Shown: in pieces, positions 1 through 32,928 of the stretch
How positions within the stretch are numbered: position 1 is the stretch's first letter
How the letters are laid out: the number at the start of each line of letters is the position of its first letter
Notes under the pieces: generated by a model
What the model saw: only the letters and a program-made list of their open reading frames with translations
What the model was told of the DNA's origin: nothing
Databases searched by the model: none
DNA from: a virus
Length of the DNA: 32,928 nt
Reading direction: 5' to 3' (one strand)
UHGV virus genome: UHGV-0143082
Made by a program: the position numbers and the translations under genes

Positions 1-74
1 TGACGTCAATGTTTTTTGCCAATGTACTTACTTCTTTATGTGAGCAGTTCATATTTTTGACGCCAACGAAACAT

Positions 75-3023
75 TTAGTGCTTCCCTTCTATTAAGTCTA
101 ACCTAGCTTTTATTCTTTCTATTTCTCTGCGCTGCCATGCCGCCTCGATATAGAATAAGAGATCAGGTCTGACCCCCCATCTAGATCCTGCTGGCGTTAT
201 TTCAACGCGCTCAATGATGTCTTCCATTACCATCACTGGATTATCATCCTCATCAACAATGATGCTCCCGTCATTATCAGTCAGCGGTATTTCCCTTTGG
301 CCAGTAATGACGTCATCATATACTGCGGGATAATCGTCATAGCAAAGAAAGGCATAGCGGCATGTTGTGCTTTCTTCTTCCATGAGTCCGTGAGAAATAA
401 GAACATCACGAAGTTGCTGCGCGATTACACCATGATGTATCCTCGCCCCTTCTTCCCCCTTTATAGCGACAGCGTTCAGCCATTTATAAGCGATATACCT
501 GACGTCACCCCAGGCATCCAGCAATGCTTCGTCAGGAGAGACCGCCTCTGTCTTTAATGTTCCGTCACTGGTAACCACAGGATTGGAGCCAAGATAAACT
601 GTCGAGAACCTGTTTCCCGGACCACCAAGAGCATTTACATTATCAAGATAAGGTTTAACATCTCCGTTCTCAAAAAGATGTTCGAGTGCGTTATATACCG
701 CGCGACGTGGAGTACTGCTTCCGGAACCATGCAACGTTATCATTGCGCCATCTGCTGAAGACGTTGTTTCACCGCCGCTAACGATTAATCTCTGAGCGGT
801 AACATCATCAGACGGTACTTTCTTCGCAATAATGGCGTAATTACCCTCAAGTTTGACTTCCGCGCGAACTTGTCCTGATGTACCTGCATGGACAGTCAGT
901 GACTGGACGGCAACATCATCTGTGAAATCAACGGGTACAGGAACCGTCCTCACGCCTGACGTCGACATAAAAGTAGGAAGCGTTCTGTTAGGAGTGGCTC
1001 CGTAGACAAAATCCCTTGAAACAAATTCTTCCTGTTTAATTTTCACCCTGAAACAATACAAATCAGCCGGGTGACCATCGTGAACATAAGGATATTTTCT
1101 GTTGTTATCCCCTATGCTCCATGGGTTTAGAAAGTCTTCCCCACCGAAAATGTAGTACAGCCAGTTGTCTTTGATACAAACTGAACCAACACCAACCGCA
1201 GAGTTAACTATTCCGCCCTGATAAATCTGATCAGTAACATTAACCCACTCTACATTATCCAGACTCCACTCATTGACGTTAACTCTGGTCATAAATGTTC
1301 TTGGATAATTTCCTGCATAACGGTTATCAGGTTCTCCTCCTTCCCACTCACCAAATGCGCGCTCACTGCCAAAAATAATCAGCTCATCGCCAACTTTGGC
1401 AAAAGGAAGGTTTGAGTGATGAACATTATTTGGGAAGCGAAGAGAATTCCATGATGTACCTAAATCAGAGCTTCTGTGCAATGAACTACCGGGTTGAGTA
1501 CTTAATGTCCCCCTGGTCGTCAGATACAGAATGCCATCATAATATTTTACACATGGCTCAGATGCATTCGCCTCATATTCTGCAGGTATGCGTCTGCGAA
1601 CAAAGCTACCAGGAGAACCGAAAGCATCAGAGAAATAGAGTATCCCAAGCTCGCGTGGACCAATATCACCATTATGGTAGCCAACAGCAAAACTGTTATC
1701 GCTAATCGTCGCAAAACTGTGAATCTCAGTAACAGGAGTGCTTCCGTCAACAAAAGAAGAAATAGTTCCAAGACTGGTTTTTCTCCATGGTGACGAGTGA
1801 AATGATGTACCAAAACTCCAGTATCTACCCTCGTTATTCTGATCCACATCCTGAGTATTTTGCGTCGTAACTGTAAAAGTATTTTTATCAATAACAGTAG
1901 TCACCGTCATATTCCCGGTAACACCTGTAACACCAGAGTTTGAGAAGTTGACAAAATCACCAGCAAATAATCCGTGATCAGTAATGCGAATATAAGCGAC
2001 TTGCTGATTTGCTGCTTTCGTTATACCACCATAAACGCGAAGGCTGCGACTCATTGGACGATCCCACAACTCTGCAACCTGCAGTTTATTTCCGCGCACG
2101 GTCCGCGTCTCAATTACAGCAAAAAGGCGATTTCTGACAACCCCCATACTCATGCAGTGATAGTTAACTGTGGGATAGTTTTCATGTAAATCTGTAAGCC
2201 ATTCCGGCGTTGTCCAGGTCTTCCCGTCATCTCCTGAGCGAACCCATGCAACATGGAGGTTATTTACACCATGGCGGTCTCCAGCCATAAAAGGCGCATA
2301 GATGACATTGTCATATACAAACGTTTTATCCTGCGTCCAGGCGTTGTACCACGGTGTATCTGTAATTTTAAATAACTCTCCTTGGATAAAATCTTCAGAA
2401 GCATAAAAAAGAGGCTGACCCGGTATTCTCTCAAATAAAAAACGAGCATTTTTAAATCGACTGACATCTGGAAGAGTTGATACTTTAAAAGTAAGCCCTC
2501 GCCCATCTATCTTTTCACCACCTGTTGCAACAGAAAGTAATTCTGATAGAGCTGATGTATCATCATGAACACCATCACCAATAGCCCCCCAACCTCTTAC
2601 ATCATAACTGTCTCTCCATCTTGCTATCTGAAGTTTTGGGTATTTATTCGCTCCATCTGGGTCTTCTAATTGCTGTCGTAACTGATCAGGATCATACTTC
2701 AGCACATTCGGAAAATAGAACTGCTGCACACCGTACGCATCATAAACAGCCATAGAATGGCCCTGTACAGTAACGAATTTGGCAATCTGTCCGTTATATA
2801 CCGGATATCCAGCAGCGTTAATGATGATTGGTTGCGATACAGGAACGTGAGAGCCGTCTTCGTTCTCCACATAAACCTGAATCTGGTTTTCAGGATTTAC
2901 AGGGTCAGTGTCAATTTTACCGATATAAATTTTACCATTGGCTACGGCTTTAAAAGAACGAGCCATAGTGAAGAGTTGCGAAGGCATACTCACTACAACA
3001 TTGGCATTTATTGAATCTGTCAT
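75..3023 (-). CDS. Tailspike protein: P22 gp9-like head-binding N-terminal domain fused to endosialidase-like body with C-terminal intramolecular chaperone domain
   Basis: 982 aa; N-terminal ~115 aa closely resemble P22 tailspike ([45 protein letters not shown]); two Asp-box motifs SGDDGKTW and SSDLGTSW; C-terminal region resembles the self-cleaving chaperone of endosialidases. Confidence 0.8.
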
Positions 3024-3081
3024 TTAATTTGCTCCAGATGCAAGGAATCGCCGCAGCATGGCTACGGTGAATTTTGGGCAT

Positions 3082-3104
3082 AAAAAAACCCAGCCGAAGC
3101 TGGG
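3082..3104 (-). terminator. Rho-independent terminator downstream of ant
   Basis: GC stem cccagc/gctggg with cgaa loop followed by a T7 run on the minus strand. Confidence 0.5.
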
Positions 3105-3123
3105 TCGTTGCGTTGGTTATCTG

Positions 3124-4059
3124 TCAGTAGTTATGTACTGAAGGAGGTAATTCTTTATTCTTAAGTCTCATCCATGCGGAAAGATTCGTTGGTCCGTCTG
3201 GCTCATTAATATCAACATCTCGTGTGTGGTTTATTAAAACGTCTCTCGCCATTCCGATAACATACGAGAACTCATGACCGTAGTCGTAGCATCTGCCGGA
3301 ATAGTTCGATTGAATTTGTTTTAATGCCGGATACAGTTCGCGGAATAATGCCTGTGAACGGTTGGCATAATCCCATAGCCATACAAGGCTGTTTGCTTCT
3401 TTTGCAGAAAGCTCGTTGACTTTCCTCTCTTGTTTGCCGATGAACTCTCCTTCAAGCGGAACGCGAGCTGCAAGTGACAGTGCTTCGGTAAACTGCTCCT
3501 CACTAATTTCTTTGTACGAACATCCAAAATGGGATTTCAGTGACGACCACATGGTGATCATCGCCTTAGCCTGTTTTTCTTTTGGCAGAGACTGACCGCG
3601 ACTCATGACGAGTTGTTTAATGGCTTCCTGCTGTTCAGTGGTGATTTTACCCTGCAACGCCTTTTTAGCTTTGCGTGGGTTAACTACATGGCCTTTAGTC
3701 CAGTAGTCATGCAGCACGCTAAAGCATTCCTCCTGGTACTGAATCAGTTTATCACGGATGTCAGCACGAACTTTCTCAGGGTTGATGCTGAACAGCCATC
3801 CATTTAACTTCTTCAAAGGAAGGCAGAGTAGCTTACGAAGCTTCCCATCAGCGGCAACCATGTTCATATGAACACAGTTGAATTTGCTAATCTGCTTCAT
3901 GAGTTTTGTTTGCTGCGTTGACCAGCTCATTCCAAGGTTTTCAACGATTGGCTTCATCGCAACATATGCAACTCCGGCAGCCATGGCGGTGATAATTTGC
4001 TGACCGTTGAATGGTACGTAAGAGGTGTTCACTGCTTCTAAAATTGCTATACTATTCAT
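3124..4059 (-). CDS. ant: Antirepressor Ant
   Basis: N-terminus [21 protein letters not shown] resembles P22 Ant; sits between arc and tailspike as in P22 immI. ORF-track start at 4089 is a TTG; the ATG at 4059 with upstream GGAGA is preferred. Confidence 0.75.
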
Positions 4060-4130
4060 GTTGGTTTTTCTCCAAGGATTTACCGACAACCGAAGCCCTG
4101 ACTGTTACCGCAGTTGGGGCTTCAACTTTT
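4060..4130 (+). ncRNA. Candidate sar-like antisense RNA covering the ant ribosome-binding site
   Basis: Extended -10 TGcTATACT at 4045-4053 on +; predicted start about 4060; hairpin 4092-4123 (gaagccc/gggcttc) followed by U-rich tract; arrangement mirrors P22 sar. Confidence 0.3.
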
Positions 4131-4346
4131 CACTTCTTTAAAGTGCCTACCTTCTACAGTTGCTCTGAGATAAAAATTCTTATCTTTACCGTTTAGTGCT
4201 TCCCAAGCATCAACAATGCACTTATTACAGATGTGGACTTCTCGATAACCAATAGCTTTCCTGTCAATATTAGTGAACATAACAGCTTCTTTATCTGTCA
4301 ATGTGGATGCATGACAGAAGTCGCAATCTATATAAGATACCTTCAT
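4122..4346 (-). CDS. Small zinc-ribbon-like protein of unknown function (two CxxC pairs)
   Basis: 74 aa; CDFC and CNKC motifs; ATG overlaps the arc stop (ATGA), suggesting translational coupling; not present between arc and ant in P22 as I recall. Confidence 0.5.
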   Translation of the reverse strand: MKVSYIDCDFCHASTLTDKEAVMFTNIDRKAIGYREVHICNKCIVDAWEALNGKDKNFYLRATVEGRHFKEVKS

Positions 4347-4501
4347 ACCGTTATCCCCTCTCTCTTCAGGCTGTCCAACACTCGCTTGTAAATCTCAGAG
4401 TTAACAGATCGCCCGTTCTCTTCAGCTACCTTGCGCACCAAATCCAATACTTCTTTAGGCCACCGCAAATTGAACTGAGGCATTTTTCTTGCACCTTGCA
4501 T
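4343..4501 (-). CDS. arc: Arc repressor (ribbon-helix-helix)
   Basis: Hand translation gives MQGARKMPQFNLRWPKEVLDLVRKVAEENGRSVNSEIYKRVLDSLKREGITV, near-identical in core to P22 Arc; below the 60-aa cutoff so absent from the ORF track; an upstream in-frame ATG at 4522 is an alternative start. Confidence 0.8.
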   Translation of the reverse strand: MQGARKMPQFNLRWPKEVLDLVRKVAEENGRSVNSEIYKRVLDSLKREGITV

Positions 4502-4522
4502 ATTCAACTCCATTTCACTCAT

Positions 4523-4594
4523 TGATAGTACCGTACTACTATTGAAAGCGTACTACTACCGTTCTAGCATGTCAACAAATAAAAGGAGAACGAC
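4523..4594. promoter_or_regulatory. Divergent Pant/Pmnt promoter-operator region
   Basis: Pmnt candidate TTGAAA(4542-4547)-17-TAGCAT(4565-4570) on +; perfect TTGACA on minus at 4570-4575; palindrome TAGTAccgTACTA at 4526-4538 and direct repeats of CGTACTACTA at 4532-4541 and 4550-4559. Confidence 0.6.
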
Positions 4595-4837
4595 GTGGCT
4601 AGAAATGATCCACAATTCAACGTAAGAATGCCTGATGAGATAAAACAGCAACTTACGCATATTGCTGCAACAAATCGCCGCTCGATAAACGCAGAGATTA
4701 TTTCAGCTATCGAACTATGGATAAAAATTCATAAAGGGCAGCTAATACCTTCAAGTAGTCGAATCCTGACAAAGTCTGAGCAAGAGGCGTTTGATGTAGC
4801 TATTGATGTGTTAAAACGTGTAAGAGATGGAGGATAA
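4595..4837 (+). CDS. mnt: Mnt repressor (Arc/MetJ ribbon-helix-helix family)
   Basis: 80 aa; MARNDPQFNVRMP resembles P22 Mnt N-terminus (MARDDPHFNFRMP); GTG start preceded by AAGGAGA; divergent from arc as in P22. Confidence 0.75.
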   Translation: MARNDPQFNVRMPDEIKQQLTHIAATNRRSINAEIISAIELWIKIHKGQLIPSSSRILTKSEQEAFDVAIDVLKRVRDGG

Positions 4838-4839
4838 CC

Positions 4840-5073
4840 ATGGAGCAACAACAAGGGTCGCCATTATCATTGATTATTATGGTGATTTTTTTCGTTTTTA
4901 TCTTTTTTATACCTGCGTTAAAAATATCCAAAAAGGCCGGTTTTGACTGGAAGATGGCTGTATGTTTAACAATCCCTGGCTTTAACGTGGTGGCGTGGCT
5001 CGCGCTTGCGTTCATGGATTGGCCAATTCACAAGTATCTACCAAAAGATGTGAATCGTAAGGATGCAAAATGA
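4840..5073 (+). CDS. Small hydrophobic membrane protein, unknown function
   Basis: 77 aa with two predicted TM segments; start 2 nt after the mnt stop; stop overlaps next ATG. Confidence 0.5.
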   Translation: MEQQQGSPLSLIIMVIFFVFIFFIPALKISKKAGFDWKMAVCLTIPGFNVVAWLALAFMDWPIHKYLPKDVNRKDAK

Positions 5074-5279
5074 ATAAAAAACAGCTTATTAAGTCAAAAA
5101 CGTCAAGCAAGGAAGAATTAGAGAAGGAGCTAAACTCCCTGAAATATGCTCTGTGTCTGGTTTACTCAAGACTGCCAATGGAAGATAAAAACGCCATTTA
5201 CAATGAAATGATTAGCAGCCTTGATTTTAACGATAGAGACCTAGCATCCCACCTCAACAGCTTCCGCGTCCCTGAGTAA
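5070..5279 (+). CDS. Hypothetical protein
   Basis: 69 aa; ATGA overlap with upstream ORF; AAGGA upstream; followed by the bidirectional terminator. Confidence 0.4.
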   Translation: MNKKQLIKSKTSSKEELEKELNSLKYALCLVYSRLPMEDKNAIYNEMISSLDFNDRDLASHLNSFRVPE

Positions 5280-5439
5280 TTCTGTTGCGGATTTGCTTCT
5301 TGCGGTGGTTTAAGCTGGAGAGCTTGGCTTCTGCTTCTGATATTTGCGCATCTAGATCTTTAAGCTCAAGATCTGAAAGTCGCTGGTCAAGCAGGGTTTG
5401 ATTCAACTCAATGTTGTTCAGGCGTTCTTCTATGGTCAT
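5254..5439 (-). CDS. Hypothetical coiled-coil protein
   Basis: 61 aa; strong SD AAGGAGA 5 nt before ATG; heptad-like leucine spacing; 3' end overlaps convergent ORF 5070-5279. Confidence 0.35.
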   Translation of the reverse strand: MTIEERLNNIELNQTLLDQRLSDLELKDLDAQISEAEAKLSSLNHRKKQIRNRITQGRGSC

Positions 5440-5451
5440 GATTTCTCCTTA

Positions 5452-5483
5452 TAAAAAACCCACCTGACGGTGGGTTAATTTTT
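5452..5483. terminator. Bidirectional rho-independent terminator
   Basis: aacccacc-tgac-ggtgggtt stem-loop flanked by an A-run upstream and a T-run downstream on +. Confidence 0.55.
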
Positions 5484-5566
5484 GCATTTACCTGGGCCAT
5501 ATTGACTACTTATAAAATGAGATCAATATTTAATCGCCCAATAACGGGTGTATGTTGAGGTATATC

Positions 5567-5746
5567 ATGGCGAAAAAACCAGGTGAAAACACAGGAAAAA
5601 ACGGCGGAATATACCAAGAAGTTGGCCCACGCGGCGGTAAGAAAGACAATTTTGCCACCGTCAAGGACAACGAAAGGCTTCCGCCAACAACAAAGCCAGG
5701 TCATGGCTGGGTATTGGATAAGCGAACTCCAGACAGCAAAAAGTAA
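5567..5746 (+). CDS. YjzC-like small protein (recalled family resemblance, uncertain)
   Basis: KKPGENTGKNGGIYQEVGPRGG...PGHGWV pattern; GAGG 6 nt upstream of ATG 5567; ORF-track start 5552 is an in-frame alternative. Confidence 0.45.
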   Translation: MAKKPGENTGKNGGIYQEVGPRGGKKDNFATVKDNERLPPTTKPGHGWVLDKRTPDSKK

Positions 5747-5751
5747 TAATC

Positions 5752-5775
5752 AAGCCGGTTCACTCCGGCTTTTTG
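5752..5775 (+). terminator. Rho-independent terminator after the YjzC-like gene
   Basis: aagccgg-ttcact-ccggctt stem followed by TTTT; overlaps the stop codon of the convergent gene. Confidence 0.5.
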
Positions 5776-6125
5776 ATATGTCGCTCGCAGAACTCAACAA
5801 GCCTGCTCATTAAGTAGCAGTAAGTCTCGTTGGCTCTTCCTGGTTCAACATCAACACCTACCCTTGAGCAGATATCGAATGCCATGTGAGCGCACTCATG
5901 GGCAATAGTAGATAGTTTGCCATTGAACACGCCTATCACATGCAAAACACCATTCTCGCTACTCATTGTATGAGACGCTCCGTTGGCGTCCGAGTCATGC
6001 ACGTCAACGCCAAGTTTTTGATGCAGGCGTTGCCATTCTGGAAAGTCTCTACAAAACACAATTGTACCGCTCTCAAAGAGCGGAACGAGCATCTTTGGTA
6101 CGTTTCCAATGTTAACTTTTTTCAT
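5760..6125 (-). CDS. Putative zinc metallopeptidase-like protein (HExxH motif), unknown function
   Basis: Motif IAHECAHMAF; ORF-track start 6137 is GTG, the ATG at 6125 (MKKVNIG) with AGGA upstream is preferred; located where P22 carries sieA. Confidence 0.5.
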   Translation of the reverse strand: MKKVNIGNVPKMLVPLFESGTIVFCRDFPEWQRLHQKLGVDVHDSDANGASHTMSSENGVLHVIGVFNGKLSTIAHECAHMAFDICSRVGVDVEPGRANETYCYLMSRLVEFCERHIKKPE

Positions 6126-6155
6126 GGTATCCTGCACAAAACTAAGGAGGTTGGT

Positions 6156-6344
6156 GTGAAGAAAAAATTTGTAAACGTTGCAAAGTGCGCAATTTTTATA
6201 TTTTTTATGACCTTTTACGGATTTAGTGCCGGAGAAGGTTTCGATCGTGATGCCAATGCATTCAGTTTCTTTTGTCTGTCTATAGTGGTCATAATTGTAT
6301 GGGTGGAATTAAAGCAAACATTGTTTCATGTGCTAGGTAAATAA
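6156..6344 (+). CDS. Small membrane protein (62 aa), unknown function
   Basis: Strong SD TAAGGAGG 5 nt before a GTG start; two hydrophobic segments; corresponds to the 3' third of ORF-track 5940-6344. Confidence 0.4.
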   Translation: MKKKFVNVAKCAIFIFFMTFYGFSAGEGFDRDANAFSFFCLSIVVIIVWVELKQTLFHVLGK

Positions 6345-6361
6345 CCATCCATGGCATTTAG

Positions 6362-8176
6362 TCACTGCTGTGTTGCCTCAGTGGCAAGCAGCGGTCTGAT
6401 GGCATTTGCAGCTTTGCTTAACGCTCTTTCATAAGCTGGCGTTCCAGCTTTAGTGTTTGCCAGACGTAAGAGAGCATTCCTTGCTGCTTTGGACTCATAC
6501 AAGCGCATGATTGCACCGAAACCAGCCTCAAGTCCCAGTGATACACCAAGGGTTGCAGTTGCGCCAATCGTTCTAATCCTGTTAGCTTGCGATTGTCCTG
6601 TCTGTGTTACTACATTTGCGGCGTCCGACCTTGCTGTTTGCTGTAGAACTTCATGAAGAGCATCAAGCTCTTTCATGTGTCTCCCACTGAATATCGTGTT
6701 ATAGATCTGACCGTCAGATTGCGACTTCAACTTATTTAACTCGGTAAGAAATTTTGTTGGCGAGTCTCCTGCTTTTTCTGCAATCTTGCTGATATAAGCA
6801 GCACGCATAGCGTTCTTTCCATCTTCACTAAGAGCTGGCCATATCCTCTTAATATCTGATGGTTTTCTGCTGAATACAACGCTGTTTATTAGCTCTGGAG
6901 TAAACTCTTTTTTAGCTTTGTTGAGATTATTCGCAATCCTTTTATTAAGAACCTTATTGAAGACGTTGGAGTAGTCAGAGTTTGCTTTGACGTATCTGGC
7001 GGCCTCTCCAGCCCCCAAATACCGCGCTGCGTTATTCCTCAAATCCGCCCCCATTGCCCTCTCCACGGCATCAGTTGCGGCTTTCGCGCTATTAGGAAAA
7101 ACCATGGCATCTCCCTGAATACTTTCCCTCAAGGCTGACCGCAACTCTCTCAATAGACCAAAATCTATATCTGGTTTAGCAAGTTCTTCTCGCAAATCGG
7201 ATAACCCGCGAATCAAATCCTTATTTGCCACTTTCCCAAGCCTATTAGCTCTGGTAAGTACGTTGTCGATAACCTTAATAGATTTTGATGTGTCAACTGG
7301 TGTGTCTCCCATTTTGGCTGTAATGTCTTCAATAACGCTTCCGGCCGAATCCTTCCTTGACTTCAGAGAGCCATACAGATCGTCAACAACAACTGATGGG
7401 CTATATTCACCATATTTCTCAAGCTGTTTTTTAACTAGCTGACTTCTTTTTGCATACTGCTCAGCTCGCTTTGAGCCTGTTCCCAGCAAAGCCCCCTCAG
7501 CATCCTGAGTAAGACCACGAGTGAAAGCATTTTTCGGCGGGATTACATCAGATGTCATTGGTGTTACGCCCATCGATTCTGATGTGGCAATTTTCTTCGC
7601 CACTTCTGGCGCAATATCACCTTTTATAGCCGTTATTCCACGCCCTATTCCCTTTGCTGCGGCGGAAAGAACACCCTGAGCGGCAAGGTTAACTCCGGCA
7701 TTTTTAGCTGCATTTTGTGCGAAATCGCCTTTCTGATTTGCGGCCTCTGCCAGTGATCCAATAGCCATGCTTCCTGCCGTTCCAACTCCTGGAACTAAAT
7801 ACCCACCAATTGTTTCACCGGCTTGTGCGTAGGGGTCTGTCGGTCTGTCTACTGGACGATAAACATCATCCAAAACCTTGGGTCCACCAAGCCCCTGGCT
7901 GATTGCATTAATCAGACTTGCGCCGCCCTGTAATACGTCAAATGGTATGTTTACCAGACCACGACCAGCCTGTTCTGCAATTTGCCCTGCACTTTGACCA
8001 CCAGTGAGCCAGTCAGTAGCTTTTCCTACCAGAGATTGTTCTTCTGGCTGCGATTGGTTTTGAGTGGATTGATCATCAGAAGACAGCATCTGAGCAATGC
8101 GACGTGCTCCCTCAGTATCGCCGGCAGCATCAGCATTCCTTAACGCCGTCATCAACTGTTCACGACTATAGGCCAT
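6362..8176 (-). CDS. DNA ejection/transfer protein, P22 gp16 homolog
   Basis: 604 aa; position and size match P22 gene 16; start overlaps gp20 stop. Confidence 0.8.
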
Positions 8177-9561
8177 TACTGCCCTCCGAGATATTTGCTA
8201 ATTAATTCGTCATCGGACAATTGCTGTTGAGGTTGGCTATCTCCATAACTTGAGGAAAGAAAACGTTTTGCCGCAGAGTTCAATGATTCACCCTTCTTAA
8301 CATCCATCCCCATGATGTTTCGGTTGCGATCAGATTGTCCAGGGCTGCCGTTTGCACTCATCCACTCTGACCTAAACTCGTTGAACTTCGCGTTATTACT
8401 TTCCATTTTTGCCATACCCCTTAACCATCGAGCCATGACCATTGGATTATCCGTTTCGCTTGGAATGCCTTTCCTTGCAAACTCAATATCCTTATCAGAT
8501 GCAGGGCCGGGAGGGAGAAGCTTGGTTGCCTGCGCATTGGCTAGTTGGTTGAATCTAATCCGCATATCTCGGAGGTAGTTATCTTGCCCCGTAAGCTTAG
8601 AGAACATATTTTCAGCGTTACCGAACAAACCAGGAGTTGGCTTCTCCCTCTCCAGCGTGTCAGCGAGCGTTGTCATTGAATCGGCAGCATTACGACTAGC
8701 TGCCGCATCACCTGCTGATTTTTCTATAGCCTTTTCCATGTTCACTGATAATTTTGGCGCAGCATTAATAAGTTCCTCGGCCTTTTTTTGTGCCTGTTGT
8801 ACTTCAAAACCGAATTTCTGCTTATCAAGTGCCAGTCTTTCTGCTGCAAGTCCGTGTCCGGTCATTGCAGACTGATAGGAAAGGTTTTGCCCCCTAATAG
8901 CCCTCGCATTCGTCATGTCATTATTGCGAATGGTTTCGTTAATTCTTTGCTGCTCCTGCTGGCGACCAACCATCTTATCCTGAACAGCAAACGCCTTTTC
9001 TGGTCCAAGCGCACCGAGAGACATAGTAGTCAGCATGTGTGATAGCTGCTCTGGATTCTGGATACCTGTCTGAATCATCCAGTCAGCATTCGCCCCCACG
9101 CGATTTAACCTGTCCTTGTTGTCAGTAATGAATTTACTGTAGGCTTCCGGTCCCTGAGAAAGAGCGACGTTAGCCCTCATGGCTAAATCGCCCATATCGT
9201 TGCGTTGCTGATCATTAAGACCTGAAAACGCCTGTTGTGCCTGTGCAACAAACGCTGGATTTTCCTGGGCAAACTTAAATAGTCCCGATGGATCACCAGA
9301 AGCCCATGCATCAGCGTGAACCTTATTGAACGCACTAATCGCTTTCTGTTGCTGTTCCTGATTGTAAATATCAGCAACTCCAGCCAGACCACGTAACGCG
9401 GTCAGACCAACGTTATTTGCACCTGAGCGAGCCAGTTCATTGTTTTCGCGGATCAGACCAAGCGTTGCGTTAATGTCGCTTGCCTTTGGCGCATTCTCAT
9501 TTTGCGTACCGATGCCAGCCAGAAAACCACCAGAATTAATACCCTGTTGCCACGTAGCCAT
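8176..9561 (-). CDS. DNA ejection protein, P22 gp20 homolog
   Basis: 461 aa; synteny gp7-gp20-gp16. Confidence 0.8.
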
Positions 9562-9570
9562 GATTACCCC

Positions 9571-10266
9571 TTAAAACAACGAGCCAAGCAGACCAAGACC
9601 GCCACCAACAGCGGCACCAATACCAGTACCAATACCAGGAACAATGCTGCCAAGTTGTGCTCCAGCAATTGCTCCAGAGGCAGCCCCGCCTATTGCAGAT
9701 TGAAGGCCGGAAGGTCTATTAGCGTTTGCCGCCGCCAGTGCCGCGCTTTGCTGTGAAATCTGGCTCATGTTGTTGGCATATGTTTGCCCGGCGTTTGCCT
9801 GTCCCTGAAGAGCGCCAAGACCAATATTTGCCAGATTCTGGTAGTTGTTCATTTGTCCAGATAGCCATTGCTGACCAAGCGTTGGTGCGATTGTTGCTAA
9901 CTGATTACTGGTTGCTGTGGAACCCAATCCACCTGTTGCTTCCGCTGCCGCCAGACTCTGATAGCGAGCCTGACCTGCAAGGTCTTTATACTGCTGAGAT
10001 TTGTAATACTGGTTAAGCGCCTGACCTTGCCCTTCCAGAGACGATAAGTTCTCGAGGCTGCCGACATACTTCTCAGCCAGAGGAGTAAACGGCTTCAGGT
10101 TATTCATGATGGTGTTGAACTGCTGATTTTGCAGGTCTGCGGCATACTTCTGGGCTTCTGCTGCATACTTTGCGCTTTTATCAGAGCTACCACCTTTCCC
10201 GCCTTTTTCAGGGCACCAAGGTTCCTCGCCGTGCAGTTTTCTGCCCAGCTTAAATGCATATAACAT
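9571..10266 (-). CDS. Ejection protein, P22 gp7 homolog
   Basis: 231 aa; Gly/Ala-rich C-terminus; synteny. Confidence 0.75.
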   Translation of the reverse strand: MLYAFKLGRKLHGEEPWCPEKGGKGGSSDKSAKYAAEAQKYAADLQNQQFNTIMNNLKPFTPLAEKYVGSLENLSSLEGQGQALNQYYKSQQYKDLAGQARYQSLAAAEATGGLGSTATSNQLATIAPTLGQQWLSGQMNNYQNLANIGLGALQGQANAGQTYANNMSQISQQSAALAAANANRPSGLQSAIGGAASGAIAGAQLGSIVPGIGTGIGAAVGGGLGLLGSLF

Positions 10267-10268
10267 GG

Positions 10269-10724
10269 CTATCTCCCGTGATTCAGGAATTCGATTAGTT
10301 CTTCGCGTGTGGCGCTGTAAAACGTCACGTCATCCACGCCTTTGAAGTATTTCTTGATGGTTCCTACACGATTAAGGCCAATCATTGCGCAATACATCTG
10401 ACCGTGGCGGAATTTGCGTGCTGCGAACGATGTGACGCACTGAACGGTGGTGTTAGTCAGAATGTATCTCCAGAAAGACAGCCCGATTTCCTTGCTGAAG
10501 CCGCGAATCTCTGGCAGGTACATGGCGTGGCAATCAAAGGTCAGCGGCTGAATCTCCTGATAGTAAACAATTCCGCCGAACTGCCCGTGCACGTTCACCT
10601 CAAAGTAACGGCATTCAGGTTTGTAGTCATATCCATCACCGTTGTTGCTCCCGGCAATAATGTCAGGGTGATTTCCGACTGCTTCTATCAGGTCGATGTT
10701 TCGCGTTGGTTTGAATGTAATCAT
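10269..10724 (-). CDS. P22 gp14-like virion/DNA-stabilization protein
   Basis: 151 aa; immediately downstream of tail needle gene as in P22. Confidence 0.7.
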   Translation of the reverse strand: MITFKPTRNIDLIEAVGNHPDIIAGSNNGDGYDYKPECRYFEVNVHGQFGGIVYYQEIQPLTFDCHAMYLPEIRGFSKEIGLSFWRYILTNTTVQCVTSFAARKFRHGQMYCAMIGLNRVGTIKKYFKGVDDVTFYSATREELIEFLNHGR

Positions 10725-11425
10725 CAGTCAATCAGCCCATGTAATCTAAGTGCCGTTTCAAGCGCCAGAATACGCTGCCGCGCCTGCTGCAAACCTGTAG
10801 CGAGAGCTGCGACTTCGGATTGCGTGTACGTAGTGCCGACAGTGTATGACTGGTTAGCGTTGAATGAGCCAAGAAGTGGCGTACCTGTGGCTGCAGTCCA
10901 TCCGGTCTGCCTTGCTCCAACGACCTGAATTCCATCAACTGAATATGATGTTTTTACATCCAGCGGTGACGCAAGAGACTGCGATTCGGTTACGGTTTTC
11001 GATACGTAATCACTCTTAATGTCAGATACATCGCTTTCTACGCCATCCAGTCTTTGGTCAACAGTGACCAGATGCGCCTGAATATCGATAACCTCATCCA
11101 GCAAGTAATCAACATCGCTACGTAGTACGACTATCTTCCCTTCGGCGGTTGTTAACCTGACCTCAAGGAGATTTATCGCTTTTGTGTTTGCGGTGATTCT
11201 TGCATCGTGATCTGCCAGCTCGACGTCCTGTTCATCGTTTTTCACCTGAGCATCGTAAGCGCCCTGACCAGCCTGATTTGCCTTCCCGGCAATTGCGCCA
11301 ACATCAGCACCCTGATTTATGACATACAGCAGGTAAGACTGGCTGAATATATTGCGTGGCAAAATTGAAGCATCAAGGCGCGCAGCCTGAACCGCGACAG
11401 GATTATTCAGTGATGAATCCGCCAT
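10724..11425 (-). CDS. Tail needle protein, P22 gp26 homolog
   Basis: [25 protein letters not shown]...[31 protein letters not shown] and C-terminal ...LRLHGLID match P22 gp26. Confidence 0.9.
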
Positions 11426-12843
11426 TACTCAATCCTTATCTGGCAGCCAGACAGAGTGACAGGTGACTTCGTGATAACGCGCAATTTGAAGCCGACATTT
11501 TTCCTGATTCGCCCGACACGCTTCCACAAAACGCGTTTGTCGTAAACGAACGGTTCATTCTGCTCAATCATCTGCTCACGACCGTAATTGATGCCGTCAG
11601 TGGTTGCAGAGAGAAAAAGGCGGTCAGCATACTGCGCAACGCCAGTTGAAGATTCAACTTCAAGGTCGAAAACTCTGGCGTTATCTGCTTTGAAGAGTGG
11701 AGTAAACAGCAGGTGTTCCTGCTGCTTGTCGTACTGGCTGCTGATATCGAACTGCAATTTCCCGGTAACAGATTCCAGCTTATCGCCGCACGTTATCTGA
11801 TTGCCTTCGTAAATGAAGTCGATAGCGCGGTACACATCGTCATACAAGCCTGTTTTCAGTACACACCATTGCGGACCATTGGCGCTTGAAGATGCGTCGT
11901 ACACGAGGACGTGGCGCGGAAGGTGGATAATCAGCAGTTCATGCGCATCAAATCGCAGCGATTCCATCACACCATCAGCCAGTTCATCAGCAGTGTAGGA
12001 GCGGAGGATTTTCTCAATGCTCGCGCTGGCGATTGGTGATACCTGACCGGAGCCGATGATGTATACAGACGGCGCACCTGTTGCCGGATTGCTGATGAAC
12101 GCATACGAGTCAGCAAACGGCGTTTTGCAGTAGGTCCCGGCAATGCCTTTCTGCACCATCAGCGATGGCTGGGCGACATACAAAGCAGCACCAACGGTGG
12201 TTGCACCAGTCAGGGAGAAATATTCAATCGTCGATGAACCAAAGCAGACGATGAAGTCTCGCCATGTCCCGATACCGATGATGCCGTCCGGCTGCGATTC
12301 TGCGCGATATTGTGCACTGTATCGGTCAGGGTGCGATTCGTCTTCAAGGTCAGTGATAAACCATGAATCAGTTCCGTCTTTTGACCACGCATAACGCCCA
12401 CGTAAGCGAGTAATGTCGCGAACTGAACCTAACTCATACTGCGTGAATCCACTGTCTGTAGGCCAGTTTGAGACGGTTTTAACCGTGCCATCATAGCGAT
12501 ACTCGACCAGTTGACCATTAACGCCTACCGCCTGTGATGTTCGACCATGCGCCATTGATACGCGACCACTTCCGGCAACATCACCAACCTCGCTTTCGCC
12601 CTTATACAGCTTGCCACCACACACGCGATAAACAGCATTCTGCGCCATGTTGTACTCGACGCCTCGCGATACGCCGTTCACATCAGAACGTTTGGCAATG
12701 CCCGGGAATGAGCGAAGATATCCGCTGCTGTTGAGGATTTCTTTGGGTGTAGCCAACATATTCACTGGCAGATAGTCGATATAGTCGGCGTTTCGAAAGT
12801 CTTTGCCGACACCTTTCATAAGCGGAAGTTGCTGAATCGTCAT
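11425..12843 (-). CDS. Tail hub/accessory protein, P22 gp10 homolog
   Basis: 472 aa, same length and position as P22 gp10. Confidence 0.8.
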
Positions 12844-12852
12844 TTATTCACC

Positions 12853-13314
12853 TCACGTACTCGGTTCATCTTTCTCGATGTAAAACCGATTCCACGTAAA
12901 CGCGCTTTTGTTACCACTACCGCGAGGCATGTCATTTCGCCGCTCAAGTGGTGGTATTTTGGTTAAAGCGATGCAGATTGTCTGATATGCGCTGTCAGCA
13001 GCGGTAAGGAGAGCATCCGACGGCTGAATGACGTTATCCATGCACACTTGCACAGCGAGTTTCAAAGCGACGCCATCATTTGCCCATGCAGGGATACCTG
13101 AATCATCGTCAGGTAACGGCATGATGCCGTTTTCTGTATCAGCAAACTGATATCCAAGCTCGATACCTTTCGCCTGCCATGCTGCCATCATGTCTTCGAG
13201 GTCATTAATGGCATCTTCAATTGCCTGAGGGTCGGCATCTGTCAACGTGGCATTGGAATACAGCCCGGCTTTTCGTAAAGCCTTTAGAACGAGATCACCC
13301 TTCGTTTTCGCCAT
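12853..13314 (-). CDS. Head-to-tail adaptor, P22 gp4 homolog
   Basis: 153 aa; synteny between coat and gp10. Confidence 0.8.
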   Translation of the reverse strand: MAKTKGDLVLKALRKAGLYSNATLTDADPQAIEDAINDLEDMMAAWQAKGIELGYQFADTENGIMPLPDDDSGIPAWANDGVALKLAVQVCMDNVIQPSDALLTAADSAYQTICIALTKIPPLERRNDMPRGSGNKSAFTWNRFYIEKDEPST

Positions 13315-13483
13315 CTTCTTCCGCCTTAGCCACTTTTTGCTTCGTTGCGGTTTCTTCAGGAGTTTTTACCCAACCTTTTTTCAGGTGAGATTTAACTTCT
13401 TCGTCATCAACAATGATGTAATCGACAGCAAACTGACCACAGGTGATCATGTTGCCAGGCTTATAGAGCATTGTTCGTGCCAT
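13295..13483 (-). CDS. Small hypothetical protein between coat and gp4
   Basis: 62 aa from ATG 13483 with GGGAGA SD; acidic C-terminus. Confidence 0.4.
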   Translation of the reverse strand: MARTMLYKPGNMITCGQFAVDYIIVDDEEVKSHLKKGWVKTPEETATKQKVAKAEEDGENEG

Positions 13484-13495
13484 TGTCTTCTCCCA

Positions 13496-13518
13496 ATAAA
13501 AATGGGGCCGAAGCCCCA
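13496..13518 (-). terminator. Hairpin/partial terminator immediately after the coat gene
   Basis: ggggc-ttcg-gcccc stem followed by ATTTTTA on the minus strand, between coat stop and the next SD. Confidence 0.45.
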
Positions 13519-13524
13519 CCAAAA

Positions 13525-14778
13525 TTACTGCCCGGCAATAACGATGCCCGTATATTCAGGAACAAGTACAGAGCAACCGTACAGAGTGGTGAAACGAGCA
13601 GTGGTTACGCCTTTGATGTGGTCGAAGGCGTAAGACATGATCAGCGTAGCGCCCTGCTCGGTGGTTGCTGTCATTACCTGTGGACCCTGACCAGTTGGGA
13701 ACGCCAGTTTGCCGTACATCAGTTCAACAGAACCATCAGCCCAGAACAGGTTAGCCGGTGCGGCATTTTTGTTGAGAATGGTGATTGCTGCGCTACTTGC
13801 CGCATTAGCATCAACGTTTGCATATGGACGGCTGGCGACATCCGAGTTGTCAGGCGGCAGAATTTTCGGGGAGATAGTTACTGTCGTTCCGCTAACTGCC
13901 AGAACGCGGAATACTTGCGGCTGCCCGGTGGTATCTTTGGTGATCTGGTGTACGGAATTCACCCCTGCGATGGTAAACGCATCGCCAACCTGCAAACCTT
14001 CAGCAGATACCGTAATGGTCCCCTGTCGGTTATCCACTGGCATATCGTTAGCATCTTTCGCTTCAACCTTGTGCGCAGGTGCTGCTGCCAGCGTAATGGA
14101 AGTTGCTGTACCCTTCGGAACACGACCAGAAATATCGGTCTTGTAGCTATCGAAGGACGCAACCGGAGGGATCTGCGCTTTTTCGTATGCTGTCAGGGTT
14201 GCGCCCTGAGCATAGGCTCGGTGACCAAGCTCGCCAGCAAGGTCTTTGTAGTTGAAGGGGTTCCAGAAAGAGCGACGGTTGATACCCTGCGGTACACCAA
14301 TCGCCGTCATGGTGGCATCAATACCTGCCGCACAGTTCCACAAATCACGGCCCTGTGAACCAGTGGTTGAGTCAGCCATTGTGATCACGTTAGTAGCACG
14401 CTGCGTGACCATGGAAATCAGGTCCGAGTCAATCTGTGCAGCAAGGCGCATACCTGCGGCGCGACCAGCTTCAGTTTTATGTTCCGGGTCACGCATTTCA
14501 CGCGCATCCAGAGTGTACAGAATGTTTTTCGGCTCCTTGAACACTGAAGGAACAAGGCGCTGAACCAGTGCTGTTGGCGTTTTGCTGCTGAGGTCTAGGC
14601 CTTCCTCAATGTTCATGTGGTAATGCTGCGGACGATACAGAACATCACCTGCTCGCTGCATTGCTGTATCACCGGGACGGAATTTTTTAGCGTTACGGGA
14701 AACTACGCAGGCGGCCTCAAAGCCTTCAACGTAGTTTTCGAACATGATTTCAAGGTCTTTTGCTAATTGGTTAGGCAT
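13525..14778 (-). CDS. Major capsid (coat) protein, P22/Sf6/CUS-3-type
   Basis: 417 aa; position after scaffold; partial similarity to P22 gp5 (e.g. NLFWADGS vs NVFWADDA). Confidence 0.85.
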   Translation of the reverse strand: MPNQLAKDLEIMFENYVEGFEAACVVSRNAKKFRPGDTAMQRAGDVLYRPQHYHMNIEEGLDLSSKTPTALVQRLVPSVFKEPKNILYTLDAREMRDPEHKTEAGRAAGMRLAAQIDSDLISMVTQRATNVITMADSTTGSQGRDLWNCAAGIDATMTAIGVPQGINRRSFWNPFNYKDLAGELGHRAYAQGATLTAYEKAQIPPVASFDSYKTDISGRVPKGTATSITLAAAPAHKVEAKDANDMPVDNRQGTITVSAEGLQVGDAFTIAGVNSVHQITKDTTGQPQVFRVLAVSGTTVTISPKILPPDNSDVASRPYANVDANAASSAAITILNKNAAPANLFWADGSVELMYGKLAFPTGQGPQVMTATTEQGATLIMSYAFDHIKGVTTARFTTLYGCSVLVPEYTGIVIAGQ

Positions 14779-14796
14779 GCTTAATGCTCCGATAGG

Positions 14797-15690
14797 TTAT
14801 TTTTTTGCCTTTTTAGCGGCGAAATACGGCGTCCAGTCACCAGTTTCCCGCGCCTTGGCTTTCAGTTTGTCGAGGTTATTGATTACTGCGCCGTTGCTCC
14901 CCTTAACTGTCGGGGTTGTGGCTGCCGTGGTTTTTGCTTTTGGCATGATTCTGGCCTTCGATTCGATACGTTCCAGCAGACGACCAATTGCTACTGGGTT
15001 GGTAGCTTCTGCCAGTTGCTTGCGCAGTTCAGCGTTGCGACCGAGCGCGAGAACAACGATTTCCGGCTTCTCTGACTCAAACAGGATCGCGTTTTGTGTC
15101 TCGATGGGGATTTCCTCGAGTACAGCCTGTTCTGCTTCCTGATAGCCAGGAACTTTGAGAGCCTTAACACGTTGCTGATATTTGGATAATCGCTCTTGAT
15201 AGGCAGCCTGAAGCTCCTGCTCCTTCTGCTTGCGAGCCATCTCCTGTTGCTGGTACTTGCCGTTATCCTCTGCCCACTTAGCCATGCGTTGCTGGTAGAT
15301 TTCTTCATCGAAACCGATGTCATCATCGTCCAGTTTTGGCATTCGCGGTGGTTGAGTGATTACCGGCTGCTGCTCGACGGGTTTCTGAGACTGACGCATC
15401 AGCTCTTTCAGCTCGCGGTCTTTCTCTTTAATCGTCTTGCGCAGGTGTTTTACCAGTCCATGCTCTGCGCCATCTTCGCTGGTTGGCGAATCCAGCTTTT
15501 CGTCACCAAAGTAGAATTCCTGTTCTGATTCGTCGTCATCAGTTTCAGTAGCTTCCTCTGCATCATTGCCGGAGGACTCACTGCCATCTTCTGTTTCGAC
15601 TTCTTCAACCAGTTCGACATCATCAGGAATCTGCTCTGACGCGTCGGTTTCGATTTCAACTTCTGGTGTGTTTTCTGCCATCTGGTCCAT
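14797..15690 (-). CDS. Scaffolding protein, P22 gp8-like
   Basis: 297 aa; highly acidic N-terminus, coiled-coil middle, basic C-terminal tail; between portal and coat. Confidence 0.8.
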   Translation of the reverse strand: MDQMAENTPEVEIETDASEQIPDDVELVEEVETEDGSESSGNDAEEATETDDDESEQEFYFGDEKLDSPTSEDGAEHGLVKHLRKTIKEKDRELKELMRQSQKPVEQQPVITQPPRMPKLDDDDIGFDEEIYQQRMAKWAEDNGKYQQQEMARKQKEQELQAAYQERLSKYQQRVKALKVPGYQEAEQAVLEEIPIETQNAILFESEKPEIVVLALGRNAELRKQLAEATNPVAIGRLLERIESKARIMPKAKTTAATTPTVKGSNGAVINNLDKLKAKARETGDWTPYFAAKKAKK

Positions 15691-15780
15691 TTGTTACCCC
15701 TGTTTACTCGATGTTCAGCCCATCGGAAGGCAATAGGGTGCCAGGCCTCATAAAGACAGCCATTGCACGTTATGGGTTAA

Positions 15781-17982
15781 TTACTGCTGTGGTTGTTGCT
15801 GAGTTGATTTTTGCAGGATGCTGCTGATGTCCATGCGCTGCGCATGGCCCTGTGCCTGACTTTTCAGGACAAGCTCTGCATCAGCACGGGCATTGTCTCC
15901 TTGCTGTTGCTGGAACTGTCCGAGCAGTTTCAGAGCCTCGCGGATATCAGATTTCTGCTGGCTATCAGCAGATGCGAGGATTTTCACAACGTTTGCCGCT
16001 GCAACCTGAGCATCAGTCTGTGCCTGGAATGCTTTAACCTGAATGGCTGCCTGCTCGTTCTGCGCTTTCTGCAATTCAGCCTGACCAGCAAGAAGCTGAC
16101 CTTGCGCAGCAACCATAGCCGGATCTGGCTGACTGGCCTGTTGTTGTTTCGCCTGCTCAACCATCTGCTGTTCTTCTGGCGTTCTCGGCTTGATAACTCC
16201 AGACAGAAGCAACTGATTGCGGTTGTATTCTTTAAGGTCGTCCATCCCTTCGCCGTCCATATTGTCGAGGATCATCGACGATACAAGGTCGTGTTTCGAC
16301 GTTCCTGGCGGGATAAGTGCCAGCATGGAAAGTAACGACTTAACCGTTGCGTCACGGCGAGTAGCGAACGACTGACCGACATCGACAGTCACTTCATAGT
16401 TACCCTGAGAAAGGTCGTTAAGCGCGATAACCTGCCCTGTCTGACGGTCAACCACTTCACCAGTCATCAGCGCCACGTCATCGCTGCCGTCCTCATTAAC
16501 GATACGCATCGGCGTATCACTACCATAGACCTCACGTGCCATAGAAAGCCACACGACGCCAGCACGGCGCATGGATTTAGCCATGTTGTCCATGTAGATA
16601 TAGGACTGCGTGTCCATCCGGTTAAAGATGCTATCAACGGTATCGGTAGCGACGTTGCTCGGCATGTTCTCAAGCTGCGACGCACCTGTAATTTGCTGAA
16701 TAGCCGTTCCGGTGTACTGCAATAGCCCGGCAAGAGCTGGCGGCATTTGTGTCGGAGGTGTATAACTGCTGACCTGAGCCTGCGCAGTAATATCTCCGTT
16801 TTTGTTTTTCAGACTGACCATCGGCAGGAACGCCGGGCGCTTTTTGTTGCGCTCCGCCCAATGAGTGGCAAGAGGACCAGGAATCATGTCAACATCAACT
16901 ACAGGAATGCCATCACCGCCAGCCTGAGTAGCGTTATCTGCAATCATGGAAACCATCAGGTTCTCAAGACGCTGTGCATCCATCGCTTTTGCTGCGTGGC
17001 CTTCTATTCGCTCCTGATTATCAACAAATGAGCGACGCCCATATACCGGGATGAGAGGAATATGTTCGCCCGGAATACGCTTCGGTTCTTCCAGCCATTC
17101 AGCGCCAGACAGAAGACCGCAATAAACTCTGCGTTTCTTCACTGTCCGCTCACCAATCAGTTCGAATGCGCCATCGGTCAGCTCGTCGACAATATCTTTG
17201 ATTTGCTCTTCATCATAGATTGCCGTTTCTCCGCTAACAGGGTTGCGCCATGCCGTGAGCTTCACCTTCTCTATGCGAACTTCGTAGTAGCGACCAACAT
17301 AGATGGCATCTGGCGTTGACCAGTCATATTGAGTGCCAGTGTCATCACGAGAAAGGCTTGCCGCGATGGAATCAGGGTATTCAGCCTCGAACGCTTTAGG
17401 CGTCATGGAGAACATTTCCATAGCCCACATAGCATCAGAGCGGTCATATTGCTTGCTGTCCTGATCGAAGAAAACGCATGTCGCTGGGTCGTAAACAGGA
17501 AGAAGGCTGATGCGTCGCTGCTCGTTACTTGGGTCCATTTCATCTTCGTAATCGGCACACATGCGGAAACAACCGAATCCGCCCGTTACAGCATCATCAA
17601 ATGCGTTATCACACGCTTCGCCACCGGATGTTTCCTGATAGTCAGCGCGGAATTTGCCGTTCATCTTTTCGGCTAACGCTTCCGATGCCTTGTCATCCTT
17701 CGGCCTGAATTTAACGCTGATGCGATTCTGTCGATACTCGCCAATGATGCGATCACATTCACGGGCAATCTTATTCAGTTCAAAGCGCGGATAATGCTCA
17801 AACCTGCCTTCATCAAATGAGTAACCAGCGTTTGTGCTGCCTTCCCACTGTGCGCCGGACACCCGGACGAAACGTTGAGCCTCAATAATCTGCTCTCGCA
17901 TATCCTGCGTTGCTGACCAGGCATTATCAAAGTTGCACAGCACCTTGCGATGCCAGTCAGTCATCTTTCTATCATCAGCCAT
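15781..17982 (-). CDS. Portal protein, P22 gp1 homolog
   Basis: Extensive similarity to P22 portal including the C-terminal barrel region (PETPEEQQ...DPAMV..AQGQLLAGQAELQKAQN...RMDI); ATG at 17982 overlaps terL stop as TGATG. Confidence 0.9.
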   Translation of the reverse strand: MADDRKMTDWHRKVLCNFDNAWSATQDMREQIIEAQRFVRVSGAQWEGSTNAGYSFDEGRFEHYPRFELNKIARECDRIIGEYRQNRISVKFRPKDDKASEALAEKMNGKFRADYQETSGGEACDNAFDDAVTGGFGCFRMCADYEDEMDPSNEQRRISLLPVYDPATCVFFDQDSKQYDRSDAMWAMEMFSMTPKAFEAEYPDSIAASLSRDDTGTQYDWSTPDAIYVGRYYEVRIEKVKLTAWRNPVSGETAIYDEEQIKDIVDELTDGAFELIGERTVKKRRVYCGLLSGAEWLEEPKRIPGEHIPLIPVYGRRSFVDNQERIEGHAAKAMDAQRLENLMVSMIADNATQAGGDGIPVVDVDMIPGPLATHWAERNKKRPAFLPMVSLKNKNGDITAQAQVSSYTPPTQMPPALAGLLQYTGTAIQQITGASQLENMPSNVATDTVDSIFNRMDTQSYIYMDNMAKSMRRAGVVWLSMAREVYGSDTPMRIVNEDGSDDVALMTGEVVDRQTGQVIALNDLSQGNYEVTVDVGQSFATRRDATVKSLLSMLALIPPGTSKHDLVSSMILDNMDGEGMDDLKEYNRNQLLLSGVIKPRTPEEQQMVEQAKQQQASQPDPAMVAAQGQLLAGQAELQKAQNEQAAIQVKAFQAQTDAQVAAANVVKILASADSQQKSDIREALKLLGQFQQQQGDNARADAELVLKSQAQGHAQRMDISSILQKSTQQQPQQ

Positions 17983-19478
17983 CATCCAACTCCGCAAGGT
18001 ATGTTGTAGCTTGAGTAATCAATCTCTTTAGGATCTTTGATGTCTCGCATCTGTATTGCAAAACGCCTCATCATGTAGCCATAGCGAACAGCAGAAAGGA
18101 TGTCGTCATTTAGCTTGACGATCTTCCCGTTCTCATCGCGGTGATACAGGCGAAACTCTTCAAAGAATGGCTCGCAGGTGTTAAATACCTTGAAACGACC
18201 GTCGAGCATCATGTCGCGTATCTCTGCTATCCCGGGTTCGACCGCATTACCTCCATCAGGCCATGTTGCATGATCTGGCAACATGTCGAACCCAGCGTCG
18301 GCGTATTGTTCCTTGAGCTGAGCGCCGCCTCCCTTTTCGTGCTGATGCCCGTCATGAGGCCAAGCCGTAGGGGTGTTTTTGCTCCATGCTTTAACAGCAC
18401 TCCATGCCTCTGTCGCCTTCTTCTGTTTGGCCTTCCAGACGCGAGAAAGATAAATCACGTCCTCGTCTTTATCCCACCAAAGCTGGATATGTGCCTGTGG
18501 GTGATCCCATCCGAAGTCCATTGCATTGATGACGTAGAAGTGATCAGGACACTCGAACGGCTGACACTTAATCGTCTCTTCCGGTATCTGGAAGATTCGA
18601 CCACTACCCATCGTAGGAATACCGCGAGTACGCGCCTCTCTCTCATGCTCAGGATAGGATGCGATGATTTGCTCTTTCTGCTCGTCGGTATAGTGCTCAG
18701 CGTCATAGATGGTCATGTTGACCACTTTCTGCGACTTGCTGGGATTCTTCAGGAACTTGGTAACAACGTCAGACATCCCCATCAGCGGGGTAAACGTCAG
18801 AATTGAGAATTGCCCGTATTTGTTGGTACGGGTAAGACCTTCGCCATAAATGCTGTATGGTGGCTCTTCGTCAAACCACACGCCGTGGATTGTGTCACCC
18901 TGCCAGCGAGCACGGCCTTGCGAGTATGGTTTGAAGTAGCAGATTGAAATGCCATCTTCAACGCCATCAGCCGTGTGATGCTTAACCAGAAGGTGATCAA
19001 CAAGGTTCGGAAAGAAAGGAGACTTCTTCCAGCTAATGATGTCTTCTTTCGGTATGGAACCGTAGCCTGGCTCGTCATTCTCTTCGATACGACCGCACAG
19101 GATGCGTTGAGTCGTTTTGGTTACCGTCTCGTTTGTCTCGCCGCCAATCCAGAAGACAACAGGCTCATAGAAACGCTTACCTTTCCACTCACCGCCATAT
19201 TTACCATCAGCAGGATAGCCTTTTGTGCCCGGATAACGCCCGGTAAGGTGAAACGCGACTTCAGCAGCACCAGTAAATGACTTACCAAGCTGGTTACCAG
19301 CCATAAAACATCGCTCTGGATAGTCATGCCCGGCGTCGATGAACTCACGCTGTTTGCTGTATGGCGTAAATTCATATAGCAGGTGTGTGTTCCGGTAGTT
19401 TTCTTCTTCTTCGAGTAGCTCGAGCAATTCGATTTGCTCTTCGTCGCTCAGGTTATCAAGAATCGCGTCCAGTTCCAC
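17982..19478 (-). CDS. Terminase large subunit, P22 gp2 homolog
   Basis: 498 aa; ATPase and nuclease regions; synteny terS-terL-portal. Confidence 0.9.
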
Positions 19479-19944
19479 GGTTGAATAGCTCCTTGATACG
19501 AGAGCGTCGCTTATCGCGATCTCCCTTATCAGGTGTCACGTCTTCAACTTGCGACTGCTCTTTGAGGCCCAAATCACGGGCGATGATGTTAGCGTTGAGA
19601 AGGTCAGCGGCTGCGCCAGAGAATTTCTGGTCGTAGATGATGTCTTCCGCTCGTGATGTGACGTCAGAAAAACCTTCCATTGACCGGAAGGTTCCCCATG
19701 TTTGCCTGGTGATATCAAGGAAGGTACACAATCCTGAAATAGTCATGGCTCGCATCTTAGGGACATTAGCCTTAATTATTTCTCCCTGATATGAAAATAC
19801 CTTACCCTCCCATAGCGGGTTATCATCAGCCCACTCGAAGTATTCACAACAAGCAGCCCACAGCGCCTCAGGCGATTCGAATTTAGGATTTCGCCCATGA
19901 CTACTGCGGGCCTCCCAAAATCGGTTGCCCTTTGGTGCTGCCAT
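19456..19944 (-). CDS. Terminase small subunit, P22 gp3 homolog
   Basis: From ATG 19944 the protein begins [38 protein letters not shown] and ends ...[14 protein letters not shown] as in P22 gp3; 162 aa. ORF-track start 19980 is an upstream in-frame alternative. Confidence 0.85.
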
Positions 19945-20022
19945 ATGATTATTTCCCTTCTGCTTGCTTATCCCATTCATCGCGGAATTTGGATGGGTTG
20001 TCGAAACCTTGAGTTGCCATGT

Positions 20023-20265
20023 TTATGCTCCGGTAGTGAACAGGTCTAACGCTTCCTTCGATTTACGCACCGCTTCAAATGTGCGGATCGTGATATCTGA
20101 ATTAGCGCCGCCTGACTGGAAGTGAATTTTGAATAGCTCAAGCTTCAACTCGTCAGTGCCAATGAACTGAAATGCTTCCTCTGCGGCTGCGTTCTGGTTC
20201 ATGACCAGTTTGTAAATCTCTAACTGGAATTTCTGTTCTTCAGTCATGGGAATAATCTCTGCCAT
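20023..20265 (-). CDS. Hypothetical protein upstream of terS
   Basis: 80 aa ORF in late-operon orientation. Confidence 0.45.
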   Translation of the reverse strand: MAEIIPMTEEQKFQLEIYKLVMNQNAAAEEAFQFIGTDELKLELFKIHFQSGGANSDITIRTFEAVRKSKEALDLFTTGA

Positions 20266-20712
20266 TGTTGGCTCCGTTTATCCGTTAAAAGGGATATCAG
20301 TTAAGTTATCCCGTGTAGGGTATAAGCCATTGTCGAGACCACTCATTGAATGGTCTCTGCAATAACCGATGTCTTTCCATCAGTCCGCCACCACAAAGAA
20401 TCTTTTTTGCCATAAGGCAGGAGGTTCATCTTTCAGTGGCTGCCAGTGTTATTTTCCCACTTTCTGGCTTGGGTTGTTTCGCTGTACTGCCGTAACTGGT
20501 TACCCAGAATAAATTCCGGTTTCATTATCAAGCCCACCCGTAGATGGGCTTTGTAATGAACTGGCTCTTATCTCAACGCAGCCCCTTACCGCGCGCCAGA
20601 TGCTCAACTTCAAGCATCAGCAATGAGATGTTTAATCTGGATTCACTCCAGAAGTGATCACCACCCTGTCTACAGAGCCAGATGTGAAGGATGATGAGTA
20701 AAATTATCGCTA

Positions 20713-21150
20713 TCATCGAAGGCATTGCGTCCTGATGTATTCCTGCAAGTAGTTAACCTGCGCGGTTATCCTGTCGATTCCACTTCGGAGACGGTAATAA
20801 TTGAGTTCAGCATCTGCTGTAAGTCCTGGGCTTTCTCCATCGCCCATGCTGCTGGCTCCGGTCGTTGACTTTGCACAGGTGGCGGCGACTTGCAGGCGCT
20901 TACGACCAGCAGAAACATCAGCACGGAGACTTTCGATAGTCGCGTTAGCATCAGCAAGTTCCTTTGTATATCTTGCGTCGAGTTCTGCTACATCACGTTG
21001 ACGCTTCTGCATATCAGCGATGATGGATGTGGCTTTATCGCGCTGTTCTTTGTAGGCGATGGCGTTATCACGGTAATGATTAACAGCCCATGACAGGCAG
21101 ACGATGATGCAGATAACCAGAGCAGAGATAATCGCGGTGACTCTGCTCAT
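20713..21150 (-). CDS. Rz: Rz i-spanin
   Basis: N-terminal TM anchor [30 protein letters not shown] matches lambda Rz; overlaps endolysin stop. Confidence 0.85.
20766..20957 (-). CDS. Rz1: Rz1 o-spanin lipoprotein embedded in Rz +1 frame
   Basis: Lipobox-like VVSAC followed by proline-rich segment, entirely inside Rz; true start may be an internal Met. Confidence 0.55.
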
Positions 21151-21623
21151 ACCTCAATCTCTCTGACCGTTCCGCCAGCTTCTTTGAATTTTGCAATCAG
21201 GCTGTCAACCTTATGCTCGAACTGACCGTAACCAGCCCCCGGCAGTGAAGCCCAGATATTGCTGCAACGGTCGATTGCCTGACGGATATCACCGCGATCA
21301 ATCATCGGTAAAGCGCCACGTTCCTTAATCTGTTGCAGTGCCACAGCGTCCTGGCTTTTCGGAGAGAAGTCTTTCAGGCCAAGCTGCTTACGATAGGCAT
21401 CCCACCAACGGGAAAGAAGCTGGTAACGTCCGGCTGCTGTTGATTTGAGTTTGGGGTTTAGCGTGACAAGTTTGCGAGGGTGATCGGAGTAATCAGTGAA
21501 TAGCTCTCCGCCAACAATGACGTCATAACCATGATTTCTGGTTTTCTGACGTCCGTTATCAGTTCCCTCCGACCACGCCAGCATATCGAGGAACGCCTTA
21601 CGTTGATTATTGATTTCCACCAT
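21147..21623 (-). CDS. R: Endolysin, lambda R-type lytic transglycosylase
   Basis: 158 aa; [53 protein letters not shown]... matches lambda R nearly residue-for-residue from memory. Confidence 0.9.
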
Positions 21624-21930
21624 CTTCTACTCCGGCTTTTTTAGCAGCGAAGCGTTTGATAAGCGAACCAATCGAGTCAGTGCCGATATAGCCGATGAAC
21701 ACGCTCGTTATATAAGCGAGATTGCTACTTAGTCCGGCGAAGTCGAGAAGGTCACGAATGAACCAGGCGATAATGGCGCACATCGTTGCGTCGATTACTG
21801 TTTTTGTAAACGCACCGCCATTATATCTGCCGCGAAGGTACGCCATTGCAAACGCAAGGATTGCCCCGATGCCTTGTTCCTTTGCCGCGAGAATGGCGGC
21901 TAACAGGTCATGTTTTTCTGGCATCTTCAT
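21607..21930 (-). CDS. S: Holin/antiholin, lambda S-type with dual-start Met1-Lys2-Met3
   Basis: 107 aa; [41 protein letters not shown]... matches lambda S107. Confidence 0.9.
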
Positions 21931-22650
21931 GTCTTACCCCCAATAAGGGGATTTGCTCTATTTAATTAGGAATAAGGTCGATTACTGATAGAACAAATCC
22001 AGGCTACTGTGTTTAGTAATCAGATTTGTTCGTGACCGATATGCACGGGCAAAACGGCAGGAGGTTGTTAGCGCAGCCTCTTGCCACCCGCTTTCACGAA
22101 GGTCATGTGTAGAAGGCCGCAGCATAACTATCACTGATGAATTCAGGATAGCCAGTGGCTACGGCTCAGTTTGGATTGTGGCGACCGGTGCTGATCTCCG
22201 GTTTGCTGCAACTGCCTACAGCGGGCTACGTGGCCACACCGAATCCAGCGAAAGATTCTTGCCCTTACACATCAGCCTGTGCATTCACCACAACTGAAAG
22301 AGCACTTGCGGAGTCGAACCGCCTTGGCTTCTAGAACTTTCGCATATAGCTAATCGCTAGTCTCCGTCACCAGTAATGCTCTTTCCGTTGTGTGCCCATT
22401 ATTAATCACACCGGGCCAGTGCGCCGAATTTGTTTACAAGGAGTCGGAAGACCTTGCTGACTTACAGGCTATTACGCCGCCATCAGAACAACATCATCGT
22501 TTGCATTTATCTTTGTGGTCAGTTTCTAAAAAACCGCAAAGTCGCCAACTCTGACGAAAACTATCGTTGTGCTGCCACAACGATAAGAGCACTCGGTGCA
22601 TTTAAGCCAAGCCCCATAAGGGAGAATGCTCTTACCTGTTACACAGATAT

Positions 22651-22709
22651 AAAAAATCCCGAAACCGTTATGCAGGCTCTAACTATTACCTGCGAACTGT
22701 TTCGGGATT
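22651..22709 (-). terminator. tR' late terminator
   Basis: aatcccgaaac...gtttcgggatt stem followed by TTTTTT on the minus strand, same as lambda tR'. Confidence 0.7.
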
Positions 22710-22843
22710 GCATTTTGCAGACCTCTCTGCCTGCAATGGTTGGAGTTCCAGACGATACGTCGAAGTGACCAACTAGGCGGAATCGGTAGTAAGCGCCGCC
22801 TCTTTTCATCTCACTACCACAACGAGCGAATTAACCCATCGTT
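22651..22843 (-). ncRNA. pR' leader transcript (lambda 6S RNA equivalent)
   Basis: About 193 nt from predicted pR' start to tR'; sequence matches the lambda pR'-tR' region from memory. Confidence 0.55.
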
Positions 22844-22878
22844 GAGTCAAATTTACCCAATTTTATTCAATAAGTCAA
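22844..22878 (-). promoter_or_regulatory. Late promoter pR' with Q-utilization (qut) region
   Basis: On minus: -35 TTGACT (22873-22878), 17-bp spacer, -10 TAAATT (22850-22855); about 43 bp downstream of the Q stop. Confidence 0.65.
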
Positions 22879-22920
22879 TATCATGCCGTTAATATGTTGC
22901 CATCCGTGGCAATCATGCTG

Positions 22921-23544
22921 CTAACGTGTGACCGCATTCAAAATGTTGTCTGCGATTGACTCTTCTTTGTGGCATTGCACCACCAGAGCGTCATACAGCG
23001 GCTTAACAGTGCGTGACCAGGTGGGTTGAGTAAGGTTTGGGATTAGCATCGTTACAGCGCGATATGCGGCGCTTGCTGGCATTCTTGAATAGCCGACACC
23101 TTTGCATCTTCCGCATTCTTTCTCAACAACTCTCCCCCACAGTTCTGTTTTGGCTATATCAACCGCCCGACCTGTACCGTGGCAATCTCTGCATCTTGCG
23201 CCCGGCGTCGCGGCACTACGGCAATAATCAGCATAAGCGAATGTTGCGAGCACTTGCAGTACCTTTGCCTTAGTATTTCCTTCAAGCTTTGCAACGCAAC
23301 GGTATTTCCCCGATACCTTGTGTGCAAATTGCATCAGATAGTTGATGGCTTTTTGTTTGTCATTCTGGCTGAGTTCGTGCTTACCACAGAACGCAGCCAT
23401 TCCAAATCCGGCTTGTGATTGCGCCATCCCCATAGCAGCCATCACATCAGTACCGGAAAGAGAGTCAGAAGCCGTAGCCCGTGGTGAGTCGCTCATCATC
23501 GGGCTTTTTGGCGAATGAAATTTAGCCACGCTTTCGAGTCTCAT
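22921..23544 (-). CDS. Q: Late antiterminator Q (lambda type)
   Basis: 207 aa; [34 protein letters not shown]... with zinc-finger Cys cluster; matches lambda Q from memory. Confidence 0.9.
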
Positions 23545-24206
23545 GCGCCTTCTCCCTGTACTTGAATCAATGTGAGGTTTCCGCAGAACACTGCGCCGGT
23601 ATCGATATACATCTGGTTGGCAAACTTGAGTGGTTTCACTGCTGGCGTATGACCAAAGATGAACGTGTCCGCGCCTTTGATTTCTTTCACGATCCCGTCT
23701 TGTGAGTTGCTGATTCGTTCGCGGTTCCAGATTACCTGCTGATGATCAACTGGCTTTCCAAACTCGTATTCGTCACAAGGATAATCGGCGTGGCAGATGA
23801 CATATTTTTTATCTTTGCTCACCAGTTCGATGATTAACGGAAGTTCATCTGCTTTATGGGCAAGAGCTTTAGCCAGAATTTCTTTGTCGTAATCGAGATT
23901 AAAGAACCAGCCACCGCCATTAAGCAGCCAGTGATTGACGTTTCCACGCTCTGATAAGCCATCAATCATCATTTGCTCATGGTTTCCACGTACAGCTCTG
24001 AACCAGGGGGATGTGATTAATTCCAGGCATTCGACGTTCTCTGTACCGCGATCAACCAAATCGCCCACCGAGATAAGCAGGTCTTTTTTGGTGTCGAATC
24101 CTATCGTCTCCAGTTTTTTCATCAGGTTCGTGTAGCATCCGTGCAGATCGCCAACTACCCAAATATTTCGGTATTTGCTGCCATCAATTCTTTCGTAATA
24201 GCGCAT
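23541..24206 (-). CDS. ninI: Ser/Thr protein phosphatase (lambda NinI/PPase)
   Basis: From ATG 24206: [28 protein letters not shown]...GNHE; metallophosphoesterase motifs GDLHG, GDLVDRG, GNHE; 221 aa. Confidence 0.85.
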
Positions 24207-24390
24207 CTCTTTCACTCCATCCGCGATGAACCATAAGAACGTCGTTGACGATGGCGTGCATTTTCCCGTCTTTATCATCAACGTATTTTCTGACCGTGCC
24301 GCGACTACATTTCAGTCTGCGTGCTACTTCTGTCTGGTTTCCGTATGCTTCAACGAGCATGTCTGGAATGGTTTTTACTGAGAACGTCAT
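24184..24390 (-). CDS. ninH: NinH
   Basis: 68 aa [37 protein letters not shown]... matches lambda NinH. Confidence 0.85.
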
Positions 24391-24989
24391 GCGGCCTCAC
24401 TTCTGCTGTTTCGCAGGTCTTTGAGTTTCTGCTGATACTCCGCCTTGATGGCCCTGCACTCTTCGACAGTCCAGCGATGGCGGTTATGGTTTGATTCGAT
24501 TTCGTCTACTGCTTCCTGCCCGATGCGGCTAATCAGTTCGACGCGATACGGAACGAGATTCCCGCTTTTGTGCTGGTTGCACACCACGCATTGCTTGTGA
24601 ATATTGCGTTCATCAAATCGGAGTTGAGGCGCCGCAGCAGTTGTCCGGTAATGCCCGGCATCCCACTGAGCAGACGTGAGCGTTCCGCACGAGATACATG
24701 GTAAGTCGCGGTCTCTTTCTCTGATGAAGGCGTTTACAGCTTGTTGGGCTTGTTTAATCCAGTAACTGCGGGGCTTTAAGGCGAGTTTTCGAATCTTAAG
24801 TTTATCTTTCTGTTTCTGCTCCTCTCGTCGTCGTTTCTTCTCTGCTGCCTTTTCCGCTTTTTCGCGTTCTTTGCTTCGTCGTTCGAGTGCTATCTTGGTT
24901 CCACAAATCTCATTACACCAATATTGATTTTGATATTTTGGTATAAACCATTCATTGCAACATTTACATTTCCTTCGATAGATTCGCAT
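24387..24989 (-). CDS. ninG: NinG (Rap-like recombination endonuclease), N-terminally remodelled
   Basis: From ATG 24989 (strong SD AAAGGAG): [15 protein letters not shown]... then near-identical to lambda NinG from [18 protein letters not shown] onward. Confidence 0.8.
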
Positions 24990-25530
24990 AAGTGCTCCTT
25001 TCGTTGCCGGAAAAATCACCGTAATACTTATCTCGGGCTTCTTCAGCAACTAGTACCGCTAACTCCAGATCATCAAAGCATCCGAAGTGTTTACTCTTGC
25101 CATGGAAACCTAGCCTAACATTCCATTTTTTCTGTCGTTTGTGCCAAGTAACTCCTCTGCAACCTGATTTGCTATTCTTTCGGATCCTTATATTTCTTGA
25201 ATTTTCTATTGGCAGGCATTCTCTTAAATTTTCTGGCCTATTGTCGGTCCTAATTCCATTAACGTGGTCAATTTGACCAGCAGGCCAACGATTATGAGTT
25301 ATGTAAAAAACTAAGACGTGAGTTTTATATCTACGCCCATCTATCATGATCATTGAATAACCGTTGGAATCAAAAGTTCCAGCAACACTATTTAATGCTA
25401 TCCTTCCCTGAGTGGGAACTTTCCATCTAAATACCCCGGTAGATTTATCGAAACTTAGTAACTCAAATATCCTTTTAACAGTTAAATCTTCTCTTTTACG
25501 GTTACATCGTCTTCGCGCTGGTTTAGCCAT
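24964..25530 (-). CDS. HNH homing endonuclease with AP2-like DNA-binding domain, inserted at the 5' end of ninG
   Basis: 188 aa; HNH motif [16 protein letters not shown]; AP2-like [17 protein letters not shown]; first 29 nt identical to the lambda ninG start (MAKPARRRC) before an AT-rich insert. Confidence 0.75.
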
Positions 25531-25693
25531 TGTCTTCTTCCTCGTGCATCGAACTATTCGGATCGCTCATCAGTTCTGCGCAGCAGTGCTCACACACGTG
25601 AACTTCCAGCACATGCAACTTCTGACCGCAGTTAGCGCACGTTAAAGCCCGCTCGACGCTTTCTTGTTCGTAACTTCGATTTGGGTCAATCAC
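25523..25693 (-). CDS. ninF: NinF
   Basis: 56 aa from GTG: [56 protein letters not shown]; below the ORF-track cutoff. Confidence 0.6.
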
Positions 25694-25872
25694 CTTGTTT
25701 TCCTCGCACGTTCTCTAAGCCACCGGATATCCCACAGGTGAGCCGTGTAGTTGAAGGTTTTTACGTCAGATTCTTTTGGGATTGGCTTGCGTTTATTTCT
25801 GGAGCGTTTCGTTGGAAGGTATTTGCAGTTTTCGCAGATGATGTCGGTGATACTTCGTCGCTGTCGCCTCAT
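25690..25872 (-). CDS. ninE: NinE
   Basis: From ATG 25872: [60 protein letters not shown]. Confidence 0.7.
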
Positions 25873-26396
25873 GCCGCCCTCCTGACGCCCTGCCCGATCG
25901 CCATCAATGCCGCTTTGGATACGGTAGTAAACATCCGTCGAGGACTGATGAACGGTCGCCAAATCAGCAACATGGAACCTTTGCTGTTTCCCTTCTTCTC
26001 CAGCCCTGTCGATGGTTCGATAAAATTAATCCGTCCATCAGTGATAATGCGAACTTCGTCGACACTCTCCAGAGCCTTGCTGAACCATCCGACTGACATA
26101 TCCTCTGGCACAAGCATAACTACCGTCTGTCGCTGTTGTATGCACTGCTCAGCGGCTTTTTCCACCCACGGCCTGATATTGCTGTACGGTGGGTTATTCC
26201 AGATTGCACCGTGGCTTATCCACTCAGAATTTAGCGCGTCGTCAGCCTCAGTTAGCCAGTGAGCGCACAGAGCATTTTTGTCGCTCGCTGCCGAATCCAG
26301 CCAGAATCCAAACTCAATATCCAGTGCATCAAAAAGCCAAAGCGGCGTTTGCCAGCAGTCCTTGTCGTGTGCTGGTGTATTTGATTTGATAGTCAT
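25869..26396 (-). CDS. Phage DNA N6-adenine methyltransferase (Dam-type)
   Basis: 175 aa; catalytic motif WNNPPYSN (NPPY); sits where lambda has ninC/ninD. Confidence 0.8.
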
Positions 26397-26839
26397 GCAG
26401 CCCTACCTTTTCGTTGTGACCATTCATACTCTCGCCGGGAGTCATCACTCCACCGCACGTTGCGCTCTGAGCCGAACCAGAACATGATTTCGATAAGCTC
26501 AGTCATGCTGGCCTTTCGCATTTTGCTGGTACGCACGCCAAGCATAACAACGCCACCGTCGATACCAGGCGCACTTCGTTGCTCCAGTTTTTTGGTCTTA
26601 AGCCACAGGGCAGTGAACAGATCTTTCCAGTCCTCCGGCGCAAGTCTCTCTCCATGCCAGAGCACCTGACGCGATACGTCCTGCAATAACGCCCACATAA
26701 GGCGGTTTTGAGGATTGCTCCGCTTTGGTTCTTTAATGTGGACTTCGTGAGGTGACTTGTCGTCGATCGGAAGTGAGAGTATTGCGTCTATGGCGTTGTT
26801 TCTGATTGCTTCGTTGCGAAGCATGTATATTTGCTTCAT
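26393..26839 (-). CDS. ninB: NinB (Orf-family recombination mediator)
   Basis: Similarity to lambda NinB (...DVSRQVLWHGERL... and C-terminal WSQRKGRAA vs lambda WKARWGDRAA); start probably the Met at MKQIYMLRNE. Confidence 0.8.
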   Translation of the reverse strand: MKQIYMLRNEAIRNNAIDAILSLPIDDKSPHEVHIKEPKRSNPQNRLMWALLQDVSRQVLWHGERLAPEDWKDLFTALWLKTKKLEQRSAPGIDGGVVMLGVRTSKMRKASMTELIEIMFWFGSERNVRWSDDSRREYEWSQRKGRAA

Positions 26840-26846
26840 CGTTACC

Positions 26847-27053
26847 TCAACTAACAAAACGCCACGCCATTTTTGCTACAGCGACAGGCATAACACCGAT
26901 AATCACCCAGACAAATGCAGCGCCAAACAACGTATACCATGGGTCTTTACCGTCATTCACAAGACGAATGTAGCTATGCAGAACAATAAAAAACGTCAGA
27001 AGAATCCATCCAACGCCAACGCATTTGAGTGCGACGAGCATAAACTCAGCCAC
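26847..27053 (-). CDS. Small membrane protein, unknown function
   Basis: 68 aa, two hydrophobic helices; SD GGGGGAGAG before ATG 27053; directly downstream of the tR2-like terminator. Confidence 0.45.
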   Translation of the reverse strand: MAEFMLVALKCVGVGWILLTFFIVLHSYIRLVNDGKDPWYTLFGAAFVWVIIGVMPVAVAKMAWRFVS

Positions 27054-27070
27054 GATTTACTCTCCCCCAA

Positions 27071-27101
27071 ATAAAAAGGCCTGCGATTACCAGCAGGCCT
27101 G
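27071..27101 (-). terminator. tR2-like rho-independent terminator between replication genes and nin region
   Basis: aggcctgc-(8 nt loop)-gcaggcct stem followed by TTTTTATTT on the minus strand. Confidence 0.6.
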
Positions 27102-27129
27102 TTATTAGCTCAGTGATGTAGATGGTCAT

Positions 27130-29022
27130 TTAATACTCCGTCACGTTTTCCTGTCGCCACGCCTCGTCATATTCCGATTTCGGCATATTGGCGATGTAGC
27201 TATATGGCGATCCTGATTCAAGTTGCAGGAACTGGTGCGATTGCTCGTCAAGGAACAACGGGACACCACCTTCCCAACCTTCGCCGTTACGTTGTTTTTC
27301 AAGCATCAAAACAGATGCCGGAGATGCCAGTAGCTGTTCGTCCTTCTCTGACATCTTTTCACCACTCTGAACTCTCTGTAACGCTCTCTCGCGAGCCTTG
27401 TTACGCCAGATGATGAAAAGGTTGTCTGTCAGGTCTGTTATCGCTCCAGAGCCTTTTACGTCCATTTTCCCGGTTGGTTTTTCTTCGCTGTCTCCTTTTC
27501 TGGAGTGAGTAACGAGAATGACGTGGGAGTTTGTTTTGTTTTTGAAGTCGCAAATCGAGTCAACAAACGCCTTCTGCCCGTTATAGTCATCGTCGCCTAT
27601 GCCACATTTCATCAGGCTGTCGATGATGAATAACTGGATCCCGTATCGGCGGCGAGCGTAGTCGAATATTTCGATCAGCCTGTCGGCTTTCGCCGTTCCG
27701 GTCAGGCCAAACACCCAAAGTCTTTCGTCATAAAATTTAAATGCAGAGTCAATTTCCAGCACTGGCGGCATCTTGCAGCACGTCGCCTGACGGGTAAGGC
27801 GCTTAAGGAGAATACCAGGCTTCAGCTCAAGTGACGCGATGCACGTCTTCACACCCTGACGCATTGCCTCAAGTGCCATATGCCCGACAACCTCCGTTTT
27901 TCCGTGACCGTTCACACCATTGACCAGCGTCAACTCGGCCTCACGGAACTGGAATTTATCTGCCAGAGATTCCCACGGTGGATTAAACAGATACTGCTGC
28001 TTGCCGTAGAAAGCGTTGATAGTGTCCTGGTAAAACTCTCGCGCGCTGTAGAGTTCTTCAGGATCGAAGTAGGATGCCGTGCCGATGTACTGCCAGATTT
28101 CATCCTCGGTAACACCGTTCATCAGGCATTCGTTGATGTCTTTGTACGGCAGAGTAACAAGACGGCAACGATGTTCACCGAGTCGGCTTGCGATTTCCCT
28201 TGCGGCTTCACGACCAACATCATCAACGTCCATCGAGATGAATATTTCCTCAAACCTGTCGAGGTTGTGATACTCAAACTCAATCCACTGCTGCTTAGCG
28301 CCTTTCCCGCCACCAAACGGTACGGATAACGCCGAGATGCCGTATTGCGCATAGCTCATACAATCAATTTCGCCTTCGCAAAGTACAACCGCCCTCACGC
28401 CAGCGTCCAGAGCCTGCCATCCGAACAGACAAGGTTCGCAATCACCTTCTGCCATAATGACTTTCTTCCCGCCCGGGCGCTCAGTGCTGATTCGCTTTAC
28501 CTGCAACAACTCACCATCGCGTTTGTACGGAAGCACCAGAGCATCCAGTTCTCGCTCTCCATTCCACACCTTGCCGCTGACAACCTCGTAGCGCTTTACG
28601 ACTTCTGGCGATATGCCACGCGATTGCAGGTACTCAAGATGGGATTCTGTTCTGGTAACGTAGCGGGCAATTTTCTTGCGATCAGGTCTGGAGAATTTCT
28701 TCTCACGTCTGGCATCGAAATGGTGATCGTCATCCTTGATACCGAGAAATGCTTTCGCTTCCTGCATAGCCTGATGCAGGTTAATTCCTCGACATGCCAT
28801 CCACAAATCAAGCATGTCACCGCCGTCTCCCTCAGCGAAATCAGCCCATTTTTTCTTGCCGCTAAGGTTGACCTTAAGGCTGTTTCCCTTGTCACCGTTG
28901 ACGTTACCGGCAACCCACTCATGCCCCTCTTTCTTGCCGTTTGGCAACAGGTGCGGAGCCACCCTGTCAACCTGCGCCCAAAGCAGGTCGCTAAGTTCTG
29001 ATGGACTCAAAGGTGCCTCCAT
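27130..29022 (-). CDS. Bifunctional primase-helicase replication protein
   Basis: 630 aa; TOPRIM-like acidic segment (VLCEGEIDCMSY) in the N-terminal half, helicase-like C-terminal half. Confidence 0.75.
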   Translation of the reverse strand: MEAPLSPSELSDLLWAQVDRVAPHLLPNGKKEGHEWVAGNVNGDKGNSLKVNLSGKKKWADFAEGDGGDMLDLWMACRGINLHQAMQEAKAFLGIKDDDHHFDARREKKFSRPDRKKIARYVTRTESHLEYLQSRGISPEVVKRYEVVSGKVWNGERELDALVLPYKRDGELLQVKRISTERPGGKKVIMAEGDCEPCLFGWQALDAGVRAVVLCEGEIDCMSYAQYGISALSVPFGGGKGAKQQWIEFEYHNLDRFEEIFISMDVDDVGREAAREIASRLGEHRCRLVTLPYKDINECLMNGVTEDEIWQYIGTASYFDPEELYSAREFYQDTINAFYGKQQYLFNPPWESLADKFQFREAELTLVNGVNGHGKTEVVGHMALEAMRQGVKTCIASLELKPGILLKRLTRQATCCKMPPVLEIDSAFKFYDERLWVFGLTGTAKADRLIEIFDYARRRYGIQLFIIDSLMKCGIGDDDYNGQKAFVDSICDFKNKTNSHVILVTHSRKGDSEEKPTGKMDVKGSGAITDLTDNLFIIWRNKARERALQRVQSGEKMSEKDEQLLASPASVLMLEKQRNGEGWEGGVPLFLDEQSHQFLQLESGSPYSYIANMPKSEYDEAWRQENVTEY

Positions 29023-29501
29023 GCGTTTCCTCTGCGGATTGTGGAAATTTGCATTTCACTCACTCCGTATTTAGTGGATAGTTCGCTTAGTTTCATACCA
29101 ACAGAATTCCTGATATCAATCACATCAGTTTCAGATAGGTTTGCCCTACCATTAAAAACTCCCTTTGCGCTTTTCAGTCCGATGCTAAAAGCATGTTTTA
29201 AATTCTCTGAGCAGGTACACCATTCCAAGTTCCAAATGGCGTTATCCGATTTGTCGCCGTTGATATGATTTACTTCTGGCTTGCAATACGGATTTGGGAT
29301 AAATAATTGAGCTACAAGACGATGAACTTTTAACGTCTTCTGAATCCCATCGGAACACAAAGTGACTCTTAGATAACCCTTGTTATCCGGAGATGGATTC
29401 AAAAACCTGCCTCTTAAATGTGAATAAACACGACCGTCTTTGGTTACAGAGTATTTACCCTCATAACCAGGTATATATTCTCCAACTTCAAGGCTCATCA
29501 T
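29007..29501 (-). CDS. HNH homing endonuclease (NUMOD4-like N-terminus plus HNH)
   Basis: 164 aa; YEGKYSVTKDGRVYS motif; HNH core VNHINGDKSDNAIWNLEWCTCSENLKHA; AT-rich gene; SD GAGGGA before ATGATG. Confidence 0.75.
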   Translation of the reverse strand: MMSLEVGEYIPGYEGKYSVTKDGRVYSHLRGRFLNPSPDNKGYLRVTLCSDGIQKTLKVHRLVAQLFIPNPYCKPEVNHINGDKSDNAIWNLEWCTCSENLKHAFSIGLKSAKGVFNGRANLSETDVIDIRNSVGMKLSELSTKYGVSEMQISTIRRGNAWRHL

Positions 29502-29608
29502 GATTCCCTCAGATTGAGATTTTTAAACCAGAAATCGACAAACGAAATACTTAACCAGCCGTGGTTATAACCAGCGACCAGTAGCGATTTGATTTTTGAT
29601 TTCATGGT

Positions 29609-30469
29609 TCACCTGTCGAAAAACACGTAGCCAGTTTTCGATACGGTGATTGCGGATGATGGTTTGGATTGTGGTTGAATAGTTTCTGGCTTCTCGTCGT
29701 TCCAGCGTTGACCGTTCAGGTAGCTCGATGGTAACAACCTGTCGAATCCGAACTGCTTACCATTCCTGCATGCGATGTCTTCTGCCAGCATCGTGGCAAA
29801 CTCGCTTGCCGTACCCCTGGTAGTTTTACGCCATTCCCTGAACTGTGTTCTGAATGCCGAAGCTGCGTTTTTCTTCCCGGCTTTCCGCATGCCTGCACAC
29901 CAGAATATTTCCTCGAATGCCTTGTCGGTTTCTTCGTGACGGTCATGTGATTTTTCACACTCCGTCCGAACACTTTCGGACATAGTGTTTTTATTATTTC
30001 TTTTTTCTTTTGTAATAGTTTCTTTTGTGTGTCCCTGTTTTGGTGACAGCGCTGTCACCGTTTTGGTGACACTTTTTGTCACCAATGCAGTGACATTATC
30101 ACCAGAGTAGTGACACCCTTCTATTTGCCATTCCTCGATGTTCTTGTTAGGCCCGATTTGCTGGCCTTCGCGAAGGATAACCTTCATCGCGATAAGCTCA
30201 TTCTTGGCCTTGTTTACCTTCTGTCTTGGCAGCCTGGTAATTTGAGCTAACTGACTATCAGAGATGCGATCCATCTTTTTACCGTAGCCGTATGTTTTAC
30301 GGCATATGGCGTGGGCAACCTTGCTCTGATTTTTCGTTAAATCTGCGCCGATAAGCTCTTCATACAGGGCATTTGCAAGACGGGTATAACCATCTTCAAC
30401 TTCTGCCACACGACGCTCCACAGGCCGTTGTGAAGGCCTTAAATGTGTTACGGTTGCAAGATTACTCAT
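29609..30469 (-). CDS. Replication initiator, lambda O-like N-terminal domain with divergent C-terminus
   Basis: N-terminal region resembles lambda O ([24 protein letters not shown]...[25 protein letters not shown]...GPNKNIEEW); iterons and AT-rich tract inside the gene. Confidence 0.75.
29981..30120. repeat. Replication origin: four iterons plus adjacent AT-rich tract inside the O-like gene
   Basis: Units GGTGACA-N5-TGTCACC at 30042-30059, 30065-30083, 30087-30103, 30107-30118 with about 22 bp periodicity; AT-rich 29985-30030 downstream in the direction of O transcription. Confidence 0.6.
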
Positions 30470-30608
30470 GACCTTTCTCCTTCTGCATCAGCTTCACTTT
30501 TTCCAACTCAGCCCGGAATCGACCAGGCTGCTTGAAGCTGGACAGGAAGCGATCACGTAGTATGTGTTTGTGAATTTTGTCCTGGTAAGGACTGAGTTGT
30601 TTTGTCAT
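30462..30608 (-). CDS. Small ORF (48 aa) between cII and the O-like gene
   Basis: [48 protein letters not shown]; stop overlaps O start region; below track cutoff. Confidence 0.3.
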
Positions 30609-30640
30609 AATGACTCCTGTGGATTGATCCAGTAATTCCC

Positions 30641-30937
30641 TCAGAATTGCATATCAATTTGCTTAAAATCCTCGGTGGCGGCCGGGGATTTTTTCTTTGT
30701 GATTTCATCAAGCGCATACTTAAAAGCCCTGCTAATCGGACTGATGTCTGATGCCATTCCGAAAGCACACAAGACCGAAGCAATAAATCTCCAGTCCGTT
30801 CTGCTTATCTTCGATTCATGACAGCCAATCATCTTTGCAAGACCGCGCTGGGTAAGCGTTGACAGGTTGATGAGTAAATCAGTTTCAGCGCGATCAATTT
30901 CTCGCTGTGTTGGCTTGCTGTAACTTGTTTGTGTCAT
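30641..30937 (-). CDS. cII: CII-like transcriptional activator
   Basis: 98 aa; HTH region and C-terminus [18 protein letters not shown] resemble lambda CII (KKRPAATERSEQIQMEF). Confidence 0.75.
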
Positions 30938-31058
30938 TTCTTACTATCTCCATAGGTAAATAATTTGGTTTTTTATCGTGCACCATTGACAGTCATCCTT
31001 GACCACGCCGGGCACCCGACCGTATACCGGGCCGTTCGGTACTAAAAGTACATTTTTA

Positions 31059-31289
31059 TTACATAACAAACTGCTGTTTACCGATACGGCGAATCTGTGC
31101 TGCTGAGTACTTGCCGCCTGATGCCTTGGCGATCTTATCCGCATATTCGGTTTCACCAGTGAACTCGGTACGCGGCAGAGAACCACGCTCAAGCCACTTA
31201 TAGATGGCTTTTGGCGTAAGTCCACAAACATCAGCCACAACAGAAACTCGAACGGATTTGATAACTTCTCCAAACGTAACTTCGTTCAT
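31059..31289 (-). CDS. cro: Cro-like repressor (HTH)
   Basis: 76 aa from ATG 31289 with strong SD AGGAGA; HTH segment VADVCGLTPKAIYKWL; divergent from cI. Confidence 0.7.
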   Translation of the reverse strand: MNEVTFGEVIKSVRVSVVADVCGLTPKAIYKWLERGSLPRTEFTGETEYADKIAKASGGKYSAAQIRRIGKQQFVM

Positions 31290-31378
31290 GCTTCTCTCCT
31301 GTGGTGAACTCATGGTTCATATTATGACGGAACTGATAGTACAGTCAATACCTAATATAGTTGAACTTATGGTTCAAC
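31290..31378. promoter_or_regulatory. Immunity operator/promoter region (OR with PR and PRM)
   Basis: Palindromes TGAAC-tcatg-GTTCA (31305-31319) and GTTGAAC-ttatg-GTTCAAC (31360-31378); PR candidate on minus TTGACT-16/17-CATAAT upstream of cro. Confidence 0.6.
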
Positions 31379-32076
31379 AGAAAGAGCGTGAAACTTTCTC
31401 GCAGAGGCTTGCGCTGGCCTGTGATAAAGCGGGATTACCTTTGCATGGTAGGCAGGCTGATTTAGCTGTCAGGCTTAAGGTCACACCAAAAGCCATTAGT
31501 AAATGGTTCAACGGGGAGTCAATACCAAGAAAAGACAAGATGGAATCTCTGGCTTCGGTGCTGGGAACTACTGCTGCATATCTGCATGGCTATGCTGATT
31601 ATGACGGTATCACGGTAAATCATCTATCAAGATCAAATGATTCTTATCGTGTTGATGTATTGGATGTTCAGGCGAGCGCCGGGCCAGGAACCATGGTTTC
31701 CAATGAATTTATAGAAAAGATAAGAGCAATTGAATATACGCCCGAGCAGGCAAGAATTTTATTTAATGGAAGGCCACAGGAAAGCGTAAAAGTCATCACG
31801 GTTCGCGGTGACAGCATGGAGGGAACCATCAATCCGGGAGATGAGATCTTTGTTGATGTATCCATAACCTATTTTGATGGCGATGGCATTTATGTGTTTG
31901 TATACGGGAAAACAATGCACGTTAAGCGCCTGCAAATGCAAAAGAACAGGCTTGCCGTCATCTCTGACAATGCCGCTTATGATCGATGGTACATAGAAGA
32001 AGGTGAAGAAGAGCAACTTCACATTCTAGCCAAAGTACTCATTAGGCAGTCAATCGATTACAAGCGATTCGGATAA
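31369..32076 (+). CDS. cI: CI-type prophage repressor (HTH plus LexA-like S24 peptidase domain)
   Basis: N-terminal HTH (RLALACDKAGL...QADLAVRLKVTPKAISKW); C-terminal autocleavage domain with Ser in VRGDSMEG and Lys in HVKRL; alternative start ATG 31324. Confidence 0.8.
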   Translation: MVQQKERETFSQRLALACDKAGLPLHGRQADLAVRLKVTPKAISKWFNGESIPRKDKMESLASVLGTTAAYLHGYADYDGITVNHLSRSNDSYRVDVLDVQASAGPGTMVSNEFIEKIRAIEYTPEQARILFNGRPQESVKVITVRGDSMEGTINPGDEIFVDVSITYFDGDGIYVFVYGKTMHVKRLQMQKNRLAVISDNAAYDRWYIEEGEEEQLHILAKVLIRQSIDYKRFG

Positions 32077-32093
32077 AAATAAATTTCCTTAAA

Positions 32094-32126
32094 GTTCACT
32101 AACTTATGATGTAGTGAGCTTTTTAT
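32094..32126 (+). terminator. Candidate terminator downstream of cI
   Basis: gttcacta-(9 nt)-tagtgagc imperfect stem followed by TTTTTAT. Confidence 0.4.
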
Positions 32127-32385
32127 ACCCATAAAATGTACTATTGGTACTTTACATTAATGAACTTTAAGTACATCATAAGCCCATAGACGAACGGCGC
32201 GTCTTTAAACCATGCGTCGGGAGCGCGGCGGGTTCAGGATGAACGGCAATGCTGCTCACTACAAAAGAACATTTCCATAACTTGATAGTTATTGAAGTGT
32301 TTTTATATACGGGGTTAGCGATCTCGTGACACAAGCCATTTACGCGGCAGGCTACCGGAAATCAAAACAACTGACAGCGAGGTAA

Positions 32386-32613
32386 GTGATGAATCAGACA
32401 TACATTCCATCATGCTTGAGAAATCTGCCAAAGCAGAAAGCAAAGCCCCGCAAGCAAGCCATAAAGGACGCTAAGGCAGAGGTTATTGATCAAGCAATAC
32501 AATTGCTCAGGGGGGAGTTAAGAAGTGGCAAGCTCGAAGGAATGATGATGCCCTATCAGCGCGGATATCTATCGGCGATTAGTAAGTTGGAAGTATTGAA
32601 GAGTGAATTATGA
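32386..32613 (+). CDS. Hypothetical Lys-rich small protein downstream of cI
   Basis: 75 aa; SD GAGGT upstream of ATG; same strand as cI. Confidence 0.4.
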   Translation: MMNQTYIPSCLRNLPKQKAKPRKQAIKDAKAEVIDQAIQLLRGELRSGKLEGMMMPYQRGYLSAISKLEVLKSEL

Positions 32614-32675
32614 ACTATCTGGAATTTCCGGATGGTTCATTGTTTTGGCAGCAAACCACTTATTTTAGGTGATAT

Positions 32676-32924
32676 ATGGAAGAACAAGCAAACAAGATTC
32701 TCGTAGAACTACTGCAAAAAGCCAGCAATGGAATAGATGCTGCTGTTTCATTTAGCCAAGCACAGATTCCTGATGTTGTTCATCAGTTGCTGCTATGGAA
32801 TATGGTTGACAGTCTGATTAAAACATTAATAGCCATTCTAACAATCCCACTGGTTTTCTGGTTTATGAAGAAGCAGTGCCAAAGAGTTGAGACAGGTAAA
32901 ATCGGTGATGAAGGATACTCATGA
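32676..32924 (+). CDS. Hypothetical small membrane protein
   Basis: 82 aa with C-terminal TM segment LIKTLIAILTIPLVFWFM; complete ORF with stop at 32922-32924. Confidence 0.4.
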   Translation: MEEQANKILVELLQKASNGIDAAVSFSQAQIPDVVHQLLLWNMVDSLIKTLIAILTIPLVFWFMKKQCQRVETGKIGDEGYS

Positions 32925-32928
32925 TAGA

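Follow-up and report, generated by a model that had tools for sequence, protein, structure and literature searches.

The locus described here lies close to the beginning of a 32,928-nucleotide stretch of viral DNA (UHGV-0143082), which in its full length is referred to as the window, and contains an open reading frame of 982 residues on the minus strand that starts with an ATG and continues without internal stop. The preliminary description of the locus gave no strand. As judged from nucleotide and protein identity, the gene is all but the same as that for a tailspike characterised earlier, in the E. coli K1 prophage CUS-3, and its product is composed of the following parts, listed from the N- to the C-terminus:

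75..3023, minus strand: tailspike coding sequence, 982 residues plus stop, allele of CUS-3 siaK1 (open reading frame listing, nucleotide and protein identity)
2667..3023, minus strand: head-binding (particle-binding) domain, residues 1-119 (Pfam PF09008 at residues 4-114, E 1e-64)
2586..2666, minus strand: linker or neck, residues 120-146, common to other P22-like tailspikes (comparison with phage Gally; similarity to endoNF starts at residue 146)
2385..2585, minus strand: N-terminal extension of the endosialidase, residues 147-213 (Pfam PF12218, positions 1-67 of 67, E 8.7e-37)
1035..2384, minus strand: six-bladed beta-propeller catalytic domain, residues 214-663 (Pfam PF12217, positions 1-367 of 367, E 1.7e-232)
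2214..2237, minus strand: first Asp-box, SGDDGKTW, residues 263-270 (pattern scan; aligned to SGDDGQTW of endoNF)
1803..2051, minus strand: beta-barrel inserted into the propeller and predicted to bind polysialic acid, residues 325-407 (Pfam PF12195, positions 1-83 of 83, E 1.2e-46)
1449..1472, minus strand: second Asp-box, SSDLGTSW, residues 518-525 (pattern scan; aligned to SRDIGQTW of endoNF)
570..1034, minus strand: stalk (triple beta-helix or beta-prism), residues 664-818 (Pfam PF12219, positions 1-160 of 160, E 7.5e-78)
78..569, minus strand: intramolecular chaperone and autoprotease (ICA, Peptidase_S74), residues 819-982 (Pfam PF13884 at residues 819-879, E 2.4e-10)

The relationship to siaK1 of CUS-3 (GenBank CP000711; proteins ABQ88383.1 and CAJ29292.1) amounts to 98.9% identity in nucleotides and 99% in protein and includes the entire architecture, with a length of 982 residues compared to 981 in CUS-3 and a calculated mass of 109.3 kDa, for an enzyme that is listed at 109 kDa in CUS-3. 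The siaK1 record annotates an endo-alpha-sialidase activity with the evidence code IDA (PMID 16689790), and in light of the 99% identity to this protein, which is recorded as active, the present allele would be expected to be an active enzyme as well.

The N-terminal anchor corresponds to the P22-type particle-binding domain that had been proposed for the first ~115 residues. Among tailspike N-termini of solved structure, it is nearer in sequence to gp14 of Sf6 (90% identity, E 2.9e-65) than to gp9 of P22 (74% identity, E ~5e-50). With the tailspikes of the lederbergviruses P22 (gp9), Sf6 (gp14) and HK620 the protein shares this head-binding domain, and also the position of its gene, which follows the immI region (arc, mnt, ant, sar) and closes the late operon. 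In contrast, the body of these proteins is a right-handed beta-helix that acts as O-antigen endoglycosidase, whereas that of the present tailspike is an endosialidase propeller, and no similarity to the body of the P22 endorhamnosidase was found beyond the N-terminal ~115 residues. The C-terminal chaperone, predicted to be cleavable, is likewise without counterpart in the P22 and Sf6 matches, which are solved structures matched over the N-terminal domain only. The linker that follows the anchor ends at a [13 protein letters not shown] motif.

The remainder of the protein resembles endoNF, the endosialidase of the lytic phage K1F (PDB 1v0e, 3gvl and 3ju4; chaperone 3gw6), with which it shares the N-terminal extension, the propeller with its nested barrel, the stalk and the ICA domain. 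Its fold is fixed by the similarity to the endoNF crystal chains 1v0e and 3gvl, where 439 of 665 aligned residues are identical (66%, E = 0 over residues 146-818), together with a direct match to the chaperone structure 3gw6 (residues 699-980, E 5.5e-94). Identity to endoNF varies along the chain, with 61% in the N-terminal extension, 71% in the propeller, 67.5% in the nested barrel and 56% in the stalk. In the latter, R837 of endoNF is retained as R745, and Q853, a putative residue of the stalk binding site, aligns to M761. The two proteins differ in their anchor, which is the T7-type N-terminus of K1F in endoNF and P22-type here, in a seven-residue insertion of the present tailspike (FVDGSTP, residues 424-430) and in a loop of its chaperone domain that is longer by eight residues. 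Both contain two Asp-boxes, which in the present protein are located exactly where they had been noted before and constitute the sole matches to the pattern S-x-D-x-G-x-x-[WFY] in the protein.

The active site of the K1F enzyme has been defined by a set of catalytic or critical residues comprising H350, R549, E581, R596, R647, Q330, D331, H527, S528, K585 and N699 (PMC12632334). All eleven are conserved in the present protein, with the first five corresponding to H251, R457, E489, R504 and R555 of the propeller, which supports, on the level of sequence, its competence as an endosialidase. K410 of endoNF is replaced by a glycine (G311), as is the case in CUS-3, and a deep mutational scan of K1F has found this lysine to be dispensable in the phage context (PMC12632334).

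The similarity extends into the C-terminal region, where the described resemblance to the self-cleaving chaperones of K1-phage endosialidases is evident from the Pfam assignment and the match to 3gw6. The crystal chains of endoNF stop at a threonine that aligns with T818, which is thus predicted to be the mature C-terminus, and the surrounding sequence (...NP[VI]VT|S) is common to both proteins. In endoNF, the reaction relies on a Ser-Lys dyad, with the lysine located five residues after the serine of the scissile bond, and on the essential glycine G956 (PMC3742443). The equivalent residues S819, K824 and G865, which align with position 911 (an alanine in the 3gw6 chain), K916 and G956 of endoNF, are all present at the same spacing of +5. 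The adjacent N912, reported as essential for chaperone function in endoNF, is an aspartate here (D820) and in CUS-3. Since the protein MYRF, which carries an aspartate at this position (D579), does cleave itself (PMC3742443), the replacement looks like a permitted variant. Cleavage between T818 and S819 would generate products with calculated masses of 90.7 kDa and 18.6 kDa.

Collectively, these properties suggest that the gene encodes the receptor-binding and receptor-destroying tailspike of a temperate P22-like prophage (Lederbergvirus) that is specific for E. coli K1 and that it is an allele of SiaK1, a reading to which we assign a probability of about 0.93. The preliminary description, which had predicted a chimera of a head-binding domain and an endosialidase body unrelated to the P22 endorhamnosidase, is borne out by the Pfam domains and the comparison with endoNF and CUS-3 SiaK1. 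In the proposed mechanism, three chains would fold into a trimer under the guidance of the C-terminal chaperone (residues 819-982), and once the triple beta-helix of the stalk has formed, the S819/K824 dyad would cut the chain between T818 and S819, to release the smaller fragment and leave a mature subunit of 90.7 kDa. The head-binding domain (residues 1-~119) would then dock the trimer onto a tail hub of the gp4/gp10/gp26 type that is encoded in the same window. On the bacterial surface, the propeller with residues H251, R457, E489, R504 and R555 would bind and cleave the alpha-2,8-polysialic acid of the K1 capsule, probably assisted by polysialic-acid-binding sites in the nested barrel and the stalk, thus allowing the virion to tunnel to the outer membrane.

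The surroundings of the gene are those of a P22-type prophage and contain the following elements:

3087..3106, minus strand: terminator-like hairpin between ant and the start of the tailspike (hairpin scan)
3124..4059, minus strand: antirepressor gene ant of the immI region, directly upstream of the tailspike (PHROG 245, anti-repressor Ant, E 5e-99), with its start (936 nucleotides) taken from the RefSeq annotation of a 99.9% identical locus
4060..4127, plus strand: sar antisense RNA of a P22-type immI region (Rfam RF00262, full length, 97.4 bits compared to a gathering score of 43)
10724-11425, minus strand: gp26-like needle (PHROG 1219, E 2.9e-113)
11425-12843, minus strand: gp10-like tail-hub gene (PHROG 578, E 2.2e-229)
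12853-13314, minus strand: gp4-like tail-hub gene (PHROG 637, E 5.4e-70)

The 100 bases upstream of the tailspike (3024-3123) are near-identical to those preceding siaK1 in CUS-3, where they are part of the annotated boundary sequence bsq1, and the hairpin is located inside this stretch, with ant as upstream neighbour in both cases. A promoter scan around the tailspike gene has returned nine promoter-like sites, compared to 9.7 expected. On the other side, the 74 nucleotides between the stop codon and the end of the window match, at all but one position, the spacer that leads from siaK1 to neuO in CUS-3, and in the closest carriers an acyltransferase gene occupies the position of neuO. The prophage is a probable carrier of the neuO switch of capsule O-acetylation.

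By analogy with P22, the products of the gp4-, gp10- and gp26-like genes (10724..13314) would be the proteins onto which the head-binding domain docks. Homologous hub genes are annotated as gp10 and gp4 in the closest carrier, the E. coli strain VTB96933v from chicken. They are part of a complete P22-type virion module, and the late genes to be expected (terminase, portal, scaffold, coat, gp4, gp10, gp26, ejection proteins, lysis cassette and Q) are all present as full-length open reading frames with full-length family matches. This integrity, together with a tailspike that has retained its critical residues and suffered neither frameshift nor stop, argues against an intact gene in a defective prophage, a recent relic that is never assembled into infectious virions. 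Such a cryptic element would be consistent with a mosaic never shown to be viable, as at least 80% of the window is found in one place in none of the complete E. coli genomes or phage records (in case of E. coli for positions 8000-32928), and with integrase, excision and recombination genes that are not seen in the window, which ends inside the immunity region. We consider it improbable, although it is the most serious of the alternatives, and the prophage that carries this K1-specific tailspike may well be inducible.

An alternative that leaves the prophage functional concerns the enzyme, which might bind polysialic acid without cleaving it or have acquired an altered specificity, for example towards polysialic acid in its O-acetylated form or a different polymer of sialic acid. 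It finds its basis in the 14 amino-acid differences from SiaK1, which include a one-residue insertion (MTDSINAN instead of MTD-ITAN), and in two substitutions, S310R and P422S, relative to the nearest RefSeq protein (WP_419876821.1 of strain VTB96933v, 980 of 982 residues identical), the second of which sits in a propeller loop beside the seven-residue insertion relative to endoNF. The K1F scan has also shown that residues in loops and in the stalk can shift the discrimination among K1 strains. However, none of the 14 differences affects a mapped catalytic or critical residue, R310 is also found in the protein of phage ZX5, and the differences are scattered as in ordinary allelic variation at 99% identity. 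A loss or change of activity is for these reasons distinctly unlikely, and the assignment as a K1-specific endosialidase is preferred.

The continuous reading frame would, by itself, also be compatible with a single ancestral protein that owes its P22-like N-terminus to the common descent of whole tailspikes, which we regard as highly implausible, since residues 1-160 are shared at 90% identity with a tailspike from phage Gally that diverges beyond and has an unrelated body, while residues ~176-968 are essentially identical in a 1039-residue protein with an unrelated N-terminus, found as tail protein of the Uetakevirus vB_EcoP_ZX5 and in a matching prophage of APEC O1, and endoNF carries the same body behind yet another N-terminus (Stummeyer 2006, as referred to in a citing paper). 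In these comparisons, the exchange of modules is directly visible. The ZX5/APEC O1 protein shares 810 of 847 residues over the whole alignment, with 99.3% identity in nucleotides 525-2917, and it differs in its N-terminus of ~190 residues, which belongs to a different virion type, in its last ~14 residues, and in a neighbourhood where holin and endolysin genes are located downstream and the prophage adjoins yfgI. The chimeric nature of the CUS-3 tailspike was described in 2006, as cited in PMC5380687; this type of protein is already known and the present case advances no open question. Still, with an anchor common to unrelated tailspikes and an endosialidase body common, at a level of at least 99%, to a different phage genus, the module boundaries could help in the engineering of capsule-targeting phages or of reagents that cleave polysialic acid.

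The proposed assignment to a CUS-3-like prophage holds for the tailspike end of the element and fails for its backbone. CUS-3 covers 61% of the window between positions 1 and 25000, in six pieces with 96.6% identity, with differences in the regions for replication, nin and immunity; identity with CUS-3 itself, for which collinearity with CP000711 throughout the genome would be expected, was rejected. Judged from these comparisons, the backbone is a mosaic. The closest carriers are integrated beside tRNA-Thr/proA, with integrase and attachment site at the end of the prophage opposite to the tailspike, as seen for the integrase of VTB96933v and as opposed to CUS-3, where the integrase is found beside neuO and siaK1 in the order attL-int-neuO-siaK1. 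The window itself contains no tRNA detected in a tRNA scan and neither att site nor integrase. There is about an even chance that the element constitutes an undescribed mosaic, in which the siaK1 cassette of CUS-3 (with neuO) was placed on another P22-like backbone that carries a primase/helicase replication module, integrates in the manner of tRNA-Thr/proA elements and resides beside a P4-like satellite, with the same endosialidase module (at least 99% nucleotide identity) circulating between P22-like and epsilon15-like K1 prophages and with the left joint located just after a conserved GDGxxDDT motif. If so, K1 strains would provide a natural example of very recent swapping of receptor modules among co-resident types of prophages.

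The value of the present assignment mainly concerns the correct annotation of the gene, which marks the prophage as specific for the K1 capsule, the capsule type of E. coli causing neonatal meningitis and of avian pathogenic E. coli. The K1 host that had been anticipated for this prophage is supported indirectly, by carrier genomes and CUS-3 records, as the window itself contains no host DNA. VTB96933v carries a complete K1 locus (kpsMT-neuDBACES-kpsSCUDEF), and about 20 records of CUS-3 siaK1 give K1 strains as host. Within 5,426 complete E. coli genomes, the best 60 carriers of the endosialidase and the best 60 carriers of the polysialyltransferase have 12 accessions in common, compared to 0.66 expected (P ~1e-12), in an overlap that is a sample rather than a census, with both lists ranked by similarity to one lineage. 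The genomes elppa4, GPEC856 and GPEC403-625 are also among the polysialyltransferase matches listed.

The tailspike encoded at window 75..3023 (minus strand) represents an allele of a protein that has been characterised before and belongs to a well-known class, and is as such already known. Its gene is a single ORF of 982 codons with an ATG start and no internal stops, and the protein carries both Asp-boxes quoted in the preliminary description (SGDDGKTW at aa 263-270 and SSDLGTSW at aa 518-525), which are the only two matches to the pattern in a scan of the whole protein. These observations are confirmed, together with six Pfam domains, each above its curated cut-off.

Pfam domains of the tailspike
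aa 4-114: Head_binding, E 1e-64, profile 3-113/113
aa 147-213: End_N_terminal, E 8.7e-37, profile 1-67/67
aa 214-663: End_beta_propel, E 1.7e-232, profile 1-367/367
aa 325-407: End_beta_barrel, nested in the propeller, E 1.2e-46, profile 1-83/83
aa 664-818: End_tail_spike, E 7.5e-78, profile 1-160/160
aa 819-879: Peptidase_S74, E 2.4e-10, profile 1-57/58

In a search against solved structures, the hits for aa 1-~120 are N-terminal domains of tailspikes, those of Sf6, P22 and their relatives, with no resemblance to the P22 endorhamnosidase body past aa ~128. As had been claimed, the body is unrelated to that enzyme; aa 146-818 match instead the chains 1v0e and 3gvl of endoNF, the endosialidase of the lytic phage K1F (E = 0), and the similarity of the central domain to endosialidases is significant, at 66% identity for the 665 residues aligned. 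Identity is highest for the propeller (71%), followed by the barrel (67.5%), the N-extension (61%) and the stalk (56%). The described resemblance of the C-terminus to a self-cleaving chaperone is reflected in the Peptidase_S74 domain and in the match of aa 699-980 to 3gw6, the stalk-plus-chaperone structure of endoNF (E 5.5e-94). The anchor is P22-like as stated, although its nearer relative is Sf6, whose gp14 is 90% identical compared to 74% for P22 gp9.

The gene shares 98.9% DNA identity over 99% of its length with siaK1 of the E. coli K1 prophage CUS-3 (CP000711), whose record names the product "endosialidase tailspike protein" and lists endo-alpha-sialidase activity under evidence code IDA. 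The chimeric design of the CUS-3 tailspike, combining an anchor common to P22, Sf6 and HK620 with a body common to K1F, is noted in a passage of PMC5380687 citing Stummeyer et al. 2006. Compared with SiaK1 of CUS-3, the window protein shows 14 differences, one of them a single-residue insertion close to the N-terminus, and none coincides with a mapped critical residue. The RefSeq protein of the chicken strain VTB96933v is identical at 980 of 982 positions (differences S310R and P422S). In deep mutational scanning of the K1F tailspike (PMC12632334), a key catalytic role was assigned to H350, R549, E581, R596 and R647, and Q330, D331, H527, S528, K585 and N699 were named as critical too, whereas K410 was dispensable in the phage context. 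Mapped by a HMMER alignment, whose numbering was correct at 12 of 12 positions tested, all 11 critical residues are kept, the former as H251, R457, E489, R504 and R555, the latter as Q231, D232, H435, S436, K493 and N607, while K410 is replaced by G311, as it is in CUS-3.

Autocleavage relies on a dyad of a Ser and a Lys five residues on, with N912 and G956 being essential in the K1F enzyme and an Asp occupying the 912-equivalent position in MYRF (PMC3742443). The C-terminal domain of the tailspike contains the dyad residues S819 and K824, with G865 as equivalent of G956 and D820 aligned to N912. Since endoNF crystal chains terminate at a Thr aligned with T818, cleavage is predicted between T818 and S819, which would convert the uncleaved protein, with a calculated mass of 109.3 kDa (the CUS-3 enzyme is tabulated at 109 kDa), into a 90.7 kDa mature subunit and an 18.6 kDa fragment. 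The interpretation as a CUS-3-type endosialidase chimera is thus supported by the 99% identity to SiaK1 and by all tested defining residues being intact, and by homology to this enzyme, recorded as experimentally active, the mechanism would extend to activity, trimerisation and autocleavage.

The flanks of the gene also resemble CUS-3. The 100 nt upstream (window 3024-3123) are near-identical to the bases preceding CUS-3 siaK1, which fall inside the annotated bsq1 boundary sequence, and the 74 nt on the 3' side correspond to the CUS-3 spacer leading to neuO, with all but one position matching. The stretch most divergent from CUS-3 comprises the first 36 nt of the gene. At aa 1-6 (window 3009-3023, minus strand) the protein reads MTDSINAN, compared to MTDITAN in CUS-3, P22 and other relatives, reflecting a 3-nt insertion and nearby substitutions common to chicken-strain alleles.

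Because the window is devoid of host DNA, capsule type was tested in carrier genomes. VTB96933v contains a complete K1-type capsule locus directly after gspM (yghD), which comprises in order:

kpsM/kpsT-type ABC transporter genes
neuD-type acetyltransferase, neuB, neuA-type cytidylyltransferase, neuC and neuE-type gene
alpha-2,8-polysialyltransferase
kpsS, kpsC, kpsU, kpsD, kpsE and kpsF-type genes

Among 5,426 complete E. coli genomes, the polysialyltransferase gene is found in 329 and the endosialidase body in 191, and the best 60 matches of each share 12 accessions, with 0.66 expected under independence and ~10.9 under complete nesting (hypergeometric P ~1e-12). As both lists are partial and ranked by similarity to one lineage, this overlap provides strong but not exhaustive evidence for a K1 host. 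Several carriers among the matches listed are named O1:K1 or O2:K1, and about 20 CUS-3 siaK1 records name K1 strains as host. The proposed K1 host is supported indirectly, through the carriers.

Only two points are mildly new: that the endosialidase module has very recently been shared with epsilon15-like prophages, and that the backbone is not that of CUS-3. The former involves two loci encoding 1039-aa endosialidase tail proteins:

L004:2303-5422, phage vB_EcoP_ZX5, epsilon15-like (Uetakevirus)
L010:6779-9898, epsilon15-like prophage of E. coli APEC O1, beside yfgI

Although its N-terminus is unrelated, the vB_EcoP_ZX5 protein is essentially identical over tailspike aa ~176-~968, where body and chaperone show 99.3% nt identity (gene nt 525-2917), and the APEC O1 prophage carries the same version. 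Conversely, the tailspike of another Lederbergvirus, phage Gally, has an unrelated body but matches at 90% identity up to aa ~160, beyond which the two diverge. The left joint is therefore located between aa ~150 and ~176, directly after a 13-residue motif, and the right joint ~14 residues short of the C-terminus. Many K1 genomes among the matches listed harbour 2-4 endosialidase loci, suggesting that they are polylysogens of K1-specific prophages that differ in virion type.

A complete P22-type late region ends with the tailspike gene, which has the immI region on its upstream side. The former encodes both terminase subunits, portal, scaffold and coat, with gp4-, gp10- and gp26-like hub and needle proteins and three ejection proteins also present in the window; the latter contains mnt- and arc-like genes, ant and the sar antisense RNA, which overlaps the ant start region as in P22. 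Farther along are a lysis cassette, Q, Nin genes, two HNH endonucleases, a methyltransferase, a primase/helicase, an O-like initiator, cII and a cI-like repressor.

Individual features
3087-3106 (-): strong terminator-like hairpin between ant and tailspike start, 8 bp stem and T-run
4060-4127 (+): full-length sar, Rfam RF00262, 97.4 bits against a gathering score of 43
4122-4346 (-): 74-aa Cys-rich ORF (CDFC...CNKC) between arc and ant
24964-25530 (-) and 29007-29501 (-): separate HNH endonuclease ORFs, early region

The hairpin falls inside the 100-nt spacer that resembles CUS-3, and in light of it tailspike expression would require read-through or a promoter missed by the consensus scan. The start of ant is a TTG at 4089 in the mechanical ORF list but is placed at 4059 in the RefSeq annotation of a 99.9% identical locus. 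The counterpart of the Cys-rich ORF in the homologous RefSeq locus is annotated as hypothetical only, whereas in the CUS-3 record the interval from the mnt genes to ant is free of annotated genes. Of the HNH ORFs, one is flanked by methyltransferase and NinG in the nin region and the other by O-like initiator and primase/helicase, and both may be mobile homing-type insertions.

The designation as CUS-3-like prophage holds for the tailspike gene but not for the backbone, since CUS-3 covers just 61% of window 1-25000 (at 96.6%) and none of the 5,426 complete E. coli genomes or 50,697 phage records contains at least 80% of window 8000-32928 in one place, the best match being E. coli elppa4 (76% coverage, 99.1% identity). 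The prophage is thus a mosaic of its own, made up of P22-like modules. In VTB96933v and elppa4, the closest carriers, an acyltransferase gene occupies the neuO position after the tailspike, and next come an integrase and then genes characteristic of a P4-like satellite, namely TOPRIM/DUF927 primase, Icd-like, psu and ogr/delta (L003:1-7921, L006 and L007 in VTB96933v; L011 in elppa4). The VTB96933v prophage's own integrase adjoins tRNA-Thr/proA at the end opposite the tailspike, an arrangement that differs from the order attL-int-neuO-siaK1 of CUS-3. Beyond the satellite-type genes, VTB96933v carries a retron St85 system.

Follow-up and report, generated by a model that had tools for sequence, protein, structure and literature searches.

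Does the translation start of the antirepressor gene ant in the virus genome UHGV-0143082 carry a small antisense RNA on the opposite strand, as a first-pass annotation had predicted from the letters alone, and, if so, is this RNA a relative of P22 sar or a chance resemblance? We addressed the question in a stretch of 32,928 nucleotides of this genome, analysed at its full length and referred to below as the window. The interval 4025-4130 on the + strand is very probably the sar gene of a P22-like (Lederbergvirus) prophage, consisting of the promoter Psar and a 68-69-nt cis-antisense RNA, with production of the RNA and repression of Ant extrapolated from P22. To judge by its sequence, the element is the already known, canonical P22-type sar and its identity holds nothing new, because it lies three bases from P22 across promoter and RNA, and P22 sar itself scores 97.8 bits with the Rfam model for sar, as against 97.4 bits for the element in the window. 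The practical value of this assignment is a correction of annotation: the RefSeq annotation of the prophage has no RNA feature at the sar position, leaving a textbook antisense regulator unannotated. Only the slot between arc and sar, and a set of sar lineages that Rfam leaves unreported at its gathering score, go beyond the textbook.

The sar element and its immI setting

The putative target of the RNA, ant (3124..4059, - strand), encodes a 311-aa antirepressor with Pfam matches to P22_AR_N (1.5e-45) and P22_AR_C (9.2e-29) and a match to the PHROG anti-repressor Ant (1.9e-97), and the same CDS is annotated in RefSeq. Its ATG lies at 4059..4057 (-), the complement of 4057-4059 (+), and its Shine-Dalgarno sequence GGAGA at 4073..4069 (-), 9 nt from the ATG. 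Further upstream on the same strand is arc, the gene for the Arc repressor (4343..4501, -; Pfam Arc, 2.6e-26), given here in the 52-aa reading of RefSeq, with a mechanical ORF that reaches 4522. Divergent from arc is an mnt-like gene for an Arc-family repressor (4595..4837, +), identified from a Pfam Arc match (1.8e-12) and from alignment with P22. The order ant, arc, mnt-like, as given by the Pfam and PHROG matches, is that of the P22 immI region.

Alignment with P22 also places the Pant/Pmnt control region, which serves both strands, at ~4523-4594, with TTGACA on the - strand at 4575..4570; a promoter-like site at 4542-4570 (+) was called there by the generic promoter scan. The Pant -35 TTGACA is kept in this region, which has otherwise diverged from P22, and a direct repeat, TAGTAGTACG, occurs twice on the - strand (4533-4542 and 4548-4557). 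The N-terminal DNA-binding strand of Arc is the same as in P22 despite the divergence of 4523-4594, and Arc operator specificity may differ from that of P22.

The wider surroundings are those of an Escherichia coli prophage. Over 651 bp (3950-4600) the window matches three chromosomes of chicken E. coli with 100% identity. The tailspike gene (75-3023, -; 982 aa) combines a P22 head-binding domain with complete endosialidase domains and an S74 chaperone domain, and by these domains its product is predicted to be CUS-3-like and specific for the K1 capsule, while the prophage that carries it has a full P22-type immI region, arc included; according to the epsilon34 paper (PMC2629481), CUS-3 is without arc. 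Between mnt and the gene for the DNA-transfer protein (4840-6137) lie small ORFs of 77 aa (hydrophobic, possibly a membrane protein), 69, 61 and 125 aa, for which Pfam returned no match; the interval corresponds to the variable accessory region of 'ant moron' genes.

Searching the whole window against Rfam gave a single match, to RF00262 (sar) at 4060-4127 (+), which covers model positions 1-68 of 68 with 97.4 bits (E 5.3e-20; gathering score 43). We accordingly place the sar RNA at 4060..4128 (+), with a length of 68-69 nt; coordinates homologous to the epsilon34 annotation would put it at 4061-4128 (+). The likeness to P22 sar proposed in the first-pass annotation is upheld by this full-length match, by near-identity with the P22 immI record (X01916) and with epsilon34, and by the immI neighbours. 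The start that this annotation had set near 4060 coincides with the first base of the match; its further description of this base as the complement of the ant start codon has to be amended, in that 4060 adjoins the ATG, whose complement is 4057-4059. The proposed cover of the ant Shine-Dalgarno sequence holds, the complement TCTCC lying at 4069-4073 and thus inside 4060-4128.

The promoter was compared in an alignment of the window with X01916, Salmonella phage epsilon34 (EU570103) and Escherichia phage vB_EcoP-611R6. The predicted extended -10 of Psar, TGcTATACT (TGCTATACT), is present on the + strand exactly where it had been reported (4045..4053). It is embedded in ant codons 3-5 (Ser-Ile-Ala: AGT ATA GCA), so that Psar sits inside the first codons of ant and is convergent with Pant, the place that it occupies in P22 and epsilon34, and the -10 together with its TG motif is identical in P22, epsilon34 and 611R6. 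The -35, GTGTTC (4025..4030, +), assigned from homology with the Psar feature of epsilon34 and from the alignment, is weak and lies 17 bp upstream of the -10; the P22 version is GTGTTA. Psar went uncalled in the generic promoter scan and the sar terminator in the generic terminator scan; we discount both misses as negative evidence because the proven elements of P22 itself are equally weak.

The -10 alone is unremarkable. The 9-mer TGNTATACT was found once in the window, against 0.58 expected, and at least once in 42 of 100 shuffles, and this expectation is what speaks for a chance coincidence of a promoter-like 9-mer and a hairpin beside ant. The probability of such a coincidence is negligible, and the idea is already refuted by the Rfam E value of 5e-20 and by near-identity to P22 over ~100 nt. 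Because the 9-mer says so little by itself, the significance of the sar assignment is carried by the match of the whole element. Sequence-level tests found the RF00262 score, the cover of the Shine-Dalgarno sequence, the two hairpins, the position of Psar and the immI context together at this locus.

In silico, the 69-nt sar RNA folds as two hairpins at -32.4 kcal/mol (z -5.9; 0 of 200 shuffles as good), and the minimum-free-energy and centroid folds are both the Rfam consensus structure. Hairpin I (4060..4087, +), with the stem GUUGGU/ACCGAC in the fold, holds the anti-Shine-Dalgarno sequence UCUCC (4069-4073) in its loop. Hairpin II, the putative sar terminator (4092..4123, +), was identified from both the Rfam match and the fold; it pairs 4092-4105 with 4110-4123 in a 14-bp stem that includes three G.U pairs and is closed by the loop UACC. 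A GC hairpin of 7 bp had been predicted here: the location was right, but those 7 bp are the outer half of the 14 pairs. Directly 3' of the hairpin follows AACUUUUCACUUCUUU, and the terminator tail reads AACUUUUCAC (4124..4133, +). The U-rich tract expected after the hairpin is there, but it is weak, with a U run of UUUU only (4127-4130). The tail is at the same time the complement of the final codons and stop (Lys-Ser-TGA) of a 74-aa ORF on the other strand. A reading of the hairpin as a terminator for transcription in the ant direction was considered and dropped, because the - strand continues with GGUUGUCGG rather than with a U tract.

Relative to X01916, Psar and sar differ at three positions: 4030, 4084 and 4130. 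Position 4030, the final base of the weak -35, is C, as in epsilon34 and 611R6, where P22 has A. Position 4084 is C in place of U and converts a G.U pair of hairpin I to G-C; as the sole difference within the RNA it leaves 67 of 68 bases identical to P22 sar, and the same C occurs in three loci of the comparison set described below (L016, L018 and L019). Position 4130, in the 3' tail, is T where P22 has A; the P22 tail reads AACUUUACGC, with a run of UUU, and the U run in the window is thus the longer of the two.

Conservation among Ant-encoding loci

The comparison set consisted of 80 IMG/VR loci encoding relatives of Ant with 75-99% identity. The motif TGCTA[T/A/C]ACT is kept in ant codons 3-5 in 80/80 loci, at a fixed distance to hairpin I, and the wobble bases that form TGnTAnnnT (AGT, [A/T/G]TA, GCA) are invariant across lineages while neighbouring codons diverge. 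Lineages other than the P22 type have a good -35, TTGATA, at 17 bp; the weak variant GTGTTC recurs in epsilon34, 611R6 and many IMG/VR loci. In every lineage the first base of hairpin I stands 7 nt after the -10, that is, at the predicted +1, and the anti-Shine-Dalgarno sequence lies within loop I and is followed by a GC-rich hairpin.

Pairs of stem I were counted upwards from the foot in the individual fold of each sequence, a MAFFT alignment of the divergent sar lineages having been set aside for this count because it lost the structural register. The five basal pairs are all kept among 14 distinct sequences, with two-sided changes at pairs 1, 4 and 5. The terminator keeps its shape and place across lineages but is built from at least four or five unrelated sequences, and compensatory changes were found in both stems.

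Hairpins of this kind could in principle act on the minus strand, as leader structure of the ant mRNA with a part in, for example, its stability or its translational coupling to the ORF upstream, and with no plus-strand RNA being made. The complement of sar on the ant strand does form hairpins too (-20.7 kcal/mol, z -2.2), and the ant mRNA target of P22 is known as structured (Schaefer and McClure 1997, as cited in PMC2629481). However, the fold of the sar strand is 4-12 kcal/mol more stable than that of the ant strand in 11/11 lineages, because G.U pairs in the former become A.C mismatches in the latter, and this strand bias therefore argues against a structure that is purely on the mRNA side. 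With an extended -10 conserved at the right distance on the + strand, and with the P22 sar RNA experimentally established, we regard a role confined to the mRNA leader as very unlikely. The retention of the -10, the hairpins and the anti-Shine-Dalgarno sequence while the sequences themselves diverge points to selection on the element as a plus-strand RNA.

Of these lineages, only those with the P22-type terminator are reported by Rfam at its gathering score. Sar-like genes with the same layout and different terminator sequences are present in loci L025, L051, L059, L067 and L013 (~2430-2500, - strand), for which RF00262 gave no report at that score. Because these same-layout lineages are missed, the sar family would seem to be broader than the curated model detects; RF00262 could be broadened to take them in, and sar-type RNAs with other terminators would, if genuine, enlarge the family.

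A terminator-pattern scan of the genome collection, with one genome per species, returned a single locus, in Pectobacterium. There, in P. brasiliense CFBP8736 (L089, 5860-5950), a hairpin identical to the P22 sar terminator stands upstream of an unrelated 223-aa putative antirepressor-like gene; this locus has no adjacent arc, a different hairpin I, and a -10, TACACT, without the TG motif. It would appear that the terminator hairpin spreads as a mosaic module and is not confined to Salmonella and E. coli.

Reading frames at the arc-sar junction

Homology with P22 ends at the 3' end of sar (~4131) and resumes inside arc (~4350). The intervening DNA holds a 74-aa ORF with a CxxC...CxxC pattern (4122..4346, -), located between arc and sar/ant, whose start overlaps the arc stop codon (ATGA) and whose own stop, TGA (4124..4122), lies within the 3' arm of the sar terminator. 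Because the P22 arc stop TAA is AAA here, the ORF runs two codons on to this TGA. An antisense overlap of sar with the 3' end of the inserted ORF had been predicted; the overlap is real, but it extends over only ~7 nt (4122-4128), the stop and about 1.3 codons.

The 74-aa ORF has only seven homologue clusters, all of them hypothetical proteins of enterobacteria, and its homologues are always placed in the order arc, ORF, 63 nt, ant. Substitutions relative to an 82%-identical copy are distributed over the three codon positions as 13/6/20, a pattern that fits a coding sequence, and the cysteines are conserved in the full-length members of the family. The sole Pfam match, to zf-C4_ClpX (PF06689), was limited to residues 36-51 (18.9 bits, E 0.0015), and a ClpX-type C4 zinc finger was not supported, the score falling below the gathering cut-off of 27; the 'zinc ribbon' label of the first-pass annotation derives only from the conserved CxxC...CxxC pattern. 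The AlphaFold model of the product is of low confidence (pLDDT 50.6), and PHROGs and PADLOC returned no match.

We measured the spacing between the arc stop and the ant ATG in 83 sequences, namely the 80 IMG/VR loci, the window, phage 611R6 and P22. The compact P22 form, with 63-69 nt, accounts for 43 of the 83. A distance of 98 nt in eight others looks like the deletion remnant of a 57-aa cassette, in which ~25 nt of the 3' end of the ORF are kept. The long form (233-329 nt) occurs in 22/83, the window and 611R6 among them, and for the remaining ten no arc was found upstream of ant. Each long form holds one ORF, and these ORFs belong to at least six mutually unrelated families (57, 67, 73, 74, 80 and 89 aa). 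Despite this diversity of content the borders are constant: in every family the ORF overlaps the arc stop codon by 4 nt, and all share one stop codon, the TGA within the 3' terminator arm of sar, 63-64 nt from ant. Their final codons, of the form x-Lys/Glu-Ser/Arg/Gln, specify the sar U run. Across genera, the arrangement with a cassette is retained together with an intact sar.

Such ORFs were located at 4122-4346 (-) in the window, at ~2170-2440 in L011, L016, L020, L021, L027, L064 and others, and at 1673-1894 in L003. The 67-aa ORF of L011 (MSKECCFCG...LCSDCVLDII), for which Pfam gave no match, also has a CxxC...CxxC pattern and is unrelated to the ORF of the window; the motifs of both resemble the N-terminal zinc-binding domain of ClpX. 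Pfam searches with the other cassettes gave sub-threshold hints only, to FlbD and DUF948, and PADLOC had no match for the other five cassette ORFs.

From these common borders we tentatively suggest that the sar terminator, beyond ending the RNA, may mark the constant 3' limit of a slot between arc and ant in which genes are exchanged, a possibility that we rate as rather doubtful. Speculatively, and provided that the slot has a function, sar would pair with a polycistronic arc-cassette-ant mRNA and thereby uncouple the cassette from ant in expression, with cleavage of the duplex possibly following; the protein of the cassette could in that case be produced along with Arc, and Ant kept off. Small accessory ORFs are inserted at the arc-sar junction recurrently, and these ORFs are candidates for lysogenic-conversion or exclusion functions.

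Proposed repression of Ant and comparison with known systems

From the genetics and biochemistry of P22 we infer that the sar RNA would be made in this prophage and that Ant would be repressed by it. RNA polymerase would start at 4060/4061 from the extended -10 promoter within the first ant codons, cross the ant leader and stop at the hairpin 4092-4123 with its short U run. The ant mRNA contains a perfect complement of the resulting RNA, beginning just before the ATG and reaching back to 69 nt upstream of it. Hairpin I would display the complement of the ant Shine-Dalgarno sequence in its loop, and pairing of sar with ant would hide the ribosome-binding site and block translation of Ant. This block would extend to ant on read-through transcripts from upstream (late-operon) promoters, which are beyond the control of Arc and Mnt, and in the prophage the stop codon of the 74-aa ORF would likewise lie within the duplex.

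A sar gene retained by descent might nonetheless be silent or non-functional here, if the weaker -35 or the inserted ORF limited the RNA. This would be in keeping with the one -35 base that differs from P22 and with the generic scan, which made no promoter call; yet the same -35 variant is carried by epsilon34, 611R6 and many IMG/VR loci, and extended -10 promoters do not depend on a -35. Within the RNA, the one base that differs from P22 makes a pair stronger, the U run exceeds that of P22 in length, and the cassette arrangement retains an intact sar across genera. Loss of function is therefore improbable in our estimation, if somewhat less so than a role confined to the mRNA leader, and an active sar that represses Ant as in P22 is the reading we prefer.

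P22 offers the closest model for this RNA. P22 sar, 68-69 nt long and transcribed from Psar, pairs with the ribosome-binding site of ant and represses Ant, including that from read-through late transcripts; its characterization is reportedly owed to Liao et al. (1987), Wu et al. (1987) and Schaefer and McClure (1997). It is presented as an antisense repressor of Ant in PMC2629481 and PMC12111858, and small-RNA sequencing of P22 found it among the abundant small RNAs (PMC13397905). The element in the window has the same antisense position on the ant leader and Shine-Dalgarno sequence, the same -10 and the same spacing to the ant ATG, and it shares with P22 the two hairpins, the length and the immI neighbours mnt, arc and ant. 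The two differ in that the arc stop abuts the 3' end of sar in P22, whereas in the window the 74-aa ORF lies between them with its stop inside the terminator arm, and in that the host of P22 is Salmonella, whereas that of the prophage, with its K1-type endosialidase tailspike, is E. coli.

The same element, with differences in loop bases, is found in the other two named phages. Epsilon34 has Psar and sar annotated at homologous coordinates. In 611R6, where the element is unannotated, arc and sar are likewise separated by an additional ORF (73 aa, phrog_11805), unrelated to the 74-aa ORF of the window.

Among other antisense RNAs, c4 of phages P1 and P7 (said to have been described by Citron and Schuster in 1990) reportedly blocks antirepressor synthesis by occluding a ribosome-binding site in immI, like sar. 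We know of no sequence relationship between the two, and, unlike sar, c4 is processed from the transcript of its own target and pairs with short sites, having neither a convergent promoter nor full complementarity. OOP of lambda and P22 and RNA-OUT of IS10, for which we likewise know of no homology with sar, resemble it as short, structured, convergent RNAs over one end (5' or 3') of a target mRNA, but they act on other targets and with other outcomes, which for OOP is cleavage by RNase III.

Follow-up and report, generated by a model that had tools for sequence, protein, structure and literature searches.

The stretch of DNA analysed here, called the window throughout (UHGV-0143082; 32,928 nt), is that of a P22-like E. 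coli prophage and contains all the parts of a P22-type immI region, namely divergent mnt and arc genes, the sar antisense RNA and the antirepressor gene ant. The arc gene (4343..4522, minus strand; Pfam Arc, E=2.6e-26) has a longest ORF of 59 aa, with a RefSeq start at 4501 that gives 52 aa, and diverges from a gene for an mnt-like repressor of the Arc family on the plus strand (4595..4837; Pfam Arc, 1.8e-12). The region between the two (4523..4594) would correspond, judging from its position and from the annotation of P22 and epsilon34, to the divergent Pant/Pmnt control region, and the sole site that a promoter scan gave there, at 4542-4570 of the plus strand, is consistent with Pmnt. The ant gene (3124..4059, minus strand, ATG at 4059) encodes an antirepressor of 311 aa with the Pfam domains P22_AR_N (1.5e-45) and P22_AR_C (9e-29), and the sar RNA on the plus strand (4060..4127) is matched over its full length by Rfam RF00262, with 97.4 bits against a gathering score of 43 (E=4e-21). 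The late genes of the window, arc, ant and the tailspike gene are all on the minus strand.

Between arc and ant lies a 74-codon ORF of 225 nt, here called X (4122..4346, minus strand). Its product, MKVSYIDCDFCHASTLTDKEAVMFTNIDRKAIGYREVHICNKCIVDAWEALNGKDKNFYLRATVEGRHFKEVKS, is identical to WP_000868958.1, annotated as a 'hypothetical protein', and contains two Cys pairs, CDFC at residues 8-11 and CNKC at residues 40-43 (C8, C11, C40 and C43). The ATG of X (4346-4344) and the TGA of arc (4345-4343) overlap within the 4 nt ATGA, and a Shine-Dalgarno-like hexamer, GAGGGG (4355..4360, minus strand), is found 8 nt 5' of the ATG, within the final codons of arc (..K R E G..). At the other end, the TGA of X (4124-4122) abuts the terminator hairpin of sar (4092..4123; GAAGCCCTGACTG-TTAC-CGCAGTTGGGGCTTC, according to the structure line of the Rfam match), which marks the left boundary of the inserted cassette. 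The last 6 nt of sar overlap the final Ser codon and the stop codon of X, and sar as a whole is complementary both to the region between X and ant and to the ribosome-binding site of ant. The GC content of X is 36%, compared to 47% for the window. The scan gave no promoter-like site on the minus strand within X or immediately upstream of it, so its expression should follow Pant; the arrangement of these signals suggests that X should be transcribed from this promoter and coupled to arc, upstream of the stretch targeted by sar.

A six-way alignment was made of the window, P22, epsilon34, one copy from Salmonella and two prophages of E. coli. The ant start, Psar and sar are conserved across it, as is the hairpin, which is invariant, and the extra DNA fits exactly into the interval that separates the hairpin from the final arc codons. 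The parts of the window and their order are those of P22 and epsilon34, and sar and the ant ribosome-binding region are nearly identical to theirs; the difference lies in the 225 nt encoding X between arc and the sar hairpin, which have no counterpart in either phage. In P22 (X01916), as in epsilon34, the gap between arc and ant consists only of the 68-nt sar region, and arc is followed directly by the sar-complementary region and ant, a layout that X interrupts in the window. The end of Arc differs as well, reading ..KREGITV in the window and ..KKEGRIGA in the comparison with P22 and epsilon34.

Conservation and distribution of X

Homologues that are 44-99% identical to X keep the reading frame, the length of 74 codons and the four Cys, and all full-length members of the family are 74 aa long. 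Among eight X sequences, with identity down to 44%, 17 columns are invariant, including those of the four Cys and of S4, Y5, D9, F10, S14, T15, N26, I39, I44, R67, F69 and K73. The dN/dS ratio (Nei-Gojobori) is 0.12-0.24 for non-saturated pairs (dS 0.15-0.85) and 0.40 for the closest pair. Both junctions are also maintained: 21 loci, of E. coli, Citrobacter, Salmonella and metagenomic origin, share the start context (GAGGGG, followed by 7-8 nucleotides ending in GG(T/C/A) and then by (A/G)TGA) as well as the stop context (TGAAGCCCC). The Salmonella copies are called as 52 aa proteins in the databases because gene callers miss a GTG start that overlaps the arc stop codon (GTGA); the idea that Salmonella X lacks the first CxxC was rejected, as the 22 upstream codons, CDFC included, are intact. 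Judged by these patterns, X is almost certainly a real gene, coupled to arc. The earlier note on this DNA, which left the strand unstated, had described a 74-aa ORF with CDFC and CNKC between arc and ant, extra relative to P22 and coupled to arc by an ATG overlapping its stop, and had made its reading depend on the Cys being conserved in homologous regions; on all of these points the comparison agrees with it.

The X family is very small. It comprises seven clusters with 81-99% identity among 5.8 billion proteins, and an exhaustive phmmer search of 1.84 billion representatives yielded only five, including members at 55%, 47% and 44% identity. All homologues with readable surroundings, in E. 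coli, Citrobacter, Salmonella and the metagenomic members of 44-55% identity, lie between an Arc-family gene and the antirepressor gene of a P22-like prophage, with gp16-type and injection proteins to one side of the locus and a head-binding tailspike to the other. A tblastn search of 50,697 deposited phage genome records gave no match to X, which is known only from prophages and IMG/VR contigs. The GTDB representative genomes likewise gave no match, to a pattern that began at the start Met and in species representatives that probably lack the prophage.

The immediate neighbours of X vary from one locus to another. Copies of X that are 81-84% identical to that of the window adjoin an Arc that is only 42-46% identical, and a 54%-identical copy adjoins an 88%-identical Arc. 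The antirepressor encoded downstream combines P22_AR_N and P22_AR_C in the window and in locus L024, KilA-N and P22_AR_C in loci L009 and L021, and is of the Bro-N type in locus L020, where the X protein is 99% identical. With three Ant architectures and two Arc types alongside X, co-variation of X with the type of Ant or Arc, which would have been the sign of a partner, was rejected.

An exchange slot between arc and the sar hairpin

At least four small ORFs, X among them, can occupy the interval that runs from the arc stop to the sar hairpin, and the exchange is precise, each ORF substituting for another as a unit, start and stop codons included. Each of them starts on the stop codon of arc and ends with a TGA at the hairpin. 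In a census of complete E. coli genomes and sampled contigs, an ORF of 57 aa was found in 93 of 5,426 complete E. coli genomes, one of 73 aa in 51, X in 23 (each copy at least 99% identical) and one of 60 aa in 10; the slot is empty in P22, in epsilon34 and in many prophages of E. coli. The 73-aa ORF, unrelated to X, takes its place in E. coli prophages in which Arc (WP_001161119.1), Mnt (WP_000113456.1) and the product of the next gene (WP_000437781.1) are identical to those of the window. The 57-aa ORF of other E. coli prophages is also unrelated to X. The 73-aa and 57-aa proteins are members of PHROGs of unknown function, and the 73-aa ORF adjoins arc in phages vB_SemP_Emek and vB_EcoP-611R6 too.

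The occupant of the slot, X included, is thus very probably an exchangeable cassette, and its replacement by other ORFs at a single position argues that X is accessory rather than a core part of the Mnt/Arc/sar/Ant switch. Like a moron, X is present in some genomes and absent from others and has an atypical GC content; it has no promoter or terminator of its own. Its start overlaps the arc stop and its end abuts a pre-existing hairpin. As they lack promoters of their own, the slot ORFs are not classical morons.

Similarity to the ClpX zinc-binding domain

To judge from its sequence, X is probably a diverged, free-standing homologue of the zinc-binding domain (ZBD) of ClpX. In a pairwise hhalign comparison, the profile of the X family matched residues 1-60 of E. 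coli ClpX (a sequence confirmed with PDB 1OVX) with a probability of 93% and a score of 37, with a 10-residue insertion in X, and the alignment follows the pattern (Y/L)xC(D/S)FCxxS ... RKxxxGxxx(H/Y)ICxxC(I/V). Seven other C4 zinc ribbons remained below 3% in the same comparison, and 60 shuffled versions of the ClpX ZBD in which the Cys were held fixed scored 12.9 +/- 2.7 (maximum 19.9), with probabilities of at most 14.5%. The E-values of such pairwise hhalign comparisons carry no correction for database size. The similarity extends beyond the Cys pattern and is specific to the ClpX ZBD as opposed to zinc ribbons in general, which bears out the zinc-ribbon type proposed for X earlier and narrows it to the ClpX kind.

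Searches against domain families were less informative. The Pfam family zf-C4_ClpX (PF06689) matched X with 18.9 bits (E=0.0015) over profile positions 22-37 only, below the gathering threshold of 27 bits, and it is the only Pfam family matched by all eight X members, each at E ~1e-3 and under the cut-off. X has the CxxC...CxxC arrangement of this family, with all four Cys invariant, but its two Cys pairs are 28 residues apart and so lie outside the usual spacing of about 18-19 (ClpX has 18, the 60-aa slot protein 19). It also has a conserved C-terminal extension of 20 residues (..FYLRxxxEGRxFKExK). No assignment for X was obtained from PHROGs (E <=0.01), NCBIfam or PADLOC. A profile search of PDB sequences with an alignment of X alone returned only T-cell-receptor alpha chains, at E >=0.003 and over a Cys-free stretch, and this match was judged to be due to chance. 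The CxaR protein of S. aureus, which came up in the literature, is unrelated.

The link to ClpX is supported independently by a second occupant of the slot. The 60-aa protein (MNKEDGFKCSFCGKPQHECAMLIRAKAEIFICSGCVSLCVEAMGKELNSRKTMLDVNIKQ; WP_047668240.1) is annotated in RefSeq as a 'ClpX C4-type zinc finger protein', scores 42 bits on PF06689 against the cut-off of 27, and matches the X profile with a probability of 89% in hhalign, with only about 24-28% identity to X. Its ORF, at 2573-2755 of locus L027, overlaps arc by 4 nt and stops at the sar hairpin, 63 nt before ant. The two proteins thus share the same slot, the same junctions and their rarity (10 of the 5,426 genomes for the 60-aa ORF), but the 60-aa protein is a canonical ZBD, with normal Cys spacing and without the C-terminal extension.

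Structure prediction was sensitive to the inclusion of this protein. An AlphaFold model of X built with seven close homologues had a pLDDT of 40, and a model built with the 60-aa ClpX-type protein added to what is still a shallow alignment, now including one true ZBD, reached 69.5, with a helix at residues 41-50 after the second CxxC. When the latter model was compared with 350,542 PDB chains in Foldseek, the top three hits were the ClpX ZBD structures 2DS5/2DS6, with target-normalised TM scores of 0.64-0.68 and E-values of at least 0.66, which are not significant.

The ClpX ZBD is a docking site for the adaptors SspB and RssB and for substrates such as lambda O; F16 and I46 belong to the hydrophobic patch to which these ligands bind, and loss of the ZBD abolishes lambda O degradation (PMC7804408). 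X resembles this domain in its CxxC...CxxC site, in the similarity beyond the Cys, in the predicted helix that follows and in Phe10, the equivalent of F16, which is invariant in the family. It differs from ClpX in lacking the AAA+ module, in its 10-residue insertion and C-terminal extension, and in the position equivalent to I46, which is Ala or Ser and is not conserved.

Free-standing ZBDs are rare in phages. Matches to the ClpX ZBD were found in only 23 of 50,697 phage records, true clpX genes included. Small ORFs with such a match occur in other phages, among them P88, PhiR44_2, Cr30 and phage G (PHROGs 5259, 6797 and 12435). Their annotations give no characterised function for any of them, and the P88 and PhiR44_2 copies are in the variable end of the early operon. 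In our search of the literature, neither a free-standing ClpX zinc finger from a phage nor any connection of ClpXP to the Ant protein of P22 was found described.

Discussion

Our analysis identified a small gene, X, inserted between arc and the sar hairpin of an otherwise P22-like immI region. The best explanation for these observations as a whole is that X is a coupled gene of the Pant operon, an exchangeable cassette and a mimic of the ClpX N-domain, an account that we put forward tentatively, as plausible but short of probable. The expected timing of its expression follows from what is known of P22, where Pant is repressed by Mnt in lysogens and fires briefly after injection, until Arc accumulates. 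As X sits in the Pant operon, it would be expected to be made together with Arc and Ant in this brief post-injection burst, to be repressed by Mnt in lysogens and to be shut off by Arc. X is probably also carried on late transcripts, since those of P22 read through the region toward the tailspike gene (PMC2629481).

In a newly infected cell, X might act as a mimic of the ClpX N-domain, either by titrating the adaptors or substrates that bind the ZBD or by pairing with the ZBD of ClpX itself, and by either route it could alter which proteins ClpXP degrades. The phage might gain from this through the shielding of a replication or regulatory protein, or through the blocking of a response of the host or of a prophage that depends on ClpXP, for instance antitoxin turnover or an abortive system. 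We infer zinc binding, the timing of expression and any effect on ClpXP from the comparisons described above, and consider that a function of X directed at ClpXP is possible, if somewhat less likely than not. The wider proposal that P22-like phages carry ClpX docking-domain mimics, the canonical 60-aa protein and the 74-aa X, as early effectors that reprogram or blind ClpXP, is speculative and seems to us rather unlikely.

It is also possible, if somewhat improbable, that X is an early accessory protein with an anti-defence, anti-exclusion or host-takeover role and a target other than ClpXP, the zinc finger serving as a mere binding scaffold. The exchange within the slot of four unrelated or barely related small ORFs of unknown function would suit such a role, as would the low GC content of X and the failure of the family to conserve the I46 equivalent of the ClpX patch. 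The operon itself has a strong promoter and an autorepressor and fires at injection, an organisation that resembles that of anti-CRISPR/aca operons. The mnt side of the locus is dense in defence and toxin-antitoxin genes (PIN, YafO, Panacea, Rap1a, SieA and ClpP-like), and this crowding suggests that the region is arms-race territory. On the other hand, two of the four cassette types resemble the ClpX ZBD even though free-standing ZBDs are so rare in phages, which suggests selection for ZBD character at the slot. Furthermore, PADLOC and PHROG matches to X are absent, and its restriction to P22-like immI regions would be unusual for a generic counter-defence gene.

This same restriction is what one would predict for a dedicated component of immI, acting as a partner, chaperone or inhibitor of Ant or as a regulator of ant or arc. 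All homologues, down to 44% identity, are coupled to arc, precede an antirepressor gene and end at the sar hairpin; no other context was seen among the 1.84 billion representative proteins, and co-translation with Ant would fix the stoichiometry of the two proteins. We nevertheless consider this explanation improbable. Copies of X that are 82-99% identical to that of the window pair with three antirepressor architectures and with Arc proteins of only 42% identity, an unrelated ORF fills the slot in prophages with identical Arc and Mnt, and there is none in P22, in epsilon34 or in many prophages of E. coli. The known regulatory parts are present and conserved without X. The protein, moreover, has a net charge of about +1 by residue count from its sequence, and no DNA-binding motif was detected in it. 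The earlier note had suggested that the inserted gene could be a new regulator or a partner of Ant; given the three Ant architectures and two Arc types found with X, its replacement by an unrelated ORF or by nothing beside identical Arc and Mnt, and an intact, P22-like set of mnt, arc, sar and ant ribosome-binding region, this suggestion is not supported.

An effect of the slot ORFs in cis, in which the translation of any ORF at this position would set ribosome traffic, mRNA structure or spacing and thereby tune sar pairing and ant translation, is very improbable. Both junctions are indeed common to all four cassette types, and the arc gene of P22 ends 6 nt before the same TGA, but recombination at conserved flanks explains the junctions equally well, and it is the X protein that is under purifying selection, with its Cys, Phe, Ser-Thr and C-terminal Arg, Phe and Lys residues invariant. 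That X is a chance, unexpressed ORF or an annotation artefact, as its lack of a family assignment and the discrepant 52-aa start calls in Salmonella might suggest, can be dismissed, since the GTG start accounts for those calls and the frame, length and Cys are kept with a dN/dS ratio well below 1.

The interpretation of X as a ClpX-like cassette of the Pant operon would have consequences for both the phage and the protease. If X-type proteins interfere with ClpXP, they would be simple, naturally occurring domain decoys that inhibit this major bacterial protease or serve it as adaptors, and would represent a new class of phage 'domain decoy' against a AAA+ protease. ClpXP would then have an unrecognised role during the opening minutes of infection by a temperate phage or in prophage competition, and would be tied to the outcome of superinfection, for example through a stabilised Ant or replication protein or through blocked toxin-antitoxin or abortive responses of resident prophages. 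Regardless of any connection to ClpXP, the slot is a compact and readily recognisable place in which to search for new early phage effectors, flanked by an Arc-family gene and an RNA that is detectable with Rfam.

The immI module, the ClpX-type zinc finger as a kind of domain and the gene flux of the 'ant moron' were already known; what this analysis adds is the precise cassette slot inside the Pant operon and the resemblance of two of its four known occupants to the ClpX docking domain. Gene regulation has long been studied with the P22 immI region as a classic model, and this region can now be seen to have an exchange slot that holds at least four small genes in E. coli prophages. We found no description in the literature of a gene between arc and ant or of such an intra-operon slot. 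The 'ant moron' of P22-like phages is known for its high gene flux, with ten region types in sixteen genomes (Villafane et al., 2008; PMC2629481). The arc-ant slot is a further exchange point within this same region, but the flux described in the parts of that paper relevant to this comparison is of whole genes around mnt, arc and ant, and the slot between arc and sar within the operon is not mentioned there (PMC2629481).

The function proposed for X likewise has to be set against that of known phage proteins. Its probable sequence relationship is to the docking domain of ClpX, and the proposed action would lie in imitating a part of the protease. Small phage proteins that disable host AAA+ proteases include PinA of T4 and Gp4.5 of T7, both directed against Lon, and RexB of lambda, which counters the ClpP-dependent degradation of lambda O. 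These proteins have no known sequence relationship to X and are not known to be domain mimics of a protease, and the function of X is a proposed one. The logic that we propose for X would nonetheless be the one they follow, that of a small early protein that shifts host proteolysis to the benefit of the phage.

Discussion

The small ORFs that occupy the site between the arc stop and the sar hairpin (the cassettes) start on the arc stop. In the window the longest arc ORF (4343-4522, minus strand) begins at an upstream ATG and encodes 59 aa, whereas RefSeq places the start 7 codons further in, giving a protein of 52 aa (MQGARKMPQF...). The Arc C-terminus reads ..KREG[ITV]xV in all cassette-bearing phages and ..KKEGRIGA in P22, a difference that arises because the cassette draws both its ribosome-binding site and its start from the last arc codons. 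X, the 74-aa ORF between arc and ant, appears as 52-aa database entries in Salmonella enterica because gene callers overlooked its GTG start, which overlaps the arc stop. In the three assemblies (loci L009-L011, 3935-4159, plus strand) its reading frame is undamaged over all 74 codons, and the first CxxC is present. The sar region (4064-4135, plus strand) also matches the plasmid antisense RNA family ctRNA_pGA1 below threshold (28.7 vs 45 bits), which most likely reflects the stem-loop and terminator architecture common to antisense RNAs rather than homology.

On the other side of immI in the window, a 77-aa hydrophobic protein (4840-5073, plus strand; phrog_32536) is encoded directly 3' of mnt and is followed by a 69-aa protein (5070-5279, plus strand; phrog_16466). 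The two ORFs are joined by overlapping stop and start codons and probably share a transcript with mnt in the lysogenic state. Genes of the defence, exclusion or toxin-antitoxin type on this side vary from prophage to prophage (L004, 2347-3461; L005, 2750-3491; L007, 2546-3160; L030, 2283-3150, each in local coordinates), their products including PIN domain, Rap1a, SieA-like, Panacea domain and P63C domain proteins. Both the lysogen-expressed and the infection-expressed sides of immI may be arms-race loci.

The mnt side of a related prophage in E. coli ZJ3920 (NZ_CP020545.1; locus L028) carries a second Clp-related gene of the immI region, encoding a ClpP-like protease of 178 aa (2758-3294, plus strand; PF00574, E=2e-11). 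It overlaps the end of mnt by 1 base and is followed by a YafO toxin gene; the arc-ant site of this prophage holds the 57-aa cassette. This gene could bear on the hypothesis that X mimics the ClpX N-domain and alters substrate or adaptor choice by ClpXP. ClpX zinc-binding-domain-like segments also occur in 110-aa proteins of the P2-like phages P88 and PhiR44_2 (loci L031 and L032, both 2824-3156, plus strand), encoded in the early operon, at its variable end and 3' of replication and ParM-like genes. The P88 protein is wrongly annotated 'carboxylate--amine ligase', and phage proteins with such a segment may form a broader uncharacterised class.

The window prophage is a K1-capsule-specific, CUS-3-like phage of the P22 type, because its tailspike (75-3023, minus strand) joins a P22 head-binding domain, a full complement of K1 endosialidase domains (End_N_terminal, End_beta_propel with a score of 771 bits, End_beta_barrel and End_tail_spike) and a Peptidase_S74 chaperone. 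As described in PMC2629481, however, CUS-3 lacks an arc gene, which the window prophage possesses.

Follow-up and report, generated by a model that had tools for sequence, protein, structure and literature searches.

Promoter-operator core of an Emek-type immI region in a P22-like prophage, with predicted operators and repressor N-termini that differ from those of phage P22

Arc and Mnt of Salmonella phage P22 are textbook models of beta-sheet DNA recognition, and their natural diversity has, to our knowledge, hardly been exploited so far. The operator-contacting residues of Mnt are reportedly Arg2, His6, Asn8 and Arg10 (work ascribed to Knight and Sauer), and the Arc/Mnt hybrids of Knight and Sauer in 1989 and of Raumann, Knight and Sauer in 1995 are said to have their specificity set by N-terminal residues. 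Both studies on Arc/Mnt hybrids are cited in PMC3413123. The P22 immI control region was described by Sauer et al. 1983, and the promoters Pant and Pmnt and the operators Oarc and Omnt are annotated in it (GenBank X01916 and BK000583). In 1PAR, Arc reads the hexamers AGTAGA and GATAGA, with Gln9, Asn11 and Arg13 reading six adjacent base pairs (PMC12645479). Variability of the "ant moron" has been described in P22-like phages (PMC2629481, PMC8022706). In the searchable literature, which is short on older subscription papers, we found no description of the operators and immI specificity classes reported below, and no binding or expression results for the Emek-type immI.

Identity and anatomy of the module

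The analysed stretch of viral DNA (UHGV-0143082, 32,928 nucleotides, hereafter the window) contains a complete set of immI genes, namely arc, a mnt-like gene, ant and the sar RNA, and the ORFs of the module are intact. Since its neighbours include a P22-type tailspike, a two-domain antirepressor and a full-length sar, positions 4523–4594 are, as far as the sequence tells, the promoter-operator core of the immI region of a P22-like (Lederbergvirus-type) prophage, of the Emek type. In the tailspike, the head-binding domain is of the P22 kind and is joined to K1 endosialidase domains. Positions 4343–4840 show 100% identity to Salmonella phage vB_SemP_Emek, which was isolated as a virion and carries the identical control region. 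Over positions 4100–5100, identity is likewise 100% to prophages carried by three E. coli genomes from chicken. The module is an ordinary, apparently functional immI, carried by an avian E. coli prophage specific for the K1 capsule. The annotators of Emek raised the question of whether its ant is defective.

Table 1. Features of the immI module and its control region in the window (strand: +, as presented; -, opposite;., not strand-specific)
Feature	Position	Strand	Basis or remark
ant (antirepressor), regulated target	3124..4059	-	Pfam P22_AR_N and P22_AR_C; RefSeq CDS limits
sar antisense RNA, part of the immI module	4060..4127	+	Rfam RF00262, 97.4 bits, E 2.6e-21; full-length
orf74, small CxxC...CxxC protein; Pant-operon gene separating arc from ant	4122..4346	-	
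arc, 52 aa, MQGARKMPQFNLRWP...	4343..4501	-	Pfam Arc PF03869, 92 bits; alignment with P22 Arc
arc Shine-Dalgarno GGAG, 6 nt before ATG 4501	4508..4511	-	Read from sequence; aligns with P22 GAGG
Extended O1, 21-mer TTGATAGTACCGTACTACTAT, centre 4532, at the P22 Omnt position	4522..4542	.	Collinear P22 alignment
O1 core, perfect 13-bp palindrome TAGTAC-C-GTACTA (TAGTACCGTACTA)	4526..4538	.	Main operator predicted for the Mnt-like repressor
Direct repeat copy 1, CGTACTACTA	4532..4541	+	O1 centre plus its right half, with 3 nt of flank
Pmnt -35, TTGAAA	4542..4547	+	Consensus scan; homologous to P22 TTGAGA
Pant -10, TACGCT, 17 bp after the -35	4547..4552	-	Homologous in position to P22 TATATT
Direct repeat copy 2, CGTACTACTA	4549..4558	+	Complement of Pant -10 (TACGCT) and left edge of O2
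O2 core TACTAC-C-GTTCTA (TACTACCGTTCTA), imperfect palindrome, at the P22 Oarc position	4554..4566	.	Predicted primary Arc operator
Pmnt -10, TAGCAT	4565..4570	+	Consensus scan; homologous to P22 TATCAT
Pant -35, TTGACA	4570..4575	-	Homologous to annotated P22 arc/ant promoter; invariant in seven-locus alignment
mnt-like gene Shine-Dalgarno AGGAG, 6 nt before GTG 4595	4584..4588	+	Read from sequence
mnt-like gene, 80 aa, GTG start, ARNDPQFNVRMP...	4595..4837	+	N-terminal RHH (ribbon-helix-helix); Pfam Arc domain only

The first-pass annotation of this DNA had placed a 72-bp gap between arc and mnt, because the arc start was taken as ATG 4522, which gives the longest ORF and lies within the extended O1 site. 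This upstream codon is ACG in the related locus L040 and is absent from N7-type relatives. The conserved start is ATG 4501, which is used both in the Emek annotation and in RefSeq and lines up with the N-terminus of P22 Arc (MQGARKMPQF versus MKGMSKMPQF). The noncoding interval between the two genes accordingly spans 4502–4594 and measures 93 bp. The start of orf74 overlaps the arc stop; a Pfam domain search and a further search assigned no family to its product.

Both promoters named in the first-pass annotation were recovered: the perfect -35 facing arc, for which it had given no -10, and the promoter TTGAAA-17-TAGCAT facing mnt. Pant was missed by a simple consensus scan because its -10 matches the consensus at only three of six positions (T1, A2 and T6 are kept); relatives carry the variants TACACT and TACATT. 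This weak -10, in place of TATATT in P22, suggests that Pant is less powerful than its P22 counterpart, and it counts against the explanation that we favour below. As in P22, Pmnt and Pant share one base at each end, T4570 being common to the Pmnt -10 and the Pant -35.

The window Arc has a beta strand (P-Q-F-N-L-R-W) identical to that of P22 Arc, whereas its N-terminal arm, MQGARK instead of MKGMSK, differs by three changes (K2Q, M4A and S5R). The Mnt-like protein is 45% identical to P22 Mnt, with the identity confined to residues 1–40. Its top PDB match was 1mnt (E 1.1e-5), and hhalign aligned it to Mnt with a probability of 98.7% over columns 1–42, the alignment ending at 42. The Repressor_Mnt domain (PF11423) was matched by P22 Mnt, the positive control, and by class-C Mnt (see below), but not by the window protein, whose C-terminal tail showed no relation to the Mnt tetramerisation domain detectable by Pfam, BLAST or hhalign. 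A C-terminal helix at residues 60–78 was predicted at low confidence (single-sequence AlphaFold model, pLDDT 54). Judged by these comparisons, the "mnt" of the window is homologous to Mnt in the RHH domain only, and its oligomerisation may be unlike that of Mnt. At the N-terminus (ARNDPQFNVR) it keeps Arg2, Asn8 and Arg10, while His6 is replaced by Gln and residue 9 is Val; the Gln gives it the Gln-Phe-Asn-x-Arg strand of Arc.

Operators in the P22 frame

The control region aligned with that of P22 without gaps, with the promoter hexamers at identical positions. Read in the arc-sense direction, the window has TTGACA TGCTAGAACGGTAGTAG TACGCT TTCAATAGTAGTACGGTACTATCA and P22 has TTGACA TGATAGAAGCACTCTAC TATATT CTCAATAGGTCCACGGTGGACCTG. 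The core alignment remained gap-free across seven diverse loci, with no variation in the promoter hexamers or in the AC.GT at the centre of O1. Both systems have divergent mnt and arc-ant transcription units with overlapping promoters on opposite strands, the same Arc beta strand, and sar and ant downstream of arc; in both, the Pant spacer holds one operator and the other covers the Pant start, at a distance of 28 bp from centre to centre. The window differs in having both operator sequences replaced, an additional orf74 between arc and ant, and an arc leader 7 bp longer.

The palindrome noticed in the first-pass annotation is the 13-bp core of O1, centred at 4532 where Omnt lies in P22. The extended O1 covers the predicted Pant start, and the Pmnt -35 lies directly downstream of O1. 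The second site, O2, is centred at 4560, at position 10 of the Pant spacer like P22 Oarc, between the -35 and -10 of Pant, and overlaps the Pmnt spacer and -10; in arc-sense it reads TAGAAC-G-GTAGTA. The two sites are at -69 and -41 relative to the mnt start. O1 and O2 are identical at 11 of 13 positions, and both fit TAnnAC-S-GTnnTA. O1 and O2 are the only two occurrences of TANNACSGTNNTA across the 32.9 kb of the window (0.10 expected; two copies in 0 of 100 shuffles).

The two direct copies reported in the first-pass annotation were also found and are the only exact ones in the 32.9-kb window (0.02 expected; two copies in 0 of 100 shuffles). The proposal that the repeats act as operators is supported for two 13-bp palindromes, 28 bp apart, and not for the direct repeat. 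We considered whether the latter could mark a third operator or be bound as a direct repeat, and rejected both ideas: copy 2 lacks a partner half-site and runs into the complement of the Pant -10, and a spacing of 17 bp neither fits the 28-bp register nor would keep the copies on one face of the helix. In our reading, the direct repeat arose in passing from half-sites and flanks of similar composition (GTAC, TAC-TAC) and is not bound in its own right; O1 with O2 is probably the repeat of functional importance.

It is very improbable that none of these repeats is a functional operator and that all arose by chance, or from base composition, in the AT-rich promoters of a prophage module undergoing decay. 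Such a view could draw on the weak Pant -10, on the direct repeat being out of operator register and partly a (TAC)n run, and on the Emek annotators' query over ant. The shuffle controls speak against chance, however, and the view also fits poorly with the intact ORFs, the 97-bit sar and the identity of the region to that of a phage isolated as a virion, as well as with the conservation pattern and the enrichment in independent lineages described in the next section.

As the first-pass annotation had surmised, the sites differ from the P22 operators. P22 Oarc (ATGATAGAAGCACTCTACTAT) was not found in the region, with 12 of 21 matches at the homologous position, and P22 Omnt (AGGTCCACGGTGGACCT) was not found either, its best match in the window (12/17) lying outside the control region. 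The extended O1 matches P22 Oarc at 15 of 21 positions, a joint best among the approximately 66,000 21-mers of the window. That O1 rather than O2 (15/21 versus 12/21) best matches Oarc counts against our favoured explanation. So does the asymmetry of O2, whose right half has TACT for TAGA and would be poor for the Arc beta sheet as docked in 1PAR.

These matches raise a swapped assignment, with Arc on O1 and the Mnt-like protein on O2. O1 carries AGTAGT and GATAGT in place of the two hexamers contacted by Arc in 1PAR, so five of six bases are kept in each, and the Arc beta strand is unchanged. Positional homology with P22 points the opposite way, however, and the covariation described below also disagrees; we consider this assignment improbable.

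Covariation among relatives and distant lineages

Relatives were collected by Arc- and Mnt-based searches of IMG/VR, which gave approximately 45 distinct control regions in the same frame. An Arc search of genome contigs returned two loci, of which only L005 was informative. A degenerate IMG/VR scan with the bare frame TTGACA-N17-TANNNT-N-TCAAT was left out, as most of the matches listed looked unrelated. The sequences fell into classes that combine different Arc arms, Mnt N-termini and operators (Table 2).

Table 2. Specificity classes among P22-like control regions
Class	Arc arm	Mnt N-terminus	O1	O2, arc-sense
A (P22)	MKGMSK	ARDDPHFNFR	GTCCAC-S-GTGGAC	TAGAAGCACTCTA (P22 Oarc)
D	MKGASK	P22-type	P22-type	TAGGACCATGGTA or TAGGACGATGCTA
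C	MQGARK	SREDPQFKLR	AACCAC-S-GTGGTT	TATAAC-G-GTGATA
B (window)	M(Q/I)GAR(K/N)	AR(N/D/T)DPQFNVR	TA(G/T)(T/C)AC-C-GT(A/G)CTA	TA(G)A AC-G-GT(A/G)(G/A)TA types, TA..AC-G-GT..TA

O1 adjoins arc yet tracks the type of Mnt: classes B and C have a common Arc arm and different O1 sequences. Conversely, O2 adjoins mnt yet tracks the Arc arm, as classes A and D have Mnt and O1 in common and differ in O2. Since each operator adjoins the gene that it does not track, simple linkage, which predicts the opposite pattern, is weakened as an explanation, while a functional pairing of Mnt with O1 and of Arc with O2 would explain the interleaved covariation. The independent covariation events are few, corresponding to about 4–8 classes, because many of the IMG/VR loci are closely related. 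The same comparisons bear against the swapped assignment, under which O1 would change while the Arc arm stays constant (class B versus C) and O2 would change with the Arc arm while Mnt stays constant (class A versus D). Within class B, only the nn letters of O1 and O2 and the bases flanking these sites are variable, with TA, AC-S-GT and TA strictly conserved, a pattern that non-functional repeats would not lead one to expect.

The motif was also found well outside this group. Distant RHH proteins, 37–67% identical to the Mnt-like protein, were encoded on unrelated phage contigs of 28–70 kb and began with M-[AS]-R-x-[DS]-P-Q-F-N-[VL]-R. Upstream of their genes were one to three 13-bp sites with an AC-S-GT core, most of which fit the full motif: TAGTACGGTACTA at L300, TAGTACCGTACTA at L302 and L304, TATTACGGTACTA, TAGCACCGTACTA and TAGTACCGTACTA at L306, and TAGAACCGTTCTA at L307. 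Several of the signature loci have exactly TAGTAC-S-GTACTA. Distant Mnt-like RHH genes still carry this sequence when the beta strand of their divergent partner is different, which further argues against placing Arc on O1.

Enrichment was assessed with 11 representatives (<80% identity, N-terminus [AS]R..P[QV][FM]N[VL]R) over the region from -120 to -15. This region contained 22 AC-S-GT cores (19 per kb), compared with 0.54 per kb in the rest of these loci, a 35-fold enrichment. All 11 non-redundant loci had one to three cores, usually two or three sites, within approximately 100 bp upstream of the gene. In contrast, none of 10 relatives with other N-termini had an AC-S-GT core between -120 and -15; these carried other palindromes in the same frame. 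The group with [AS]-R-x-x-P-Q-F-N-[VL]-R and TAnnAC-S-GTnnTA operators was defined in the present analysis and corresponds to no named family.

Both window proteins bear this signature, as ARNDPQFNVR in the Mnt-like protein and ARKMPQFNLR in Arc. In the Arcs of classes B and C and in a divergent Arc-like protein of locus L303, the conserved Pro is preceded, three residues earlier, by Ala-Arg, where Mnt has Ala1-Arg2. The O2 centre is AC-S-GT, like that of Mnt operators, for all of these proteins, but not for Arcs with Met-Ser or Ala-Ser. A general rule that Arg three residues before Pro always gives an AC-S-GT centre was rejected, as L335, L338 and L343 are exceptions that carry other palindromes. 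The recognition-residue pattern fits the published results on Arc/Mnt hybrids. In those hybrids, as presumably here, specificity depends on a few N-terminal residues in a shared RHH framework, and both window proteins look hybrid-like, Arc in its Mnt-like Ala-Arg arm and the Mnt-like protein in its Arc-like Gln-Phe-Asn-x-Arg strand. Unlike the engineered hybrids, however, these are natural proteins with matching putative operators of natural origin.

Since Arc and the Mnt-like protein share the candidate base-contacting residues (the Arg arm, Gln, Asn and Arg), cross-recognition of O1 and O2 is possible, and an exclusive assignment of O1 to the Mnt-like protein and O2 to Arc may be wrong. Both proteins might recognise TAnnAC-S-GTnnTA, each on both operators, and differ in timing, oligomerisation and affinity, a reading that we regard as tentative and on balance doubtful. 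It is consistent with the A-R-x-x-P-Q-F-N-(L/V)-R stretch common to the two proteins, with the 11/13 identity of O1 and O2 within one family motif, and with the half-site TATTAC, which occurs in O1 of an L048-type variant and in O2 of the L054 type. It would also suit the distant relatives, with their two to three sites per protein, and L305, where both divergent RHH genes carry the signature. However, class C combines the same Arc arm with a distinct O1 that belongs to another Mnt, which indicates that Arc does not need O1. Furthermore, O2 of class B is almost invariant while O1 is variable, suggesting different constraints, and the flanks at positions 3–4 differ systematically between O1 and O2.

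Predicted regulation and significance

The explanation that we favour, with a probability of roughly 0.75, is an Emek-type immI in the P22 frame, with two TAnnAC-S-GTnnTA operators at the Omnt and Oarc positions, the Mnt-like protein acting mainly on O1 and Arc mainly on O2. The suggestion in the first-pass annotation that Arc/Mnt recognition specificity is altered is well supported by the collinearity with P22, the replaced operators, the covariation and the palindromes of distant homologues, although specificity itself is predicted here. It would be unlike that of P22 because the DNA-reading N-termini differ, with Gln6 for His6 in the Mnt-like protein and Ala4-Arg5 for Met4-Ser5 in Arc, the Ala4-Arg5 arm presumably going with the AC-S-GT operator centre. 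The locus would accordingly represent a natural specificity variant of the known P22 system, not a new type of system.

From sequence and by analogy with P22, we infer the following occupancy, stoichiometry and regulatory outcome. Pant (TTGACA-17-TACGCT) would drive arc-orf74-ant and Pmnt (TTGAAA-17-TAGCAT) the mnt-like gene; as the two lie on the same DNA in opposite strands, RNA polymerase would use one at a time. Each operator would most likely be occupied by two RHH dimers. In the lysogen, Pmnt would supply the Mnt-like protein, which would sit on O1, shutting Pant and keeping ant silent, and the resulting loss of promoter competition would favour Pmnt. After infection, Pant would fire, and Arc would build up, occupy O2 and shut both promoters, while sar RNA would restrain the translation of ant.

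A comparable pattern is known from the repressor/operator heteroimmune classes of lambdoid immC, in which, as here, the architecture is kept while recognition residues and operators diversify jointly. The present case differs in concerning a secondary immunity region and ribbon-helix-helix proteins, not the helix-turn-helix proteins CI and Cro.

It is also conceivable, though we would not rely on it, that the paralogous repressors have converged on one chemistry (an Arg arm with a Gln/Asn/Arg strand) and one motif, and that they compete or cooperate on O1 and O2, possibly in mixed assemblies. If this were true, a shared-operator circuit would replace the P22 logic of two repressors on two distinct operators, and the natural series of RHH proteins and operators could yield a simple recognition code, with the arm Arg specifying the AC-S-GT centre and the strand residues the outer TAnn.

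The practical consequences for the prophage studied here are modest. In the locus and its 4–8 sister classes, the promoter frame stays constant while operators and repressor N-termini change jointly, which offers ready-made, evolution-tested pairs for studying how ribbon-helix-helix proteins read DNA and a possible source of orthogonal small repressor-operator pairs for synthetic circuits. The same pairs could be used to predict the cross-regulation of antirepressors among P22-like prophages, that is, secondary heteroimmunity.

Genes flanking arc and mnt

By the make-up of its tailspike, a P22 head-binding domain with beta-propeller and tail-spike domains of K1 endosialidase and an S74 chaperone, the prophage is a predicted K1-capsule-specific, CUS-3-like podovirus of avian E. 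coli.

The full-length sar antisense RNA covers, from the other strand, the junction of orf74 with ant as well as the ribosome-binding site of ant, indicating that the P22-type antisense layer, common to P22 and the window, is retained. P22 lacks orf74, which in the window separates arc from ant and whose start and the arc stop overlap in an ATGA. Phage Emek carries a counterpart, orf73. The CxxC...CxxC pattern of orf74 possibly represents a zinc ribbon; Pfam and PHROG searches assigned the product to no family, giving only a sub-threshold ClpX zinc-finger match.

Both the Emek RefSeq record (NC_018275) and the best PHROG of the mnt-like repressor, phrog_2685, describe this protein as a "partition protein ATPase". 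The label looks like an annotation error, since the product is an 80-aa Arc-domain ribbon-helix-helix (RHH) protein. Two small ORFs follow in the same operon, where P22 has orf59a and sieA. One encodes 69 aa and the other a hydrophobic 77-aa product (phrog_32536, unknown function), probably a membrane protein.

Features of the immI region and the tailspike gene
Feature	Position	Strand	Description
Tailspike	75-3023	-	982 aa; P22 head-binding and K1 endosialidase domains
sar antisense RNA	4060-4127	+	full-length; Rfam RF00262, 97.4 bits
orf74	4122-4346	-	74 aa, CxxC...CxxC; between arc and ant
mnt-like gene	4595-4837	+	RHH repressor
Two small ORFs	4840-5279	+	3' of mnt-like gene, same operon

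Variation of predicted operators in related RHH pairs

A further immI class was defined by an Arc arm of MKGASK (Met4 to Ala), found in the IMG/VR loci L038/L039, L244 and L252, which carry arc on the plus strand at 1501 or 1201. The predicted Arc operator O2 of this class reads TAGGACCATGGTA or TAGGACGATGCTA in the arc sense and differs from that of the other classes, while Mnt and its predicted operator O1 remain P22-type. The combination suggests that Arc has an additional specificity type involving few changes in the arm.

Other phages carry related pairs of divergent RHH genes (L335, L338, L343, L347 and L372), for which the 170 nt upstream of the RHH gene at ~601 were inspected. They share the overlapping promoter frame of the window but have different palindromes (GTAGCCAATGGCTAC, GTATCCGGTGGATAC, GTAGCCGATGGCTAC and ATTGATAGTCAAT), implying that immI-like specificity types are more numerous.

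RHH pairs and possible antirepressors in distant phages

In three more distant phage loci (L301, L303 and L306), the divergent side of the Mnt-like gene carries a partner RHH gene followed by an ORF of 238-321 aa; in L303 the start of this ORF resembles that of the window's Ant. On this basis, RHH pairs with an antirepressor gene behind them seem to occur outside P22-like phages as well.

Follow-up and report, generated by a model that had tools for sequence, protein, structure and literature searches.

A mosaic allele of the P22-type ant moron with an exchangeable sieA slot in an Escherichia coli prophage

The region between genes 16 and 9 of P22-like phages has been named the ant moron, and its high gene flux, its ten types among sixteen genomes and the read-through of late transcripts across it into the tailspike gene have all been reported (Villafane et al. 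2008, PMC2629481). P22 carries sieA there, which encodes an inner-membrane superinfection-exclusion protein (Leavitt et al. 2024, PMC10883804). SieA is expressed at a low level from the prophage. Beside sieA lie orf59a and hkcC, the latter named in P22 (Villafane et al. 2008, PMC2629481); for the function of either gene we found only 'unknown function' in the literature, and the P22 deletion study left both out. The P22-pbi annotation gives Mnt as the maintenance repressor and marks the promoter PsieA and the terminator t_mnt.

The window analysed here, the whole stretch of 32,928 nucleotides of virus genome UHGV-0143082, can be assigned by its sequence to a CUS-3/phiv205-1-like E. coli prophage: the phages closest to the whole window are phiv205-1 and CUS-3 (96-97% identity), and three E. 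coli chromosomes of chicken origin match the sequence at 100% identity. The interval under study is flanked by arc, mnt, ant, sar and gene 16, and it lies between the homologues of genes 16 and 9, as expected of a P22-type ant moron or immI region. The regulatory set mnt/arc/sar/ant is present, with Arc-family matches for mnt (named an Arc family DNA-binding protein by PGAP) and arc, an annotated antirepressor and, outside the interval, a sar RNA (RF00262, 97 bits) that was the only match in an Rfam search. The original prediction had taken six small ORFs at this site for a single candidate superinfection-exclusion or defence module in the position of sieA. It was right that the site is a known hotspot; what the window adds is a new allele. 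The features of the interval and its flanks are collected in Table 1.

Table 1. Features of the interval and its flanks, with coordinates as positions in the window.
Feature	Coordinates	Strand	Remarks
Tailspike (gene 9 homologue)	75-3023	-	Other flank of the interval
mnt (Emek-type Mnt/Arc-family repressor, 80 aa)	4595-4837	+	Head of plus-strand operon; Pfam Arc 1.8e-12
orf77 (77 aa, two hydrophobic helices)	4840-5073	+	ATG 2 nt after mnt stop; phrog_32536
orf69 (69 aa, soluble)	5070-5279	+	ATG overlaps orf77 stop (ATGA); phrog_16466
orf61 (61 aa, helical, coiled-coil-like)	5254-5439	-	Late-operon sense; phrog_7586
Bidirectional intrinsic-terminator hairpin	5457-5476	both	8 bp; U-run on each strand
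orf59a (59 aa, basic, YjzC-like)	5567-5746	+	Alternative ATG 5552; P22 orf59a, 98% identical
t_mnt terminator hairpin	5752-5771	+	P22-pbi annotates t_mnt at the homologous position
hkcC (121 aa, HExxH…E, zincin-like)	5760-6125	-	Alternative GTG 6137; late-operon sense
PsieA promoter	6095-6125	+	By homology to P22
Conserved leader, SD and GTG	6126-6158	+	5' boundary of cassette slot
orf62 (62 aa, two hydrophobic helices)	6156(GTG)-6344	+	sieA slot; phrog_21338
CCATCCATGGC motif	6345-6355		Between orf62 stop and gene 16 stop
gene 16 (ejection / DNA-transfer protein)	6362-8176	-	Context; last late-operon gene ahead of moron

Comparison with P22 and phage Emek revealed a mosaic. Positions 4840-5439 are 99% identical to Emek, positions 5453-6158 match P22 without gaps at 98% identity up to a point exactly at the sieA GTG, and gene 16 is again of the Emek type (98.7% identity over 6361-7657). 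In the alignment of the window with both phages, the hairpin at 5457-5476 is a junction common to the Emek-type and P22-type blocks, with differing flanks. Like the P22 ant moron, the interval carries P22's own orf59a and hkcC, 98% identical; what sets it apart from known ant morons is that an Emek-type mnt-orf77-orf69/orf61 block is joined to a P22-type orf59a-hkcC-PsieA block, and from that of P22 that orf62 stands in place of sieA. GC content falls to 0.38-0.39 over 4600-5200, as against 0.45-0.53 in the structural genes. Of 5426 complete E. coli genomes, 5 carry the arrangement in full (1.9 kb), 25 the complete orf77-orf69-orf61 block and 89 the orf62 cassette. Carriers of the allele include E. 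coli VTB96933v and GPEC856, and orf62 is also present in DE205B, a phiv205-1 lysogen.

All six ORFs, on both strands, were found where they had been predicted, and all behave as coding sequence under purifying selection. Each start codon is preceded at 5-6 nt by an SD-like purine run (GGAGGA, AAGGA, AAGGAG, GAGG, AGGA and AAGGAGG for orf77, orf69, orf61, orf59a, hkcC and orf62, respectively), and changes relative to diverged homologues are mostly synonymous in nearly all informative pairs. Values of dN/dS were 0.04-0.16 for orf69, 0-0.18 for orf61 (one low-count pair with 7 changes gave 1.05), 0-0.28 for orf59a and 0.02-0.26 for hkcC; for orf77, dN was 0.12 with dS saturated. The constraint on orf62 is only moderate, at 0.24-0.41 in pairs of 79-81% identity, and a near-identical pair with 3 changes gave 1.27. 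Two of the three predicted terminators stood up: the hairpin at 5457-5476 (dG -13.6 and -14.6 kcal/mol, z about -3.4) and t_mnt (dG -14.1, z -3.6), whose loop contains the hkcC stop codon and which begins 5 nt downstream of the orf59a stop. The stretch between orf62 and gene 16, proposed as the third, folds no better than shuffled sequence (z -0.5).

The six ORFs do not travel together as one set. Across 80 related viral loci anchored on hkcC, orf59a was found in 70, orf61 in 19, orf69 in 9, orf62 in 4 and orf77 in none, and the six ORFs are therefore not one module, contrary to the original prediction. We consider it probable, at roughly 60%, that the interval is the variable half of a P22-type ant moron, pieced together by recombination from small units that assort independently of one another and fall under two opposed regimes of transcription.

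One regime would be that of the plus strand, which runs antisense to the late operon and would suit the prophage state. Promoters were assigned by homology to the P22 annotation and by a consensus scan, which flagged a promoter-like TTGAAA-17-TAGCAT upstream of mnt (4542-4570); it did not flag PsieA itself, and it predicted no minus-strand promoter in the interval. Translationally coupled as an Emek-type operon, mnt, orf77 and orf69 end at the bidirectional hairpin; the orf77 SD lies within the 3' end of mnt. In other prophages orf69 is coupled straight to mnt, and the two genes overlap in E. coli strain 165. Since orf77 and orf69 are coupled to mnt, a repressor gene expressed in the lysogen, their expression from the prophage is a reasonable inference. 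Transcription would run from Pmnt through mnt, orf77 and orf69 to the hairpin at 5457-5476; orf59a, behind a promoter-like site (5502-5530) identical in P22, would follow and end at t_mnt; and PsieA with its leader and GTG would serve orf62, which fills a single-gene slot up to the gene 16 stop. The other regime would comprise hkcC and orf61 on the minus strand, which lack a predicted promoter of their own; only antiterminated late transcription, entering from gene 16 and crossing the moron as far as the tailspike gene, would express them. These timings are drawn from the P22 literature and annotation.

The lytic assignment of hkcC is suggested by its relatives. Its first 10 codons overlap PsieA, and its family is widespread, with 570 cluster representatives at E<=1e-3. 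In 44 relatives of 23-43% identity, H76, E77, H80 and E100 never vary, which bears out the predicted HExxH protein and adds a putative third metal ligand, E100, 20 residues past H80, the same HExxH-to-Glu spacing as in the thermolysin-type gluzincins. The AF2 model (pLDDT 87) shows a beta-sheet followed by two helices, in the manner of small phage zincin-like proteins (SprT-like, PolyVal), and it matches phage proteins in BFVD (TM 0.5-0.8); there were 27 hits at E<=1e-3, a few of which bear the name SprT-like, metalloprotease or PolyVal. While one of the 44 relatives matches Pfam SprT-like (1e-4), hkcC itself has no Pfam match, and PDB searches by sequence and by fold gave no significant match to any solved metallopeptidase. 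Relatives of hkcC in other phages lie among late and structural genes, beside terminase, and its fold is common to proteins of many other phages, which fits a gene of the lytic cycle rather than one of lysogenic conversion. As part of the reading that we favour, hkcC probably encodes a small Zn-metallopeptidase-like protein of the lytic cycle.

Two further descriptions held in part. The orf59a product had been called YjzC-like; its match to Pfam YjzC (PF14168) reaches 19.4 bits (E about 1e-3), below the 25-bit cutoff, but the sub-threshold match recurs in three to four diverged homologues at 16.5-19.8 bits and spans nearly the whole 55-position profile. The orf61 product, predicted to be a coiled-coil protein, is by inspection a heptad-rich helix, and its coiled-coil-type matches are weak: PbeC (7e-4) and JetC (7.5e-3) in PADLOC-DB 2.0, over 43-55 residues. 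This gene overlaps the 3' end of orf69 by 26 nt, and its SD and ATG start 17 nt past the terminator hairpin on its own strand. We rejected orf61 as an XhlA haemolysin or holin partner, as it scores 14.1 bits against Pfam XhlA (PF10779; cutoff 34.7); the PGAP name 'XhlA' in strain 165 comes from an N-terminally extended call of this ORF.

We turn to the slot in which P22 carries sieA. The promoter and the leader through the sieA GTG are identical to P22, and orf62 resembles sieA in its promoter region, leader, SD, GTG, orientation and abutment on the gene 16 stop, so that of the cluster said to occupy the sieA position it is orf62 that does so, while orf59a and hkcC are P22's own neighbours of sieA. 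Like SieA, orf62 encodes a predicted inner-membrane protein downstream of PsieA and adjoining the end of gene 16; with orf77 it makes up the two membrane proteins of the original prediction, each with two hydrophobic helices. It is far smaller than SieA types A-C (about 160-200 aa, four or five transmembrane helices) and than P22 SieA itself (164 aa, four helices), and on the same crude scale orf62 has two hydrophobic segments and SieA four. Neither orf62 nor any other of the six ORFs produced a noteworthy BLASTP alignment with P22 SieA, and the FxRYPxEAxxFNK motif of SieA is absent from orf62. We therefore rejected a truncated or divergent SieA; orf62 is a cassette in its own right, with homologues in Salmonella and Serratia at 79-82% identity, and its start codon alternates between GTG and ATG. 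It has no detectable similarity to any Pfam, NCBIfam, PADLOC or PDB entry.

The cassette travels as a unit of roughly 230 bp (about 6138-6366): in Salmonella, Serratia and JEP4 it stands behind different upstream sequences, and each time, as here, orf62 lies 17 nt from the stop of gene 16. It is present in many Salmonella assemblies and lacks annotation in phiv205-1, UPF_BP1 and JEP4. We surveyed the slot in two independent samples of viral contigs, 80 loci anchored on hkcC and 120 with the exact leader. Across these 200 related contigs, 13 unrelated ORF families start at the same GTG behind the same leader, and in the hkcC-anchored sample nearly all cassettes reach to within 0-24 nt of the gene 16 stop. 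A strongly hydrophobic transmembrane or signal segment is found in 12 of the 13 families (lipobox and signal-peptide calls were made by inspection); SieA, one of the 13, is the only member with a known function. With the exact leader, orf62 (10/118) and SieA (11/118) are about equally frequent. The motif CCATCCATGGC, which recurs after 7 of 12 cassette families in the hkcC-anchored sample, is a possible 3' cassette boundary and not a convincing terminator. Cassettes are thus exchanged at a fixed leader and start codon, a boundary that we did not find described in the literature on the region.

A second membrane protein, that of orf77, bears a resemblance to a host protein. Homologues (12 at 64-92% identity) occur in E. 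coli, Pectobacterium and Pluralibacter. Residues 4-32 align with residues 16-44 of E. coli YajC, a Sec-accessory inner-membrane protein required for P22 DNA injection: both have QGSPxSLIxM followed by a transmembrane helix, so that the first helix of orf77 resembles that of YajC. The alignment score of 68 was reached by none of 10,000 shuffles and hhalign gave a probability of 91%; in a PDB sequence search YajC was the top match. The database-wide E-value is only 0.31, and the similarity is limited to 26-28 residues of the transmembrane helix. None of 13 members of the orf77 family matches Pfam YajC, even at E<=10. A second helix and a KKAGFDW…WPIHK region, which is under strong conservation and unrelated to YajC, set orf77 apart, as does the absence of the RPQQKR motif and C-terminal domain of YajC. 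A recent capture of host yajC DNA was rejected, as nucleotide identity is only 51% in the aligned stretch.

What these proteins do can be proposed by analogy. We hypothesise that any exclusion or defence function is confined to orf62 and orf77, which may be inner-membrane proteins expressed from the prophage that guard the lysogen at the envelope, most likely by interfering, as SieA does, with DNA delivery by incoming P22-like phages. For orf62 we offer this tentatively, as possible and somewhat short of an even chance, since linking it to SieA by slot alone is guilt by association; for orf77 the same role is unlikely. Short inner-membrane proteins that block DNA entry are represented by T4 Imm and HK97 gp15, which orf62 resembles in size, location and genomic logic only, homology not being expected. 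In one joint reading, which we regard as improbable, the PsieA leader and GTG would be a fixed docking point for at least 13 interchangeable single-gene envelope cassettes guarding the inner membrane or periplasm, with orf62 as a minimal exclusion protein and orf77 as a YajC-helix mimic cotranscribed with mnt; such a mimic would act as a decoy or blocker of the ejection-protein conduit, which needs YajC for DNA delivery.

Other readings of the interval fit its data less well. That all six ORFs form one coherent, lysogen-expressed exclusion or anti-phage module replacing sieA is highly unlikely: the location between gene 16 and mnt at a known moron hotspot, the low GC over 4600-5200, the two membrane proteins and the clustering with own SDs and terminators would suit such a module, yet its units assort independently, orf59a and hkcC coexist with sieA in P22, hkcC and orf61 lie promoterless in the late sense, and the relatives of hkcC in other phages adjoin terminase or lie among structural genes. 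The remote homology searches that the original prediction called for also speak against it, as scans of the six proteins with PADLOC, NCBIfam and Pfam gave nothing usable for membership of a known defence system, and five of the six had no PADLOC-DB 2.0 match at all. Nor do we see decaying remnants or chance ORFs of a recombination scar, orf62, orf61 and orf69 above all, as anything but a slim prospect. PGAP makes no orf62 call in an identical E. coli genome and three phage records omit the gene, the families are narrow (12-15 clusters each), and frame-shifting homopolymer indels were seen among orf77 variants; against this, nearly every informative comparison, between genera as well, puts dN/dS below 1 for each of the six ORFs, the SDs are strong, orf62 retains a GTG or ATG start, and it occupies the slot about as often as SieA, besides its spread through 89 complete E. 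coli genomes and the Salmonella assemblies.

It is also quite improbable that orf59a and hkcC work as a pair, for example a protease and the protein that it cleaves or that regulates it, or a couple akin to toxin-antitoxin or abortive-infection systems, and move as a two-gene moron. A gap of 13 nt separates the genes, the hkcC stop lying in the t_mnt loop, and the convergent pair with its shared hairpin is kept in different gene contexts in Xenorhabdus (78% and 63% identity), Proteus (80% and 63%) and a Pasteurellaceae genome (64% and 46%), but 10 of the 80 P22-like loci have hkcC without orf59a, distant hkcC relatives (~40% identity) beside terminase have no detectable orf59a neighbour, the convergent orientation means that the two are not co-transcribed, and neither matches PADLOC. 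Doubtful, though the best of these alternatives, is that orf62 and perhaps orf77 are prophage-expressed envelope proteins that protect otherwise than by phage exclusion, for example as orphan immunity proteins against T6SS effectors, microcins, colicins or CDI toxins, or as another lysogenic-conversion factor. Microcin immunity proteins are typically small proteins of the inner membrane with two helices, a build predicted for orf62 and orf77, and the 12 hydrophobic slot families out of 13 include only SieA as known to act on phages. Moreover, in P22-like prophages of Serratia the orf62 homologue is immediately preceded by a gene that matches Pfam Rap1a, a family of T6SS immunity proteins, and thus the hotspot also carries protection unrelated to phages. 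However, orf62 and orf77 match no Pfam or NCBIfam immunity family, a cognate toxin is absent nearby, and the one slot protein that has been characterised, SieA, excludes phages.

The mosaic of independently assorting units in two transcription regimes thus remains our preferred account. Absent any phenotype, the region would be one more allele of a known moron hotspot; if the docking-point reading is true, each cassette would be a different guard against P22-like phages or other envelope attacks. For the passage of short-tailed phage DNA across the inner membrane, its block by SieA and its need for YajC, the locus would provide three experimental handles: orf62, a second small occupant of the sieA slot, which nearly equals SieA in frequency among the contigs sampled and is missing from phage annotations; thirteen cassette families under one promoter and leader, which could be swapped one for one in P22; and orf77, a small membrane protein whose first helix is like that of YajC, the one host protein that P22 injection is known to need.

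The window corresponds to an E. coli prophage of the P22-like group (Lederbergvirus), oriented opposite to the usual P22 map. Phages phiv205-1 and CUS-3 align with about 60–66% of its first 25 kb at 96–97% identity, and for the 1.9 kb around the six ORFs three chicken E. coli isolates have an identical (100%) chromosomal sequence. Gene order around mnt and gene 16 places the six-ORF interval in the mnt-to-gene 16 part of immI. The original prediction of a known hotspot was thus right: this is the gene 16–gene 9 interval named the 'ant moron', with ten types among sixteen genomes (Villafane et al., 2008; PMC2629481). The immI control circuit looks intact, since the sar antisense RNA is present. 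GC content is low (0.38–0.39) over 4600–5200. Between arc and ant lies a 74-aa ORF (4122–4346, minus strand) with two CxxC pairs and a weak ClpX-type zinc-finger match (18.9 bits); it is orf73 in the Emek annotation, a hypothetical protein according to PGAP, and has no P22 counterpart at that position.

Coordinates of the six ORFs and surrounding features in the window
Feature	Position	Strand	Remarks
tailspike	75-3023	-	
ant	3124-4089	-	
sar antisense RNA	4060-4127	+	Rfam RF00262, 97 bits, full length
arc	4343-4522	-	
mnt	4595-4837	+	
orf77	4840-5073	+	
orf69	5070-5279	+	
orf61	5254-5439	-	
terminator hairpin	5457-5476		U-run on both strands
orf59a	5567-5746	+	YjzC-like P22 gene
terminator hairpin	5752-5771		t_mnt as annotated in P22
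hkcC	5760-6125	-	HExxH ORF, 121 aa
orf62	6156-6344	+	
gene 16	6362-8176	-	

The earlier observation of a six-ORF cluster was largely right. All six ORFs are present between gene 16 and mnt, each with the expected SD-like run 5–6 nt 5′ of its start; two of the three proposed terminators are convincing hairpins, the third being unsupported. The ORFs behave as coding, with mainly synonymous changes relative to diverged homologues in nearly all informative comparisons: dN/dS is 0.04–0.16 for orf69, 0–0.18 for orf61 (except for a low-count pair, L023, with 7 changes and 1.05), 0–0.28 for orf59a, 0.02–0.26 for hkcC and 0.24–0.41 for orf62 in pairs of 79–81% identity (1.27 in the near-identical L060 pair, with 3 changes), while orf77 has a dN of 0.12 with dS saturated.

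The same prediction had cast the cluster as one lysogen-expressed module replacing sieA, and this was wrong: the ORFs assort separately, and the P22-like block carries orf59a and hkcC. That block (5453–6158) is 98% identical to P22 without gaps and holds orf59a, t_mnt, hkcC, the annotated PsieA and the leader through the sieA GTG inclusive. By contrast, Salmonella phage Emek matches 4840–5439 (orf77, orf69 and orf61) at 99% identity, and gene 16 is again Emek-type. Among 80 hkcC-anchored viral contigs, orf77 occurs in 0, orf69 in 9, orf61 in 19, orf59a in 70 and orf62 in 4. Some part of the region is found in 448 of 5426 complete E. coli genomes, the orf62 cassette in 89, the complete orf77-orf69-orf61 block in 25 and the whole arrangement in 5. 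The mosaic blocks and these unequal counts argue that the six ORFs are not one module. None belongs to a known defence family.

The 20-nt hairpin at 5457–5476 is common to the window, P22 and Emek, where it forms the breakpoint between unrelated flanks and, in P22, spans the mnt stop codon, which suggests that terminator hairpins act as recombination joints in the ant moron. Other occupants were seen nearby. At the place of orf59a-hkcC, Emek (L002, 3641–4514, between the shared hairpin and the sieA slot) carries on the late-sense strand a DUF4065-domain gene, orf149, overlapping orf161 in a toxin-antitoxin-like layout. Immediately after mnt, and overlapping it, Pectobacterium prophages (L101/L102, 3269–3805) and phiv205-1 (L106, 771–1307) carry a gene for a ClpP-like protease of 178 aa (Pfam CLP_protease, 8.6e-11), another alternative occupant of that position.

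The plus-strand orf77 begins 2 nt past the mnt stop, with GGAGGA inside mnt; the orf69 start overlaps the orf77 stop (ATGA), and the next plus-strand terminator is the 5457–5476 hairpin. From this coupling, and because the P22 annotation has Mnt as the maintenance repressor acting on ant in lysogens, we reasonably infer that orf77 and orf69 are expressed in the prophage state. The promoter-like site 5′ of orf59a is identical in P22, and the gene ends at t_mnt; orf62 is placed behind the P22 PsieA promoter, and sieA is expressed in the prophage state, weakly so in published transcriptomics. hkcC and orf61 are co-oriented with gene 16 and the tailspike gene, and a promoter scan predicted no minus-strand promoter for either. 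In P22, transcripts from the late promoter cross the moron and continue into the tailspike gene. The most plausible reading of both ORFs is therefore as late, lytic-cycle genes. On its own strand, orf61 has its SD immediately after the terminator hairpin. The annotated PsieA (6095–6125) lies on the strand opposite hkcC and overlaps its first ten codons, so late read-through and PsieA firing should interfere mutually.

The hkcC family extends well beyond P22-like phages. With a profile as query, 570 cluster representatives scored at E<=1e-3, most of them stand-alone proteins of ~120 aa. H76, E77, H80 and E100 are invariant in 44 family sequences at 23–43% identity, and the Glu lies 20 residues past the second His, the spacing of thermolysin-type gluzincins. 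A confident AlphaFold model (pLDDT 87) comprises four strands and three helices: one short, one with HExxH and one with the Glu. Structural searches with it hit many predicted phage proteins (TM 0.6–0.8), a few labelled SprT-like, metalloprotease or PolyVal metallopeptidase, and gave no convincing match among solved structures. Homologues lie directly 5′ of terminase genes in Kluyvera, Citrobacter, Mixta and Atlantibacter prophages (after apparent lysis genes, by inspection, in Citrobacter and Atlantibacter) and among structural genes in Xenorhabdus, Arsenophonus and Moraxella, sharing their neighbours' orientation in every locus inspected. The convergent orf59a partner is kept in Xenorhabdus, Proteus and one Pasteurellaceae genome; its absence from 10 of the 80 P22-like hkcC loci makes the pairing frequent, not obligatory.

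Conservation in the sieA slot covers GGTATCCTG..CAAAACTAAGGAGGTTGGTGTG; right after the GTG, the ORFs diverge. Behind this leader, the 80 hkcC-anchored loci carry 12 unrelated ORF families (one of these, 161 aa long with a lipobox judged by inspection, lies behind a variant leader), and nearly all cassettes reach as far as the gene 16 stop, leaving gaps of 0–24 nt. A second, independent sample, an exact-leader scan (at least 120 contigs), gave 12 families among the matches listed, one of them new, for 13 in total; orf62 makes up 10 and SieA 11 of the 118 matches listed. Of the 13 families, 12 have a strongly hydrophobic segment, for example a transmembrane helix or signal peptide at the N-terminus or a set of several helices, and SieA alone has a known function; a CCATCC(A/G/T)TGGC-like motif follows the stop codon in 7 of the 12 hkcC-anchored families. 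Contig L179 (also that of L081) has two PsieA-type leaders (2342–2372 and 4107–4137) before different cassettes, a 129-aa Sf6 gp38-like protein and a 149-aa TM protein, with orf61 and a P63C-like gene in between; the slot can thus be duplicated.

The orf62 cassette is mobile as a ~230-bp unit (6138–6366). Its upstream neighbour in Salmonella is the gene for the 161-aa lipobox protein; in Serratia this position holds a Rap1a-like gene and in phage JEP4 one for a C2-like repressor. In all three contexts orf62 lies 17 nt from the gene 16 stop. The start codon is GTG or ATG depending on lineage, and the ORF has no annotation in 3/3 phage genomes carrying it, nor in the E. coli genome of identical sequence. 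The ant moron of the Serratia P22-like prophages (L098–L100) has the Rap1a-like gene (~3643–3999; PF18602, a family of T6SS immunity proteins) directly 5′ of the orf62 homologue, with mnt upstream of it in L098 and L100; the Rap1a-like gene is possibly a prophage-supplied T6SS immunity gene.

The protein predicted for orf62 combines a basic N-terminus (KKK) with two hydrophobic helices and an acidic loop (GEGFDRD), and shows no homology to SieA or anything characterised. SieA, the sole studied slot occupant, blocks DNA delivery at the inner membrane, and the functional evidence on orf62 consists of its place in the slot with SieA. By this analogy orf62 may have a SieA-like role, at a probability of roughly 0.35. 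The main rival, immunity to some other envelope-directed attack, draws on the adjoining Serratia Rap1a-like gene, and we consider it unlikely.

A search of 177,635 PDB sequences with orf77 gave the YajC transmembrane helix as best match (E 0.31): residues 4–32 align with E. coli YajC 16–44 over QGSPxSLIxM and then the helix. The alignment score of 68 was reached by 0/10,000 composition-preserving shuffles, as compared to a best of 39 among 371 other window ORFs. A profile of 13 homologues matched YajC at 91% probability, and family conservation of the YajC-like motif residues is at least 90%. However, the similarity is short, the best-conserved part (KKAGFDW…WPIHK) is unrelated to YajC, and the Pfam YajC model found no match in orf77. 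YajC is cited as essential for P22 DNA injection (Bohm et al., 2018). The apparent resemblance is a lead, not a finding. An E. coli variant (L109) differs from the window orf77 only by T7 to T8 (4886–4892) and A5 to A4 (about 4931–4935), which together put 15 first-helix codons in another frame before the original one is restored; either a sequencing artefact or compensated slippage could explain this.

This moron belongs to a known kind, of which the region is a new allele; what gives it value is a defined cassette slot, the overlooked orf62 and a testable YajC-like feature of orf77.

What the first reader, a model, noticed from the sequence alone, without database searches (positions are those of the whole stretch)
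5760..6125. Small HExxH protein of unknown family
The ~121-aa protein carries a single IAHECAHMAF motif, reminiscent of zinc metallopeptidases. I cannot place it in a named family from sequence alone. A small phage-encoded metallopeptidase next to the ejection-protein genes could act on a host or phage target.
Basis: seen in the sequence. Interest (0 to 1): 0.55.

Follow-up and report, generated by a model that had tools for sequence, protein, structure and literature searches.

The report
hkcC: small conserved phage zinc-protease candidate
The 121-residue protein is HkcC, a function-unknown gene of phages P22 and HK620, and it belongs to a large phage family that keeps a complete zinc-protease signature and, in its branch, travels with one small partner gene.

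Summary
Window 5760..6125 (minus strand) encodes a 121-aa protein with HECAH at residues 76-80.

It is hkcC of HK620/P22 (99.2% identical) and matches PHROG 1365. Every source consulted lists its function as unknown, and Pfam, NCBIfam and PADLOC give no hit.

A profile search found 546 family representatives. Among 127 diverse members, H76/E77/H80 are 100% conserved, E100 99% and Y104 97%. This is a gluzincin-type HExxH-x19-(N)ExxCY signature.

The AlphaFold2 model is confident (pLDDT 89) and has the secondary-structure order expected of a zincin. No solved structure matched it significantly, and I could not measure the metal-site geometry.

Tests for membership of SprT-like, metzincin and ImmA/IrrE were not met or were inconclusive.

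Adjacency to the ejection genes is incidental. The HkcC-type gene travels as a two-gene unit, convergent (6-20 bp apart, sharing a terminator) with a basic YjzC-like ORF. This unit sits in at least four different phage backbones. A sister clade (Orf129/gp70 type) lacks the partner and sits upstream of the small terminase gene.

Best reading: a soluble minimal zinc metallopeptidase made during lytic growth, with an unknown target. It is a new variant of a known kind, of moderate interest.

The parts
5760..6125 (-). hkcC coding sequence (121 aa plus stop), a putative minimal zinc metallopeptidase
   Evidence: ORF list and sequence. 99.2% identical to HK620 hkcC and the P22 ORF. PHROG 1365 at E=1.7e-39. 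AF2 model pLDDT 89.
5886..5900 (-). Codons for H76-E77-C78-A79-H80 (HExxH): two proposed zinc ligands and the catalytic base
   Evidence: Read. H, E and H are each 100% conserved in 127 family members. They lie on helix 71-88 of the model.
5814..5831 (-). Codons for N99-E100-T101-Y102-C103-Y104 (NExxCY): proposed third zinc ligand E100 and catalytic Tyr104
   Evidence: Conservation: E100 99%, Y104 97%, C103 81%, N99 75%. E100 is the first residue of helix 100-116. The spacing from H80 to E100 is x19, as in thermolysin-type gluzincins (established knowledge).
6130..6133 (-). AGGA Shine-Dalgarno, 4 nt upstream of the hkcC ATG
   Evidence: Read. It lies in a block that is almost invariant (one 2-nt difference in HK620) across window, P22 and HK620.
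5752..5771 (.). Bidirectional terminator hairpin shared by hkcC and the convergent yjzC-like gene; its stem encodes the HkcC C-terminus K-P-E-stop
   Evidence: Terminator scan hits on both strands. Annotated as bidirectional tORF59A in HK620 and t mnt in P22. The same hairpin is found in L141 and L007.
5567..5746 (+). yjzC-like partner gene (P22 orf59a / HK620 hkcD homologue), 59 aa, basic (pI 9.9); the longest ORF starts at 5552
   Evidence: PHROG 3202 at E=7e-31. Sub-threshold Pfam YjzC at E=1.7e-3. Convergent with HkcC-type genes at a 6-20 bp gap in 8 of the 38 lineages (90%-identity clusters). pI.
5502..5530 (+). Promoter-like site (TTGACT-17-AATATT) upstream of the yjzC-like gene
   Evidence: Consensus scan. 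The same hexamers and spacing are upstream of the partner gene in L141 and L007. This is a consensus match only and is not shown to function.
6156..6344 (+). Divergent 62-aa hydrophobic ORF in the sieA/hkcB slot (GTG start, AAGGAGG at 6144-6150); its promoter must lie inside the 5' end of hkcC
   Evidence: PHROG 21338 at E=4e-45 over the full length. Maximum 19-residue hydropathy 2.16. The homology joint with P22 and HK620 falls exactly at this start codon. The P22 record places PsieA in the first 31 bp of hkcC.
6362..8176 (-). Gene 16 homologue (DNA transfer / ejection protein), the upstream late gene on the same strand as hkcC
   Evidence: PHROG 770 at E=2.6e-245. No terminator-like site on the minus strand between it and hkcC.

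Best explanation
hkcC encodes a soluble, stand-alone, roughly 120-residue zinc metallopeptidase of the zincin type with a gluzincin-style site.

Proposed site. H76 and H80 on the active-site helix and E100 at the start of the next helix would hold the metal. E77 would act as the general base. Y104 would help stabilise the transition state. The beta-strand that begins at the invariant G49 would bind the substrate backbone.

Expression. The gene has no recognisable promoter of its own and lies on the sense strand of the flanking lytic-cycle genes. It would therefore be made during lytic growth by read-through from gene 16. The convergent YjzC-like partner has its own promoter-like site.

Role. 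HkcC would cut one or a few specific cytoplasmic proteins, of host or phage, as a dispensable accessory function.

Shown: the gene is real; the motif, E100 and Y104 are conserved; the predicted topology; the genomic contexts; the partner linkage.

Inferred: metal binding, catalysis, timing of expression and the existence of a specific target. The identity of the target is unknown.
For: Catalytic signature.
- H76, E77 and H80 are 100% conserved, E100 99%, Y104 97% and G49 99% across 127 representatives that are only 22-43% identical to the query.
- 141 of 145 top representatives carry HExxH.

Structure and remote similarity.
- AF2 gives pLDDT 89 and pTM 0.83, with the order beta-beta-alpha-beta-beta-alpha(HExxH)-alpha(E100).
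- The family profile aligns collinearly but weakly with solved metallopeptidases, from the G-containing strand through HExxH: myroilysin E=0.009, BMP1/tolloid about 0.1, peptidyl-Lys metalloendopeptidase 0.68.
- 33 of 135 members give sub-threshold hits to Pfam SprT-like, best 1e-4.
- In the viral structure library the more distant matches include proteins named SprT-like, metalloprotease and IrrE.

Protein properties. It is soluble and acidic: pI 6.4, maximum 19-residue hydropathy 1.07.

Expression.
- No promoter-like or terminator-like site lies between gene 16 and hkcC on the minus strand.
- In L141 the start codon abuts the stop of an upstream, function-unknown ORF (phrog_1189) that follows the tail assembly chaperone gene.

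Accessory status. The gene is absent from the otherwise very similar phage Emek, which carries other genes in that slot.
Against:
- No family member has been studied experimentally in anything I could find.
- No curated family threshold is reached.
- Lytic-cycle expression is inferred only from gene order and consensus scans.
- In L009 the pair sits after replication genes, not in a late operon.
Confidence: 0.6

Rival explanations
1. An SprT/Spartan-like, DNA-associated protease. It would remove proteins bound or crosslinked to phage DNA during late replication and packaging.
For: - SprT-like is by far the most frequent Pfam family hit by members: 33 of 135, best E=1e-4.
- The viral structure library returns relatives named SprT-like.
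- The Orf129-type clade sits immediately upstream of the small terminase gene.
- Longer members carry Lys/Arg-rich C-terminal tails that could bind nucleic acid.
Against: - Profile-profile comparison with an E. coli SprT alignment gives only 7.6% probability, and the alignment stops before the third ligand.
- No His lies 11-15 residues after HExxH, where the aligned SprT sequences keep an invariant His (H95). The conserved residue here is Glu at +20.
- There is no zinc-ribbon domain (PF17283 in true SprT).
- HkcC and its family are acidic (median pI 5.9), and HkcC itself has no basic tail.
Confidence: 0.1
2. An ImmA/IrrE-like anti-repressor protease. It would cleave a phage repressor (Mnt, Arc or C2) to commit the phage to lytic growth.
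For: - In P22-like phages the gene lies in the immunity I region beside mnt, arc and ant.
- Weak structural matches to phage proteins named IrrE (E about 0.04).
- One member gives a faint Peptidase_M78 hit at 0.099.
Against: - The gene and its partner occur without any Arc/Mnt neighbour in tail-gene, Q-lysis and terminase contexts.
- HK620 keeps hkcC although its mnt and ant are only remnants.
- Orientation suggests expression after the lytic decision has been taken.
- Nothing reaches the Pfam M78 threshold.
Confidence: 0.07
3. A zincin-fold protein that is not a peptidase: either a metal-dependent hydrolase of another substrate, or a binding protein or inhibitor that uses the cleft without cleaving.
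For: - No fold match to any solved peptidase.
- Very small size.
- An unusual, conserved Cys (C103, 81%) beside the proposed ligand helix could alter the site.
Against: The general-base Glu (E77) and the Tyr (Y104) are conserved at 100% and 97% over very divergent sequences. That pattern is expected for catalysis rather than for binding alone.
Confidence: 0.12
4. Not a functional gene: an incidental ORF spanning the PsieA promoter and the mnt terminator. Several P22 records leave it unannotated.
For: - P22 records AF527608 and AB426868 annotate only a promoter and a terminator, or nothing, under the match.
- The divergent gene's promoter lies inside the hkcC 5' end.
Against: - 546 representatives exist in many phage types, with invariant catalytic residues.
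- There is a confident structure prediction.
- Differences from P22 are mostly synonymous.
- HK620 and later records annotate it.
Confidence: 0.01

Closest known systems
hkcC of coliphage HK620 and the same ORF in Salmonella phage P22 (PHROG 1365)
   Same: 99.2% identical protein with the same neighbours: the convergent orf59a/hkcD-type gene and the shared terminator. It lies in the same 'ant moron' region after gene 16.
   Different: One residue differs (H43 here, Q in P22/HK620). The divergent neighbour is a 62-aa membrane ORF instead of sieA (P22) or hkcB (HK620). No function has been published for any of them.
Orf129 of ST64T / phage L, gp70 of epsilon34, ORF47 of ST104
   Same: Same family at 38-40% identity, with the same HExxH...NExxCY signature. 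Also a small gene on the late-gene strand of P22-like phages.
   Different: Located after the lysis genes and DUF2560, directly upstream of the terminase or head genes. None of about 100 loci examined has the YjzC-like partner.
Thermolysin-type gluzincins (HExxH plus a Glu on the following helix; the M4/M1 motif HExxH-x18/19-NE)
   Same: The motif and spacing match: HExxH, 19 residues, then N-E at the start of the next helix, with a nearby conserved Tyr. Comparison with the M4/M1 motifs rests on established knowledge.
   Different: About 120 residues with no further domains. No sequence or fold match to M4/M1 structures. The extra conserved Cys and Tyr (ExxCY) are not part of those families' motif.
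SprT-like family (Pfam PF10263; E. coli SprT/YggI, Spartan, Wss1)
   Same: It is the best Pfam neighbour at sub-threshold level. Both are small zincin domains, and the region up to HExxH aligns collinearly.
   Different: The third ligand is Glu at +20 rather than His at +11 to +15. There is no zinc ribbon. hhalign probability is 7.6%. The curated cut-off is not reached.
ImmA/IrrE (Peptidase M78) proteases of prophages and integrative elements
   Same: Small phage-borne HExxH proteases with a downstream Glu ligand (established knowledge). Faint structural and sequence echoes appear.
   Different: No Pfam M78 membership. No conserved pairing with an XRE-type repressor gene. The conserved partner here is a YjzC-like basic protein in convergent orientation.
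Minigluzincins / selecase (archaeal stand-alone gluzincins of about 105-110 residues)
   Same: Comparable size, and the same idea of a minimal soluble gluzincin scaffold (recalled from the literature, not tested beyond the PDB searches).

Membership tests
hkcC / PHROG 1365 | Full-length significant match to the family profile and near-identity to HK620 hkcC | tested here: met
   phrog_1365 at E=1.7e-39 over residues 1-121. All 135 aligned members hit it. 99.2% identity to HK620 NC_002730 hkcC.
Zincin metallopeptidases (HExxH clan) | HExxH on an alpha-helix, conserved across homologues | tested here: met
   H76, E77 and H80 are 100% conserved in 127 members. They lie on helix 71-88 of the AF2 model.
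Zincin metallopeptidases (HExxH clan) | Fold: a beta-sheet with a substrate-binding edge strand, a backing helix and an active-site helix, superposable on known zincins | tested here: inconclusive
Gluzincins | Third metal ligand is a Glu on the helix after the HExxH helix | tested here: met
   At sequence level, E100 is 99% conserved, lies 20 residues after H80 and is the first residue of helix 100-116. Geometry was not measurable because no coordinates are returned.
Gluzincins | Zinc binding and zinc-dependent peptide hydrolysis | not testable with these tools
   Needs purified protein, metal analysis and activity assays.
Metzincins | Extended motif HExxHxxGxxH/D plus a Met-turn | tested here: not met
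   The Gly position is F83 (F in 81%). The third-ligand position is C86, which is Leu in 58% of members.
SprT-like (PF10263) | Score above Pfam's curated cut-off | tested here: not met
   The query has no hit. 33 of 135 members hit below threshold, best E=1e-4; for example P0063 scores 15.7 bits against a 25.6-bit cut-off.
SprT-like (PF10263) | Third ligand His shortly after HExxH, usually with a C-terminal zinc ribbon (PF17283) | tested here: not met
   No conserved His follows H80. E. coli SprT has HELAH-x11-HG and Cys pairs, and true SprT proteins carry PF17283. hhalign probability is 7.6% and the alignment ends before the ligand.
ImmA/IrrE (Peptidase M78, PF06114) | Pfam membership and pairing with an adjacent repressor substrate gene | tested here: not met
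   Only one member hits, at E=0.099. Neighbours differ between contexts, and no HTH/XRE partner is conserved.
Known anti-phage defence or anti-defence proteins (PADLOC-DB) | Match to a defence-system protein model | tested here: not met
   No hit for HkcC at E up to 10, nor for the YjzC-like partner or the 62-aa ORF.

The most novel reading that the evidence does not exclude
hkcC and the convergent yjzC-like gene form a mobile two-gene system. The small basic YjzC-like protein would be made from its own promoter, in P22 as part of the mnt operon that is active in lysogens. The HkcC protease, made only when the flanking lytic genes are transcribed, would then bind or cleave that protein.

Two versions are possible. 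In one, HkcC is a built-in self-immunity switch that removes a prophage-expressed exclusion or regulatory factor once the phage goes lytic. In the other, the pair is a protease and inhibitor that works like a toxin-antitoxin pair.

The evidence does not exclude this.
- The pairing (6-20 bp gap, shared hairpin) persists down to about 40% protein identity.
- It holds across four or more unrelated genomic contexts.
- 9 of 12 distinct phage YjzC-like variants examined are paired.

Co-mobility as one insertion unit could also explain the pairing without any interaction between the proteins. One YjzC-like lineage and the whole Orf129 clade exist unpaired.
Probability: 0.15. Interest if true: 0.7.

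Novelty: new variant of a known kind. Interest (0 to 1): 0.45.

Why it matters
P22 and HK620 are among the best-studied phages, yet hkcC has stayed a gene of unknown function in their immunity I / 'ant moron' region.

- Assigning it to a large family of minimal zinc-protease candidates gives a concrete, mutable hypothesis: E77A, H76A, E100A and Y104F. The family has 546 clusters and is absent from Pfam, NCBIfam and PADLOC.
- The conserved convergent pairing with a YjzC-like gene supplies a first candidate partner to test.
- A stand-alone gluzincin of about 120 residues would be among the smallest of its kind, which makes it of interest for protease structure and engineering.
- The unit is common. 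It is present in 161 of 5,426 complete E. coli genomes, all annotated as hypothetical.

If the protease turns out to have no phenotype, the finding reduces to an annotation improvement.

Tried and rejected
- **Single-sequence library scans.** Pfam, NCBIfam and PADLOC gave only noise, such as lantibiotic models at E 0.03-0.14.
- **PDB sequence search.** The close-family profile found nothing at E up to 10. The broad profile found only weak metzincin and aspzincin hits.
- **SprT comparison.** hhalign gave 3.7% probability against a single E. coli SprT sequence and 7.6% against a 20-sequence alignment. The SprT homologues returned were all at least 74% identical to one another, so that profile was shallow and the test is weak.
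- **Word-index protein search with the broad alignment.** It returned only 'hypothetical protein' names and no Pfam domains.
- **Literature.** 'hkcC' with P22 gave two genome papers that call it unknown. Searches on orf59a, YjzC, SprT-like with anti-defense, HExxH with counter-defense, and a check of an accessory-gene screen preprint found nothing on this gene. Subscription-journal papers, such as the HK620 genome paper, are not in the library.
- **Ejection-gene adjacency as a functional clue.** Rejected because the contexts vary.
- **'Always in a late operon'.** Rejected as too strong, because in L009 the pair follows replication genes O/P.
- **Conserved Cys residues (C25, C78, C86) as a second metal site.** Rejected because they are only 26-31% conserved family-wide.

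Full report
**1. What is there**

The window is a P22-like (Lederbergvirus-type) phage or prophage. Its late genes are on the minus strand.

The relevant genes, in window order:
- Tailspike, 75..3023 (-).
- Ant, 3124..4089 (-).
- Arc, 4343..4522 (-).
- Mnt, 4595..4837 (+).
- Several small ORFs.
- The ORF in question, 5760..6125 (-).
- The gene 16 ejection-protein homologue, 6362..8176 (-).

The ORF has an ATG at 6125 preceded by AGGA. It encodes 121 residues with IAHECAHMAF at residues 74-83.

It carries the only HExxH among all window ORFs of at least 60 aa. The chance expectation for a protein of this size and composition is about 0.003.

**2. Identity**

The protein is 99.2% identical to hkcC of coliphage HK620. 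The same ORF is present in P22 but unannotated in several P22 records.

Two genome papers list hkcC as a gene of unknown function in the P22 'ant moron' / immunity I region (PMC2629481, PMC4837284).

Library results:
- PHROG 1365 (function unknown) matches at E=1.7e-39.
- Pfam, NCBIfam and PADLOC give nothing meaningful.
- All database copies are named 'hypothetical protein'.
- The hkcC-plus-partner segment occurs in 161 of 5,426 complete E. coli genomes, with 100% matches in chicken isolates.
- It occurs in a few phage-like plasmids.

**3. Is the motif meaningful?**

A profile search over 1.84 billion cluster representatives found 546 relatives at E up to 1e-3. Almost all are stand-alone proteins of 110-130 aa.

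Of the top 145, 141 keep HExxH. The four exceptions are truncated or frameshifted, or in one case read HKAAH.

In an alignment of 127 members that are only 22-43% identical to the query, conservation is as follows:

| Residue | Conservation |
|---|---|
| H76, E77, H80 | 100% each |
| G49 | 99% |
| E100 | 99% |
| Y104 | 97% |
| C103 | 81% |
| N99 | 75% |

The family signature is therefore G...GVF(D/N)...TLxHExxH-x19-(N)ExxCYL. HExxH followed 19 residues later by N-E is the spacing and residue pair of thermolysin-type gluzincins (established knowledge).

The metzincin extension is absent. F83 occupies the Gly position, and the third-ligand position is C86, which is Leu in 58% of members.

**4. 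Structure**

AlphaFold2 with an 18-sequence alignment gave pLDDT 89.1 and pTM 0.83. The elements are E11-13, E21-25, H28-37, E49-56, E59-66, H71-88 and H100-116.

This gives a small sheet with a backing helix, an active-site helix carrying H76, E77 and H80, and a following helix that begins with E100. That is the order expected of a minimal zincin.

The model did not match any solved structure convincingly:
- Foldseek's best E was 0.12.
- The AlphaFold database library was unavailable.

Against predicted viral structures it found 26 phage proteins at E below 1e-3. Most are uncharacterised. A few of the more distant ones are named SprT-like or metalloprotease, and at E about 0.04, IrrE.

A profile search of PDB sequences gave weak but collinear alignments running from the G49 strand through HExxH:
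- Myroilysin, E=0.009.
- BMP1 / tolloid, E about 0.1.
- Peptidyl-Lys metalloendopeptidase, E=0.68.

Model coordinates are not returned by the tool.

**5. Family placement**

Scanning all 135 aligned members against Pfam, 33 hit SprT-like below threshold (best 1e-4). No other family was hit by more than three members.

I tested the SprT lead directly:
- E. coli SprT (YggI) has HELAH followed 11 residues later by HG, and a Cys-rich C-terminus.
- True SprT proteins carry the zinc-ribbon domain PF17283.
- hhalign between the two families gave 3.7% probability (single sequence) and 7.6% (alignment). Both alignments stopped before the third ligand.

The SprT profile was shallow, because all its sequences were at least 74% identical. 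This test is therefore weak. Together with the Glu-for-His third ligand and the missing ribbon, I do not file HkcC as an SprT-like member.

ImmA/IrrE membership is also unsupported.

The honest placement is an unclassified zincin family with a gluzincin-type site.

**6. Context: two clades and a mobile pair**

I mapped ORFs in 11 loci from species-representative genomes and more than 300 viral-contig loci. The enterobacterial relatives fall into two groups (tree).

(a) HkcC-type genes are followed by a convergent ORF of 59-66 aa. This partner is P22 orf59a / HK620 hkcD, PHROG 3202, weakly YjzC-like and basic (pI 9.9).
- The gap is only 6-20 bp and the two genes share one terminator hairpin.
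- The arrangement is seen in 8 of the 38 lineages (90%-identity clusters).
- The backbones differ, as verified with PHROG:
  - After gene 16 in P22-like podoviruses.
  - Between tail assembly chaperone and tape-measure genes in siphovirus-type prophages of Xenorhabdus, Proteus and others (L007, L008, L141, L158).
  - Between a Q-like antiterminator and the endolysin (L099).
  - After replication genes O/P in a Pasteurellaceae prophage (L009).
- Searching from the partner's side, 75 of 80 viral loci were paired, covering 9 of 12 distinct partner sequences. One partner lineage, next to glycosyltransferase-like ORFs (assigned by eye, not scanned), was not paired.

(b) Orf129-type genes never have the partner (0 of about 100 loci).
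- Examples are epsilon34 gp70, ST64T Orf129 and many prophages.
- They sit after the lysis cassette and a DUF2560 gene, immediately upstream of the small terminase or head genes.
- The window has no such second copy.

In the mapped paired loci and the annotated records the protease gene is on the strand of the flanking lytic-cycle genes. In L141 its start abuts the stop of an upstream function-unknown ORF that follows the tail assembly chaperone gene.

In the window no promoter-like or terminator-like site separates it from gene 16.

The partner has a promoter-like TTGAC(T/C)-17-AATATT. The same hexamers and spacing recur upstream of the partner in L141 and L007.

Proximity to the ejection genes is therefore incidental. 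The meaningful neighbour is the YjzC-like gene.

**7. Mechanism proposed**

The steps below are marked as shown or inferred.
- Shown: a real, strongly conserved gene. Its product has an invariant HExxH, a conserved E100 and Y104, a confident zincin-like predicted topology and no membrane segment (pI 6.4).
- Inferred: zinc is bound by H76, H80 and E100.
- Inferred: E77 activates water and Y104 assists.
- Inferred: substrate lies along the strand starting at G49.
- Inferred: transcription comes by read-through with the lytic genes. In P22 the late transcript is known to cross this region to reach gene 9 (established knowledge).
- Unknown: the substrate.

I put 0.6 on 'a zinc-dependent peptidase made in lytic growth as an accessory function'.

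Rivals:
- An SprT-like DNA-associated protease, 0.1. The basic tails of longer members and the terminase adjacency argue for it. The acidic pI and the failed SprT tests argue against.
- An ImmA-like anti-repressor protease, 0.07.
- A non-peptidase zincin fold, 0.12.
- Not a gene, 0.01.

**8. Most novel reading not excluded**

The pair may be a functional two-gene system in which the lytic-phase protease acts on, or is held in check by, the separately expressed YjzC-like protein. I put about 0.15 on this.

Co-mobility of a promoter-gene-terminator-gene cassette could produce the same pattern without any protein-protein relationship. Both genes also exist unpaired in some lineages.

**9. Verdict**

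HkcC is best described as a new, unclassified family of minimal gluzincin-like zinc metallopeptidase candidates. It is widespread in phages, it is already catalogued as hkcC / PHROG 1365, and it has no assigned function.

Interest is moderate, at 0.45. The assignment is not mechanistically surprising. It does give a long-unassigned P22/HK620 gene a testable function and a candidate partner.

Noticed in passing
window 6126-6160 (joint); 6156..6344 (+): Window, P22 and HK620 are about 99% identical from the yjzC-like gene through hkcC. They diverge exactly after the shared AAGGAGG and GTG start of the divergently transcribed gene. That gene is sieA in P22, hkcB in HK620, and here a 62-aa hydrophobic ORF (PHROG 21338). 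The P22 record places PsieA within the first 31 bp of hkcC. The hkcC 5' end therefore seems to serve as promoter and leader for a swappable membrane-protein (exclusion?) gene slot.
   Followed up: partly
window 5752-5771; L141 1872-1893; L007 6352-6371: The bidirectional terminator hairpin AAGCCGGAGTGA(A/C)CCGGCTT also encodes the HkcC C-terminus (K-P-E-stop). It is conserved in prophages whose HkcC is only about 63% identical. The conserved KKPE tail of HkcC-type proteins may therefore reflect the RNA hairpin rather than protein function.
   Followed up: partly
window 5502-5530 (+); L141 2144-2116 (-); L007 6627-6599 (-): The same promoter-like element, TTGAC(T/C)-17 nt-AATATT, sits upstream of the yjzC-like gene in three lineages. 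This suggests the small gene is an independently transcribed unit. These are consensus matches only.
   Followed up: partly
window 5254..5439 (-) and 5457-5476: A 61-aa coiled-coil ORF (PHROG 7586; orf61 of phage Emek) lies on the late strand behind a second bidirectional terminator. It has weak PADLOC hits to PbeC and JetC, which look like coiled-coil noise.
   Followed up: no
window 75..3023 (-): The ORF in the tailspike position is 982 aa, far longer than the 667-aa P22 tailspike. Its identity and receptor specificity were not examined.
   Followed up: no
L002 4141-5014 (phage vB_SemP_Emek): In Emek, which otherwise matches this part of the window at 98.8%, the hkcC / yjzC-like unit is replaced by two other genes: orf161 and a DUF4065 protein. 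This shows the slot is exchangeable and hkcC is dispensable.
   Followed up: no
L116 1109-1465 and 2920-3333 (IMGVR_UViG_7000000005_000071): One viral contig carries two divergent members of the family about 1.5 kb apart.
   Followed up: no
P22 records AF217253.1, AF527608.1, AB426868.1: hkcC is not annotated in several P22 records. In the oldest one (AF217253.1) the translated match is only 72% identical, which probably reflects old sequencing errors.
   Followed up: no
proteins P0063, P0067, P0116, P0133, P0150; L005 4001-4585 (mEp044_72): Longer family members (173-194 aa) add a Glu/Lys-rich, probably coiled-coil segment. In several it ends in a Lys/Arg-rich tail, for example ...KPKAKPIKEEYVPRIARYKRG. 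The function is unknown; nucleic-acid binding is possible.
   Followed up: no

Follow-up and report, generated by a model that had tools for sequence, protein, structure and literature searches.

The window, that is, the whole 32,928-nucleotide stretch of the virus genome UHGV-0143082 analyzed here, contains a late control and lysis cassette in which Q, S, R, Rz, and Rz1 are carried together with the late promoter pR' and the terminator tR'. All cassette genes are located on the minus strand, and the window shows the phage on its reverse strand. The features are summarized in Table 1. In a sequence-only reading, the cassette had been assigned to positions 20713-23544, and this span agrees exactly with the open reading frame limits that we found for Q, S, R, and Rz.

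Table 1. Features of the late control region, the late leader, and the lysis genes (positions in the window).
Feature	Position	Strand	Basis
ninI (Ser/Thr phosphatase), ninH, most of ninG	23541..24905	-	within 2281-bp lambda match; Metallophos domain
Q, lambda-type late antiterminator, 207 aa	22921..23544	-	identity to lambda Q; Pfam Antiterm PF03589, E 8e-58
pR' late promoter, TTGACT-17-TAAATT	22850..22878	-	consensus scan; 0 mismatches to lambda 44553-44587
6S-RNA-equivalent leader with qut, ending in tR'	22649..22842	-	ungapped lambda alignment
Hairpin unit H1, stem GGUAAGAGCAUU / AGUGCUCUUAUC, variable tip	22576..22640	-	conserved stem
444-bp block in place of lambda 44806-44935 (130 bp)	22181..22624	-	gap between two BLASTN blocks; three-way alignment
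tmRNA-like messenger module	22394..22563	-	Rfam partial matches, covariation, conserved frame
Motif UAGUUUUCGU in module	22563-22554	-	resembles tmRNA D-loop
AUAAAU and resume codon GCA	22510-22502	-	tmRNA resume-codon context
Tag frame ANDDVVLMAA with UAA UAG	22504-22469	-	10 codons, double stop
P5-like hairpin, stop in loop	22486-22457	-	covariation
Pseudoknot A	22456-22424	-	covariation
Pseudoknot B	22422-22394	-	covariation
Hairpin unit H2 with tRNA-like tip	22289..22392	-	stem and T-arm
Further conserved leader-scaffold hairpins	22185..22286	-	GAAUGCACAGGCUGAUGUGU at 22286-22267; CCGGAGAUCAGCACCGG at 22201-22185, then CGCCACA
Lambda-type leader immediately upstream of S	21931..22180	-	identity to relatives
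S holin/antiholin, lambda-type	21607..21930	-	ORF and lambda comparison
R, lambda-type endolysin (transglycosylase), 158 aa	21147..21623	-	ORF and lambda comparison
Rz (i-spanin), 145 aa, chimeric	20713..21150	-	informative sites; Pfam Phage_lysis
Rz1 (o-spanin lipoprotein), P22-type, embedded in Rz	20766..20951	-	alignment with P22 Rz1

The packaging and head genes flanking the cassette are P22-like by order and family. They follow the P22 late set in order (gp3/gp2 terminase, portal, scaffold, coat, gp4, gp10, gp26, gp14, gp7, gp20, gp16), and tblastn searches with the P22 late proteins gave a match at 29-93% amino acid identity for each of them except scaffold. TerL, gp10, and gp14 are 92%, 93%, and 93% identical to their P22 counterparts, while portal and coat, at 35% and 29%, belong to the divergent CUS-3 type. 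Domain searches identified GP3_package and Head_binding (Pfam), a gp3-type small terminase and an endosialidase tailspike, the latter carrying the P22 head-binding domain. Compared to CUS-3 (CP000711), the late region is 95-97% identical at the nucleotide level, with 97.4% for the tailspike, 95.4% for the head genes, and 97.0% for the lysis region (20550-22200). The source phage is a CUS-3-like, K1-specific, P22-like temperate podovirus, and the sequence probably derives from a prophage.

Based on sequence comparison, the late control region is of the lambda type and comprises the 3' part of ninG, ninH, ninI, Q, pR', qut/6S, and tR', with 97% nucleotide identity to lambda. A single ungapped BLASTN match connects window 22625-24905 to lambda 44805-42525 (2281 bp, 97.2%); in this match, ninH is 100% and NinI 96% identical to lambda at the amino acid level. 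Q is identical to lambda Q at 598 of 624 nucleotides (95.8%), the 26 changes leaving 206 of 207 residues the same (G83C), and shares 93.8% nucleotide identity with P22 gene 23. No mismatch to lambda (44510-44587) was observed in the 43 bp after Q and in pR' from -35 to +1, and only one in the 194 nucleotides of the 6S/qut/tR' leader (lambda 44588-44781). The stem-loop and T run of tR' (22708-22651, minus strand) are identical to lambda, placing the terminator about 194 nucleotides after the transcript start. Because of this near-identity, late control is expected to work as in lambda: Q would be loaded at qut onto RNA polymerase paused after pR', and the Q-modified polymerase would then pass tR' into the late operon. 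P22's own Q homologue (gene 23) shows 95% nucleotide identity to lambda Q, and a lambda-like Q beside P22-type late genes is therefore the norm.

S is a class I holin that retains the dual start Met1-Lys2-Met3 (MKMPEKH...) and is identical to lambda S at 319 of 324 nucleotides (98.5%) and 106 of 107 residues (R105G). For the endolysin R, the corresponding values are 457/477 nucleotides (95.8%) and 155/158 residues, and no similarity to P22 gp19 was found. The leader immediately upstream of S is 96.0% identical to lambda, 98.0% to CUS-3, and 97.6% to E212. Rz is a recombinant with a lambda-like transmembrane N-terminus and a P22-type periplasmic part, including the embedded Rz1. It is lambda-type to about codon 26-31 and P22 gp15-type thereafter, and the informative sites change from lambda to P22 between window positions 21073 and 21058, which confines the breakpoint to 14 bp. 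With its 145 residues Rz has the P22 length, and it is 58% identical to lambda Rz and 89.7% to P22 gp15. Rz1 is unrelated to lambda Rz1 and can be aligned end to end with P22 Rz1, four differences being counted by eye (K8V, A10V, G16V, and the L7 region). Its start was set at the ATG aligning with P22 Rz1; the listed reading frame has a TTG start at 20957. The claim in the sequence-only reading that Rz/Rz1 match lambda thus fails for the distal part of Rz and for Rz1. The position of the breakpoint is instructive, as the periplasmic portion of Rz stays with its partner Rz1 and the interacting spanin parts are kept together.

The same reading had described a lambda-identical cassette, set by recent exchange and with sharp mosaic junctions between P22-type flanks, and had proposed nucleotide alignment to lambda and P22 as a check. 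This alignment did resolve lambda-like and P22-like modules, with the upstream junction at 24905/24906, inside ninG, and the downstream junction within Rz, at 21073-21058 (BLASTN blocks, three-way sliding identity, and informative sites). The breakpoints are indeed sharp, 14 bp in the case of Rz, but are located elsewhere than at the ends of the assigned span. P22-type flanks were confirmed for the terminase and structural side, whereas the upstream flank is lambda-type nin DNA, the lambda-like block running past Q through ninI and ninH. Likewise, Q, S, and R are lambda-type and pR' is identical, but the nucleotide identity of the genes is 95.8-98.5%, and the cassette is not a continuous lambda block, as 444 bp (window 22181-22624) substitute for 130 bp of lambda (44806-44935). 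Among 595 phage records matching the cassette, none did so at 99% or more. Recent exchange with lambda is likewise unsupported, the sequences differing by 2-4% all along.

It is highly improbable that a whole, essentially identical lambda cassette (Q, pR', tR', S, R, Rz, and Rz1) was newly inserted between P22-type genes, and in its strict form this explanation is refuted by the alignments, identities, mismatch map, and informative sites. Q, S, and R do differ from lambda by only 1, 1, and 3 residues, and pR' not at all; however, all genes show 1.5-4.2% nucleotide divergence from lambda, Rz past about codon 30 and the entire Rz1 are P22-type, the 444-bp block is unlike lambda, the lambda-like DNA extends to 24905, and the same S-R-Rz segment is present in CUS-3 and E212 at 97%. 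Over 21074-22180, the identity is 97.1% to CUS-3, 97.7% to E212, and 96.8% to lambda, and the P22-type part of Rz shares 97.4% with CUS-3, 96.0% with E212, and 94.3% with P22. E212 (MZ043897) matches window 20550-22306 at 97.3% and 22625-23555 at 96.3%. Since CUS-3 and E212 carry the S-R-Rz arrangement at about 97%, it is what P22-like phages of E. coli normally carry and not a fresh lambda transfer. The mosaic of lambda-type and P22-type genes is of an ordinary, already familiar kind, and as a further case of the well-known module shuffling in lambdoid and P22-like phages the cassette adds little; the value of its analysis is that the breakpoints could be placed to within a few bases.

The 444-bp block is located between tR' and S. 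E212 has just 40 bp where the source phage has window 22307-22624. The substitution in the late leader had gone unmentioned in the sequence-only reading. The 5' strand of hairpin unit H1 coincides with the end of the lambda homology; lambda has an H1-type unit of its own (44789-44863) with a different tip, and many phage loci contain units of the H1 design whose stems have changed in a compensating manner. Unit H2 consists of an 18-bp stem (CACAACGGAAAGAGCAUU / AGUGCUCUUUCAGUUGUG) with a tRNA-like tip; a T-arm (GGCGG-UUCGACU-CCGC at 22323-22308) and a locally closed acceptor-like stem (GAGCAUU/AGUGCUC) were identified. Neither a G3-U70 pair nor an encoded CCA is present in this tRNA-like hairpin, and its charging with alanine is therefore doubtful. 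Further along the leader, the GCGCA/UGCGC pairing of other phages is replaced by GCACA/UGUGU in the source phage, a compensatory change. The block also contains perfect 18-bp stems and, at 22586-22557, a hairpin followed by UUUU. We propose that the 444-bp block, encoding a putative RNA with the messenger part of tmRNA, entered the interval from tR' to S by cassette exchange at hairpin stems (GGUAAGAGCAUU ... AGUGCUCUUUCC) that are conserved and also present in lambda. As the block is downstream of tR', this RNA would be made within the Q-antiterminated late transcript.

The likeness to tmRNA surfaced only in an Rfam scan by E-value and below the family gathering score, with a match to tmRNA_permuted at 26.3 bits (gathering 47) and a second match to beta_tmRNA. 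At gathering thresholds the Rfam scan of the window returned sar RNA only and no tRNA or tmRNA, and ARAGORN with default settings found neither tRNA nor tmRNA in the window. Only at 80% thresholds did ARAGORN report a low-scoring 'tmRNAp' with the tag ANDDVVLMAA and two stops, as well as a 'tRNA-Tyr' at about 22382-22298. The tag sequence (GCA AAC GAT GAT GTT GTT CTG ATG GCG GCG TAA TAG) has no start codon, is entered at the GCA resume codon, and ends in hydrophobic-Ala-Ala followed by stop. In 58 of 58 homologues the 10-codon frame is retained as AN[DE][DE]xxL[MAIQ][AV]A-stop, with Ala codons changing synonymously, while an alternative ATG frame shows no conservation of length. Across the same 58 homologues, 88.9% of cells are paired, compared to 41-46% when the pairing is slid, and 18 pairs have changed on both sides. 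Helices 3-8, which form the P5-like hairpin and the pseudoknots, contain 3, 1, 3, 3, 1, and 4 such pairs, respectively; the candidate helices 1 and 2 of PK1, located 5' of the resume codon, for the most part either do not vary or align poorly, and give PK1 no support by covariation.

Homologues of the module, with unambiguous BLAST homology, were found in 758 phage records from unrelated families and are unannotated in all of them. The phages include lambdoid and P22-like phages, P1/P7, Felixounavirus, Kolesnikvirus, Ackermannviridae, N4-like phages, and several siphoviruses. In virulent phages, the module has its own promoter (TTGACA and a -10 element) and is located within tRNA gene arrays, the promoter position leaving no 5' acceptor strand. 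The copy in the source phage is 87-95% identical to those in virulent phages with compact genomes. The part 3' of the module varies between phages; in Felixounavirus tootiki, a tRNA-like domain downstream of the module has G3-U70, A73, and an encoded CCA, and in HK620 the module is flanked by qut and the annotated late terminator. In the literature on phage tmRNA or tmRNA-like RNA in enteric phages we found ARAGORN citations only. Phage tmRNAs are listed for mycobacteriophages and Bacillus phage G only (PMC4131195), and no enteric-phage tmRNA is added by PMC11915505.

Several other assignments of the block were considered and rejected. Capture of the host ssrA is not indicated, as alignment to E. 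coli K-12 ssrA shows only GCAAACGA and UAAUA.CCUG, with no sequence similarity past the first codons. A one-piece tmRNA bounded by the first GAGCAUU (22631) and the last AGUGCUC (22300), as proposed by ARAGORN at 80% thresholds, is contradicted by the first GAGCAUU being lambda sequence, by GAGCAUU...AGUGCUC pairs covarying as local hairpins elsewhere (GAGCGCU/AGCGCUC, UGACACU/AGUGUCA, GGUAAUU/AGUUAUC), and by the RNA of virulent phages beginning at the UAGUUUUCG motif. No separate acceptor piece, as in a two-piece tmRNA, was found in the window, which is part of the genome. Pairing of the 5' part of the module with the interior of H2 amounts to 5 bp in the source phage and shows no covariation in PGN829.1. 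The block is unrelated to the prophage sRNA svsR, which is encoded at the end of cI.

Taken as a whole, the locus is very probably explained by a mosaic phage with a CUS-3-type cassette and a tmRNA-like leader block. For the mosaic part, no counter-evidence of weight was encountered. As to the nature of the block, it may, although this is less likely than not, be a member of a widespread, seemingly undescribed family of tmRNA-derived RNAs in enterobacterial phages. The architecture of this family would be new: a promoter-proximal messenger module in which two pseudoknots accompany a degradation-type tag of 10 codons, and behind it individual self-closed tRNA-like domains in conserved long stems, none of which encloses the messenger. 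Some P22-type hybrid phages, and also Mu, depend on trans-translation. The putative RNA may be cut out of the late leader and then act on the host trans-translation machinery, either as a phage-specified tagging template or as a competitor of the host tmRNA.

The block could instead be a functionless remnant of a tRNA/tmRNA island of the kind often carried by lambdoid late leaders, a decayed piece kept only by lying between conserved, recombination-prone stems. The tRNA-like hairpin without alanine identity and CCA, the differing 3' parts, and the lack of the block in the related temperate phages E212, lambda, and CUS-3 would fit such an origin, and a copy in a temperate phage could be a decaying relic. 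We nevertheless consider a remnant unlikely, as all module helices and the full tag frame are intact in the source phage, the observed substitutions are compensatory or conservative, and the identity to copies in compact-genome virulent phages is as high as stated above. It is less probable still that the block acts in cis only, as a processing site, stability element, or terminator-like element tuning S-R-Rz in the late transcript, with a historical likeness to tmRNA. The location within the late-operon 5' leader and that of the HK620 copy agree with such a role, as do the hairpin with UUUU and the perfect 18-bp stems, which would suit RNase III-type cleavage; yet in the tRNA arrays of virulent phages the modules are promoter-driven, independent units far from the lysis genes, and the conserved peptide reading frame would be left unexplained. 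Finally, it is highly improbable that the 10-codon frame represents a small protein gene of the ordinary kind. The frame is conserved, but it has neither start codon nor ribosome-binding site, begins with GCA after AUAAAU as in tmRNAs, lies within a covarying RNA structure, and has an ATG alternative of unconserved length.

If the RNA family is functional, many phages would own a device redirecting or blocking host trans-translation, and that of the source phage would come on together with the late genes. A conserved tag-encoding RNA that hundreds of coliphages and salmonella phages, some of them used in therapy and biocontrol, have in their tRNA arrays would provide a direct handle on whether and how phages reprogram ribosome rescue.

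Among known phages, CUS-3 and E212 share with the source phage the S-R-chimeric Rz/Rz1 segment and the overall late gene order. CUS-3 in addition shares the endosialidase tailspike and head genes, and E212 the lambda-type Q, pR', and tR' (96.3%). Both are without the tmRNA-like block, and CUS-3 also differs by another Q type, another nin region, and an extra open reading frame between Rz and the DUF2560 gene. P22 has in common the terminase subunits (88% nucleotide identity), gp10, gp14, sieA, the immI region with sar RNA, and the distal part of Rz with Rz1 (94% nucleotide identity), but has an unrelated endolysin (gp19), a short late leader, rha after Rz, and distant portal and coat proteins. 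The lambda late region (NC_001416, 42525-46050) has the identical gene order ninG-ninH-ninI-Q-pR'-qut-6S-tR'-S-R, but differs in the leader at 44806-44935 and in the type of Rz/Rz1; compared to lambda, the source phage is without bor and without the lambda head genes downstream, and has an HNH endonuclease gene upstream of ninG.

The module itself is most readily compared with tmRNA (SsrA), especially the permuted beta-proteobacterial type (Rfam RF01850 and RF04321), with which it shares the AUAAAU-GCA resume context, a 10-codon tag starting with ANDD/ANDE and ending in AA, the double stop in a P5-like hairpin, pseudoknots after the tag, the D-loop-like motif (UAGUUUUCGU vs. ACUAGUUUCGAC), and a nearby T-arm. 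The tag region and the motif ACUAGUUUCGAC are also found in a true permuted tmRNA (L008). In every known tmRNA, however, the tRNA-like domain encloses the messenger part, whereas in the source phage it follows the messenger part as a hairpin closed on itself, without G3-U70 and CCA; after the tag, the source phage has only two pseudoknots, and the scores are under the family thresholds. Stx-converting lambdoid phages such as 933W carry tRNA islands downstream of pR' (ileZ-argN-argO). The block resembles these islands in its position, with the late promoter/terminator on one side and the lysis genes on the other, and in its translation-related content, but instead of a canonical tRNA (ARAGORN) the source phage has a tmRNA-like module with tRNA-like hairpins.

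Within the Q-to-Rz cassette, described by a sequence-only reading as lambda-identical and set in a P22-type late region, only an unannotated tmRNA-like module between tR' and S adds interest; the rest of the mosaic is ordinary for Escherichia coli P22-like phages and of a known kind. The region (20713-23544) is delimited by the Rz stop and the Q start. BLASTN of the window against lambda gave two blocks, 22625-24905 (lambda 44805-42525; ungapped, 97.2%, 64 mismatches in 2281) and 20902-22180 (lambda 46235-44936; 92.9%, gapped). No mismatch to lambda occurs in the 43 bp that follow Q or in pR' (-35 to +1), and a single one occurs in the 6S region (194 nt, including qut and tR'). In Q, 26 nucleotides and one amino acid (G83C) differ from lambda; S is 98.5% identical (R105G) and R 95.8% (G63A, A139V, and D157E). 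None of the 595 phage records with a match was at least 99% identical. Based on the near-identity to lambda, Q would modify the polymerase at qut, tR' would then be read through, and lysis by S, R, and P22-type spanins would follow the lambda mechanism.

A residue-for-residue match to lambda is thus borne out by the Q, S, and R proteins and by promoter and terminator, and fails at the DNA level and for Rz/Rz1. Rz has 145 residues, as in P22, and is 89.7% identical to P22 gp15 vs 58% to lambda Rz; the embedded Rz1 frame corresponds to P22 Rz1 and does not resemble its lambda counterpart. Nucleotide alignment to lambda and P22 showed DNA similar, not identical, to lambda, and placed the Rz junction within 14 bp: at sites where the two phages differ, the window is lambda-like down to 21073 and P22-like from 21058, at approximately codons 26-31, where the conserved N-terminal region ends. 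Rz1 and the periplasmic part of Rz, its partner, therefore stay together.

By its tailspike, the phage is a CUS-3-like podovirus specific for the K1 capsule. P22-type flanks were confirmed for the late genes, which follow the P22 order at 29-93% amino-acid identity with a gp3-type small terminase. On the Q side they were not: lambda-like DNA continues through ninI, ninH (100% at the amino-acid level), and most of ninG to 24905, where it abuts a 596-bp segment carrying an HNH_3/AP2 endonuclease gene. This gene fills the space separating lambda-like ninF from ninG, and the lambda-like block ends upstream at this point. There is no sign of the proposed recent exchange with lambda: compared segment by segment, CUS-3 and the Lederbergvirus E212 are at least as similar to the window as lambda is. 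The head genes are 95.4% identical to CUS-3, and 20550-22200 (Rz, R, S, and proximal leader) 97.0%; to E212, identity is 97.3% over 20550-22306 and 96.3% over 22625-23555. The P22-type part of Rz is 97.4% identical to CUS-3 vs 94.3% to P22, and P22's own gene 23 shares 95% identity with lambda Q. The CUS-3 record annotates "boundary sequences" on either side of the late leader. Features of the window, including several outside the cassette, are listed in the table.

Features of the cassette and of other parts of the window
Feature	Position	Strand	Remark
Tailspike, K1 endosialidase with P22-type head-binding domain	75-3023	minus	97.4% to CUS-3
ant-like ORF	3124-4089		immI region
sar antisense RNA	4060-4127	plus	Rfam RF00262, 97 bits; within P22-type immI region
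Surroundings of sieA	5450-6158		98% nucleotide identity to P22
Rz/DUF2560 gene gap	20501-20549		Indel; 49 bp, where CUS-3 (23187-23903) has 717 bp that include an ORF; rha at the matching position in P22
Rz	20713-21150	minus	
Rz1 frame	20766-20957	minus	Embedded in Rz
R	21147-21623	minus	
S	21607-21930	minus	
444-bp block	22181-22624	minus	
Second hairpin unit	22289-22392		tRNA-like tip
Module core	22394-22563		
First hairpin unit	22576-22640		
Q	22921-23544	minus	
HNH endonuclease gene	24964-25530	minus	HNH_3 and AP2
Dam-type N6-adenine methyltransferase gene	25869-26396	minus	
Toprim/DnaB-like primase-helicase gene	27130-29022	minus	Replaces lambda P / P22 gene 12
HNH endonuclease gene	29007-29501	minus	NUMOD4 and HNH_3; between primase-helicase and O-like replication genes

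The Q-S interval is 990 bp in the window vs 676 bp in lambda, and the 444-bp block substitutes for 130 bp of lambda (44806-44935). As a query, the block retrieved approximately 800 phage records of widely differing kinds, nearly always unannotated. At a relaxed Rfam threshold, permuted and beta-type tmRNA models match its tag region (26.3 bits vs a gathering score of 47), which reads AUAAAU GCA AAC GAU GAU GUU GUU CUG AUG GCG GCG UAA UAG: the usual tmRNA resume context AUAAAU GCA leading into ANDDVVLMAA, a tag of 10 codons closed by a double stop. Homologues were gathered from IMG/VR and GenBank phages, and in all 58 distinct copies aligned the frame AN[DE][DE]xxL[MAIQ][AV]A-stop is kept, with synonymous variation in the Ala codons; other frames are not kept. 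The structure read off the sequence consists of a P5-like hairpin, whose loop contains the stop codon, and two H-type pseudoknots downstream of it, and is supported by covariation (88.9% of cells paired vs 41-46% with partners slid; 18 pair changes on both sides; 0 of 500 shuffles reaching the observed score). A candidate PK1 received no covariation support. Comparison with E. coli ssrA rejected a copy of that gene.

The module core alone was found in 758 phage records, unannotated wherever checked, including Felixounavirus, Kolesnikvirus, Ackermannviridae, N4-like phages, several siphoviruses, P7, and lambdoid phages. The virulent phages carry it within tRNA gene arrays, where a dedicated TTGACA / -10 promoter is positioned for the RNA to begin at the motif UAGUUUUCG. 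In HK620, qut and the annotated late terminator lie on either side of it. The module of the P1-like phage P7 (locus L135, ~700-1010; tag ANDDLMMAAA, one hairpin unit) belongs to a C1-controlled operon, with the C1 operator Op(ban) upstream and tRNA-Asn and tRNA-Thr immediately downstream.

On either side of the module are long hairpins whose tips vary and whose stems, GG[U/A]AAGAGCAUU ... AGUGCUCUUUCC, are conserved and often lengthened by CACAAC/GUUGUG. Hairpin units of this family, with stems GGUAAGAGCAUU / AGUGCUCUUUCC and exchangeable tips, occur twice in the window and at many IMG/VR loci. Lambda has one unit (44789-44863), between tR' and S. Lambda homology in the window stops exactly within the 5' strand of the lambda-type unit and that of E212 restarts precisely at the second unit's 3' strand, so the stems mark exchange points. 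Compensating changes elsewhere (GAGCGCU/AGCGCUC, UGACACU/AGUGUCA, GGUAAUU/AGUUAUC, and GCUGCUU/AGGCAGC) illustrate variety and are not a statistic, since the search required pairing. The tip of the second unit bears a T-arm, GGCGG-UUCGACU-CCGC, the sole GGTTCGANTCC within the window; its acceptor-like stem is without G3-U70 and CCA.

The comparisons show the insert to be a structured RNA that is conserved and whose tag frame is protected. In the present phage the insert would be co-transcribed with the late operon and then processed, and might, more tentatively, act on trans-translation, either as template or as competitor of the host tmRNA. Rival readings are a relic, a cis-acting leader element, or a small gene.

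Among phages, the papers on the tmRNA database record tmRNAs for mycobacteriophages and Bacillus phage G only (PMC4131195), and in the 2025 update, which includes RefSeq viruses, DS6A is the sole phage mentioned (PMC11915505). Literature on tmRNA together with HK620, Felixounavirus, Ackermannviridae, or P1 yielded ARAGORN citations only, a search of incomplete coverage and no proof of novelty. In Escherichia phage tootiki (Felixounavirus; locus L131, 1665-1748), a tRNA-like domain, on which ARAGORN made no call, lies directly 3' of the module inside a tRNA array; an HNH endonuclease gene comes next. Its acceptor CGGGGCG/CGCCUCG with G3-U70, its discriminator A, and its encoded CCA are the alanine identity marks of tmRNA. 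A true permuted tmRNA (L008), scoring 124 bits in the same scan, shares the tag region with the module family, whose motif UAGUUUUCGU resembles its ACUAGUUUCGAC. Within the module family the tRNA-like domain never encloses the messenger part, and the topology is thus unlike both known forms of tmRNA.

Follow-up and report, generated by a model that had tools for sequence, protein, structure and literature searches.

What does the odd insert between the late terminator tR' and the lysis genes of the P22/lambda-like phage UHGV-0143082 encode? The window, the whole stretch of DNA that was analysed, comprises 32,928 nucleotides, and an earlier note made from the letters alone had described the insert as divergent from lambda, rich in repeats and hairpins, and placed where other lambdoid phages carry tRNAs or toxin morons. 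The observations of this note were confirmed in part, and its interpretation is partly supported. The locus is indeed a site of RNA genes in lambdoid phages, and the insert does contain features of structured RNAs and a tRNA-type T-arm. A tRNA was found neither by ARAGORN in the window nor by Rfam between 21800 and 23000, even at E<=10, and the insert contains no toxin moron. The main feature had been overlooked. On the minus strand, a tmRNA-like tag reading frame with its resume codon and pseudoknots (22526-22394) follows an arm that is antisense to host tmRNA (22563-22527). The features of the insert all make sense when read on the minus strand, the strand of late transcription; the earlier coordinates had been given for the plus strand.

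The insert and its relation to lambda

Transcription of the insert would require Q-modified polymerase that reads through tR'. The core of the insert (22563-22394 and the terminal hairpin as far as 22288) lies downstream of pR' and tR' and would share a transcript with the late genes, with transcript ends that we infer. The stretch unrelated to lambda between tR' and S had been estimated at about 560 bp; it is present but amounts to only about 420 nt when aligned to lambda. Lambda identity continues past tR' to 22624, including the repeat copy 'a', returns at 22306-22282 (copy 'd'), and is permanent from 22180, 250 bp before S. About 317 nt (22623-22307) replace the interior of a lambda hairpin, and about 100 nt (22281-22181) replace the next lambda segment. 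In lambda, copies 'a' and 'd' build one hairpin with a 39-nt interior, which is located in the late leader just after tR' (lambda ~44790-44870) and has the stems CACAACAGGUAAGAGCAUU and AGUGCUCUUUCCGUUGUG. Lambda thus has a single hairpin and no tmRNA-like element, whereas the window contains two hairpin cassettes with the tmRNA-like element in between (Table 1).

The described inverted repeat pair spans 16 nt with 94% complementarity (22289-22304 / 22377-22392), and the third copy at 22575-22593 is direct to 22288-22306 (84%) and inverted to 22377-22392 (88%). A fourth, partial copy at 22624-22634 had been missed. The perfect hairpin is found at the place given for it but contains 10 bp (22562-22571 / 22576-22585) instead of nine, and it appears to be a collapsed version of the lambda GUUGUGCUG...CAGCACAAC pairing. 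The GTGCTCTTTC-GTTGTG repeats represent conserved stems of hairpin cassettes and not copies of one functional motif. In related phages such cassettes flank many different interiors. Interior X is located upstream of the element in 20 of the 125 loci that were fetched for detailed comparison, and a related interior sits in the hairpin following the element in two Felixounavirus contigs (L090 and L099).

A terminal stem of at least 12 bp begins at most 16 nt from pseudoknot B in 113 of 121 loci, built from 79 distinct stem sequences, and the interior is hypervariable with at least 39 unrelated families, some of which are simple loops. The T-arm-like motif GCGGTTCGACTCCGC reported earlier is present on the minus strand (22322-22308), with a weak Rfam match to the tmRNA 3' end (8.8 bits, E=0.47), and only 38 of the 125 loci have a T-arm or T-loop motif downstream of the element. 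The stem adjoining the T-arm reads GAGCAUU/AGUGCUC (G3-C70, no G3:U70) and is followed by UUUC instead of CCA. The tRNA-shaped remnant further downstream includes a hairpin GCACA-GGCUGA-UGUGU at 22282-22267 and a degenerate T-arm ACCGG-AGAUCAGCA-CCGGU at 22202-22184 (minus strand). Neither ARAGORN nor Rfam gives a call for this remnant (22176-22293); three other loci (L076, L080, and L098) have a canonical GGTTCGATTCC T-loop at the homologous positions.

Table 1. Predicted features of the insert and its surroundings (positions in the window)
Feature	Positions	Strand	Details and source
Late promoter pR'	22850..22878	-	TTGACT-17-TAAATT; promoter scan; lambda-identical; transcribes insert towards S
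tR' terminator hairpin and U run	22649..22709	-	inverted repeat 22655-22669 / 22695-22709; lambda-identical
Hairpin cassette 1	22575..22636	-	repeats and fold; 'a' 22636-22624 (common to lambda), interior X 22623-22595, 'b' 22594-22575
Perfect 10-bp hairpin	22562..22585	-	UAUCGUUGUG-GCAG-CACAACGAUA; repeat search; with following UUUU fits terminator consensus
Antisense arm, three collinear blocks	22527..22563	-	reverse-complementary to E. coli tmRNA nt 68-106; blastn-short
22-nt linker	22505..22526	-	GAAACUGACCACAAAGAUAAAU, ends in resume context AUAAAU; alignment A3; Rfam tmRNA_permuted/beta_tmRNA tag-region alignment
Tag reading frame	22472..22504	-	GCA AAC GAT GAT GTT GTT CTG ATG GCG GCG TAA = ANDDVVLMAA-stop
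H5-like stem around ORF end and stop codon	22457..22486	-	outer pairs CUGA:UCAG
Pseudoknot A	22424..22456	-	hairpin 22456-22437; loop CCGA (22447-22444) pairs UCGG (22427-22424)
Pseudoknot B	22394..22423	-	hairpin 22423-22407; loop GCCC (22416-22413) pairs GGGC (22397-22394), after invariant AUUAAUAA
Terminal long hairpin, cassette 2	22288..22392	-	fold -39 kcal/mol; 'c' 22392-22375, interior Y 22374-22323, 'd' 22306-22288 (common to lambda)
T-arm-like motif between interior Y and 'd'	22322-22308	-	GCGGUUCGACUCCGC; GCGG-UUCGACU-CCGC
Downstream tRNA-shaped remnant	22176..22293	-	read from sequence; acceptor-like pairing UGUGGUG:CGCCACA

A widespread RNA family

The minus-strand region 22563-22394 is a member of a large unannotated RNA family. 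By blastn, 733 phage records of unrelated groups contain matches, and the core of the family is also present in 452 of 5426 E. coli genomes. The short repeats alone would be modest evidence, and it is the conservation of the element in hundreds of phages that excludes chance. The carriers include the Ackermannviridae, Felixounavirus, N4-like 72-kb phages, 46-48-kb siphoviruses, HK620/HK633, a P1-like plasmid prophage, and Erwinia phage Y2. Between these unrelated virulent and temperate families the element retains 72-93% identity, and it is never annotated in the records. Virulent phages have the element within tRNA clusters or next to them. In swi2 and EC6 a sigma-70-like promoter is readable immediately upstream of it, and for the stand-alone copies the start appears to be a promoter directly 5' of the arm.

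Rfam detects the family only below its thresholds. Sub-threshold matches to the tag regions of tmRNA families are obtained in the window and in other phages, with scores of 26.3 for tmRNA_permuted (threshold 47), 17.2 for beta_tmRNA (threshold 84), and 8.8 for tmRNA (threshold 47). The insert could have been a common variant of the lambdoid backbone devoid of any covariance-model signature, and this holds formally, in that no Rfam family reaches its gathering score. Despite the low scores, however, the comparative analysis shows a real structured RNA. All 125 loci encode a 10-codon tag of the AN[DE].. type together with the resume codon. The linker between arm and resume codon comprises 22 nt, and its counterpart in E. 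coli tmRNA, from U68 to the resume codon at G90, 21 nt. The variation of the tag frame is highest at third codon positions (entropy 6.27 / 5.13 / 9.99 for the three positions), and 25% of the codon differences are synonymous compared to 2% and 12% in the other frames. These patterns show a frame that evolves as a translated one would.

The helices around and downstream of the tag frame are supported by compensatory base changes, which are found in four helices of the element. The outer helix of the H5-like stem is paired in 91.7% of the cases with compensatory changes in all four pairs. The stem of pseudoknot A is 99.2% paired (23, 17, and 10 double changes) and its loop-to-downstream helix 99% (16, 8, and 2 double changes), and the stem of pseudoknot B is 99.7% paired (15 and 4 double changes). 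The loop of pseudoknot B pairs in the alignments as GCCC:GGGC, GCCCUGA:UCAGGGC, UCCCUGA:UCAGGGA, GGCGGGAG:CUCCCGCC, AUCC:GGAU, or GCCCAC:GUGGGC. Overall, 90.2% of the cells are paired versus 82.7% in shuffled alignments, with 166 versus 56 double-change cells, and at most 43% are paired in slid controls. RNAalifold independently predicts the stems of both pseudoknots and nothing in the arm or the ORF.

Two other readings of this region were dropped. The conserved 5' region was first taken for a PK1-like pseudoknot of the RNA itself, which was given up because of the covariation counts and the antisense alignment. Small proteins, encoded either by ORFs on the plus strand (54 and 112 aa) or by MQT.. 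peptides in the +1 frame, were rejected because of indels of 1, 5, and 10 nt, the variable lengths of the +1 frame, and the compensatory changes in the helices.

On comparative grounds, this is a new, well-supported structured RNA family that is absent from Rfam and the tmRNA databases. It has not been described in Rfam 15 or in the tmRNA database papers, which do not list Enterobacterales phages and whose pipeline rejects sequences without a CCA tail. Descriptions of these tags, of message-domain-only phage tmRNAs, or of antisense RNAs to tmRNA were not found in the full-text literature that was searched, outside of which subscription journals largely fall.

An arm antisense to host tmRNA

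The region 5' of the linker is complementary to the tmRNA of the host. Three collinear blocks of the arm would pair with E. coli tmRNA, 22563-22553 with nt 106-96 (tag codons 3-6), 22549-22540 with nt 95-86 (the region of the resume codon), and 22540-22527 with nt 81-68 (the 3' strand of PK1). The target at nt 68-106 covers the 3' strand of PK1, the linker, the resume codon, and tag codons 1-6, and is nearly invariant in about 40 of the 50 recovered ssrA genes of Enterobacterales and Pasteurellaceae. In Smith-Waterman comparisons with the reverse complement of E. coli tmRNA the arms reach z=4-9 at these nucleotides (z=7.3 for the window), and none of 300 dinucleotide shuffles attains the score of the window, swi2, Det7, EC6, L008, L009, L033, or L107. 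In sense orientation the Smith-Waterman comparison of the arm with tmRNA is not significant. Different lineages retain different sub-blocks of the target, and the coverage profile on tmRNA has sharp edges at nt 68 and 106. Unlike the arm, the sense half of the element is barely similar to host tmRNA at the nucleotide level (z 0-2).

For all of the 50 copies compared, the arm is predicted to form a stronger duplex with host tmRNA than with the equivalent segment of the phage RNA (mean -27.8 versus -16.1 kcal/mol). Cofolding of full-length molecules yields a net -12 to -19 kcal/mol compared to -3 to -9 kcal/mol with shuffled arms in five of six lineages; the Felixounavirus (EC6) arm has no net cofold advantage over shuffled arms. 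For the arm alone the U-rich and A-rich composition of the sequences keeps the RNAduplex z at only about -3. The arm of the window overlaps a terminator-like hairpin.

Divergent tag regions are known from the tmRNAs of Yersinia (ANDSQYESAALAA), Photorhabdus, Pasteurellaceae, Vibrio, and Pseudomonas. Viral contigs were scanned for arm patterns of the Aeromonas/Salmonella, Yersinia, and Pseudomonas types, with 4, 3, and 31 hits, respectively. These numbers are about the chance expectation, and all hits were ordinary coding sequence. The Salmonella locus that was fetched has no ssrA downstream of smpB. Within the cassette interiors, complementarity to tmRNA is limited to short matches such as CTGGATTCG at 22248-22240 (equal to tmRNA nt 11-19, E=0.76). 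The putative arm has one property of trans-acting antisense RNAs in that it is complementary, over an extended and conserved stretch, to a defined target RNA in a region that is accessible. If the element originated from a captured ssrA segment by inverted duplication, the complementarity could be a relic of this origin.

Comparison with tmRNAs and other phage RNAs

Like bacterial tmRNA (SsrA; RF00023, clan CL00001), the phage RNA has a GCA resume codon after an A/U-rich context, a 10-codon tag of the AND.. type ending with Ala, an in-frame stop codon within an H5-like stem, H-type pseudoknots downstream, and a long helix. It differs in having two downstream pseudoknots instead of three and in lacking the tRNA-like domain with paired 5' and 3' ends in an acceptor stem, the G3:U70 pair, and the CCA. 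Where bacterial tmRNA has the 5' half of the tRNA-like domain (TLD) and PK1, the phage RNA appears to have the arm antisense to host tmRNA instead. Neither ARAGORN nor Rfam at gathering score finds a standard tmRNA or tRNA in the window. By its features, the predicted RNA belongs to a tmRNA-derived family in which the message half has been copied without a chargeable tRNA-like domain, and because of the missing domain the element is not a tmRNA.

The two-piece permuted tmRNAs of alpha-proteobacteria, cyanobacteria, and some beta-proteobacteria (RF04321 and others) are similar in that their coding piece also lacks a complete TLD, and the best Rfam match of the window is to the tag region of the permuted model. 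Such a coding piece is functional only in base-paired association with a separate acceptor piece. In the known cases both pieces derive from one gene, their pairing involves the acceptor stem as well as helix 2, and it is the upstream acceptor piece that carries the CCA. An upstream acceptor piece was not found in the window, where the upstream cassette (22636-22575) has neither a T-arm nor a CCA. In the phage case the partner would be the complete tmRNA of the host and the pairing would involve its message region.

Lambdoid prophages are known to encode trans-acting antisense RNAs, for example the EHEC anti-sRNAs AgvB and AsxR, and DicF. The RNA proposed here would resemble them in being short, encoded in a similar region of the genome, and acting by pairing with host RNAs, while their targets are Hfq-dependent sRNAs or mRNAs that are recognized via short seeds. 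We know of no lambdoid prophage antisense RNA that targets tmRNA or carries a tag ORF and pseudoknots. Phage-borne derivatives of tmRNA comprise the full tmRNAs of Bxz1-type mycobacteriophages and of Bacillus phage G as well as the TLD-only RNA of mycobacteriophage DS6A, for which inhibition of tmRNA in E. coli has been reported (PMC4131195, PMC11915505). The family described here is the converse of the DS6A RNA, with the message domain kept, the TLD absent, and an antisense arm added.

Possible functions

The best explanation, to which we would give a probability of roughly 45%, is that the RNAs of this family anneal to host tmRNA and thereby block or re-template ribosome rescue. Late in infection, abundant phage RNA would anneal to host tmRNA, and the duplex, starting immediately 3' of stem 1 of PK1, would lock the resume codon and the initial tag codons of the host. 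In its minimal version this would be a plain antisense blockade of host tagging. It is more speculative that the phage resume codon, being 22 nt away from the junction (21 nt in the host), would allow the host alanyl-TLD with SmpB to restart on the phage ORF. Rescued proteins would then gain the phage tag AANDDVVLMAA in place of AANDENYALAA. The phage RNA would thus contribute the coding half and host tmRNA the acceptor half of a hybrid two-piece tmRNA, and annealing to nt 68-106 would displace the host template and offer the phage resume codon at native spacing. This hybrid is a tentative proposal that we regard as rather doubtful. To our knowledge, there is no precedent for a ribosome switching to a template that is held only by pairing 5' of the resume codon. 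An interrupted duplex of about 35 bp beside the decoding path might lead to ribosome stalling rather than to redirection.

A template switch is unnecessary if the RNA is purely an inhibitor or decoy that anneals to host tmRNA and shuts down host tagging or rescue, its own ORF never being decoded; the tmRNA-like body would perhaps titrate SmpB, S1, or RNase R. All evidence for the antisense arm applies equally here, and the DS6A RNA provides a precedent (PMC4131195, PMC11915505). It is hard to see, however, why a mere inhibitor should have exactly ten codons with an in-frame stop and a degron-like C-terminus, an ORF with wobble-biased variation rich in synonymous changes, and a preserved resume context and junction spacing, and we consider a purely inhibitory RNA fairly unlikely.

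The RNA could also do without any contact to host tmRNA. As a stand-alone structured RNA it might serve as protein sponge, as processing substrate, or as stabiliser of a late or tRNA transcript, and in line with this a long hairpin always closes the element, whose neighbours are often tRNAs that need processing. The arm would in this case be part of an intramolecular fold such as a PK1-like pseudoknot, for which the stem CUUUGCGG:CCACAAAG (columns 31-38:55-62 of alignment A3) is a candidate. This stem is 82.6% paired, but in 42 of 43 sequences it contains a systematic C.A mismatch, compensatory changes are few, and RNAalifold does not find any structure in the arm. Moreover, the arm variants of the N4-like phages shift towards complementarity to the host and not towards the internal partner, and for every one of the 50 copies the predicted pairing of the arm within the phage RNA is weaker than that with host tmRNA. 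Such an isolated role is improbable.

An autonomous but unconventional tmRNA, in which the hairpin with the T-arm (22392-22288) would become the TLD after processing into a one- or two-piece rescue RNA, seems very improbable. The T-arm does adjoin the 3' strand of the long closing stem as in a TLD, T-loop motifs are found downstream in 38 of the 125 loci, and the EC6-type Felixounavirus copies have a tRNA-like gene (G3:U70, ACCA) directly after the element. The stem in the window, however, has G3-C70 and no CCA, its duplex extends beyond the acceptor position, and the interior is not conserved between the at least 39 unrelated families. In addition, both acceptor strands would lie 3' of the message domain, and cleavage by RNase P would separate it from them. 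ARAGORN and Rfam both reject such a tmRNA. The only two ARAGORN tmRNA calls among the 125 loci are a standard tmRNA in swi2, which is spurious as it borrows the neighbouring tRNA-Met, and a permuted one in L099, which spans three tRNA genes.

That the insert is non-functional mosaic debris, made of decayed tRNA and tmRNA fragments and recombination 'boundary sequences' hitch-hiking after tR', is the least credible reading and already hard to sustain, because the mosaic nature of the locus, with flanking stems that are common to lambda and serve as cassette borders, the 'boundary sequence' annotated nearby in CUS-3, and the unmet Rfam gathering thresholds are opposed by the 72-93% identity between copies from unrelated families of virulent and temperate phages, the compensatory changes in four helices, the ORF that is intact in 125 of 125 copies, and the apparent own promoters in virulent phages.

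Implications for phage biology

The tmRNA-SmpB system is the main ribosome-rescue system of bacteria and affects the growth of lambda-P22 hybrid phages and of Mu. A phage factor that targets the template of tmRNA is not described in the literature searched. The descriptive part alone provides a new structured RNA family, and its carriers include the therapy-relevant Felixounavirus, Kuttervirus, and Klebsiella phages as well as prophages of E. coli O26. If the proposed function is true, it would account for a stretch that lacks annotation in many phage genomes. An RNA that blocks or rewrites the tag would add a new layer to the conflict between phages and their hosts. It might also offer a natural example of template exchange in trans-translation and a tool for programmable tagging. 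If the phage RNA indeed formed a hybrid two-piece tmRNA with the host molecule, this would represent a viral take-over of ribosome rescue and quality-control tagging that is widespread in the phages of Enterobacterales.

Setting of the insert

The window belongs to a P22-like (Lederbergvirus-type) Escherichia coli phage with E212, CUS-3 and Kapi1 as best matches. Its Q-pR'-tR'-S-R region is lambda-type and lies on the minus strand, along which late transcription runs. The sar RNA regulates ant of the P22 immI region as an antisense RNA, and the phage therefore has a P22-type immI module.

The insert between tR' and S carries a new tmRNA derivative that lacks a tRNA-like domain (TLD), is equipped with an antisense arm, and is a member of a widespread phage RNA family. 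This tmRNA-like element is flanked by lambda-type hairpin cassettes. The divergent insert with repeats described in the earlier note is real, and its repeat elements were recovered by the repeat search together with one extra partial copy. The stem strands are similar in pairs (a to c, b to d), and in the fold a pairs with b and c with d, resulting in two long hairpins. According to the alignment, lambda has exactly one such hairpin directly past tR', built from a and d with an interior of 39 nt, and its homology returns permanently at 22180. Therefore, the divergence from lambda holds but does not comprise the claimed 560 bp; it amounts to about 317 nt lying between a and d plus a second stretch of about 100 nt downstream.

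The cassettes (22636-22575 and the terminal hairpin 22392-22288) have near-identical stems (GGUAAGAGCAUU / AGUGCUCUUUCC, lengthened by CACAAC / GUUGUG). They are arranged in tandem, one on each side of the element, and are present in lambda too (L125, about 990-1070). The terminal hairpin has a hypervariable interior, which is a simple loop in some loci and reaches about 110 nt in others; such hairpins in the window, lambda, and the fetched loci L001-L124 enclose 39 or more unrelated interior families. The cassettes could function as sites of processing, as borders for recombination, or as a series of separate small RNAs. The first interior, X (UCCCUUAUGGGGCUUGGCUUAAAUGCACC, 22623-22595, minus strand), was found again in 20 of the 125 loci, each time upstream of the element, and in two Felixounavirus contigs (L090, L099) a related interior occupies the hairpin that follows the element. 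At 22586-22561 (minus strand), a 10-11-bp hairpin followed by UUUU scores as an intrinsic terminator. It extends into the start of the antisense arm and might gate the amount of downstream RNA made without Q.

Features of the window bearing on the tmRNA-like element and its surroundings
Feature	Position	Strand	Evidence or property
sar RNA (RF00262)	4060-4127	+	Rfam, 97 bits, E=5e-20
Q	23544-22921	minus	
pR'	22878-22850	minus	
tR' hairpin	22709-22649	minus	
Copy a	22636-22624	minus	
Fourth repeat copy, partial	22624-22634		repeat search
Copy b	22594-22575	minus	
Third repeat copy	22575-22593		repeat search
Perfect 10-bp hairpin	22562-22585		repeat search
Arm block	22563-22553	minus	pairs with tmRNA nt 106-96
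Arm block	22549-22540	minus	pairs with tmRNA nt 95-86
Arm block	22540-22527	minus	pairs with tmRNA nt 81-68
tmRNA_permuted tag-region match	22526-22472	minus	Rfam relaxed, 26 bits, E=0.004
beta_tmRNA match	22525-22423	minus	Rfam relaxed, 17 bits
H5-like outer stem	within 22486-22457	minus	91.7% paired; 4/4 pairs compensated
Pseudoknot A hairpin	22456-22437	minus	99.2% paired; sequences with both-sides change per varying pair: 23, 17, 10
Pseudoknot A loop CCGA : UCGG	22447-22444 with 22427-22424	minus	99% paired; both-sides changes 16, 8, 2
Pseudoknot B hairpin	22423-22407	minus	99.7% paired; both-sides changes 15, 4
Copy c	22392-22375	minus	
Inverted repeat pair	22289-22304 / 22377-22392		16 nt, 94%; repeat search
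T-arm matching tmRNA 3' end	22322-22308	minus	Rfam relaxed, 9 bits
Copy d	22306-22288	minus	
tRNA-shaped remnant	22293-22176	minus	between cassette 2 and lambda-homology return
S	21930-21607	minus	

Tag reading frame and conserved structure

The sequence AUAAAU-GCA AAC GAU GAU GUU GUU CUG AUG GCG GCG UAA provides a resume codon and the tag ANDDVVLMAA, whereas the tag of E. coli tmRNA is ANDENYALAA. A ten-codon frame of the type AN[DE]x x[FYVM][LRK]x[AV]A, ending with TAA, TAG or TGA, is present in 125 of 125 copies. Among the 31 distinct nucleotide versions the third codon position is the most variable (entropies of 6.27, 5.13 and 9.99), and synonymous changes make up 25% of the codon differences in the tag frame, compared to 2% and 12% for the two remaining frames. 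The length of the AUG-initiated +1 frame is not constant across copies. Thus, judged by its sequence evolution, the tag ORF shows the pattern of a frame that gets decoded.

In the alignment of 50 family sequences, the proposed structure is 90.2% paired compared to 82.7% in column shuffles, none of 500 reaching the observed value. Double-change cells number 166 (56 in shuffles), and slid 3' partners, used as control, are at most 43% paired. The pseudoknot B loop pairs with the bases directly 3' of the invariant AUUAAUAA, for which the alignments contain six compensating versions. RNAalifold, run blind, recovered both hairpins and predicted no structure in the first 120 alignment columns. In 113 of 121 loci, pseudoknot B is followed by a stem that is 12 bp or longer, with 79 distinct stem sequences.

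Relation to tRNA and tmRNA

ARAGORN detected neither a tRNA nor a tmRNA in the window, where Rfam at gathering score reported only the sar RNA, away from the insert. Three minus-strand matches at the insert appear at a relaxed threshold only. The earlier suggestion of tRNAs or morons is only partly right: these programs find no tRNA, but a T-arm is present in the terminal hairpin, adjoining its 3' strand. The would-be acceptor stem has G3-C70, the duplex carries on past it, and UUUC follows instead of CCA; a T-loop motif occurs downstream of the element in only 38 of 125 loci. Therefore, the element falls short of what defines a tmRNA, one-piece or two-piece. In the tmRNA database papers, phage tmRNAs are recorded for mycobacteriophages and Bacillus phage G only, plus a TLD-only form in DS6A (PMC4131195, PMC11915505). 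The database pipeline discards sequences without a CCA tail, which would explain the absence of the phage RNA family from these papers.

The tRNA-shaped remnant has an acceptor-like pairing UGUGGUG:CGCCACA, a conserved hairpin with the loop GGCUGA, and a degenerate T-arm. At its position, the T-loop of L076, L080, and L098 is a canonical GGTTCGATTCC, after which comes CGCCACA-A-CCC or -CAC. Two exact sense matches to the 5' end of tmRNA, both possibly due to chance, are the 9-mer CUGGAUUCG (22248-22240, minus strand; nt 11-19, D-loop analogue; E=0.76) and the 7-mer GGCUGAU (22277-22271, minus strand; nt 3-9; E=11).

Antisense arm and host tmRNA

In E. coli ssrA, the tag codons GAC GAA AAC UA are matched exactly, in reverse complement, by the near-invariant leader UAGUUUUCGU. 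When the leader is aligned by Smith-Waterman with the reverse complement of E. coli tmRNA, a single collinear match results at nt 68-106 (z=7.3 in the window, 4-9 in other lineages). Of 14 lineages tested, 8 (the window among them) have a score that none of 300 dinucleotide shuffles attains, and the sense-orientation alignment is significant in none of the 14. The complementary base is present in 72-82% of the 50 sequences at nt 68-81 (48% at G74, G·U pairs included), in 82-92% at nt 87-91 including G90 and C91 of the resume codon, in 74-100% at nt 95-105, in one sequence at nt 107, and in none at nt 60-67 and 108-112. Nucleotide 68 is the base directly after stem 1 of the first pseudoknot (PK1). 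The target stretch is near-invariant in about 40 of 50 recovered ssrA genes (Enterobacterales and Pasteurellaceae). In Salmonella enterica strain s1 (L134), a search of the 1.2 kb downstream of smpB found no ssrA, in contrast to some 40 other Enterobacterales loci, and the next gene there has the opposite orientation.

Which sub-blocks of the common target are kept differs from lineage to lineage. CUAUUU is missing in most and kept in EC6, L103, and L042, in which some other sub-blocks are missing. In all 50 copies, the arm is predicted to form a more stable duplex with host nt 60-112 than with the corresponding segment of the phage RNA (means of -27.8 versus -16.1 kcal/mol). Full-length cofolding gives net -12 to -19 kcal/mol versus -3 to -9 with a shuffled arm, with the EC6 type as exception. 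The z-scores of arm-only duplexes are modest (about -3), three scans for arm variants fitting divergent hosts gave chance-level matches only, and the complementarity could be an evolutionary relic. Arm UUUGCGG is fully complementary to host CCGCAAA and has a C.A mismatch with its own partner CCACAAA in 42 of 43 sequences, and changes in N4-like arm variants go towards host complementarity. The sense half of the phage RNA has only GCAAACGA in common with E. coli tmRNA (z 0-2). Therefore, the arm alone stays matched to the host.

Distribution of the family

By blastn at distant sensitivity the core (about 22565-22398) was identified in 733 of 50,697 phage records, none of which annotates it as RNA. 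Carriers include Ackermannviridae (Kuttervirus and others; Det7, PhiSH19, Menlow), EC6 and many other Felixounaviruses, N4-like 72-kb phages (Bp4, KP8, PGN829.1), 46-48-kb siphoviruses of E. coli, Salmonella, and Klebsiella (swi2, HC6, MK54, Akira), HK620, HK633, and the P1-like SJ46. The copy of Erwinia phage Y2 (Chaseviridae) has the tag ANDNEMRAAA. The core is also present in 452 of 5426 complete E. coli genomes, 264 of 493 matching places being plasmid-borne. A 24-base pattern matched at least 120 stretches of DNA in IMG/VR, with an estimated chance expectation far below one. In the literature searchable as full text, which covers few subscription journals, no description came up of these tags, of a message-domain-only phage tmRNA, or of an antisense RNA to tmRNA.

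In virulent phages the element is located within or beside tRNA gene clusters, and a TTGACA-17-TAnnnT promoter is readable immediately upstream in swi2 and EC6. In swi2, a gene for an HNH homing endonuclease (L001, 2611-3102) lies about 0.8 kb past the element and the tRNA-Met gene, which hints at a hotspot for mobile insertions in this RNA cluster. In EC6-type Felixounaviruses (L004, about 1664-1745; also L019, L023, L028, L052, L069, L072, L109, L120) an unusual tRNA-like gene missed by ARAGORN directly follows the element. Its acceptor stem, CGGGGCG:CGCCUCG, contains the G3:U70 pair of alanine identity, and its anticodon-like arm (loop CUUCUAA) covaries. The gene has a normal T-arm and ACCA and lacks a D-arm; related phages have an ordinary tRNA-Arg(UCU) in its place.

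Proposed function

The phage RNA would be produced from pR' by Q-dependent read-through in the window phage and, in virulent phages, from a promoter of its own. Annealing would be to the single-stranded linker and ORF of the host tmRNA, with invasion of PK1 stem 2; as a minimum effect, this would block the host template. Given that the ORF evolves as if decoded, that a TLD is absent, and that the phage resume codon is 22 nt from the junction compared to 21 nt in the host, we favour, speculatively and from sequence, more than a template block alone: a host/phage hybrid two-piece tmRNA, to which the host would contribute the Ala-TLD and SmpB and the phage the tag.

Follow-up and report, generated by a model that had tools for sequence, protein, structure and literature searches.

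An orphan phage N6-adenine methyltransferase with a probable GATC target in the nin region of a P22-like phage of E. coli

Results

The window, by which we mean the whole stretch of 32,928 nucleotides analysed (UHGV virus genome UHGV-0143082), encodes on its minus strand an intact phage N6-adenine methyltransferase between ninB and ninE. This protein is an orphan "mini-Dam" that very probably methylates GATC; it would be made as a delayed-early product of the lytic cycle and would most likely top up the GATC methylation of phage DNA. The gene is real but ordinary, an already known phage methyltransferase, and the practical value of the analysis lies in correcting a claim that its specificity was unknown.

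The phage that carries the gene

Phages E212, vB_EcoP-720R6, and CUS-3 are the closest records to the window, which is the genome of a temperate E. coli podophage of the P22-like/CUS-3-like type. It has an ant/sar immunity region as well as genes for cI, cII, replication protein O, Q, and an endosialidase tailspike.

75..3023 (-): endosialidase tailspike (End_beta_propel, 1.7e-232) with a P22-type head-binding domain
3124..4089 (-): P22-type antirepressor (P22_AR_N/C)
4060..4127 (+): sar antisense RNA (Rfam RF00262, 97 bits), overlapping the antirepressor start

With its endosialidase tailspike, the phage is expected to be P22-like, of the CUS-3 type, and specific for the K1 capsule, and the antirepressor together with sar constitutes an immI-like region. 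This sar RNA was the sole hit of the Rfam scan, which gave no match in the methyltransferase region, and a repeat scan found no meaningful repeats.

An intact member of the phage N-6-adenine-methyltransferase family

The first-pass annotation had placed a phage adenine methyltransferase with an NPPY motif at 25869-26396. These coordinates are exact, the 175-aa ORF is intact on the minus strand, and the motif is read from the sequence as residues 68-71.

25869..26396 (-): phage N6-adenine methyltransferase gene; ATG at 26396-26394, TGA at 25871-25869
26184..26195 (-): NPPY codons (N68-P69-P70-Y71), catalytic motif IV of amino-methyltransferases; reverse complement AACCCACCGTAC
26283..26300 (-): codons of the LDxAA block (L33-D34-S35-A36-A37-S38), a candidate motif I-like AdoMet-binding loop

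ORF, family, motifs, gene order, gene overlaps, and the near-identity to M.EcoVT2Dam described below were all observed here. The family assignment is carried by three profiles. The ORF matches PF05869, "DNA N-6-adenine-methyltransferase (Dam)", over profile positions 1-167 of 169 (E=8.3e-65; 218 bits, cut-off 28.1), and the NCBIfam equivalog TIGR01712 (phage_N6A_met) with 264.2 bits against a cut-off of 97.05 (profile positions 1-165 of 165). Additionally, it matches PHROG 111, "DNA methyltransferase", at 8.6e-88. These matches put the ORF in the phage N-6-adenine-methyltransferase family and exclude chance by a wide margin.

N68-P69-P70-Y71-S72, T17-P18, L33-D34, D99, S101, and W104 are invariant across 39 homologues together with the Dam proteins of phages HP1 and T1. 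Within the LDxAA block, L33, D34, and A36 are invariant among the 39 homologues, and L33, D34, and A37 once HP1 and T1 Dam are added. Opposite the strongly conserved methyltransferase coding frame lies an antisense ORF of 193 aa (25681..26262, +), which we take as a spurious by-product of that frame.

Architecture and class of the enzyme

An AlphaFold model was built on the 39 homologues (pLDDT 72, pTM 0.75; residues 1-13 and 35-47 not resolved). At this moderate confidence, it forms a single alpha/beta domain, 124-136 residues of which align to the catalytic domains of larger N6-adenine methyltransferases. The enzyme is thus modelled as a minimal Rossmann-fold amino-methyltransferase without a separate target-recognition domain (TRD), and its 175 residues agree with the small single-domain type of about 170-180 aa. 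A sequence search of the PDB found no relative of the protein (best E=0.18, spurious), and none of the family's proteins has an experimental structure.

E. coli Dam and T4 Dam belong to the alpha class (PF02086). They share with the window enzyme the SAM-dependent methylation of adenine at N6, a Rossmann-type catalytic fold, and, as we infer, the GATC target. The motif order of Dam proper, however, is FxGxG, TRD, DPPY, which the window protein does not fit, and PF02086 (MethyltransfD12) has no match in the protein. In the window enzyme, the conserved LDxAA loop comes before the NPPY catalytic loop. In structure comparison, the model lies nearer to gamma-class (TaqI-like) enzymes and to PCIF1 than to E. 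coli Dam, with E. coli Dam and T4 Dam scoring lower against it (5.9 and 5.4). The window enzyme is a "Dam" by its predicted function and not by descent from the host Dam.

The Foldseek hits against the PDB are weak, and the best of them, PCIF1 (E=2.7e-3), agrees with this comparison. PCIF1 as a marginal top structural hit could point to rRNA or a transcript, rather than DNA, as the physiological substrate, and another Stx-prophage "DNA adenine methyltransferase" turned out to be a 16S rRNA methyltransferase (PMC10810198). That protein, however, is an unrelated MT-A70 enzyme, and we regard an RNA substrate as very improbable.

Several characterized enzymes were considered as identities and rejected. 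Hia5 (Hin1523) belongs to the alpha class and has 281 aa, and M.EcoGI and M.EcoGII belong to the beta class, with 349 aa and the order DPPY, TRD, FxGxG (PMC3299994, PMC5778455); neither architecture fits the 175-aa PF05869 protein. M.EcoGIX is plasmid-borne and of a different family. The prophage rRNA methyltransferase M.EcoPA8orf6770P (with PNB-2) is an MT-A70 protein with DPPW, encoded as gp5 near 3.3 kb of its phage, outside the nin region, together with a co-transcribed winged-helix partner gene, gp6 (PMC10810198). The window enzyme, by contrast, is a PF05869 protein with NPPY, and its gene is part of the nin region.

Closest relatives and purifying selection

The protein differs at one residue, the conservative I60V, from M.EcoVT2Dam of the Stx2 phage VT2-Sakai (dam, H0105, BAA94133.1; L0094 in 933W), the equation of M.EcoVT2Dam with BAA94133.1 following the GenBank annotation (174 of 175 residues identical). 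H0105 is the only methyltransferase-annotated gene in the VT2-Sakai record, and its annotators noted similarity to "HP1 Orf13 and T1 M.T1". VT2-Sakai dam has the same 528-nt length, the same position between ninB and ninE, and the same overlaps as the window gene, although it resides in an Stx2 phage and the window gene in a podophage that is P22-like and has an endosialidase as its tailspike. The protein is 100% identical to ORF175 of the Stx phage Nil2 (CAC95095.1; tblastn against AJ413274.1), which is likewise preceded by ninB and followed by ninE and is annotated just as "putative methyltransferase". All 12 nucleotide differences between the two genes are synonymous, while the Nil2 phage backbone differs from that of the window.

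Taken over the VT2-Sakai, Oslo, and Nil2 copies, 10-13 bases differ from the window gene, corresponding to 9-12 synonymous and 0-1 non-synonymous codons. This synonymous excess argues for strong purifying selection. It also bears on whether the gene is an inactive relic that is passively carried, an idea prompted by homologous prophage methyltransferases for which no methylation signal is detected in lysogens. Silence in the lysogen, however, is expected of a lytic-cycle gene, the ORF is intact and keeps every family-invariant residue, and the VT2 copy is reported to be active when cloned. A relic is therefore hardly credible.

The more distant relatives belong to the same family and retain its core. 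HP1 Dam (orf13, NP_043482.1), which has been listed among phage Dam-like enzymes, is 36% identical to the window protein, and T1 Dam (M.EcoT1Dam, YP_003925.1) is 30% identical. The invariant blocks DxWxTP, LDxxA, NPPYS, D..S..W, and R..F are common to all three, while T1 Dam, relative to the window protein, has about 45 extra residues at its N-terminus and 14 inserted residues. The genomic contexts differ, with HP1 Dam at the end of the early operon of a P2-like phage and T1 Dam in a virulent siphophage.

The gene is widespread. Of 5426 complete E. coli genomes, 1566 (roughly 29%) contain it at ≥95% nucleotide identity, and RefSeq names it there "phage N-6-adenine-methyltransferase" with NinB and NinE flanking. 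By tblastn, family members are found in 1901 of 50,697 phage records, which include Drexlerviridae and phages of Vibrio, Klebsiella, Lactococcus, and Gordonia. The enzyme is therefore already known: it is named in RefSeq, has its own equivalog model, and, as relayed by PMC6602927, cloning of a variant with one differing residue led to its assignment to GATC in 2001. A literature search on PF05869 returned nothing on lambdoid phages.

Target specificity

The GATC specificity is taken from the literature. For HP1 Dam, Piekarowicz and Bujnicki are said to have found GATC specificity in 1999. M.EcoVT2Dam of prophage VT2-Sa is stated to be "known to target" 5'-GATC-3' (PMC6602927, citing Radlinska & Bujnicki 2001, Acta Microbiol Pol 50:161). 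In Table 3 of the same paper, copies described as identical in the text are listed with 99.2% "aa similarity", a value that no integer count of differences in a 175-aa protein would yield. Moreover, M.EcoT1Dam is described as a G6mATC enzyme, and cloned M.Btr190III, which is 35% identical to T1 Dam, methylates GATC with marked off-target activity (both PMC4996451).

GATC specificity thus appears to run through the mini-Dam family. From the identity of 174 of 175 residues to M.EcoVT2Dam, together with T1 Dam and M.Btr190III, we infer that the window enzyme methylates the adenine of GATC. The earlier statement that the site specificity is unknown is therefore out of date, given a near-identical protein reported as GATC-specific and two GATC relatives. 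Strict specificity is not guaranteed, however, because M.Btr190III methylates substantially off target.

This raises a reading in which the enzyme methylates adenines with relaxed or no specificity, in many sequence contexts, and protects broadly against restriction, like the prophage enzymes Hia5 and M.EcoGII. Prophage methyltransferases are often promiscuous (PMC4659465), the modelled protein lacks a separate target-recognition domain, and the off-target activity of M.Btr190III makes relaxed specificity conceivable at high expression (PMC4996451). Against this, M.EcoVT2Dam, which differs at a single residue, is reported as GATC-specific, and the known non-specific enzymes are of other classes and not homologous in architecture to the window protein. 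Fully relaxed specificity is accordingly quite unlikely.

Position in the early operon

The methyltransferase gene lies within the early right operon, which is encoded on the minus strand.

29609..30469 (-): replication protein O
29007..29501 (-): HNH endonuclease (NUMOD4+HNH_3), between replication protein O and primase/helicase
27130..29022 (-): primase/helicase
27077..27100 (-): terminator-like hairpin just after the primase/helicase stop; 8-bp stem with 6 GC pairs, followed by a T-run; arms AGGCCTGC...GCAGGCCT
26847..27053 (-): very hydrophobic 68-aa ORF after the hairpin, without a Pfam or PADLOC match
26393..26857 (-): ninB, Orf-family recombination mediator (PF05772, 1.8e-48; phrog_72), immediately upstream of the methyltransferase gene
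25690..25872 (-): ninE, 60 aa (PF05322, 3.2e-43, profile positions 1-58 of 58), immediately downstream
24964..25530 (-): HNH endonuclease (HNH_3+AP2; phrog_99), between ninF and ninG, overlapping the long ninG ORF at its 5' end

Past the methyltransferase gene, the order is ninE, ninF, the HNH_3+AP2 endonuclease gene, ninG, ninH, a Ser/Thr phosphatase gene, and Q. The ninB TGA overlaps the methyltransferase ATG as ATGA (26396-26393), and the methyltransferase TGA overlaps the ninE ATG in the same manner (25872-25869). Such stop/start overlaps are the usual sign of translational coupling, which we predict for ninB, the methyltransferase gene, and ninE. The hairpin precedes the nin genes where lambda has tR2, and Nil2 has tR2 annotated equivalently; it is thus probably a tR2-like terminator.

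In lambda, the same interval reads ninB-ninC-ninD-ninE. The lambda ninC and ninD genes therefore share the interval between ninB and ninE with the methyltransferase gene, whereas their proteins are unrelated to the methyltransferase, NinC being PAPS-reductase-like. The first-pass annotation had the methyltransferase replacing ninC/ninD. This holds as a description of position relative to lambda but fails as a statement about alternatives, since Salmonella phage vB_SosS_Oslo (JQ806764, 832..2984) carries ninB-dam-ninC-ninD-ninE. The Oslo order instead marks the methyltransferase gene as an independent mosaic module.

The early operon is interrupted by two ORFs for HNH homing-type endonucleases (24964..25530 and 29007..29501). 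The first of these lies about 340 bp downstream of the methyltransferase gene on the same strand, so that the two might be taken for a restriction-modification pair. Yet ninE and ninF separate them, and VT2-Sakai, Nil2, and Oslo possess the methyltransferase gene while lacking the HNH_3+AP2 gene at the ninF/ninG position. HNH_3+AP2 is, moreover, a homing-endonuclease architecture (phrog_99), and the second such HNH gene interrupts the replication module. In PADLOC, the methyltransferase matches orphan-MTase models, and neither the HNH protein nor any other neighbour matches a restriction enzyme. The pairing is thus largely refuted, its residual probability being minimal, and the methyltransferase is an orphan without a partner endonuclease.

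Proposed role in the lytic cycle

Expression timing and biological role are our proposals. In the preferred reading, the single-domain 175-aa mini-Dam of the HP1/T1/VT2 type would methylate the adenine of GATC with S-adenosylmethionine, at the same site as the host Dam. The target adenine would probably be flipped into the NPPY pocket to receive the methyl group from AdoMet, and GATC would be read by short loops.

The lambda nin region is delayed-early and antitermination-dependent. As the methyltransferase gene lies downstream of the tR2-like terminator and upstream of Q, it would, by analogy to lambda, be transcribed from pR as a delayed-early gene after antitermination through the terminator. 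It would accordingly be silent in the lysogen and expressed solely during lytic growth; a lack of transcription in lysogens has indeed been found for prophage methyltransferases.

On rapidly replicating phage DNA, the host Dam might become limiting and leave GATC sites under-methylated, and the likeliest role of the phage enzyme is to top up this methylation. Packaged genomes would then be fully GATC-methylated, which may shield phage DNA from restriction of the MboI/DpnII type, from nicking by MutH, and from SeqA binding at hemimethylated sites.

Less likely, at perhaps an outside chance, the enzyme is more than a redundant copy of the host Dam, either through targets wider than GATC or through shielding of replication and recombination intermediates from MutH and SeqA. 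A 175-aa enzyme modelled without a TRD might, like M.Btr190III, have targets wider than GATC at the levels reached in the lytic cycle. Likewise, tight coupling to the recombination mediator NinB might direct methylation to replication or recombination intermediates and thereby shield them.

GATC depletion in the phage genome

GATC is rare in the window, with 74 sites, whereas Markov-2 simulations predict 171 +/- 13 and base composition predicts 126. Counts of CTAG and GGCC are low as well. The phage is therefore strongly depleted in GATC and yet encodes a predicted GATC methyltransferase. Depletion of the site shows that methylation is not the phage's only answer to GATC-directed pressure. In 1991, Deschavanne and Radman reportedly described GATC-directed selection on enterobacterial phages, and the depletion in the window fits such long-standing selection. 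Phage T1, which encodes a related Dam, has 235 GATC sites compared to 300 expected.
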